Assembly (NCBI GenBank): GCA_040752415.1
Contig: JBFMGU010000166.1
Coordinates: forward strand, 1 to 23,829
Source: Myxococcota bacterium
GTDB lineage: Bacteria > Myxococcota > JACRCW01
Direction: 5' to 3'
DNA: 23,829 bases
Position numbers and translations under genes: made by a program. Under the pieces are notes generated by a model. It had not been told where the DNA came from. It was given only the letters and a program-made list of their open reading frames with translations, and made no database searches. Below, piece by piece: positions 1 through 23,829 of the stretch (positions within the stretch are counted from its first letter, which is position 1; every line of letters begins with the position of its first letter).

Positions 1-2
1 TG

Positions 3-170
3 CGCGCGGTGGGGCGCGCCAACGGCAGCAACCCGGTGGCGGTGGTGATTCCGTGTCACCGCGTCATCGGCGCGGGTGGCTCGCTCGTGGGATATGGCGG
101 AGGCATGGAACGCAAGGAAGCGTTGCTGAAGCTGGAAGGCGCGCTGGCGGAGCAACCGCGGCTGTTGTGA
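3..170 (+). CDS. ogt: Methylated-DNA--protein-cysteine methyltransferase, C-terminal part (5' end outside window)
   Basis: Frame from position 3 reads [46 protein letters not shown]...*. It carries the PCHRV active-site motif plus RAVG and GYGGG motifs. Not in the ORF track. Could also be the C-terminus of an Ada-type fusion. Confidence 0.9.
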
Positions 171-172
171 CG

Positions 173-487
173 TCAGCGTCGCGACTTCGGTTCCCCGTCG
201 GGAAGATCCGACAGGTCCACGAACACCACGCGCGTGCGGTGCCGCGCCTTGCTGCCGGTGGTGGGGCGGGCGTTCTGCCTCACCGTGATGTCCACGCGCG
301 TGCTCTCCCGCGTGATGGGACGACGGGGCCCCGGTGCCGGCGCCGGTGGCGGTTCAATCCGCGTGGGCTCCTCCGACGAGGAGGTGGGCACCACGTGCAG
401 TTCCGTGGCCGCGTCGTGCGAGTCCGGCAGGAACTCCACCACGGTGGCTTCGTCGTCCCGGTAACCGCTGGCTGCACAGGTGGTCAT
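173..487 (-). CDS. Hypothetical protein, 104 aa, Pro-rich middle
   Basis: ATG at 487 preceded by GGAGGG. Fills the gap between ogt and the SDR gene. No family recognised. Confidence 0.5.
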   Translation of the reverse strand: MTTCAASGYRDDEATVVEFLPDSHDAATELHVVPTSSSEEPTRIEPPPAPAPGPRRPITRESTRVDITVRQNARPTTGSKARHRTRVVFVDLSDLPDGEPKSRR

Positions 488-598
488 GGTCCCGCCCTCC
501 GGCAATTGGGTATCGGAGGATCACCCACGCAGTTGCCGGGGAATCATCCGCACGCGCTCTACGCTTATGCTAATCCCCGCTGCAACCGTCGACCAAAC

Positions 599-1594
599 AT
601 GTCCACGCGCAAGAACGTCATCGTCACCGGTGCCACGGGTTTTGTTGGTCACGCGCTCATTCCCGCACTGCTTGCGCGCGGTCACCGTGTCTTCGCCGCC
701 ACCCGCAAGGCGCCGCCCGCAACGCCCGATGACGACGTCACCTGGGTCCCACTGGACCTGTCGCGTCCCGCCACGGTGCGCCGCGCGCTCCAACGCATGG
801 ATTGCGCCTACTACCTGGTGCACGGCATGGCGCATTCCGCGAACTACGAACGCCAGGACGAACGATTTGCGTATGGTTTCGCGCGCGCCGCGGCGGCGAG
901 CGGAGTGCAGCGGATCATCTACCTGGGCGGTCCCATTCCCGCGGGTCGCCCCTCGCGGCACCTGCGCAGTCGTCTCCGGGTGGGTGAGATCCTCCGCGCG
1001 GGTGCCGTTCCCACGCTGGAGCTGCGCGCGAGCATGATCGTCGGCGCGGGAAGCGCGTCGTGGCAGCTGGCGCGCGACCTCGCGCTGCGCATCCCGGTGC
1101 TCCTGGCACCGCGGTGGCTGGACATGCGGATGCAGCCGGTGGCGATTGATGACGTCGTGACGGCGTTGGTGGCGGGGCTCACCTTCCGGATGCGCGAGAG
1201 CGCCGCGTACGACCTGGGCGGCCCCGAGATCCTGACGGGGTTGGAGATCCTGCAACGGATTGCGGCGCTCTCCGGTCGCCGCGCGCCCACCCTTCCCCTC
1301 CCGCTGGTGACGCCGCGACAGGTTGCGCCGTGGCTCCCGCTGCTCACGCGTGCCAATCCGCACGTGGCCCATGAGCTCCTGCTCGGCATGACCAGCGACC
1401 TCCTGGCGCGTTCCGACGAGTACTGGCACCGCATCCACCATCCGCACCGGCTGGACTTCAACACCGCGGCGCAACGCGCGCTGCAGGACGAGCTTCCGGG
1501 ACCCCAGCTGCGCAACGTGGCGGCGGTGCTGGAAGAGGCGTTGGTGGAGAAGCTGCGTCCCTCCGCACCGCGTCCCGTCGTCGACACCATGTGA
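599..1594 (+). CDS. NAD(P)-dependent epimerase / atypical SDR (YbjT-like), 331 aa
   Basis: Starts MSTRKNVIVTGATGFVG (Rossmann TGxxGxxG). AYYLVH, SRHLRSR and LRASMIVGAGSASW segments are typical of YbjT-like SDRs. The track start at 53 is overextended. Confidence 0.85.
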   Translation: MSTRKNVIVTGATGFVGHALIPALLARGHRVFAATRKAPPATPDDDVTWVPLDLSRPATVRRALQRMDCAYYLVHGMAHSANYERQDERFAYGFARAAAASGVQRIIYLGGPIPAGRPSRHLRSRLRVGEILRAGAVPTLELRASMIVGAGSASWQLARDLALRIPVLLAPRWLDMRMQPVAIDDVVTALVAGLTFRMRESAAYDLGGPEILTGLEILQRIAALSGRRAPTLPLPLVTPRQVAPWLPLLTRANPHVAHELLLGMTSDLLARSDEYWHRIHHPHRLDFNTAAQRALQDELPGPQLRNVAAVLEEALVEKLRPSAPRPVVDTM

Positions 1595-1609
1595 TTCACA
1601 GGAGCAACC

Positions 1610-2311
1610 ATGTCCACCTCCCACACCGGCACCCAGCAGGCATTGCAGACCGCGCTCGCGGTCCTGCGACGCGCCAACCTGGAAACCGTGGCCCAGGCGC
1701 AGCGCGTCTTCAGCACGCCCACGGACGCGGAGGAGGCGTTCCTGGATGCGTCCGCGCGCCTCTTTGACATCAACCACTGGGGCAACCTGGGACCGCGCCA
1801 TCCGCTGCGCGCGGAGTTCCTGCTCCATGACGAGGAGGGTTTCCCCGTCGAGCGCATGCCACGTCCCGGCGATCACATCCGCATGGGCCTGCCGCCTTCG
1901 TACTTCCTCCCGGGGCACGCGTTGGGCGGTCCGGACTGGGTGCGCGTGGAATCCGTGGAGGCGGAAGAACAACGGTCCCGCATCAGCGTCCGCCCCTCGC
2001 CGCGCCCCGCCTCCGGTGACGACATCATCACGCACTTCTTCACCGACCAGTCGCTGAACCACTTTGTCGTCGAGCGGGACGGCCTGGTGCTCACCGCCAC
2101 GGTCCGCGGTGACCACGAGTATGCGAACGTGGACCCGTACATGGCCGGTGGCGTGACCCGCGCGGTACGGAATCTCGCGGTGGCGGTGATGTCCTGGGGA
2201 TTGGGCGTGCCGCGGCACGTGGGCGGTCAGGACTCCTGGCGCCTGGAGCCGCTGCTGGGCATGCACAAGCTGATGTGGAAGCCGTTCACACGGAACCTGG
2301 TTGGAGACTGA
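1610..2311 (+). CDS. Conserved-looking hypothetical protein, 233 aa
   Basis: AGGAG RBS, 15 bp after the SDR stop. Globular composition with RLFDINHW, DWVRVE and HFFT motifs. Overlaps the convergent gene by 26 bp. Confidence 0.75.
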   Translation: MSTSHTGTQQALQTALAVLRRANLETVAQAQRVFSTPTDAEEAFLDASARLFDINHWGNLGPRHPLRAEFLLHDEEGFPVERMPRPGDHIRMGLPPSYFLPGHALGGPDWVRVESVEAEEQRSRISVRPSPRPASGDDIITHFFTDQSLNHFVVERDGLVLTATVRGDHEYANVDPYMAGGVTRAVRNLAVAVMSWGLGVPRHVGGQDSWRLEPLLGMHKLMWKPFTRNLVGD

Positions 2312-4061
2312 TGGGCAGGTTGCGGCGGGCGGCGGGCTCGCGCGTGAGCGCGGTCGACGTCGTGGCGGACAGGCCCAGCTGGGCCACGAGCACGTGATTG
2401 ATCCCGTCCCGCCCCGACGCCAGGGTCATGCGGGCGCCATCAAATCCGCTGAAGGCCACCAGGTCCGCGTACTGCTGCGGCGCGTAGTAGCTGGCGCGGT
2501 AACCCATGTGGCTTCCGCTGAGCGCATAGGGCGCCGGGGTGAAGCAGTCGGTGACCAGCGTGCCGTCTTCGACGAGGGACTCGCGCAGCCAACGGAGATG
2601 ACGCAGGCAATCCGGCTTGGGAATCCACGACGACAACCCGACGAACACGGCCAGGTCGAACCGTCCACCGGCCTGCGCCCGCAGCTCGGGACCGGTGAGG
2701 TCTCCGCGCAGGAAGCGCAGGTTGACGCCGAGCGCCCGTGCCCGTGCCTCGATGTCCGGCTGCAACACGCCACGCGGGTCCAGGTCCGCCGCCACCACCT
2801 CCACGCGTGCCATGGCCTGCGGCATCCGCGCCCGCACCTGCTCCAGCGCGCCCATCACGTCGTCGGAGAAACCGCTGGGGCCGGTGAAGACGCGCACCGT
2901 GCCACCCGTCCGGAGACGACGCTCCAGCTCCTGGGAAAGCGCGTGCGTCACCAGCGCCAGTCGGTCATACACCGCGCGGTGCAGCGGGTAGCGCAGGAAG
3001 ATGCGGTCGGCCCAGGTGCCCGGCTCGTCGGTGCGGACGTAGATCTCCCGCATCAGCTCCGCGGAATAGCCCTCCTTCAAGAGGCGACGTCCCAGCGAGG
3101 AGAATAGGAAGAACGGCTCCCGCCACGCGTCGGAAAGCGCATGCATGACGAGGTAGCCGAGCACGTAGTGCAGACTCACCAGCTTCCTGACGAGCAGCAG
3201 GCCGGTCATGCGCGGCGCGCTTCCCAGCGGAGCCAGCTCATGTCCCAGCGCCCGCGGCGCGGGCAGGACGGGCCGGAGCTCCCCGACGACACGGTGCATG
3301 GTTGCCGCGGCGGTGATGCCTTCCACGTCCACCCACACGACGGAAAGTGTGGGGACCAACCGCCGCAGCACGTCCATGGCCGCCAGGTACATCCCACGCG
3401 CCTGGGTCATGTCCGCGTGATTCTCGTGCCGGTCCAGTCCATTGCCACGCGCCGCGGCGCGCGCCAGCGCCGTCGACGGGGAGGCATCCAGGAACACCAC
3501 CACGTCGGGCAGCAGGTGATGCACGCGGAACAGGCGCAACACGCGACAGATGAAGCGCGCCAGTCCCAGTCGCGGAAGCTGCGGCAGCGGCTCGGCGTGC
3601 TCCCCGGTCATCAGGAAGCGCAGCAGGATCTTCACGTGCTCCGGGTCGGCGGCGCGGCCTCCGCTGGCGGGCCACAGGTAGTTCGCCGCGCGGCCGGCGG
3701 TGCACAGCACGGTGTTTCCGTCGGAGATCATGACGTCGGGACGGAAGCGCGCAGCCATGGCGCGGGCCGCCACATCCTGCACGATCATCTGCACCAGCTT
3801 CACCGCCGCGTAGAGCGCGGGGATGTTCACCCACTGGTGCGTGAGCCAGCGCAGCACCGCGTTCAGCCGAGCGGTCACGGGCAGGCCAGGAGGCTCGAAA
3901 CCGTCGGTGACGTGGTCCTGTTCGGGACCGGTGAGGCGGAACTGCTCCCCGGCCAGCCCCACGGTGAGCCCGGATTCCGCCGACAACAGCGACGGCAGCG
4001 TCCGCGCAACCGTGCTCTTGCCACTGCCATCAATGCCCAACAGCGAGACGTGGAGTGTCAT
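2286..4061 (-). CDS. Thymidylate-kinase-like P-loop domain fused to class I SAM-methyltransferase-like domain, 591 aa
   Basis: GGAGGAG RBS before ATG 4061. P-loop GIDGSGKST and TMK-like PDVVVFLDASPSTALAR...DRHE. C-terminal Rossmann MTase motifs VVAADLDP, FLRGDL, FDLAVFVGL and LVEDGTLV. Confidence 0.8.
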   Translation of the reverse strand: MTLHVSLLGIDGSGKSTVARTLPSLLSAESGLTVGLAGEQFRLTGPEQDHVTDGFEPPGLPVTARLNAVLRWLTHQWVNIPALYAAVKLVQMIVQDVAARAMAARFRPDVMISDGNTVLCTAGRAANYLWPASGGRAADPEHVKILLRFLMTGEHAEPLPQLPRLGLARFICRVLRLFRVHHLLPDVVVFLDASPSTALARAAARGNGLDRHENHADMTQARGMYLAAMDVLRRLVPTLSVVWVDVEGITAAATMHRVVGELRPVLPAPRALGHELAPLGSAPRMTGLLLVRKLVSLHYVLGYLVMHALSDAWREPFFLFSSLGRRLLKEGYSAELMREIYVRTDEPGTWADRIFLRYPLHRAVYDRLALVTHALSQELERRLRTGGTVRVFTGPSGFSDDVMGALEQVRARMPQAMARVEVVAADLDPRGVLQPDIEARARALGVNLRFLRGDLTGPELRAQAGGRFDLAVFVGLSSWIPKPDCLRHLRWLRESLVEDGTLVTDCFTPAPYALSGSHMGYRASYYAPQQYADLVAFSGFDGARMTLASGRDGINHVLVAQLGLSATTSTALTREPAARRNLPISLQPGSV

Positions 4062-5106
4062 GGTGGGTCTCCTCCATGAGGGTGCCGCGGTAGCGAACAC
4101 CGGGAACAAAGGGCACCACCGCCGCCAGACAGATGCGCAGCCGGCGGTGCCACGCGTGCATGTCCTCGTCGACGAACAACGCGCCGCGCGGACGGTCCAT
4201 CAGCTCGAGCTCGACGCTCTCCCGGGGGGCCAGCCGCAGGTGCCATGCGCCCTCCGCCAGCCGCTCGGGGGCCAGGAGGTGGCGCGCCAGGCTTCCCCGC
4301 TCGAGGACGGGGAGCAGGTGCACGGACAGCCCCGGCTCGTCGGTGGAGATGGCGGTGGGAATGGGCAGCTCCGGGATGGGACCGGTCATCACCACGCCGG
4401 CCACCATGTCCATCGTCGTCAGCGAATGCGGGCCGGTGATGCGAACGCGCTCCGCTCGACGGAAAGCAGCCACGCGCGCGGCACGCCATGCAAAGGCCAG
4501 CGCGTACTCGAGGTGGTTGACGCGCTCCAATCCCAGAGAGGCCGCCGCGGCCGTGTGCAGGGGCTTCAAGCCGGAGCGGAACAGGCGCAGGTCGCCCGGC
4601 ACGCGACCCAATTGCCCCAGCCCCACGAGACCCGCGGCGTGGAAAACGCGCATGGCGCCTTCCGCGGTGAACGTCTCGACGCGCACCACCTTGGCGGCGG
4701 CGCGCCGCCCCTCCCGCAGGGAGACGCACAATTCATCCACCGCCTGCACGCCGTCGCGGGGCACCGCGTAGCGACGCGCCAGCACGTTGCCGGAACCCAT
4801 GCGCAGCGCGGAAAGAGCAACGCGGCTGGGCTTGCGCTCCTGGGCCAGCACAGCGTCGATGGCGGAGCGCAACGTGCCACTGCCGCCTCCCGCAATCACC
4901 GCCACCTGCCCTCGCGTCCGCTCGAGGAAATGCGTGACCCGCGCTGTGACATCCGCGTGGTCTTCCGCGAGCGCCAGCTCGACATCGACGAGACCGCCCA
5001 GGTTCTCCGCCATCCGTCGTCGGAGCACCACCGCTTCGCCGCCGTGATCACCCAGTCCCGCGTGGTCGTGGACCACCATCAGGACGTGTTTCACTCGGGT
5101 TGCCAT
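4030..5106 (-). CDS. Diacylglycerol/lipid kinase family (YegS/DgkB-like) protein, divergent, 358 aa
   Basis: GGAGG RBS before ATG 5106. VIAGGGSGT (cf. GGDGT), RMGSGNVLAR (cf. PxGTGNDFAR) and C-terminal VDED (cf. DGE). Confidence 0.75.
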   Translation of the reverse strand: MATRVKHVLMVVHDHAGLGDHGGEAVVLRRRMAENLGGLVDVELALAEDHADVTARVTHFLERTRGQVAVIAGGGSGTLRSAIDAVLAQERKPSRVALSALRMGSGNVLARRYAVPRDGVQAVDELCVSLREGRRAAAKVVRVETFTAEGAMRVFHAAGLVGLGQLGRVPGDLRLFRSGLKPLHTAAAASLGLERVNHLEYALAFAWRAARVAAFRRAERVRITGPHSLTTMDMVAGVVMTGPIPELPIPTAISTDEPGLSVHLLPVLERGSLARHLLAPERLAEGAWHLRLAPRESVELELMDRPRGALFVDEDMHAWHRRLRICLAAVVPFVPGVRYRGTLMEETHHDTPRLAVGH

Positions 5107-5268
5107 GTTCCACCTCCTGACGTGATGCATTTCAATCCGCGCACCAACTCCGCGCCGCGACGGAAACCCCGCTCCGCCCGGGCACTTGCAACGTGAGCGA
5201 AACGCGTTGGCGCCAGGCGGCCCTGGGCCGCGGGTGCACACGCTGTACAGGAAACGCCCATGCCCTCC

Positions 5269-7578
5269 TCACGACGCCTTCACCGCGCCTCGCAGCGAGG
5301 GCGTGCTCCATTCCGCCTGCGTCACCCGTCGGGGCATCAGCGTCAGCAGTGCCGGCAACAACAGGAGGTCGCCCATCAGCGCGAAGAACACCGCGATGGC
5401 GCTCAGCTGGCCCACGTACGCCACCGAATGCACATGCGAGGCGGCAATCACCAGGAACCCCGCGACGAAGAGCAGCGTGTTGCACACCACCGCCACGCCA
5501 CTGCTCTCGGCCACGTGCGCCACCGCGTCTTCCAGGGACGCGCCCTCCCGCATGCGCCGGTTGAGTTGAAACAGGATGTGCACCGTGTCGTCGACGACGA
5601 TGCCCAGGACCGCGGCGGCGATGGTGACGGTGGCAATGTCCAGCCAGATGCCGGCCCACCCCATGACCCCGAACACCACGAGCACCGGCAACACATTGGA
5701 GGGCAGCGCGGCCAGCGTGAGGCGCCACGAGCGGAGGATGAATGCAATGATGATGAAGATGAGCAGGAACGCGGAGGCAAAGCTGTCGACCTGGTCCGCC
5801 ACCACCTGCTCCGCCATGCGCCAGTTCAGTGGGAGGTATCCGCCCACTTCCACGGTCACTCCGTCGGGAACCTGGGCGCGGGCCGTGCTCACCGCACGCT
5901 CGGCAATCCGCCGGTATTCCTGGGAACTGGAAATCGGCACGAACACGGTGAGCCGCATGCGGTTTCGCGCCCGGTCCACCATGGACGTCAGGTCCTCGGC
6001 ACCGCCGCCCACTTCCGCCATCAGCAGCAGGTGCGTGACGTCCTCTCGCGTGTGCTGCCGCCACGACGTCATCCGCGCCGCGCCATTCACCGCGCGGTCG
6101 GCTTCGGCCAGCACGTCCAATGCGGACAGCGTGCCCCGGTTTCCGAAACCATGGGCCAAAGTGGTCTGCACGTCGGCTACGGTTTGGAGGAATGCCGGGT
6201 CTTTCCATTCCGTGCCCGACGGAGCGCCGAGCACGAGCTCCAGGGGAATGAACGGCCCCACCTCGCGCTCGATGCGTGCGGTGTCGGTGCGGAAGGCGTG
6301 GGAATCCGGCAGGAAGTCCATTGCCCGCGTGTCCACCACCAACCGCGACGCACCCGCGACCGAAGCCACGACGACCAGCATGGTGACGCCCAGGGCGAGG
6401 AAACGATGGTGCAGGGCGCCCAACATCGCGGTCCGCGTCACACGCGTCAGCGACTGGTGCAGCAGTGACGGGGGCGCTGGCCGGGAAAGGCGTGGCAACG
6501 CCACGACGACGAGGACGAAGACCAGGGCAAAGGAGAACAAGACGCCCAGGGCGCCGAAGAGGCCAAAGTCGCGGGTGATGGTGGTGCCCGCGCCCAGGAG
6601 GGAGGAGAAGCCCGCGGCCTCGGTCACCGCGTTGATGCCGCACGGCACCGCCACCGCGGACAACGTCAGCAGGATGAACCGCGACGAGGAACGCAGCCTC
6701 CTCCGCTCCCGCAGGTGCGTGGTGATGTGAATGACATTGGCCACCCCGATGACCATCACCAGTGCCGGCAGCGCCATGGTGAACATGGTCACCGGGCGAC
6801 CGAGCAGCGCCATCACCCCGAACATGGCGACGTCCGCCAGCGTGACCGCCGCCATGGCCACCAGCACCCAGGCCCAGCGCCGCGTCAGGAAGAACAGGCC
6901 CAGGATGATGACCACGTAGGACAGGCCGATGAACAACGACCCCTCTCCCAGCGTGGCGCGATTGACCGCGTCATACAGCACGCCCATGCCGGCGTGACTG
7001 GCTTTCTCGTCGGGAGCGAGCGCTCGGGTGGTGGCGGCGCGGAGCTCCTCAAGGATGCGCGGTCGCTCCGCGTCCACCCCCGGTCCCGCGGACAGCCAGC
7101 TGAACACCACCAGCGTCCGACGATCCGCGCTGATCAAACGCGCAGGCAATCCGCCCTGTGTCACGGCCTGCTGGGCACGCTGCAGATCGTCGGTCTCCAC
7201 GGGGCCGTCCACCACGGAAACCAGCGGCCTTTCGGGTCGCCCGGGATTGGGCACGCGCGCGTTGGCCAGGCTGCGAACGCGATCCATGCCGTCAATCTCC
7301 TGCAGCGCGTTGGTCAGGGCGGCGAGTCGCTGCAGCCGCTCCGCGCCCAGCTCCGTCGACGGAGAATGGATGGCGGTGACCACCACCTCGTCGTTGCCAA
7401 AGGTGCTGACGAAGTCACGGTAACGGAGGAATGCGGGGTCATCATGGACAAACCAGACCTCCAGCGAATTGTCGATGGTTGCCCGCGACGCGGCCACGCC
7501 CAGGAGCGCGCACAGTGCCACCGTGACCAGCGCCACCTTGCGTCGATGTCCAACCAGGGTCCGCATGAGCGTGCGCAT
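5269..7578 (-). CDS. MMPL/RND-family exporter (COG1033-like), 769 aa
   Basis: Two repeats of TM + periplasmic domain + multi-TM bundle. IDNSLEVWF...FGNDE at the N-terminus, GIVVDDTVHIL and DLLLLPALL in the C-terminal half. GGAAGG RBS before ATG 7578 (alternative start 7566). Confidence 0.9.
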   Translation of the reverse strand: MRTLMRTLVGHRRKVALVTVALCALLGVAASRATIDNSLEVWFVHDDPAFLRYRDFVSTFGNDEVVVTAIHSPSTELGAERLQRLAALTNALQEIDGMDRVRSLANARVPNPGRPERPLVSVVDGPVETDDLQRAQQAVTQGGLPARLISADRRTLVVFSWLSAGPGVDAERPRILEELRAATTRALAPDEKASHAGMGVLYDAVNRATLGEGSLFIGLSYVVIILGLFFLTRRWAWVLVAMAAVTLADVAMFGVMALLGRPVTMFTMALPALVMVIGVANVIHITTHLRERRRLRSSSRFILLTLSAVAVPCGINAVTEAAGFSSLLGAGTTITRDFGLFGALGVLFSFALVFVLVVVALPRLSRPAPPSLLHQSLTRVTRTAMLGALHHRFLALGVTMLVVVASVAGASRLVVDTRAMDFLPDSHAFRTDTARIEREVGPFIPLELVLGAPSGTEWKDPAFLQTVADVQTTLAHGFGNRGTLSALDVLAEADRAVNGAARMTSWRQHTREDVTHLLLMAEVGGGAEDLTSMVDRARNRMRLTVFVPISSSQEYRRIAERAVSTARAQVPDGVTVEVGGYLPLNWRMAEQVVADQVDSFASAFLLIFIIIAFILRSWRLTLAALPSNVLPVLVVFGVMGWAGIWLDIATVTIAAAVLGIVVDDTVHILFQLNRRMREGASLEDAVAHVAESSGVAVVCNTLLFVAGFLVIAASHVHSVAYVGQLSAIAVFFALMGDLLLLPALLTLMPRRVTQAEWSTPSLRGAVKAS

Positions 7579-8039
7579 GAGCTGTCCCTTCCAGCGCCAG
7601 AGGCACCGGTTCGTTGTGCAGCGCGGGGCTGCCGTGGTTTCCCTTCCCCGGTGGCGCGGCATCCCTGATGACGACGTCACCGCTTCCCATCTGGAGCCGT
7701 TGGTGTGTGGTCCGTGTGAAGCTCGGGTTCAACCTCCAGGGCGCACCGCGGTAGGCGGTGTGAAGCGCGGCCAGGACGACCGTCGCTTCCCAGGAGTCGC
7801 AAACATCAGGCCAGCGCGGTGCGCCCGGACTGCGAAGGGAAATGCGCGGTCAGGAGAAACCATCTGCCAATGGAATGTGACGGAGGTGCGAACGCGAATG
7901 CGCACCTGCGAGGAGCGCGACGCACCGCGGCGTGGGAACGTGGTGTGGCGTGGAACAGGCGGGAGCTTCGGCGACGTCGGTGGAGCTTGGACGTGGCCCG
8001 TGTTGCAGCCCGCCGTTACCTCCGCAACGGAGGTCGTGC

Positions 8040-8252
8040 ATGAAGGGACTGATGGGTTTGCTTGGCGTGTTCAGCGCGGCGGACGCACTCTGGATTGCCA
8101 CCAACCGGCATGGTTGGGCGCGCTTCTGGCGGGGATTCCTGCGCTCCGTGGAGCGGAAGCCCAAGGCATCACGGGGCGTGGCGGCGGTGGAGCTGGCCGT
8201 TGGCGCGGCGCTCCTGGCCACGCTGGTGCGACAGCGCCGTCTGGGCGTGTGA
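8040..8252 (+). CDS. Small two-helix membrane protein, 70 aa
   Basis: GGAGG RBS before ATG 8040. MKGLMGLLGVFSAADALW... and GVAAVELAVGAALLATLV hydrophobic segments flank a basic loop. Confidence 0.65.
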   Translation: MKGLMGLLGVFSAADALWIATNRHGWARFWRGFLRSVERKPKASRGVAAVELAVGAALLATLVRQRRLGV

Positions 8253-8260
8253 GTCACGGC

Positions 8261-8374
8261 CCACGAGGATCCCGTGACGACGTGATCGTCGTGGCGAACC
8301 CGGTTTCGCGCCATGACGCGCTGGGCGCGCCGCGCACAGGTTGGCCTCGAAGGGAGCGCGCGGGATCCTCGTGG
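8261..8374. repeat. 14-bp perfect inverted repeat enclosing smaller hairpins
   Basis: CCACGAGGATCCCG (8261-8274) pairs with CGGGATCCTCGTGG (8361-8374). Internal hairpin ACGACG-TGAT-CGTCGT at 8277-8292. Confidence 0.7.
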
Positions 8375-8432
8375 ACCTTGTGTCGGGTGATGCATGCTGA
8401 CGACGCCGCACGCGCCGCAAGCGGGACGTCGT

Positions 8433-8717
8433 CGGTCACGGAGTGGGTGCACGGGGCGAGCGTCGCCCTGGAGTGCGGTGCGACCCAGCTGAGCGGTCCA
8501 CGACGTGAAGCACCGCCCTGGATCGGTGAACTGACCCACCAAACCGGTGAACTGACCCACCAAACCTGCGAAAGGGAACGCGGAGGCAGGTGGCCCGGGA
8601 ACCAGGCGTGCTGCCTTGGGTTGTCGATCCAGGGCGGTGCTTCACGTCGTGGACCGCTCAGCTGGGTCGCACCGCACTCCAGGGCGACGCTCGCCCCGCT
8701 CACCCAATCCGTGACCG
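8433..8717. repeat. Long inverted repeat, REP doublet (REPIN/BIME-like) or MITE-like
   Basis: 93-bp arms at 8433-8525 and 8625-8717 with 3 mismatches; perfect 74-bp core (8452-8525 / 8625-8698); 99-bp spacer. Each arm contains GGAGT-GCGGTGC...GCACCGC. Confidence 0.9.
8524..8565. repeat. Tandem direct repeat, 2 x 21 bp
   Basis: CGGTGAACTGACCCACCAAAC occurs at 8524-8544 and 8545-8565, at the left arm/spacer junction of the long inverted repeat. Confidence 0.9.
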
Positions 8718-8729
8718 GCCAGGCCCCAT

Positions 8730-10370
8730 TCAGTGGACGCCGGTGATTTCCCCGTCGTCGGTGAGGTCAATTCCCTCCGCGGCGGGGATGCGCGGCAGAC
8801 CCGGCATGGTCTGGATGTCGCCGGTCAGTGCCAGTAGGAATCCCGCGCCCGCGCGCAGATGGATCTCCCGCACCTGCAACGTGAACGGCCCCGGATTCCC
8901 GCCCGCGTCGGGATCGTCGGAGAAGGAGAGCGGCGTCTTGGCCACGCACACCGGCAACCCGCCGTGCCCCGCGGCCATGAGGCGTTCCAACGCGCGCGTG
9001 GCGTCGTCGGAAAGAGCCACGTCGGTGGCGCCGTAGAGCGCGGTGGCAATGGCGCGCAGCTTCTCCACCGGAGATGCCTCCAACGGATACAGGAAGCTCG
9101 GGCTCACCGCGGGCCTCCGCACCGCCTCTTCCACCACTTCCGCCAGCGCCTCCGCGCCAGCGCCGCCCCGCGCGAATCCCTCGCAACGCGCCACCGCCAG
9201 CCCGCGCTCGCGGCACGCCTCCTCGACGGCGCGCAGCTCCTCCTCGGAATCGCGGTTGAACACGTTGATGGCCACCACCGGGGAGAAACCAAAGCGGCGG
9301 ATGCCCGCCACGTGCCGCTCCACGTTCACCATGCCCGCGTGCACCGCACGCACCGCTTCGGCACCGGTCAGCTTCAGCTCGGAGTCCCCGCCGTGATGCC
9401 GCAGCGCGCGCACCGTCACCACCAGCACCACCGCGCGCGGCCAGATCCCCGACGAGCGACACTTGATGTCGAAGAACTTCTCCCCGCCCAGGTCAAAGGC
9501 GAACCCCGCCTCGGTGATGACGTGGTCTGCCAACCTGGCCGCGGTGCGGGTGGCGAGCACGCTGCTGCACCCGTGCGCAATGTTGGCGAAGGGGCCACCG
9601 TGCACCAGCGCCGGCGTGCCTTCCGCGGTCTGCACCAGGTTGGGGAGCAGCGCGCTTCCCAGCAGCGCGGCCATGGGCCCCACCGCGTGCAGGTCCCGCG
9701 CGGTCACCGGCGTGTTCTTCGTCGTGAAGCCCACCACCAGGTTCCCGAGCCTGCGCTTGAGGTCGGGGATGGAGGTGGAGAGACAGAGCAGCGCCATGAC
9801 CTCGGACGCCGCGGTGATCTCGAAGGCCGCCTCCCGCGGTACGCCATCCCCGGTGCCGCCCAGGCCCAGCACCACGTGGCGCAGCGCGCGGTCATTCATG
9901 TCCAGCACGCGTTTCCACGTCACCCGACGAGGATCCGGCGCGGCGGGGTGCCCGGTGTGCAGCGCGTGGTCGGTGAGCGCGGCGAGCAGGTTGTTGGCAG
10001 CGGCAATGGCGTGCAGGTCCCCGGTGAAATGCAGGTTGATCTGCGCGCTGGGCTCCACCGTGCACGCGCCGCCGCCGGTGCCTCCGCCCTTGGCGCCGAA
10101 CACCGGGCCCATGGAGGGTTGGCGCAGGGAGAGCACCGCGCGCCGTCCTCGTCGGGCCAGACCCTGCGCCAGGGCAATGGACATGGTGGTCTTGCCTTCG
10201 CCGTACTTCGTGGGCGTCAGCGCCGTGACCAGGATGACGTTGCCGCGCGCCTCCGCGGTGTCCAGTCGCCGCAGCGTGGCGTGCCGCAGCTTGCCCATGT
10301 GCTCGCCGTGCAGGCTGAGGTCGTCGTCGCGGAGCCCCAGCTCGTGCGCCACGTCCAGGATGGCTCGCAT
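8730..10370 (-). CDS. fhs: Formate--tetrahydrofolate ligase, 546 aa
   Basis: TPTKYGEGKTT, LRQPSMGPVFGAKGGGTGGG, INLHFTGDLHAI, HGGPFANIAHG, TEAGFAFDLGGEKFFDIKCR and TMPGLP are FTHFS signature motifs. Confidence 0.97.
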   Translation of the reverse strand: MRAILDVAHELGLRDDDLSLHGEHMGKLRHATLRRLDTAEARGNVILVTALTPTKYGEGKTTMSIALAQGLARRGRRAVLSLRQPSMGPVFGAKGGGTGGGACTVEPSAQINLHFTGDLHAIAAANNLLAALTDHALHTGHPAAPDPRRVTWKRVLDMNDRALRHVVLGLGGTGDGVPREAAFEITAASEVMALLCLSTSIPDLKRRLGNLVVGFTTKNTPVTARDLHAVGPMAALLGSALLPNLVQTAEGTPALVHGGPFANIAHGCSSVLATRTAARLADHVITEAGFAFDLGGEKFFDIKCRSSGIWPRAVVLVVTVRALRHHGGDSELKLTGAEAVRAVHAGMVNVERHVAGIRRFGFSPVVAINVFNRDSEEELRAVEEACRERGLAVARCEGFARGGAGAEALAEVVEEAVRRPAVSPSFLYPLEASPVEKLRAIATALYGATDVALSDDATRALERLMAAGHGGLPVCVAKTPLSFSDDPDAGGNPGPFTLQVREIHLRAGAGFLLALTGDIQTMPGLPRIPAAEGIDLTDDGEITGVH

Positions 10371-10379
10371 GTGGCAGCC

Positions 10380-10805
10380 TCAGCGCCCCGGCTTGTCCTT
10401 GTGCATGCCATCCGAGACGAACTCCACCAGGTCGGTGTCGGCGCGGTTGGAGCGATAGGTGAAATCCCGACGGAGCTGGACCTGGAGCTGCTGGTCCTGT
10501 TCCTCGTACTTGCGCAGCAGTGCGACGGTGTCGGGCGCGGGCACGCGGGTGATGGCCACCGGGACGGACGCGTGCGTGCTGGGCACCTCCTTCACACCCG
10601 GCGACGACGCCTCGACGGCGGGCGCCGGCTCCGGTGCGGCGTGACGCATCTCCTCCCTTCGCTGCGCCTTCACCAGGTTGGAGAGGATGGTGATGCGCGC
10701 GTTGGTGACCTTGAGGCCGTGATACAGCCGCGCCACGACGAGGAGGTTGGCGAAGAAGGCCACGCCAAGCGCCAGCTCGAAGACGTCTGAGAACGTGAGC
10801 TCCAC
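10380..10805 (-). CDS. Hypothetical single-TM protein, about 141 aa, probably co-transcribed with fhs
   Basis: GTG at 10805 after AGAGGA. N-terminal TM LALGVAFFANLLVVA. Its stop is 9 bp before the fhs ATG. Confidence 0.6.
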   Translation of the reverse strand: MELTFSDVFELALGVAFFANLLVVARLYHGLKVTNARITILSNLVKAQRREEMRHAAPEPAPAVEASSPGVKEVPSTHASVPVAITRVPAPDTVALLRKYEEQDQQLQVQLRRDFTYRSNRADTDLVEFVSDGMHKDKPGR

Positions 10806-10963
10806 GGGGTCCTCTGGGCCGGCCCGGAGTGGTCGCGGAGGGCTGCAGCAACGGGCCTGGCGTCCTGCGACCGTAGCCCGCCCGATGCTGGAGTGTCGAC
10901 GCGGGTGCGAGACAAGGAGGCAGCCACTGGACCAGTTCCAGCCCAACCTGCCAGGAGGAGAAC

Positions 10964-11530
10964 ATGAGCGCGCCCGAGAGCAAGGCGCAGGCCCTCAACA
11001 ACCGCGTGGCCACGCTGCGCACGCTGGTGCCCGCGGCCACCATGGAGGCGCTGTTGGCGGCGTTGCCTCCGGACACGGCGGAGATCCTGCGCAACCCGCC
11101 GCTGGCGGTGACGTGGCTGCCCTCACACCACTGGGCGCGCGTGGTGGAGACCGCGCACAAGGTGGTCTTTGCCGGGGACGACGCCCAGGTGCACCGCTGG
11201 GGACGCACCGCCATGCTCTCGGATCTCAGCACGGTATTCCGGCTGTTCCTGAAGCTGGCCTCCCCGCAGTTCATCGCCCGACGCGCAAGCAACCTGTGGG
11301 ACCAGTACAACCGCAACCACGGACGCGTGCACAGCCGCGAGGTGGACGGCAGCACCGTGGAGGCCATCTACGAGGGCGTGGGGAGCGCCAACGCCTCCTT
11401 CTGGCTCTTCCAGCGCGGCGTGGTGCACGCGGCGGTGGAGGCTTCCGGCGTCAAGGACGTGGAGGCGCGCATTGTCTCCGGCGGTGGCGCGTCTCCCTCG
11501 TGCACCATCCGGGTCTCCTGGCGGGTGTGA
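10964..11530 (+). CDS. Myxococcales-type protein with HNOB/V4R-like pattern (TIGR02265/DUF2378-like), 188 aa
   Basis: AGGAGGAG RBS. Pattern L..LPP...W.P, LASP.F..RRA..LW.QY and terminal C...VSW is typical of this myxobacterial family (recognised by eye). Confidence 0.7.
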   Translation: MSAPESKAQALNNRVATLRTLVPAATMEALLAALPPDTAEILRNPPLAVTWLPSHHWARVVETAHKVVFAGDDAQVHRWGRTAMLSDLSTVFRLFLKLASPQFIARRASNLWDQYNRNHGRVHSREVDGSTVEAIYEGVGSANASFWLFQRGVVHAAVEASGVKDVEARIVSGGGASPSCTIRVSWRV

Positions 11531-11611
11531 GCGCGGGAATCCCGGTTGTCGTCGGGGAGCTTGCGCGCCCACGGCGTGCCCTCCACATTGCAGCGAGGGA
11601 AGGAGCGCGCC

Positions 11612-12109
11612 ATGTCCAAGGCATTCACCCGGGAGGACGCGGAAACACCGGAGCCGCTCCCGCTGCCATTGCGCCTGGAGCCGGGAGAGAAACGGCTCAT
11701 CACGGCGGACGGCTACCGCGCCATGCAACAGGAGCTGGCGCAGCTGTTGGAGGAGCGGCCCGCGTTGGTGGCGTTGGGATCCGGCCTGGAGGCCCTGGCC
11801 CGTCTCCGCGACGTGGACGCGCGCATCCAGGTGCTGAACGCGCGACTGTCGCAGCTCACGGTGGCGGACCCGCCCGCCGACGAGGGTCGCGTGTACTTTG
11901 GCGCGTACGTGACGGTGCGCGACGGTCGCGGCAAGACGCTGCGGTTCCGCCTGGTGGGCCCCGACGAGGTGGACGCCACGCGACACTTCATCAGCGTGCA
12001 GTCACCGCTGGCGCGCGCGCTGCTGGGTCGGAGCCCCGGGGAGGTGGTGGACGTGGAGCTGCCGCGTGGCGACGAGGAGCTCACGGTGCTTTCGGTGAGC
12101 TACCACTGA
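11612..12109 (+). CDS. GreA/GreB-family transcription factor homolog with short coiled coil, 165 aa
   Basis: AAGGAG RBS. MSKAFTRE N-terminus, ITADGY, and C-terminal VYFGAYV...LVGPDE...ISVQSPLARALLG...GEVV. Confidence 0.9.
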   Translation: MSKAFTREDAETPEPLPLPLRLEPGEKRLITADGYRAMQQELAQLLEERPALVALGSGLEALARLRDVDARIQVLNARLSQLTVADPPADEGRVYFGAYVTVRDGRGKTLRFRLVGPDEVDATRHFISVQSPLARALLGRSPGEVVDVELPRGDEELTVLSVSYH

Positions 12110-12113
12110 TTCC

Positions 12114-12156
12114 GCTTCCTCCCAGTGCGGATTCGCCGCAACCTCGCGCAGGAAGC
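12114..12156. terminator. Possible hairpin between convergent genes
   Basis: GCTTCCT...AGGAAGC outer stem with inner TGCGG-ATTCG-CCGCA hairpin. No clear U-tract. Confidence 0.3.
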
Positions 12157-12702
12157 TCAAGGATTCGTCAGCGGCGTGGCGGGGTCATCCACCAGCAGCA
12201 GGGACGTGCGCACGTCGGACGGGCCCCCACGGGCCACCTGGAGCGCGTAGAGGCCGGGCAACAACAGGGTGGCGTCCGCTTCCTTCCACTGCGGCAGGCT
12301 GGAGACGCGCAACCAGCACCGACGCTCCGCCGCACTGCACCCATGTTCCTCGACGTTGATCGGCACGCCGTGCGGAGCCACCAGGCGCATGTCGGTGGCG
12401 CCGTCCGCATCGGGACCTTCCAACAGCACGTGCAGCTCGATGTGTGAGACCTCGCCGGGCGCGGACGCGGAGATGTGGTCGCGATTGCGGTGCTCCCACG
12501 TCAGGAACCCCACGGGGTGACCGTTGGAGGCGAAGCCCAGGCTAAGCTGCACGGGCCCCAGCGCGTGGGGCTCCAAGGCCTCCACCAGCTCGACGCAGTT
12601 CACCTCCGCGCTGGAGCCGCGCACCAGGCCCGCCACCGCTGCGGCGGCAAGCAGGGCCAGGGCTCCGCCCAACACCATCACGCGTGCGGAGGGCCTCACC
12701 AC
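12157..12702 (-). CDS. Hypothetical exported or membrane-anchored protein (start uncertain: 12726, 12702 or 12678)
   Basis: Hydrophobic leader VMVLGGALALLAAAAVAGLV followed by a beta-rich domain ending LLPGLYALQV. Directly downstream of the 12707 gene. Confidence 0.6.
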   Translation of the reverse strand: MVRPSARVMVLGGALALLAAAAVAGLVRGSSAEVNCVELVEALEPHALGPVQLSLGFASNGHPVGFLTWEHRNRDHISASAPGEVSHIELHVLLEGPDADGATDMRLVAPHGVPINVEEHGCSAAERRCWLRVSSLPQWKEADATLLLPGLYALQVARGGPSDVRTSLLLVDDPATPLTNP

Positions 12703-12706
12703 GACG

Positions 12707-13252
12707 TCACCACACCGTCCTGACATCCACCGGCTCACGCACCAGGATGTCCGCGCTCTGGGTGGTTCCGTCGTCGAGCCGCACCCAGAGGCGATACGCG
12801 CCGGGGACCAGCGAGGGATGTCCCGCCACGTCGGGCTGCAGCGGCAGGAAACGCGCAACCAGCTCGCACTGCGGCGGGTACTCCGCGGTTCCGTCGTCAC
12901 AGCGCGAACGGGTCACGTACACCGGGTGACCATCCGGCGCGGACAGCGCCACCGCCTGCGCCCGGCGCACCTCCTCCCCGACGAGACGCACGCGCCACCG
13001 CGTCTCCAGTCCCGGGCCCGCCAGCGTGACCTGCAGCGGCGTCCCGGGTCGGTGATGGATGGTGGTCTGCTGCACCACGTCGACCCCACGCACCGTCTCC
13101 ACGGTGAGCCAGAGGCGATGCAGCAGGAACGCCGGAGGACACGCCGGCGCAGGCTGCGACGACCCGGGATGCGACGGCGCGGCGGCCATGAACCCGTCCA
13201 CGGAGCACGCCAGCGCCCCCACCCAAACGATGATCGCCATGCACCGCACCAT
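12707..13252 (-). CDS. Putative lipoprotein (start 13252 or 13240)
   Basis: MVRCMAIIVWVGALA-C lipobox-like leader. Beta-rich domain ending LVPGAYRLWV. Confidence 0.6.
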   Translation of the reverse strand: MVRCMAIIVWVGALACSVDGFMAAAPSHPGSSQPAPACPPAFLLHRLWLTVETVRGVDVVQQTTIHHRPGTPLQVTLAGPGLETRWRVRLVGEEVRRAQAVALSAPDGHPVYVTRSRCDDGTAEYPPQCELVARFLPLQPDVAGHPSLVPGAYRLWVRLDDGTTQSADILVREPVDVRTVW

Positions 13253-13265
13253 GCCATGCACCAGC

Positions 13266-13281
13266 TGCAAGGAAGGGACCA
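13266..13281 (-). promoter_or_regulatory. Candidate sigma54 promoter
   Basis: TGGTCC-CTTCC-TTGCA (GG-N10-GC) on the minus strand just upstream of the lipoprotein gene. Confidence 0.35.
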
Positions 13282-13364
13282 GGGCTGACCGGGCCGCGGC
13301 GTCGTCGGAAACGCGCGGGGTTGTGCGTGGGAATGTGGGCCGGTGGACACCCGCGTGAGGCTTG

Positions 13365-13742
13365 TCAGGCCAGCAGCGTCTTCAGCCAGCGTCGGGCGTC
13401 GTCGATCTCCGCGAATACCCGGGAGGGATACGGCGGCGGCGCCGCCAGCTCGACCACGCGGATGACACCCCGCACCAACGGGTTGCCGGTGACAATGGCG
13501 CGCCCCACCAGCGTGCGACGCTGCTCACCACCCGCCACGGAGAAGTCCGACATGAACTTGCGCTGCAGCGGCGTGGGCCGGTCCGCGCGGCGCGCGTCGA
13601 CGAGCAGCACGAAGGGCTCACCGCGAGCGCGGTAGGCGCCGGCCTGCGTGAGGAGGACGCCCAGCTCTTCGTCGGTGAAGCTGCCCTCGATCACCAGCGT
13701 GACGAGGGGCCACTCGGCATCCAGCAACAGGGGTGCGGGCAT
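13365..13742 (-). CDS. STAS/SEC14 (SpoIIAA-like) domain protein, 125 aa
   Basis: AGGAGG RBS. WPLV...G, FVLLVDAR, AIV...P..RG and RVF...DARRWL pattern. Confidence 0.75.
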   Translation of the reverse strand: MPAPLLLDAEWPLVTLVIEGSFTDEELGVLLTQAGAYRARGEPFVLLVDARRADRPTPLQRKFMSDFSVAGGEQRRTLVGRAIVTGNPLVRGVIRVVELAAPPPYPSRVFAEIDDARRWLKTLLA

Positions 13743-13765
13743 GGGCGGCCTCCTGCGTGCTCACG

Positions 13766-13803
13766 AAAACGCCTCGACGAGGAGACGACCCCGTCGAGGC
13801 GTT
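13766..13803 (-). terminator. Rho-independent terminator-like hairpin
   Basis: 12-bp stem AACGCCTCGACG (13768-13779) / CGTCGAGGCGTT (13792-13803), ending in a TTTT run on the minus strand. Confidence 0.55.
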
Positions 13804-13943
13804 GTGCTCCAGGGACCGCTGGCCCCGTGGACGTGCGGCGATATCCATTCGGACCACCACCGCGTCGGCGCGCGGAGGTAAACCCGGCGTCCCCACCGTT
13901 GGCAAGTCCTCCGCCACCGCCCGGACCGTCGACATGACGGCGG

Positions 13944-14372
13944 TCACACCGAGGCTTCTCGTTCGGTGAAGACGCCCTTGATGAGGAACGCTTCGCCGCC
14001 GGTGAGGTCCAGCTGCTCGCCGGCGGAGGGGGTGCGCTCGTCGACAACGTTGCCCGTGGGAGGATCGAACACCTGGAAGCTCATGGCGTGGCGCGCCTGC
14101 AACAGCACGTGTCCCAGGATGCCCATGGGATACGCCACAAACTCCGAGCGAATGGCCGCCTTCATGGCGCGGAACGACGTCACGCCCGCCATGTTCTCGA
14201 TCTCCTCGTCGCCACGGACCCCGGGACGTGCCGGTGCTGCCTTGCGACGCACTGCTGGAATGCGTTCCCCCGACGAGCTCCCCGCGCCCTCGCCCTCCGC
14301 ACCGCCCGTCCCGCACGACGTCACCAACACCAGGGCCAGGCCCAACCCCGTGCATCCGCCAACGCGCCGCAT
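13944..14372 (-). CDS. Putative lipoprotein, 142 aa
   Basis: GGGGAG RBS before ATG 14372. MRRVGGCTGLGLALVLVTS-C signal and lipobox, Gly/Ser linker, short beta-rich C-terminus. Confidence 0.65.
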   Translation of the reverse strand: MRRVGGCTGLGLALVLVTSCGTGGAEGEGAGSSSGERIPAVRRKAAPARPGVRGDEEIENMAGVTSFRAMKAAIRSEFVAYPMGILGHVLLQARHAMSFQVFDPPTGNVVDERTPSAGEQLDLTGGEAFLIKGVFTEREASV

Positions 14373-14387
14373 CCGTGCTCCCCATGT

Positions 14388-14403
14388 GAATGAACATTCA
14401 TCC
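14388..14403. promoter_or_regulatory. Putative TetR operator (copy 2)
   Basis: GAATGAA-CA-TTCATCC, 15 bp upstream of the lipoprotein ATG. Its reverse complement matches copy 1 at 15 of 16 positions. Confidence 0.75.
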
Positions 14404-14520
14404 TCACAGGTGGGCAGATGTTGAACGTCAACGGCCTCGTACGGTGCGGCGACGCGGAGGCAGCGGAGATGCTCGTCGTCACCGTGGGCCTCGCGCTCAG
14501 TCAACGGGAGGATGACCGGA

Positions 14521-15207
14521 TCAGGCGCGCAACGCTTCCCAGCAGCACTGCTCCGCGGCTTCCAGGACGGCGGGGGAGAGCTTGAAGTGGTTGGACGCGC
14601 CGAACTTCACGATGCCGAGGAAGGCGCCGTTGGCAATGGCCAGCAGCAGGCGCGGCGGCAGGTTCTTCACCACCTTCTCCTTGGCGGCCGCGGCGAGGAA
14701 TTCCAGCGTGGGATCCAGGACGCGTTGCGCCGCCTCACGGCTCTCGTCGTCAAGGTAGCTGTTGTGGTTGTGCAGCTCCAGGAACGCGTACGCGGTGGGG
14801 TTCTCCGCGTAGAAGCGCGCCAGCCGCATCCACGCCTCCTTGAACTGCGCGCGGTGCCCCTGGCCCACGGGGAAGTCCTGGAACGAGGCGCGGAGCTGCT
14901 CACCACGCCAGTGCTGGTAGAGCGCGTTGGCCAGCGCCTCCTTGCTGGGGAAGTGGCGGTAGATGCTCCCCGTGGCCACGCCGGCGCGCTGCGCCACCTC
15001 CGGCACCGCCACCCCATGGAACCCGCGCTCCGCGAACAGCTCCACCGCCGCCTTCATGATGGATTCACGCGTGGACGGCCGCTCCGACGTCGGGGCGGAC
15101 GATCCGGACTCCAGCGGACGGGAACGGCGACGGCCGCCGCGCGAGGAAGCGGCGGGTGGGGCCAGGCGCGGAGCAGCAGCGGTGCGGGCGCGGGCGGTGC
15201 GGGACAT
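14521..15207 (-). CDS. TetR/AcrR family transcriptional regulator, 228 aa
   Basis: HTH TRESIMKAAVELFAERGFHGVAVPEVAQRAGVATGSIYRHFPSKEAL, preceded by a basic N-terminal extension of about 45 aa. Confidence 0.95.
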   Translation of the reverse strand: MSRTARARTAAAPRLAPPAASSRGGRRRSRPLESGSSAPTSERPSTRESIMKAAVELFAERGFHGVAVPEVAQRAGVATGSIYRHFPSKEALANALYQHWRGEQLRASFQDFPVGQGHRAQFKEAWMRLARFYAENPTAYAFLELHNHNSYLDDESREAAQRVLDPTLEFLAAAAKEKVVKNLPPRLLLAIANGAFLGIVKFGASNHFKLSPAVLEAAEQCCWEALRA

Positions 15208-15227
15208 GCGTGGGCGTCCAGGAACGT

Positions 15228-15243
15228 GAATGAATGTTCATTC
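15228..15243. promoter_or_regulatory. Putative TetR operator (copy 1, autoregulatory)
   Basis: Perfect palindrome GAATGAA-TG-TTCATTC, AT-rich in a GC-rich background, overlapping the predicted -10/TSS of tetR. Confidence 0.8.
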
Positions 15244-15269
15244 CTAGAAGCCCCGGCCTTGCCTGTCAA
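15241..15269 (-). promoter_or_regulatory. Sigma70-type promoter of tetR
   Basis: TTGACA (15269-15264), 17-bp spacer, imperfect -10 TAGGAA (15246-15241). Confidence 0.6.
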
Positions 15270-15276
15270 AGCGCCC

Positions 15277-15813
15277 TCACCCCTCGGCCTCATCCTCCAG
15301 CGCGCGCTCCACCGCGGTCCGACCCGAGTCACAGGTGGCACAGCTGGCGGCGGCGCAACCGGGACGGTGTTGCGTGCGCACGGTGACCACCGGCACCTCG
15401 GCGCGACGGACCACCTCCTCCGCAATGCTGCCCAGGACCACGCGGGTCATGCCCTTCCGCCCATGCGTGCCCATCACGATCATCCGCGCCCGCTCCTCCG
15501 CGGCCACCTGCAGGATCACGTCGGGGACGGGGCCCAACTCCACGCGCGTGCGATGGGGAGCGCCCTTGGCACGCAGGACGTCCTGCAACGCGGCCAGGTG
15601 CGCGCGGGCGTCCTGACGCAGCCATTCTTCCACCGTCACGGGCCGCTCCACGCCGCGCGGTTGGAGCTGCGCCCCCCGGGGCAGACGCGGCGGCACCTCG
15701 CAGGCGTGGAACAGGAGCAGCTCGGCGTCGAATGCGCGCGCGAAGCGCACGGCTTCGTCCAGGAGCAACGGGGCGCAGTCGGAGAAATCAACGGGAACCA
15801 GGATCGTGGACAT
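15277..15813 (-). CDS. Universal stress protein (UspA family) with Cys-rich C-terminal tail, 178 aa
   Basis: GGAGG RBS. ILVPVDFS and MIVMGTHGRKGMTRVVLGSIAEEVVRRAEVPVVTV motifs. Tail HRPGCAAASCATC. Confidence 0.93.
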   Translation of the reverse strand: MSTILVPVDFSDCAPLLLDEAVRFARAFDAELLLFHACEVPPRLPRGAQLQPRGVERPVTVEEWLRQDARAHLAALQDVLRAKGAPHRTRVELGPVPDVILQVAAEERARMIVMGTHGRKGMTRVVLGSIAEEVVRRAEVPVVTVRTQHRPGCAAASCATCDSGRTAVERALEDEAEG

Positions 15814-15868
15814 GGGACCTCCACGGCTCGCGCGTGACATTCCACGACGTGGCCACGGCCCTTCCCGC

Positions 15869-15884
15869 TGCAACGGCCGCGCCA
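15869..15884 (-). promoter_or_regulatory. Sigma54 promoter of the usp gene
   Basis: TGGCGC-GGCCG-TTGCA, close to the TGGCAC-N5-TTGCW consensus, about 55 bp upstream of ATG 15813. Confidence 0.7.
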
Positions 15885-15924
15885 CGGGAGGGCTCCCCGG
15901 AAACGTCATTCTTGCGCACCGGGA

Positions 15925-16023
15925 TGAAACACGCGCGTCACACCTCGTCCCCATGGTGTTTCAGGGAGGCGTTGAAACATGTTTCACCGAGGGTGGGAAC
16001 CGCGAGGGAAACCGCGTGTTTCG
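15925..16023. promoter_or_regulatory. Cluster of TGAAACA/TGTTTCA sites, candidate enhancer/operator
   Basis: Perfect palindrome TGAAACATGTTTCA (15973-15986), plus TGAAACAC (15925-15932), GTGTTTCA (15956-15963) and GAAAC...GTGTTTCG (16008-16023). Confidence 0.6.
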
Positions 16024-16027
16024 GTCC

Positions 16028-16043
16028 TGGCATCACGCGTGCT
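16028..16043 (+). promoter_or_regulatory. Candidate sigma54 promoter of the small Cys-rich protein
   Basis: TGGCAT-CACGC-GTGCT (GG-N10-GC), 30 bp upstream of ATG 16074. Confidence 0.55.
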
Positions 16044-16073
16044 CAGGCGGAACGGACGGAAAGGAGTCCCCTG

Positions 16074-16229
16074 ATGTGTACCCGAATCACGTGTCCCCGT
16101 TGTTCCAAGCCCAGCTACGCCGGTTGCGGAGCCCACGTCGAGCTTGTGCTCGCCAATGTCCCGCCTGAGCAGCGTTGCCGGTGTCGCCAGGAAGCCTCCC
16201 GGCCCAAGCCCCCGCCGCCCTCGCGCTGA
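16074..16229 (+). CDS. Small Cys-rich (zinc-finger-like) protein, 51 aa
   Basis: AAGGAG RBS. MCTRITCPRCSKPSYAGCGAHVELVLANVPPEQRCRC... carries 6 Cys + His in a C-x4-C-x2-C-x7-C-x2-H...C-x-C pattern. Confidence 0.8.
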   Translation: MCTRITCPRCSKPSYAGCGAHVELVLANVPPEQRCRCRQEASRPKPPPPSR

Positions 16230-16232
16230 GGC

Positions 16233-18311
16233 TCAGCTGGCCACGGGCATGTGCGGGCGGACGGAGATGGAGGCGTCCGCGGCGTCGCCCTGCTCGTCGG
16301 TGAGCGTGACGTGGACCTCCATGAGCTGACCATCCACGCGCTCCGGCTCGGCGATGATCAGCGGCCAGCCCACCAGCACGTCGTTGTCATCCTGCGAGGT
16401 CAGGCGGGTGACGGTGCTGCTGGTGCTCTTGTCCCCGTTCACGCGCGTTTCCACGTCGAGCCACACCTTCTCCGGGTCCAGCCCCTGGGAACGCAGGCTC
16501 ATCCACATGTGGTAGCCGCCCTGCGCGCCGCGCACGAGCTCCACGTCCTGCCCGTCGGAGAGCGACTCATAGCGGCTCTCCCCCGTCCCGATCTCGACGG
16601 TGGGCGCCGGCGTCTCCGTCCCACAGCCGCTCATCACCGCGGCCACCAGCGCCACCGCGCCCCGACGACGCGCCCGCAGCAGGCCCAGGCCCACGACGAG
16701 CGCCAGGAAGCCGGCGGGCAGCTCCGCGTTCGGAACCGCACAGGCACACCCGGCGTCAATACGACGGGAGGGACGCGGCTCGACGCCGTTGCGACCGGGA
16801 TGCGCCGGCTCCGGGAGCGTGCGGGCATAGAACTCCGGCGGGATGGGTGACGACGGCGCCACGCAGCGCGCTCCACCCTCACCGTTGACGGCGATGTAGC
16901 CCCGGTCGCAGGAGCAGGTGGGCGTGAGGTTCACCGCCACGCAGCGGCCATGCTCACCACAGCTCGTGGTCAGGCACGGGTCGGCAATCAGCTCGCCGGT
17001 GGCGTCGTCGCGGTCACCGGGATTGACAAAGGACATGCGCGCGTCCTGGCACACCACGGTGCCGGTTCCCGTCGAGGTGGTCATGGGGCGCGCGGTGGCC
17101 TCGGCCAGGCAGGCGCAGCCGGTCCGTCCCTCGGCATCCGTCCGGCACATCCCGCCCGCGCCACAGGTCACAAAGGCGCAGGGGTCCGGCTGCACCGGCG
17201 TGTTGGCCGGGCACATGTCCACGCCGTCGACGATGCGGGAGAGCTGGTGCACGCGGTCCACGTCGCCGAGCTCGGAGCGACGGAAGATGGGGTCGGTGCT
17301 CATCTCCTCCGGCGAGAGGCGCGTGTAGAGCCGCGTCAGGTACGGTCGGCCTTCCAGCACGGAGATGAGCGCGTTGCGGGCGGCCTCCTGGTCCGTGTTG
17401 TTGACGGGAGAGTTGCGCACCTGGTCCAGGAACGGCTGCGTGGCACCAGCAAACTCCGTCACGAAACCGCGGCCTCCCGCCTCGTCGACCTTGCGCGCCA
17501 CCAGCGCGGTCCAGTTGGTGCCGTTGGCGCCCCAGACGTTGTACGGGTCGTAGGTGATCTCGTCGTCGCGGATGCTGAGCGAGGGCCAGTTGGCCGACTC
17601 ATAACGCTGCTCCCCGACGATGGTGGCGAGGATGCCCATCTCCGGCTCCGCCGCGATGGCGGTGAGCCGCACCGGGATCATGGGAGCCTCCCCGGGGAGG
17701 GTGAGCTTGAGGGGTTGGATCTGGCTCACGTCGGCGTCAGGCAGCAGCTTCAGCGCCAGGAACTTCATGCCCTCCGCCGTGTAGATGTCGACGTAGGGCT
17801 CCATCACCTCGGTGATGCGGTACCCGTTGGTGCGCAACCAGTTGACCAGCGCGCTGGAGTCCTGGGATTCCACCACCGCCACGTCGTAGGGACCGACCTC
17901 TTCACGCACGTGCACGGTGACGTCGTCGTTGCGGGTGCCGCCGGCGTTGGGCGGGGGATTGCCGCCGGTGGCCGCGTCCTCCGCGCCCCAGTACCAGCAC
18001 TCCTGCGGCATCATGAACACCGGCCCGGTGTTGGCCGCCAGCGAGGTGAGCGCGAGCTGCGGGAACACCTCCAGGCTCTCCGCGTCAGGCACCGCGCCCA
18101 GGGGCAGCACCCAGGAGAAATCCGCGTCGCCACCGCTGTAGGCAATCTGCACCACCATGGTGGTGGTCCCCGGTCCCATCACGAACAGGATGTGCTCCGC
18201 CGACTGGTCCACCGGCGACCGGGAACAGAAGAAACCACCACACGCCAGCGCATCACGCGCGGGAAGCACCACTGCCAGCGTCGCCGCCAGCGCACCCATC
18301 CAGATTCTCAT
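16233..18311 (-). CDS. DUF2330-type secreted protein with EGF-like Cys modules, internal MYXO-CTERM and C-terminal lipoprotein-like domain, 692 aa
   Basis: Signal peptide ...ARDALA-CGGFFC. VDQSAEHILF, FSWVLP, WLRTNGY, FLALKL, MIPVRLTAIAA and YLTRLYTRLSPEEM..DP motifs. GCAC...FLALVVGLGLL-RARRR at aa ~521-550, then a second leader ending MSG-C563. Confidence 0.9.
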   Translation of the reverse strand: MRIWMGALAATLAVVLPARDALACGGFFCSRSPVDQSAEHILFVMGPGTTTMVVQIAYSGGDADFSWVLPLGAVPDAESLEVFPQLALTSLAANTGPVFMMPQECWYWGAEDAATGGNPPPNAGGTRNDDVTVHVREEVGPYDVAVVESQDSSALVNWLRTNGYRITEVMEPYVDIYTAEGMKFLALKLLPDADVSQIQPLKLTLPGEAPMIPVRLTAIAAEPEMGILATIVGEQRYESANWPSLSIRDDEITYDPYNVWGANGTNWTALVARKVDEAGGRGFVTEFAGATQPFLDQVRNSPVNNTDQEAARNALISVLEGRPYLTRLYTRLSPEEMSTDPIFRRSELGDVDRVHQLSRIVDGVDMCPANTPVQPDPCAFVTCGAGGMCRTDAEGRTGCACLAEATARPMTTSTGTGTVVCQDARMSFVNPGDRDDATGELIADPCLTTSCGEHGRCVAVNLTPTCSCDRGYIAVNGEGGARCVAPSSPIPPEFYARTLPEPAHPGRNGVEPRPSRRIDAGCACAVPNAELPAGFLALVVGLGLLRARRRGAVALVAAVMSGCGTETPAPTVEIGTGESRYESLSDGQDVELVRGAQGGYHMWMSLRSQGLDPEKVWLDVETRVNGDKSTSSTVTRLTSQDDNDVLVGWPLIIAEPERVDGQLMEVHVTLTDEQGDAADASISVRPHMPVAS

Positions 18312-18344
18312 GGTCCACCCTCTTGAAAGAGCCGTGGTTCCAAG

Positions 18345-18360
18345 AGCATGCGCGGTGCCA
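18345..18360 (-). promoter_or_regulatory. Sigma54 promoter of the DUF2330 gene
   Basis: TGGCAC-CGCGC-ATGCT, 33 bp upstream of ATG 18311. Confidence 0.65.
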
Positions 18361-18473
18361 ACACCACACGCCAGGGATCCCGCACACTTGGCCGGGCCGG
18401 GGCGCCTCGGGTTTCCAGCGACGTCAGAAAAGTGAGACGCGGATTCCGGGTTGCCGTTCCATCCGCGCATCCC

Positions 18474-18929
18474 TCACACCGGCAACGCCTCCACCATGCC
18501 GTGGTGCAGCCGGAAATCAAACGGGACGTTCTTCCGTTCCACGTCGTCACGGTCGCGCAGGAGCTCCAGCAGGTCCGTGGACGTGATGAGCCCCACCAGC
18601 GCACCCAGGCTGTCCACCACCGGCACGCAATCAATGCGGTTGTCCAGCATCAGGCCGGCCACGTGGGAAATGCTGGCGCTGGGGAGACACGTGATGGGCC
18701 GGGGCGTCATGGCATGGGCCACCGGGATGGACGGGACCATGATGGTGCCTTCCTCCTGGCGCGCGCGGATGAGCACGTCGCGGTCGGAGAGCACGCCCAC
18801 GAGCCGGTTGCCGTCCAGCACCACCAGGTGACGCATGCGCAGGCGCGTCATCAGCTCCCACGCCGCATCCAGGTCATTGGCGGGAGCAATGCAGACGACG
18901 TCACGGGTCATTGCCGAGCGGGCTTTCAT
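18474..18929 (-). CDS. CBS-domain pair protein, 151 aa
   Basis: GGAGG RBS. MTRDVVCI...RHLVV...LVGVLSDRD and AMTPRPIT...IDCVPVVD...LVGLITSTDLL. Confidence 0.92.
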   Translation of the reverse strand: MKARSAMTRDVVCIAPANDLDAAWELMTRLRMRHLVVLDGNRLVGVLSDRDVLIRARQEEGTIMVPSIPVAHAMTPRPITCLPSASISHVAGLMLDNRIDCVPVVDSLGALVGLITSTDLLELLRDRDDVERKNVPFDFRLHHGMVEALPV

Positions 18930-18964
18930 GAGCACCTCCGAGTCACCGGTCGCGGGGTTGCGAA

Positions 18965-19023
18965 CGCATACGGCGTGCCCACGCAGCGCGGCGACGACGT
19001 GGATGAGTTGCGCAAGACTTGCG
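18965..19023 (-). promoter_or_regulatory. Candidate sigma54 promoter plus upstream palindrome for the CBS gene
   Basis: GGGCAC-GCCGT-ATGCG (18980-18965) and inverted repeat CGCAAG-A-CTTGCG (19011-19023). Confidence 0.45.
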
Positions 19024-19119
19024 AGCACGTGCAGCGACGGGATGGCGCGCCCTGGCATCCAGCTCCAGCGTTGCTCCGGCCGGGCATCCGCGCTTACGGC
19101 GTGGGGCCGCAGCCCTGGG

Positions 19120-20883
19120 TCACGGCGCGCACGCGCTCTCCACGCGGCACCTGGAGGAGCAACAGTCCCCGCTCATGGTGTTGCCGTCGTCGCACTCCTC
19201 GGTTCCCACGCGGAGGAAGTCGCCGCAGACGGGCTCGCACTCACTGGGCGTGCGGCCGCTGCACTCCCAGCCCAGCTCCTCCTGACAGCCCGCTGTGCAC
19301 CCGTCGCCGTTGGCGGTGTTGTTGTCGTCGCAGGATTCGTCCCCGGCGCGGATGCCGTCGCCACAGGTGGTGGTGCACGTGCTGGGCTCACCGTCACATT
19401 GGAACCCCTCCTCCACCAGGCAGGCCTCGTCGCAGCCGTCGCCGTCGCTGGTGTCCCCGTCGTCGCAGACCTCGGTGCCCAGGATGCGGCCGTCACCGCA
19501 CTCGCCGTCGCAGGCGCTCGGCTCACCGCGACAGTCCCAACCCAGCTCCACGCGACAGAAGTCGTCACACCCGTCGCCATCCACGGGGTTGAGATCGTCG
19601 CATTCCTCGTTGTCGGCCAGCGTGCCGTCGCCGCACCAGGTGTTGCACGCGCTGGGACTGCCCACGCAGATGAAGCCACGCTCCGCGAAGCAAGCGCTGG
19701 AGCAGCCGTCACCGGTGAGGGCATTCCCGTCGTCACACCACTCCGCGCCAACCACCACGCCGTCGCCGCAGAGGGATTCACACGCGCTCGGGCTACCGCC
19801 GCACTGCCATCCCGTCTCCAGGAAACACTCCCCGCTGCACCCGTCCCCGTCGCGCGGATTGCGGTCGTCGCAGAGCTCCGGCCCGGCGGTGATTCCGTCG
19901 CCACACATCGTCACGCAGGCGCTGGGCTGCCCGTTGCAGGTCCAGCCGGGCTCCAGGCCGCAGGAGGCGTCGCAGCCGTCGGCGTTGTCGAGATTCGCGT
20001 CGTCGCAGAGCTCCGGACCCGCGGTCAGCCCGTCACCACACAGGGTGGCGCACAGGCTGGGCTCACCGTTGCAGGTCCACCCCGCTTCCGGCGCGCACAC
20101 GTCGCTGCAGCCGTCTCCCGGGGCGTTGTTGCCGTCGTCGCACACTTCCAGGCCGGCCATGGTCCCGTCGCCACAGGCGGGGGCACAGGTGCTGGGTTGG
20201 CCGGTGCAGCTCCAGCCGCGCTCCGTCCCGCAGGTGCTGGTGCATCCGTCCCCGTCGCTGCCGTTCCCGTCGTCGCAGGGCTCGTTGCCCAGGACCAGGC
20301 CGTCGCCGCACACGGTGGCGCAGGCGCTGGGCGCCCCGGCGCACGACCAGCCGGGCTCCGGCGCGCACGCGGCGCTGCACCCGTCGTCACCCGTGAGGTT
20401 GCCGTCGTCACAGGCCTCCTCCCCGTCCAGCGCGCCGTTGCCACACAGGTTGCCTCCGCCGGAGGAGCTGCTGCTGCTGGCCACGCCGCTCGAGGACGAT
20501 GACGACGACGAGGAAGACGACGCGCCCGTGGCGGCGGACTGGGACGAGCTGCTGGACGTGGCCGCGCTGGTGCTGTCTCCGCCGGTTGAGCTGGAGCCCT
20601 GACTGGTGGCGCTGGCGCTGCTGGAGGGCGCCCCGCTGGAGGAGGAGGCGCCGGAGCCGGTTCCACTGGAGTCCGCGCCGCTGGACGACGACGTGCTGCT
20701 CGTGACGTCGGCGCTCGACGAGCTGGAGCCGGCGCTGCTGGTGGGGTTGTTGTCGCCGGGCGCTGCCAGGGGATGGTTGGCGCATTCCGCTCCAGGCGGA
20801 CACGGTGGAGCCAGGGGCTCGCGGCATCCCACGCCCGTGGCCAGGGCCAGCGTGATGCTCCAGGTCAACGCCACGCGTCTCAT
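19120..20883 (-). CDS. Lipoprotein with Ser-rich linker and 10 Myxococcus cysteine-rich repeats (DUF4215/TIGR02232-type), 587 aa
   Basis: GGAGG RBS. Leader [20 protein letters not shown], poly-Ser linker, then repeats CGDG-x5-E-x-CDDGN-x3-DGC-x3-C-x2-E-x-GW-x-C-x-G-x-PS-x-C. Confidence 0.93.
19123..20448 (-). repeat. Coding tandem repeat, about 135-bp unit x10 (last unit truncated)
   Basis: Nine 45-46-aa six-Cys units and one shortened terminal unit, counted in the translation. Confidence 0.9.
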
Positions 20884-20975
20884 GCTTCCTCCAGCACAGC
20901 CGTCCACTTCCGGGGAATGGTCACCGGCGGCCGCCGTCCACGACGTCACCGGGCGCTCTTCGAATGCCAGGGCCG

Positions 20976-22247
20976 TCAGGGTTCCAGCGGGTGGTCGTGG
21001 CCTTCAATCCGTTCGTACAGGTTGTTCTCGATGGACTGATCCGCCGCTTCGACTCCGCTTAGCCCGGTTGAGTCGTTGTCGAAGACCCAGTTGTTGCGCA
21101 CCCGGTTGGCGCGGGCGCCCGAGGCAAAGCGGATGCCCACCAACTCATTGTCATGCGCCACGTTGTTCTCGATGACGTTGTACTGGGTCCCTTCATAGAT
21201 GTGGATGCCGTACTCGTTGCGGTAGCAGTCATTGCCGCGGATGACGTTGCTGGGACTGCCGAAGATGGCAATGCCCCAGCCGCCGTTGTCGTGGCTGCGG
21301 TTGCCCTCCACCACCGACGCGCTGATGTTGAGGTGCAGCATGATGCCGTGCCGACCGTTGTGGCTCGTCTCGTTGTTGCGGATGGTGAGGTGATCGCAGT
21401 TCTTGGAGCAGATGATGCCGTGGGTCCCGTTGTGGTGGACGTGGTTGTTGGCAATGAGGAGGTGGTCGGAGTTGTCATGCGGGTCAATCCCGTAGACCAC
21501 GTTGTGACCCACCTCGTTGCCCACCCACTCCATGCAGTAGGCACCCCAGGTGTAGCTGCCCATGTAGTTGTGGTGGATGAAGTTGTTGTGGACCACGCCG
21601 TAGACCTCCACCTGGTCAAACACCGGTGACATGGACCCGCTCTCGCCGGTGCCCACCACGCGCCACGCCAGCCCGTATGCCGAGTCACCAAAATGACCCA
21701 GGTAGGCAATCTCGCTGTTGCGGATGTCCATGCGTGATTCACGTGGATCGTCGTCGTCCAGGAAGGAGCGCACCGCGATGTGGGCCCGCCCGTCCTCATG
21801 GATGAGGTCCGGGAAGCCCGCGGGCTCATCCCAGCCCAGGACGCGGGTGCTGTTGATGTCCAACCCGCCCCACTCCGCGCGGATGTTCACGTAGCGTTCC
21901 GGGGTGCTGAGCATCCGCAGCTCGTCCACATCACCGCCGATGGCCGAGCCGTGCAGCCGCAGTGTGGCGCCGTCCGACAGGGCGACGTTGGCCCGCAGCA
22001 CCCAGACGTTGTCCGGACCGGGCAGACGCGCCAGGGCGGATTCCGGGACACGTTCGGAGACGTCGGAGAGGGTACAGACCACGTCGTGGCGGAGCTCGAT
22101 GACCAGCTCGGCGGCATGCCACTGGATGTCTTCGTCCTCGCAGGATGGGAGCGAGGCGGGGCTGGTGTTGACCCCGTGGCACACACCTGGAGTCTGGCCA
22201 TCCGTCAGCATGGACAGCGTGAGCAACGCCACCAGGGATGACGTCAT
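20976..22247 (-). CDS. Secreted right-handed parallel beta-helix protein, AlgG-like (mannuronan C5-epimerase family), 423 aa
   Basis: Hydrophobic leader [21 protein letters not shown] motif at 21494-21474 followed by LLIANN...HGII. Asn-ladder beta-helix repeats. Confidence 0.8.
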
Positions 22248-22700
22248 GGACCTTCCCGTCCGCGCGCAGGTCGGGACCCTGGCGCATGGAGGTTGGAGTC
22301 TCAGCACGAAACCACGAGCCGCGACGCCGGAGGTTTCAGGGGGCGGTAGGCCGTGCTCGCACCGTGGCGGATGGGACCCCGCGCGGGAGCGGGAACGTCC
22401 GCTTCTCAATCAATACCGCTCGGTAGCCAGGCCGCAACTGCAACGTTGGCATTTCCGCTCGACGGAGCCCAGGGATTTGAGATCCGCCGCCGGGCGCGCG
22501 GTAAGGCGAAGCGAGGCTAACGCTGAATTCGCCCAAGACCCATCAGCGCGATCACGGTTCCGACGGTCAGGGGCACCACGGGGCGGATGTTCACGACTTC
22601 CAGGCCACCGCTGCGGGCCGCAACCTCCGACGGGGGTGTCATCCACGTTGTCACGCGCTCAACGCAGCGCGATGTCGCGGGGCAACGGGAGTGCGCCAGC

Positions 22701-23321
22701 TCACTCGGGCAGGATGAAATCAAAGACGGCCACCTTCACTCCGTCGTCGTCGCGCACGCGCATGACCAGCTCCGGGTGGAAGATGCGATCGACGCGGTTT
22801 GTCGGCTCGTCGGGGAAGAACAGCTGCGTGGTCAGCATCGGCCGGCCCGGACCCTGGACCTTGACGTGGATGTGGCGCGTGCGTGGGGGGTAGAGCCCGG
22901 GCACCACGGTCTCCAGCGAGTAGCGGCCGTTCTCGTTGGAGAACTGGTGTCCGCGCAGGCGATAGCCGACGTTGTCGTAGACGCCCTGGTCGTCGGCCTG
23001 CCAGAAGTCCAGCAGCGCGCCCGGGATGGGGACGCAGCGTGGCGTCATCACCGCACCGCTCAGGCGCAGCCGGGTTCCCGTCATCCCGGGCTCCAGCAGC
23101 GAGGTGCGCTCCGGCGAATCCGGGGTGAAGAACGGGCCTTCCGTCATGGCGGGCGTGGGCTCGTCGGGATCACGACACTCCGGCGTTGGTGAAGCCCAGG
23201 CCTCCGCACTGCACGCCATGGTCACACGCGTGAGGATCACCGTCGCTGGAATGGCGAGCGACGCCCCCAGCAGCTCACGTCGGGTCCACGCCGGCTTTGC
23301 TCGCGATTCCGTCCGCGCCAT
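22701..23321 (-). CDS. Intradiol ring-cleavage dioxygenase-like protein with Tat signal, 206 aa
   Basis: TRRELL twin-arginine leader. TEGPFF, LDFWQADDQGVY, LRG and PGLYPPRTRHIHVKV (2 Tyr + 2 His Fe ligands), TTQLFFP. Confidence 0.92.
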   Translation of the reverse strand: MARTESRAKPAWTRRELLGASLAIPATVILTRVTMACSAEAWASPTPECRDPDEPTPAMTEGPFFTPDSPERTSLLEPGMTGTRLRLSGAVMTPRCVPIPGALLDFWQADDQGVYDNVGYRLRGHQFSNENGRYSLETVVPGLYPPRTRHIHVKVQGPGRPMLTTQLFFPDEPTNRVDRIFHPELVMRVRDDDGVKVAVFDFILPE

Positions 23322-23760
23322 GCCCAGGCCACCGTGCCATTCCGGGCCCCCGGCGGGCGGTTCCGTCGGTGGCCGCGAGTGATGCCTAGCGGTCAGCCCG
23401 CGCGTGCGCATCCCGCGTTGTCACGGCTGGTGCGCCATGGCCTTTGCGCGGTGGGGGCGAGGCGTGTGGGGTTTGAATACGCGTGGTTGAACGGGCTGGG
23501 TGCCGGCGGGGAAGACCACGTGATGCACTTCGCGGATCCTGAGTCCCATCTGGTCACCTGACGTCGTCACCGCAATGTTTCCGGAGCAGTCACGCCGGTG
23601 GTATCCAGCCGGTATCCAGGGCGTGAGCCGACGCCGCAGCCGTAGGGGCTAGGCATTTCCATGTCGTGGCAGCGACGAGAACGGAAGGAATTGTCTAAGT
23701 ACCTGGCCAGAAGTTCTTGCACATATGTGGAGGAGCTCCGGTGAGCCCGGACAGCCCGAG

Positions 23761-23790
23761 CCAAAGCGGTATTTCAGACCGCACTCCCAA
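23761..23790 (-). repeat. REP-like element (GGAG class)
   Basis: Minus strand reads GGAG-T-GCGGT-CTGAAAT-ACCGC-TTTGG. Shares GGAGTGCGGT...ACCGC with the arms of the 8433-8717 repeat. Confidence 0.7.
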
Positions 23791-23829
23791 AGGTGCGGGC
23801 GCCGCGAGTGCCCTCTCTTCGGATTGCCC

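Follow-up and report, generated by a model that had tools for sequence, protein, structure and literature searches.

A translationally coupled bacterial gene pair joins an atypical lipid-kinase-like protein to a thymidylate-kinase-like and methyltransferase-like fusion

In a 23,829-nucleotide stretch of DNA from a Myxococcota bacterium (here called the window), three co-oriented genes encode a membrane transporter of the MMPL/RND superfamily, a DAGK-like protein and a fusion of a thymidylate kinase (TMK)-like with a methyltransferase-like domain. A first-pass annotation had read them as a system for modifying and exporting a lipid, which raises the question of which of these genes belong together and on what they act. 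All three genes are present on the minus strand at the positions claimed, and the overlap of the last two, the GGAGGAG motif inside the DAGK-like gene and the gap behind the MMPL gene could be read directly (Table 1). The DAGK-like gene ends with a TGA at 4032-4030 and the fusion begins with an ATG at 4061-4059, whereas the MMPL stop codon (5271-5269) is separated from the DAGK-like ATG at 5106. With GC3 values of 0.86 (MMPL), 0.83 (DAGK-like) and 0.87 (fusion), the genes look as expected for real genes in a contig of ~69% GC, and each has full-length homologues elsewhere. A scan of the gap gave neither a terminator-like nor a sigma-70-like site, its RNA fold was not more stable than that of shuffled sequences (z = +1.46), and a search of the whole window against Rfam at gathering threshold returned no matches.

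Table 1. Features of the locus and their positions in the window
Feature	Position	Strand	Remarks
MMPL/RND-superfamily membrane transporter gene	5269-7578	minus	769 aa
MMPL / DAGK-like intergenic gap, 162 nt	5107-5268	minus	direct reading
AGGAGG ribosome-binding site of DAGK-like gene	5113-5118	minus	6 nt 5' of ATG
DAGK-like (DgkB/YegS/SphK-fold) gene	4030-5106	minus	358 aa; GGSGT replaces GGDGT
GGAGGAG ribosome-binding site of fusion, within DAGK-like gene	4069-4075	minus	7 nt 5' of ATG
DAGK-like 3' end / fusion 5' end overlap, 32 nt	4030-4061	minus	direct reading
TMK-like + methyltransferase-like fusion gene	2286-4061	minus	591 aa
TMK/dNK-fold P-loop kinase-like domain of fusion	3258-4061	minus	aa 1-268
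Class I methyltransferase-like domain with helical cap, FmtB/3OCJ-like	2370-3209	minus	fusion aa 285-564

The fusion has 107 full-length homologues with 38-51% identity, and 96 clusters of a 50%-identity representative library match it at E <= 1e-30. At all 17 other loci that include the 5' end of a fusion gene, a DAGK-like gene lies directly upstream. Sixteen of these were recognized by tblastn (L002-L006, L021, L022, L025, L027-L032, L055, L065); the seventeenth (L024) offers just 246 nt of upstream sequence, in which the DAGK-like C-terminus was identified by eye. Of 14 loci measured, 10 have a 4-nt overlap between the two genes, as does L055, compared with 32 nt in the window. Among fusion homologues of 325-1035 aa none exceeds 630 aa, so that a triple fusion of DAGK, TMK and methyltransferase was not seen in this set; related forms longer than 1036 aa were not found either, an absence that carries little weight. 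Overall, the DAGK-like gene together with the fusion constitutes a two-gene cassette, translationally coupled and complete in itself, that recurs across several phyla, and the coupling suggested at first pass marks a real functional unit. Named records place cassette loci in Chloroflexota, Acidobacteriota and Myxococcota, and the cassette is rare, with 2 carriers among 401 genomes in either of two phylum samples. Beyond the pair, each locus has its own, unrelated neighbouring genes, so that the context yields no substrate. A distribution as patchy as this would also suit a non-lipid accessory function.

The MMPL gene does not share this conservation. Its product belongs to the MMPL/RND superfamily, as judged from two repeated membrane halves and from Pfam MMPL, which matches two stretches at 71.2 bits (cut-off 20.5); scores above cut-off were also obtained with the sterol-sensing and Patched SSD models. 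No NCBIfam transporter model reached its cut-off (HAE3 TIGR00921, 150.2 bits against 351.9; TIGR00833 for actII MMPL, 72.2 against 874.7; HpnN, 56.5 against 751.85), which leaves the gene outside the named subfamilies HAE3, HpnN and actII MMPL. A search for its orthologue in relatives gave only paralogues (22-29% identical) and none in the sole same-family genome. Where the upstream neighbour of the cassette is readable, in 13 other loci, it is once an RND/MMPL gene, truncated to a fragment (L029), and once an MFS transporter (L065). Beyond L029, no RND/MMPL gene was found in cassette loci by tblastn with P0001, nor by Pfam on the called neighbours of L002-L006, L021, L022, L025, L028, L030, L031, L055 and L065. 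The exporter had been counted as an integral third member, to be checked by whether the three genes occur together in other genomes; by this comparison the three-gene system fails. The MMPL gene is a facultative, occasional and unconserved companion of the cassette. Its product may export or accommodate the cassette product in the window's genome, and because the cassette occurs elsewhere without it, it is not to be presumed part of the system.

The DAGK-like protein passes Pfam DAGK_cat (PF00781; 32.9 bits, cut-off 23.6, aa 8-127), and among the NCBIfam lipid-kinase equivalogs (YegS, DgkB, lipid kinase) the best score was 32.5 bits, far below the cut-off of 274. Its predicted model (pLDDT 87.5) has the two-domain DgkB fold, with DgkB itself as best structural match (2qvl_A; Z 25.2, rmsd 2.2, 267 of 284 residues aligned), followed by SphK1 (4l02; Z 24.8), 3t5p (Z 24.7) and 2bon (Z 21.9). 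Matches to NAD kinases gave Z 16.0-17.4, placing the model clearly nearer to lipid kinases. In a profile comparison with DgkB, the GGxGT and GS/GT-N motifs line up. SphK and NAD kinases use the Asp of GGDGT in catalysis. In the window this motif reads GGSGT, and all 10 aligned family members have GG(G/S)GT; the Asp is missing in all 14 aligned DAGK-like proteins from both architectures (see below), and all 10 type-b members have LRMGSGN in place of PxGTxND. Invariant in the family are an N-terminal NRxAGTG-type motif, GGxGT and a C-terminal (F/L)(L/V)DED, which we take to be the counterpart of the DgkB DGE. A role in ATP binding is described for the GGDG motif (10.1101/2023.05.01.538943). With its Asp missing, the DAGK-like subunit may be no kinase at all, whereas the invariance of the remaining nucleotide-site motifs suggests that it binds a ligand and may catalyse by an altered route. 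The protein had been called a degenerate DAGK, which is apt for the altered GGDGT, but the family is conserved rather than decayed.

A comparable picture emerged for the N-terminal domain of the fusion. Pfam Thymidylate_kin (PF02223) scores 30.1 bits (cut-off 27) over profile positions 116-163 of 185 only, and NCBIfam TIGR00041 reached 28.4 bits with a cut-off of 83.25. In the predicted model of the fusion (pLDDT 84.4), residues 2-268 match 4dwj (Z 17.7, rmsd 3.1, 195 residues aligned), and further matches are 5x7j (Z 17.3, 26% identity) and deoxyadenosine kinase (Z 16.9). The P-loop GIDGSGKS is retained, with G9 and D11-K15 invariant in 25 of 25 sequences, and R201, R205 and E213 of the LID are invariant in 13 of 13, canonical TMK among them. 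In TMK, the arginine of the DRY motif binds the acceptor's phosphate. This Arg is missing in all 12 aligned TMK-like domains, where the motif reads D-G-N/S/C/L (D-G-N in the window), and ~50 additional residues follow the AYQ-equivalent motif. A separate canonical tmk in the genome (149 bits) has its DRY intact. Each kinase-like module is thus without a residue normally needed by its family, and the two sequential kinases of the first-pass annotation are possible.

For the C-terminal domain, no Pfam methyltransferase model passes its cut-off (best Methyltransf_25, 19.1 bits against 27), PF12147 (Methyltransf_20) matched 0 of 11 such domains even at E <= 10, and 3OCJ was not among the matches of a profile search of solved structures. 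At the level of structure, 3ocj_A is the best match (Z 21.8, rmsd 3.3, 255 residues, 20% identity; by Foldseek, E 2.2e-9 and TM 0.63 by target), and the model adds a helical substrate cap to a Rossmann methyltransferase fold, an arrangement also present in 3OCJ. The Atlas clusters nearest to the domain carry PF12147, and in one Atlas cluster the same methyltransferase type is fused to a lysophospholipase-like hydrolase. D426-L427-D428 and P395-S396-G397...D401 are invariant in the fusion family, and P(S/C)G...D and DLD motifs are common to stand-alone relatives, including P0203, which passes PF12147; the domain thus retains the residues invariant among these relatives. By the strand order in the model, they are candidate SAM contacts, as an acidic residue closing strand 2 (for the SAM ribose) and a motif-I loop. 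The putative link to FmtB rests on fold, on language-model similarity and on one transitive step via P0203. 3OCJ (BPP1064) is described as the orthologue of Bordetella pertussis FmtB (BP2936), a membrane-associated fatty-acid methyltransferase, and was crystallised with a ligand in the cap that its authors interpreted as palmitate; by the same account FmtB gave no activity in vitro and its activity is supported only in vivo (PMC5426589).

The kinase-like partners also occur together in other arrangements. Downstream of genes that fuse a PlsC acyltransferase to a TMK-like domain, a DAGK_cat gene follows immediately in 9 of 10 Pfam-scanned loci, with a weak CTP_transf_1 (CdsA-like) gene upstream in 6 of them, and three proteins (P0224, P0246, P0257) carry a TMK-like and a DAGK_cat domain in a single chain. 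Custom profiles (hmmbuild/hmmsearch) of the DAGK-like proteins cross-score 30-90 bits between architectures, compared with at most 36 bits for the genome's three ordinary DAGK_cat genes; for the TMK-like domains the cross-scores are 66-107 bits, compared with 12 bits for the genome's real tmk. These scores indicate that the closest relative of each partner is its counterpart in the other architecture, and that the evolutionary core of the cassette is a co-evolved pair of TMK-like and DAGK-like proteins. The operon with the PlsC fusion, in which NCBIfam cut-offs were unreached, is found in other phyla, its hosts being Gemmatimonadota, Zixiibacteriota, Kiritimatiellales and Thermoanaerobaculia.

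Together, we propose with moderate confidence, from sequence and predicted structure, that the cassette phosphorylates and methylates a lipid of the membrane, which may be a glycerolipid or some other substrate of fatty-acyl or long-chain type. The DAGK-like subunit would bind the lipid at the membrane surface, and both kinase-like modules would jointly perform an ATP-dependent phosphorylation, sequentially (lipid-OH -> lipid-P -> lipid-PP) or via one shared active unit; the FmtB-like domain would then O-methylate the same lipid at a carboxyl or phosphate oxygen. Pointers to a lipid come from the DAGK-like model, which matches DgkB and SphK1 above NAD kinases, from the methyltransferase domain with its best match to a palmitate-bound structure, from the Atlas cluster with the lysophospholipase-like hydrolase, and from the PlsC and CdsA-like partners in the sister architecture. 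The lipid substrate assumed at first pass is in keeping with them.

That all three genes nevertheless form one system in the window, with the cassette producing a lipid that carries phosphate and methyl groups and the MMPL protein either exporting this lipid or drawing the soluble enzymes to the membrane, is in our view unlikely. The genes share a strand, the gap is free of terminator-like sites and stable structure, and L029 has an MMPL/SSD fragment (MMPL 34 bits) that directly precedes its cassette and is in frame with it. L029 and the window are apparently not close relatives: in a quick tree (SH-aLRT only, with several long branches, the window's clade included), from which we took this point only, L029 groups with L024 as its sister within the main clade, and a starred branch parts it from the window's small clade. 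In L065 the equivalent position, on the same strand and next to the cassette, is taken by the MFS transporter, and a transporter upstream of 3 of 14 readable cassettes (window included) exceeds, by a rough estimate, what random neighbours would give. In S. aureus, moreover, soluble DgkB is described as depending on a membrane protein as its partner (PMC11962490). However, the RND gene of L029 is truncated and joined in frame to a partial DAGK-like gene and could stem from a deletion or from chimeric assembly, its RND part is only 27% identical to that of the window, and no other cassette locus gave an RND/MMPL gene by tblastn or Pfam. The five genomes holding L002-L006 do have MMPL-family matches (2 to 23 per genome), but none within about 50 kb of the cassette; only in G404 is there one on the cassette contig, the nearest ~52 kb off.

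A quite unlikely alternative has the cassette act on nucleotides, with the TMK-like domain as an NMP or deoxynucleoside kinase, the methyltransferase modifying a nucleotide or cofactor and the DAGK-like protein being of NAD-kinase type, in CMP recycling for CDP-diacylglycerol synthesis or in defence or stress. The strong TMK/dNK fold match, the fold that the DAGK-like model has in common with NAD kinases, the sporadic distribution with unrelated neighbours at each locus, like that of mobile accessory genes, and the CdsA-like gene of the sister operon, beside which a nucleotide kinase would be logical, all fit such a role. Against it stand the replaced DRY arginine, which the genome's real TMK has, the insertion behind the AYQ-equivalent motif, the greater nearness of the DAGK-like model to lipid kinases and the fatty acid in the structure nearest to the methyltransferase domain. 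PADLOC gave only three stray partial matches over short stretches (E 2.8e-5 to 1.4e-3), for which reason a defence system was dropped as leading reading. It is likewise improbable that the DAGK-like protein is a pseudokinase serving only as lipid-binding or regulatory subunit, with the TMK-like P-loop domain as sole phosphotransferase, or that the pair as a whole has a regulatory or sensory role instead of a biosynthetic one. The missing GGDGT Asp and the LRMGSGN motif would agree with this, as would the co-divergence of the two families and their fusion in three proteins, as expected of obligate partners, but the other nucleotide-site motifs of the DAGK-like family are invariant. A more specific version of the proposed lipid phosphorylation is highly improbable: the TMK-like domain would be a lipid-phosphate kinase that adds a second phosphate to the product or ligand of its DAGK-like partner (for example, phosphatidate to diacylglycerol pyrophosphate), the FmtB-like domain would then methylate the head group, and the pair in its three architectures would constitute a new bacterial lipid pyrophosphate pathway. 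To our knowledge, phosphatidate kinase still lacks an assigned gene in every organism. The activity is described, in the account we cite without a named gene (PMC8774204).

As the first-pass annotation had noted, the combination is not recognized from described pathways: we found no curated family or paper describing it, and literature searches on PF12147/3OCJ, DgkB/YegS and kinase–acyltransferase operons did not turn up a description of the cassette. None of the three enzyme folds is new in itself; the novelty lies in an obligate partnership between an atypical lipid-kinase-like protein and an atypical kinase-like domain of TMK fold, kept in three gene architectures and several phyla without a curated family. 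Should the pair indeed phosphorylate lipids, bacterial membrane-lipid metabolism would gain a reaction not known so far. The carriers belong to soil and marine lineages that have received little study, and the cassette is a compact two-gene target that can be tested by heterologous expression.

Compared with known systems, the DAGK-like protein resembles DgkB, YegS, BmrU and SphK1 (DAGK_cat) in its two-domain fold, its above-cut-off DAGK_cat match and its aligned GGxGT and GS/GT-N motifs, and differs from them in having GG(G/S)GT for GGDGT and LRMGSGN for PxGTxND. It is always encoded next to, or fused to, a TMK-like domain, and we know of no report of such a pairing or fusion for DgkB or YegS. 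The TMK-like domain shares with thymidylate and deoxynucleoside kinases (PF02223, PF01712) the fold, the P-loop GIDGSGKS and the LID R...RG...D.HE, but has lost the DRY arginine, carries two insertions and stays below the TIGR00041 cut-off, in a genome that has its own real tmk besides. With FmtB/3OCJ the methyltransferase-like domain has in common both Rossmann core and helical cap, covered by the structural match, PF12147 in the nearest Atlas clusters and, via stand-alone relatives, the P(S/C)G...D and DLD motifs; it differs in showing no sequence-level match and in being joined to a kinase-like domain. As with RND lipid exporters of the MmpL/HpnN type, an MMPL-family gene with weak HpnN and HAE3 matches stands directly upstream of lipid-enzyme-like genes on one strand, but here the adjacency is unconserved and NCBIfam transporter cut-offs are unreached. 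In the uncharacterised operon of CdsA-like, PlsC-acyltransferase–TMK-like and DAGK-like genes, the order is reversed, with the TMK-like domain first, an acyltransferase takes the place of the methyltransferase as fusion partner, and a CdsA-like membrane protein is present; yet this operon holds the nearest relatives of both core partners and shares with the cassette the GGSGT and LRxGS motifs and tight gene coupling.

The contig has a GC content of ∼69%, and the three minus-strand genes in 2286-7578 show coding-type GC3 values of 0.83-0.87. The 32-nt overlap of the DAGK-like gene with the fusion gene, which encodes a TMK-like and a methyltransferase-like domain, and the GGAGGAG motif 7 nt before the fusion ATG had both been described in the first-pass annotation and were read directly in the sequence, as was the 162-nt gap after the MMPL gene; AGGAGG precedes the DAGK-like ATG. 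A scan of this gap for terminator-like or promoter-like sites found none, and its RNA fold was not unusual (z = +1.46). At its 3′ end, the fusion gene overlaps a convergent gene by 26 nt; this gene matched no Pfam, NCBIfam or PADLOC family, and a counterpart was absent from all other loci carrying the cassette (DAGK-like plus fusion gene). The interval separating the MMPL start from a formate-tetrahydrofolate ligase gene has a GC content of 0.66-0.72 in each codon position, with no positional bias, matches neither Pfam nor Rfam models and contains a perfect tandem repeat.

Features of the window and of the loci compared with it (L numbers)
Feature	Location	Strand	Remarks
MMPL/RND transporter gene	5269-7578	-	769 aa; Pfam MMPL 71.2 bits, two stretches; sterol-sensing models also pass
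DAGK_cat protein gene	4030-5106	-	358 aa; 32.9 bits
Fusion gene	2286-4061	-	591 aa; N-terminal Thymidylate_kin 30.1 bits, LID region only; C-terminal Methyltransf_25 below cut-off
Convergent gene	1610-2311	+	233 aa; GC3 0.87
Interval before ligase gene	7681-8729		∼1.05 kb
Tandem repeat	8524-8566		21 bp x 2
PF04185 phosphoesterase gene	L022:2393-3817; L028:13-840		1-2 genes upstream of cassette
GlpD-like gene	L021:4486-6117		overlaps fusion 3′ end
Unannotated protein gene	L002:5194-6042; L022:3937-5145		adjoins DAGK-like gene upstream
Joined reading frames	L029:1-1218; L030:588-1739		metagenome contigs
Sister operon, examples	L008:5460-8744; L012:4742-8091		
Canonical thymidylate kinase gene	L056:1501-2058		contig C44 of the window's genome (G000)

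The fusion family is conserved over its full length, with 107 homologues (38-51% identity over ∼95% of the length), none of which is characterised; in a 50%-identity representative library, the fusion profile matched 96 clusters at E <= 1e-30, many of them fragments. We collected 19 other fusion loci (5 from species genomes, 12 from metagenomes and 2 via whole-genome searches), 17 of which could be used for the upstream gene, as L023 and L026 end before the fusion start. A DAGK-like gene lay directly upstream in 17/17, by tblastn in 16 and by eye in L024, where its C-terminus was identified in the only 246 nt upstream, bearing out the proposal that the two genes belong together. The DAGK-like stop and the fusion start overlap by 4 nt in 10 of the 14 measured loci and likewise in L055, and by 32 nt in the window and in L029. 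Among the called neighbours in other cassette loci, none was conserved outside the pair; they include G6PD, FdhD, a serpin, a topoisomerase and rseP-dxr-cdsA-uppS. A phosphoesterase of the phospholipase C/acid phosphatase family occurs near the cassette in two related Chloroflexi-type loci, and a GlpD-like glycerol-3-phosphate oxidoreductase gene in one other locus; these neighbours are glycerolipid-flavoured, yet each is confined to a single lineage. Two related Chloroflexi-type loci also share an upstream protein (68% identical) with a hydrophobic C-terminal segment and no Pfam match.

The MMPL gene had been proposed as the third member of one lipid modification and export system, a claim that did not survive the comparison of gene neighbourhoods. 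tblastn with the window MMPL protein found a match among the other cassette loci in L029 only, and Pfam detected MMPL among the called cassette neighbours solely in the reading frame of that locus (P0111), where the RND part aligns to window residues 254-433 at 27% identity and continues in frame into a DAGK-like C-terminal part. The L029 and window fusions are far apart in a quick tree, so L029 is a second MMPL occurrence rather than a sign of shared recent ancestry; its RND–DAGK-like frame arose either by deletion or by chimeric assembly. L030 has a similar arrangement: in both loci a single frame leads from a truncated upstream gene (the RND/MMPL membrane half in L029, the enoyl-CoA hydratase N-terminal half in L030) into the DAGK-like C-terminal part, reflecting either cassette-inactivating deletions or assembly chimeras. 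All five genomes with L002-L006 have MMPL-family genes; only in G404 does the cassette contig carry any, the nearest ∼52 kb away. In L065, an MFS transporter is encoded immediately upstream on the same strand, and a divergent MarR gene is present. With a transporter upstream in 3 of the 14 cassettes with a readable upstream neighbour, the window included, a loose, facultative transporter link to the cassette may exist; a three-gene export system in the window's own genome is nonetheless unlikely.

Weaker tblastn matches to the first 230 fusion residues led to a different conserved operon, which encodes a membrane protein with a weak CTP_transf_1 match (CdsA-like), a PlsC-type acyltransferase–TMK-like protein (∼475-490 aa) and a DAGK_cat protein. 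The DAGK_cat gene lies 3′ of the acyltransferase–TMK-like gene in 9/10 scanned loci (exception, L036), and the CdsA-like gene was detected in 6. Using profiles built in this analysis, the DAGK-like proteins of the two architectures cross-scored at 30-90 bits and the TMK-like domains at 66-107 bits; the genome's three ordinary DAGK_cat genes reached <= 36 bits, and its real tmk, which scores 149 bits against PF02223, reached 12 bits or was not found. A representative search also yielded three single-chain TMK-like plus DAGK_cat proteins (P0224, P0246 and P0257). The cross-scores show a specific relationship, and the conserved evolutionary unit is thus TMK-like plus DAGK-like, with varying accessory modules (methyltransferase versus acyltransferase plus CdsA-like). 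The sister operon (L007-L013, L034 and L035; DAGK-like motif GGSGT), carried by MAGs of Gemmatimonadota, Zixiibacteriota, Kiritimatiellales and Thermoanaerobaculia, seems itself to be a phospholipid module that is as yet undescribed.

Both kinase-like modules have atypical active sites. The Asp of GGDGT serves in catalysis in SphK and in NAD kinases; across both architectures, the 14 aligned DAGK-like proteins all lack it and read GG(G/S)GT. A published study links the GGDG motif to ATP binding (10.1101/2023.05.01.538943). All 12 TMK-like domains carry D-G-N/S/C/L in place of DRY, which the genome's own TMK keeps; they retain the P-loop and LID arginines and have ∼50 inserted residues. The canonical thymidylate kinase of the window's genome has the P-loop GIDGAGTTT, with Thr replacing the usual Lys. 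Judged by these motif changes and retained residues, both modules look able to bind ATP, each lacking a residue its family uses for acceptor handling. That the DAGK-like subunit is a pseudokinase or regulatory would agree with its lost Asp, and we regard this as improbable. A nucleotide-directed function, to which the TMK/dNK fold of fusion residues 1-268 (4dwj, Z 17.7, rmsd 3.1, 195 residues aligned; 5x7j, Z 17.3) could point, is improbable beside the altered DRY; the changed motifs would fit two proteins working jointly, as a single unit, on an acceptor other than a nucleotide.

The fusion model (pLDDT 84.4, pTM 0.87) places a class I methyltransferase fold with a helical cap at residues 285-564, for which 3OCJ was the top structure by a clear margin (Z 21.8, rmsd 3.3, 255 residues aligned; Foldseek E 2.2e-9). 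3OCJ is BPP1064, the orthologue of B. pertussis FmtB, itself described as a membrane-associated methyltransferase acting on free fatty acids, with activity supported by in vivo work only, the in vitro assay having failed; the crystal cap holds a ligand interpreted by the authors as palmitate (PMC5426589). Residues that are invariant in its stand-alone relatives are all kept in the fusion's domain, P(S/C)G...D and DLD among them. In the ESM Atlas it falls among PF12147 clusters, one fused to a lysophospholipase-like hydrolase; by sequence, 0/11 C-domains matched PF12147 even at E <= 10, the only bridge being P0203 (1.2e-31 to our own profile), which passes PF12147. Because the DAGK-like model has the lipid-kinase fold, a fatty acid occupies the structure closest to the methyltransferase domain, a fusion of this methyltransferase type with a lysophospholipase-like hydrolase exists and the sister architecture has PlsC and CdsA-like partners, we give about even credence to the cassette being a lipid-directed kinase/methyltransferase, a claim confined to the class of activity and separate from reaction order and lipid identity. 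The boldest reading, in which the TMK-like domain would add a phosphate to a lipid phosphate, such as turning phosphatidate into diacylglycerol pyrophosphate, is very unlikely.

The distribution of the cassette is rare and patchy: counting the query genome each time, it occurs in 1/41 relatives, in 2/401 genomes of the window's phylum sample and in 2/401 of the phylum sample around G401, the genome of another carrier. MAGs assigned to Chloroflexota, Acidobacteriota (Pyrinomonadaceae) and Myxococcota (Polyangiaceae) make up the named carriers, and Dormibacteraeota and Limnocylindrales also appear in the source names of fusion homologues. None of the components in either architecture reached an NCBIfam cut-off, and no description of the cassette emerged from literature searches. 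Overall, the folds are known and the conserved combination itself is undescribed; among known kinases, the DAGK-like model (pLDDT 87.5) is nearer to DgkB (Z 25.2), SphK1 (Z 24.8) and YegS (Z 21.9) than to NAD kinases (Z 16.0-17.4).

Follow-up and report, generated by a model that had tools for sequence, protein, structure and literature searches.

The MYXO-CTERM signature is tripartite, consisting of a motif with an invariant cysteine, a hydrophobic helix and an Arg-rich cluster, and the tag of TraA is cut by the myxosortase MrtX, in Escherichia coli too (PMC11980579). The Discussion of the same paper (mBio 2025) points to rare ORFs with internal MYXO-CTERM motifs, such as MXAN_5598 of Myxococcus xanthus, a probable fusion of two genes whose N-terminal part is proposed to be processed and anchored at the surface; the passages of that paper considered here contain no tested case of a myxosortase acting on an internal tag, or of LspA acting behind a myxobacterial membrane hairpin (PMC11980579). 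In the traA-traB operon of M. xanthus (PLoS Genet 2012), a four-base overlap links the gene of a MYXO-CTERM surface protein with that of the protein it works with (PMC3325183). The first-pass annotation of the locus described here had taken its arrangement to be undescribed, a claim that has to be given up in this general form, internal MYXO-CTERM tags being already in print with MXAN_5598 (PMC11980579).

The locus belongs to a Myxococcota genome and was analysed within a stretch of 23,829 nucleotides (hereafter the window), and its features are collected in the table below. The longest ORF spans 16233..18470 on the minus strand (745 aa) and ends with a TGA stop at 16233-16235. Residues are numbered here, as in the first-pass annotation, on the 692-aa form (P0001), for which the Met at 18311 was taken as the start, the alignments of 11 relatives beginning there. 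Read in this single frame, the C-terminal part runs RRIDAGCACAVPNAELPAGFLALVVGLGLLRARRR-GAVALVAAVMSG-C563-GTETPAPTVEIGTGE up to the TGA, so that the tag, the second leader and the tail indeed stand in one stop-free frame, as had been claimed. Two decoding explanations were dropped: for stop-codon reassignment, other genes of the genome terminate normally past their tags, and for programmed frameshifting, the frame is continuous as it stands.

Features of the fused gene, with positions in the window and residues of the 692-aa form.
Feature	Position	Strand	Basis or remark
Whole fused gene	16233..18311	(-)	692 codons + TGA stop; no internal stop
N-terminal signal peptide, aa 1-23, MRIWMGALAATLAVVLPARDALA	18243..18311	(-)	sequence reading; cleavage site inferred
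DUF2330 domain (PF10092)	17283..18251	(-)	Pfam 98.4 bits vs cut-off 24.7
Cys-rich, EGF-like region, aa 367-483	16863..17213	(-)	invariant Cys residues
Internal MYXO-CTERM tag, aa 519-550	16662..16757	(-)	TIGR03901
RARRR cluster, putative cytoplasmic tail of the tag	16662..16676	(-)	sequence
Second hydrophobic leader GAVALVAAVMSG, aa 551-562, 12 residues	16626..16661	(-)	sequence
Lipobox-like MSG-C563	16623..16634	(-)	sequence and 9 fused sequences
Tail domain, aa 563-692, 130 residues	16236..16625	(-)	predicted beta-sandwich, unnamed lipoprotein family

The N-terminal half begins like an exported protein, with a CGGFFC motif directly after the signal peptide, and 12 aligned sequences show no variation at A21, A23, C24, G25, G26, F27, F28 and C29. 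The DUF2330 match covers aa 21-343 of P0001 (aa 74-396 of the 745-aa ORF) and nearly the entire profile (positions 4-278 of 279). It is followed by the EGF-like region, in which thirteen cysteines are invariant (C367, C378, C383, C389, C399, C401, C421, C446, C451, C457, C466, C468 and C483) and in which Pfam gives a weak match under its cut-off, to Pvs28 EGF (E 0.0041). The tag then shows all three parts of the signature, namely a C522-A-C524 motif whose C522 is invariant (12/12 aligned sequences), a hydrophobic stretch (L531-L545) and an Arg cluster (R546-R550), and it matches TIGR03901 with 23.9 bits in a six-frame search of the genome (cut-off 20) as against 17.1 bits, under that cut-off, in a scan of the complete 745-aa ORF. 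It lies away from the extreme C terminus, with 142 residues after the Arg cluster.

These residues start with the second leader, the order being RARRR, GAVALVAAVMSG and C563, so that a leader beginning at residue 546-551 of 692 stands far from the N terminus. Its twelve hydrophobic residues correspond to the core length of a signal peptide and are short for a permanent membrane helix; in nine fused sequences (P0001-7, L020 and L021) the corresponding stretch measures 12-19 residues. The suggestion that RARRR serves tag and leader at once is upheld insofar as it is the sole basic stretch ahead of the second leader and a basic cluster recurs in 9/9 fused sequences. Gly at -1 and the Cys are likewise retained in 9/9, all of which match a lipobox pattern of the PROSITE type, and the lipoboxes are loose, with MSGC here, AQGC in two relatives and Leu at -3 in just 2/9. 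Both the MYXO-CTERM tag and the lipoprotein-type leader lie outside their normal positions in a protein, which speaks against the proposal developed below.

Two other genomes, and 8 protein clusters that come from other assemblies, have the same in-frame junction, with 50-58% identity in the tail. Seven of these clusters (P0001-P0007, 692-706 aa) are 51-58% identical to the last 293 residues of the query, the eighth being P0025, and in genomes G027 and G083 query residues 1-690 are covered without a stop. A stop or a frameshift after the Arg cluster, which the first-pass annotation had named as fatal to its reading, occurs in no fused-form relative. The CxC motif, the basic cluster, the second hydrophobic stretch and the G-C pair are all present in 9/9 fused sequences examined, the rest of the hairpin being variable among them, and the tail domain is under evident constraint.

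The genome itself indicates how unusual such a position is. A six-frame search yields 51 TIGR03901 matches at or above the cut-off, of which 46 are followed by a stop 0-17 codons past the Arg cluster and 5 (about 1 in 10) are internal, each leading straight into a hydrophobic leader. Because the large majority of tags are near-terminal and the junction studied here is conserved in relatives, the feature goes beyond chance. Behind the other four internal tags, the leader closes with ARA or LRA ahead of E/Q and so resembles a signal peptidase I site; OmpA-family proteins make up three of these four tails. As to processing enzymes, the genome encodes a myxosortase-family CPBP protease (at L058) that scores 112.2 bits on Mrt_core (NF040914; cut-off 100) and stays under the cut-offs of the named subfamilies (MrtP 161.2 vs 250, MrtC 141.3 vs 195, MrtX 106.5 vs 180). 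The gene lspA is present (94.1 bits vs cut-off 73.95), and lgt scores 118.3 bits alone and 119.2 bits with its in-frame neighbours, against a cut-off of 118.9.

A search with P0014 for related loci in genome contigs returned no relative, and a metagenome search led to L055, the closest unfused relative. There, the DUF2330 protein terminates in a MYXO-CTERM tag (...VARRRRQGARGMEQAG-TGA), and the ATG of a second gene, for a 155-aa lipoprotein beginning MISNVTSRLVLVLALLWAAIAC-GP..., overlaps this upstream stop (ATGA) and has a GGAG 8 nt upstream. In a tree built only from the N-terminal parts (20 rows), a branch sets the 9 fused rows apart (SH-aLRT 82), and the L055/P0008 protein comes out as their sister (99). 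In genome G039, too, a DUF2330/MYXO-CTERM gene precedes a tail homologue encoded on the same strand. Beside 26 other unfused DUF2330 loci (L023-L048), an HMM built from alignment A2 detected no tail homologue, which is weak evidence of absence because the flanks are short (107-1404 nt past the stop in the 20 loci where the gene was located); it hints weakly that the partnership of DUF2330 with this tail is not general to DUF2330. Judged from these comparisons, the gene is a conserved in-frame fusion of two formerly translationally coupled genes. The ancestor consisted of a gene for a DUF2330 protein with a terminal MYXO-CTERM tag and one for a small beta-sandwich lipoprotein, probably its binding partner; fusion did away with the stop/start overlap and with the basic N-region that the lipoprotein had possessed, all sorting elements being retained.

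The tail domain has no match to a Pfam or NCBIfam family, nor to an OmpA or barrel profile, and its family is characterized by a motif of the form GTGE...QGG.H.W...VGWP (alignment A2, 19 sequences). That this domain might occur elsewhere as a stand-alone lipoprotein had been raised as a check, and it does: P0013, a stand-alone homologue with 58% identity, has the leader MRSLILVLALLGC-G, and a hydrophobic leader ending in Cys precedes all 18 stand-alone homologues examined (P0013, P0014 and 16/16 further genomic matches), as assessed by eye from unconfirmed start codons. By its leaders, then, the tail family is a lipoprotein family. The AlphaFold2 model of the tail is all-beta (mean pLDDT 96.2), and fold searches return generic Ig/FN3-like sandwiches only, with TEAD2 (E 4.5e-4, TMq 0.48) and PA1606 as the best Foldseek matches and a best VIA-align Z of 9.4 (rmsd 3.8 over 105 residues) among many unrelated rows at Z 7-8. 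The full-length model is of moderate quality (mean pLDDT 70.8), falling below 50 at residues 508-534 and 548-566, stretches that include part of the tag and of the second leader; a fold search with it added RhoGDI (TMt about 0.5) and nothing convincing for DUF2330. No function was drawn from the matches to TEAD2, PA1606 or RhoGDI.

A complex of aa 24-520 with the tail is predicted with a score of 0.69, the best of 3 controls reaching 0.01; the mark used for this score is attained by 116/157 solved complexes and 2/215 mismatched pairs, counts that are only roughly applicable because our own alignments were used. At least 91% of contacts are common to the complex runs, with a partner pLDDT of at least 85, and the predicted interface, which includes tail residues 31-41 and 85-88 and head residues 240-243 and 342-347, involves conserved motifs of the tail. 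The modelling thus supports binding between the DUF2330 half and the tail.

Overall, the product of the fused gene is probably a precursor of a DUF2330 surface protein and a partner lipoprotein, and we consider it rather probable that this conserved two-gene fusion yields a protein that is cut at both signals into two lipid-anchored partners. The hairpin topology, the two cleavages and where the products end up are inferred, and the route would be this. Led by the N-terminal signal peptide, the DUF2330 part would cross the inner membrane; the hydrophobic stretch of the tag would then act as a stop-transfer sequence, with RARRR staying in the cytoplasm, and the next 12 hydrophobic residues would re-insert N-in/C-out in the manner of a signal peptide, forming a membrane hairpin and allowing export of the tail. 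A myxosortase-family protease would cleave after the lipidated cysteine of the tag, and Lgt and LspA would lipidate and cut at Cys563, the outcome being two lipid-anchored proteins in a 1:1 ratio that may assemble together, and a hairpin peptide that would be discarded. If the MYXO-CTERM product is displayed at the surface and the lipoprotein is anchored to the outer membrane on its inner face, they would end up apart, an arrangement that fits the predicted complex badly unless it forms before export.

The stronger statement, that the gene encodes a natural polyprotein resolved at a membrane hairpin by a myxosortase and Lgt/LspA into two lipoproteins of opposite polarity, produced strictly 1:1 from a single translation event and forming the predicted complex, is one to which we would give even chances. 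The Arg cluster would here double as the cytoplasmic tail of the tag and the basic N-region of the leader, with the myxosortase cutting behind a C-terminally lipidated Cys and Lgt/LspA acting before an N-terminally lipidated one. A bolder and weaker extension, suggested by the faint fold resemblance to RhoGDI and TEAD, is that the tail might be a lipid-pocket sandwich escorting the lipid anchor of its partner.

The hairpin alone is no proof of cleavage, because any exported downstream domain requires a second hydrophobic segment after a cytoplasmic Arg cluster. It is possible, though on balance doubtful, that the fusion is real and the hairpin is cut at neither or at one site, the product being an inner-membrane protein with two periplasmic domains and a hairpin tether, or, in a variant of this idea, that LspA alone or a myxosortase alone acts; in both versions, tag and lipobox would be kept mainly for topology. 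Binding of the two domains to each other, as predicted, would be easiest with both at one membrane face, and the loose lipoboxes and the score of the tag below cut-off in the whole-protein scan point the same way. However, the 9 fused sequences, with hairpins that have otherwise diverged, all keep the tag Cys, the Gly at -1 and Cys563, which counts against a tether because a mere tether needs none of them. The brevity of the second stretch in the gene studied and the lipoprotein-type leaders on 18/18 stand-alone tail homologues examined also count against this alternative. Export of beta-barrel and OmpA proteins from the inner membrane is an established part of outer-membrane biogenesis, and in this genome the OmpA/beta-barrel tails that follow three further internal tags would have to leave that membrane to function.

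Another conceivable main source of the lipoprotein is a start codon of its own within the fused frame, the read-through form being a tolerated by-product of a lost stop. In-frame GTG codons do occur between the tag and Cys563, a start at V540 would give MGLGLLRARRRGAVALVAAVMSGC, which resembles a lipoprotein leader, and initiation without an SD sequence takes place in some bacteria. Nevertheless, when GGAG, GAGG, AGGA or GGAGG was sought within 20 nt 5' of in-frame start codons, none of the 5 GTG/ATG codons between the tag and Cys563 was preceded by such a tetramer, in agreement with the earlier remark that no RBS/start pair is evident, and the same holds for L020 and L021, in contrast with the GGAG of unfused L055. 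Start-codon positions are moreover not conserved among the fused proteins, and ribosomes coming from upstream would read through in any case, the frame being open in all fused sequences seen. We therefore regard this explanation as very unlikely. In a draft of 520 contigs with 4.29% estimated contamination, an error of assembly or sequencing comes to mind, as does a pseudogene recently formed by loss of a stop codon; both are next to negligible, since 8 protein clusters and 2 other genomes share the junction, their tails being 50-58% identical and under constraint.

If both cuts occur as we propose, the gene provides a compact natural substrate for asking whether a myxosortase acts on a non-terminal tag and whether Lgt/LspA act behind a MYXO-CTERM tag. 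The hairpin and its flanking domains are small, and the sister lineage with separately encoded proteins offers a built-in control. DUF2330 gains a predicted partner, a putative cell-envelope address and a testable interface. Annotation rules that limit sorting tags or lipoprotein signals to the ends of proteins would miss or mis-split such genes. Should the polyprotein reading be true, then, together with the four other internal tags, signal-preserving fusion may represent a general route by which Myxococcota join envelope partners.

Compared with described systems, the gene resembles MXAN_5598 in having a MYXO-CTERM tag in mid-ORF, interpreted as the result of a fusion of two genes, and shares with that type the succession of an internal tag and a second export signal. 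It nevertheless falls outside the type (adhesin head, internal tag, barrel/OmpA tail), the tail of MXAN_5598 being an outer-membrane beta-barrel plus an OmpA domain, whereas here a DUF2330 head is joined to a 130-residue lipoprotein domain—a predicted beta-sandwich—behind a lipobox Cys. In the passages on MXAN_5598 there is no mention of a further signal peptide immediately behind the Arg cluster, of a lipoprotein-type leader or of DUF2330. It is three other ORFs of the genome, on contigs C4, C496 and C504, that share the adhesin-plus-OmpA build described in those passages. The unfused L055 pair, with its ATGA overlap, recalls what is described of traA-traB, which differs in that it still consists of two genes and in that TraB is an OmpA-domain protein and not a small lipoprotein.

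Further afield, Abdul Halim et al. 2017 reportedly, to go by the title, found an internal tripartite signal processed by the archaeosortase ArtA in Haloferax volcanii, a similar case of a C-terminal-type tripartite signal that is processed without being C-terminal, though with another enzyme family, another domain of life and another tag. Hayashi et al. 1985 reportedly, again by the title, observed modification and processing of internalized prolipoprotein signal sequences in both E. coli and B. subtilis, which is what LspA cleavage at Cys563 would need; those constructs were engineered and had no preceding C-terminal sorting tag, whereas the present gene is natural. In viral polyproteins, for example those of flaviviruses, the signal peptidase of the host cleaves at internal signal peptides, so that, as proposed here, one precursor threaded back and forth through a membrane gives separate proteins; the hosts there are eukaryotic, the proteins viral and the cleavage not lipid-dependent, and the two cases are alike in logic only. 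Literature searches found no report combining an internal signal peptide, a polyprotein and a lipoprotein, or of an internal or second lipobox, and no paper on DUF2330, and the lipoprotein-type junction did not turn up in the parts of the literature covered, MYXO-CTERM papers included. Internal tags themselves are thus known, and what this locus adds to them is a lipoprotein-type second leader, the DUF2330 family and a two-gene ancestor with an ATGA overlap.

Since 11 relatives align from the Met at window position 18311, the fused protein is taken as 692 aa (protein cluster P0001), in line with the residue numbering of the first-pass annotation, within a longest ORF at this locus of 745 aa (16233..18470 (-)). 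It joins a DUF2330 protein (the head) to a 130-residue domain (the tail) through a MYXO-CTERM tag and a second leader, and the tag's Arg cluster continues into that leader in a frame without any stop, as the first-pass annotation had described, the frame staying open to the terminal TGA. With the MYXO-CTERM profile TIGR03901, the tag reaches 23.9 bits in a six-frame genome search (cut-off 20) and 17.1 bits in a whole-ORF scan. Right behind the N-terminal leader stands the motif A-x-A-C-G-G-F-F-C (window 18228-18251(-), aa 21-28), invariant in 12/12 aligned DUF2330 proteins. The mature head probably starts at Cys24, and Asp at -4 would argue against a putative lipobox at this residue. Upstream on the same strand lie genes for a DUF4215 protein with 9 Cys repeats (window 19120-20949(-), 259 bits) and, at window 20976-22409(-), for a protein of the right-handed beta-helix/NosD-like kind; a universal stress protein and a TetR regulator are encoded downstream. 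A 458-codon open frame antisense to the fused gene (window 16950-18326(+)) and many other long overlapping frames were dismissed as genes, since such frames commonly arise where G+C content is very high.

Features of the fused gene, and the other internal MYXO-CTERM tags of the source genome (contig:position)
Feature	Position	Strand	Note
Signal peptide, then CGGFFC	N-terminus of fused protein	-	CGGFFC invariant in alignment
DUF2330 domain (PF10092)	fused protein	-	98.4 bits vs cut-off 24.7
Cys-rich EGF-like stretch	between DUF2330 domain and tag	-	
Internal MYXO-CTERM tag DAGCACAVPNAELPAGFLALVVGLGLLRARRR	aa 519-550	-	
Second leader GAVALVAAVMSG, then C563	after tag's Arg cluster	-	
Tail domain, 130 residues	window 16236-16625	-	ends at TGA 16233-16235
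Internal tag, L050-L053 set	C319:2079-2168	+	TIGR03901
Internal tag, L050-L053 set	C4:21754-21855	+	TIGR03901
Internal tag, L050-L053 set	C496:8504-8593	+	TIGR03901
Internal tag, L050-L053 set	C504:79-177	+	TIGR03901

With the last 293 residues as query, a search of ~5.8 billion proteins yielded seven clusters that share the junction (692-706 residues, the window's own included; 51-58% identity to the query), together with five proteins of 559-617 residues that terminate right behind the Arg cluster; a further search, aimed at longer tail-bearing proteins, brought the fused clusters to eight (P0025). The genome sample covered 401 members of the phylum. A DUF2330 homologue (E <= 1e-20) is present in 83 of them, and in three of these, belonging to two families (the source genome G000, G027 and G083), the match spans query residues 1-690 with no stop. 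The stop or frameshift that the first-pass annotation had named as a refutation is absent from the fused relatives in G027 and G083; in a fourth genome, G068, a contig end interrupts the match at residue 532. The CxC, the basic cluster, the Gly at -1 and the Cys are kept in 9/9 fused sequences (P0001-7 and DNA loci L020 and L021), each with a second hydrophobic stretch, 12-19 residues long, and each fitting a PROSITE-style lipobox pattern, and the rest of the putative hairpin diverges. The fusion is neither chance nor error; it is conserved, and the sorting elements of both partners, each exported on its own before the fusion, are all preserved with it.

The tail matches no Pfam or NCBIfam family, and it does stand alone elsewhere, a point that had been put forward for checking: P0013 (137 aa, 58% identical to the tail) begins MRSLILVLALLGC-G, the 155-residue P0014 (48% identical) has a leader ending ALAC-G, and a hydrophobic leader ending in Cys, as judged by eye, precedes the domain in 16/16 further genomic matches. 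The family, conserved in GTG, QGG.H.W and a late D (TD) across 19 aligned sequences, is multi-copy, with ten matches in G000, and is, going by these predicted leaders, an unnamed lipoprotein family of the phylum. An AlphaFold2 model of the tail is an all-beta sandwich (mean pLDDT 96.2), and fold searches with it gave generic Ig/FN3-like sandwiches only, making the fold uninformative on function; the weak best Foldseek matches, the lipid-pocket sandwiches TEAD and RhoGDI (TM about 0.4-0.5), may reflect no more than a common fold.

The closest unfused protein, P0008, bears the JGI name MYXO-CTERM domain-containing protein, and its contigs agree in length with contigs of the P0014 cluster. At the metagenome locus L055, the DUF2330 gene ends ...VARRRRQGARGMEQAG-TGA, its stop overlapping by four bases (ATGA) the ATG of a lipoprotein gene (MISNVTSRLVLVLALLWAAIAC-GP...) that has GGAG 8 nt upstream of its start. 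A quick maximum-likelihood tree was built on 20 N-terminal parts trimmed of tag and tail (9 from fused and 11 from unfused proteins; 6 of 26 unfused genome loci were chosen, and 3 loci with no ORF found by the script were left out). One branch separates the nine fused rows from all others (SH-aLRT 82, which is not strong), the L055/P0008 protein is their sister (99), and every deeper row is unfused. The simplest reading would be that the genes fused once, in the common ancestor of the fused clade, with the direction taken from midpoint rooting and from outgroups that are unfused. Genome G039 likewise carries a DUF2330/MYXO-CTERM gene followed by a tail homologue on the same strand. Contig C190 of G000 (L049) pairs the two families in a third arrangement: a DUF2330 paralogue (1439-3310(+)), whose open frame ends ...STCACAIPVTDVPMGLAA and resembles a tag cut short behind the Cys motif, lies tail to tail, with 46 nt between, with a longer tail-family member (3356-4414(-)) that has an extra Cys-rich C-terminal part. 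No tail-family member turned up in the short flanking DNA of a further 26 unfused DUF2330 loci, which would limit the partnership to certain DUF2330 subfamilies.

A complex model of residues 24-520 with the tail scored 0.69, the best of three controls 0.01; the score mark was reached by 116/157 solved complexes vs 2/215 mismatched pairs, rates that are only rough because our own alignments were used. Contact agreement across the runs was at least 91% and partner pLDDT at least 85, and the predicted interface involves conserved motifs on the tail side and conserved DUF2330 positions on the head side. As model confidence rather than measurement, these values support binding of the tail by the head. 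Location poses a difficulty: with the head displayed on the surface and the lipoprotein facing the periplasm, the two could stay bound only if the complex assembled before export.

G000 (11.0 Mb, 520 contigs, 96.8% complete, 4.3% contamination) has both lspA and lgt, and one CPBP protease that scores above the cut-off of NF040914, the core model of the myxosortase family (112.2 bits vs 100), and below those of MrtX, MrtC and MrtP. TIGR03901 has 51 matches over cut-off in this genome, the next stop being 0-17 residues away in 46 and 142-877 in five, and a second hydrophobic leader follows directly in all five. In the fused gene this leader closes with a lipobox; in the other four it has ARA or LRA before E/Q at its end, like a signal peptidase I site. 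Those four tags (24.7-36.1 bits) have 660-877 residues beyond the leader; three of their tails are OmpA-family with thrombospondin (TSP_3) repeats, the fourth has a CarboxypepD_reg domain, and one of the heads is a giant Ig/DUF4215 adhesin. Two more paralogues of the OmpA-type tail occur on contigs C212 and C437. In a 61-genome sample, most relatives of this tail lie within open frames of 560-830 residues.

By Sec insertion and the positive-inside rule, the fused protein would form a membrane hairpin: the tag's hydrophobic stretch would halt transfer and leave RARRR in the cytoplasm, and the second stretch would re-insert N-in/C-out, exporting the tail. Myxosortase would then release the DUF2330 protein with a lipid at its C-terminus, Lgt and LspA would release the tail with a lipid at its N-terminus, and the hairpin peptide would be discarded after both cuts. 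This interpretation is plausible and fits every test run, and we lean towards double cleavage of the precursor. A hairpin left uncut or half-cut is a rather unlikely outcome. The second stretch has only 12 residues in the fused gene, the G-C at its end is invariant and all examined stand-alone tail homologues are lipoproteins, all of which argue for a cleavable leader rather than a permanent anchor. Production of the tail by separate internal initiation is improbable: the earlier statement that no RBS/start pair precedes the second leader holds, with no in-frame start behind an SD sequence anywhere along the hairpin-coding stretch in the three fused genes examined as DNA. An artefactual junction is scarcely credible, given its recurrence in eight fused clusters and in G027 and G083.

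A 1985 paper reportedly, from its title, dealt with internalized prolipoprotein signal sequences; our literature search returned nothing on an internal lipobox or on bacterial internal-signal-peptide polyproteins, and no paper on DUF2330. A term search of Haft's 2023 myxosortase preprint gave no mention of internal tags, fusions, polyproteins or lipoproteins. In the MYXO-CTERM model of PMC11980579 (mBio 2025), the invariant Cys is lipidated, MrtX cleaves and the type II secretion system then brings the protein to the surface for display; the TraA tag was processed by MrtX in E. coli too, and work on internal LPXTG and an internal archaeosortase signal is cited there. The same paper states that internal MYXO-CTERM motifs occur in rare ORFs, describes MXAN_5598, an adhesin with an internal tag, an outer-membrane barrel and an OmpA domain, as a possible two-gene fusion resembling TraA plus TraB, and proposes processing and anchoring of its N-terminal part. 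The arrangement, of which the first-pass annotation knew no description, is thus in part already described: an internal-tag fusion is in print for this one OmpA-type case, which the three OmpA-family tails behind G000 internal tags resemble. The L055 gene pair has the same overlapping arrangement as that reported for traA/traB (PMC3325183). New relative to these systems are the lipoprotein-type second leader behind an internal tag, the DUF2330 head with a small lipoprotein as its predicted partner, the sister gene pair whose ATGA overlap documents the fusion, and the occurrence of 5/51 internal tags within one genome.
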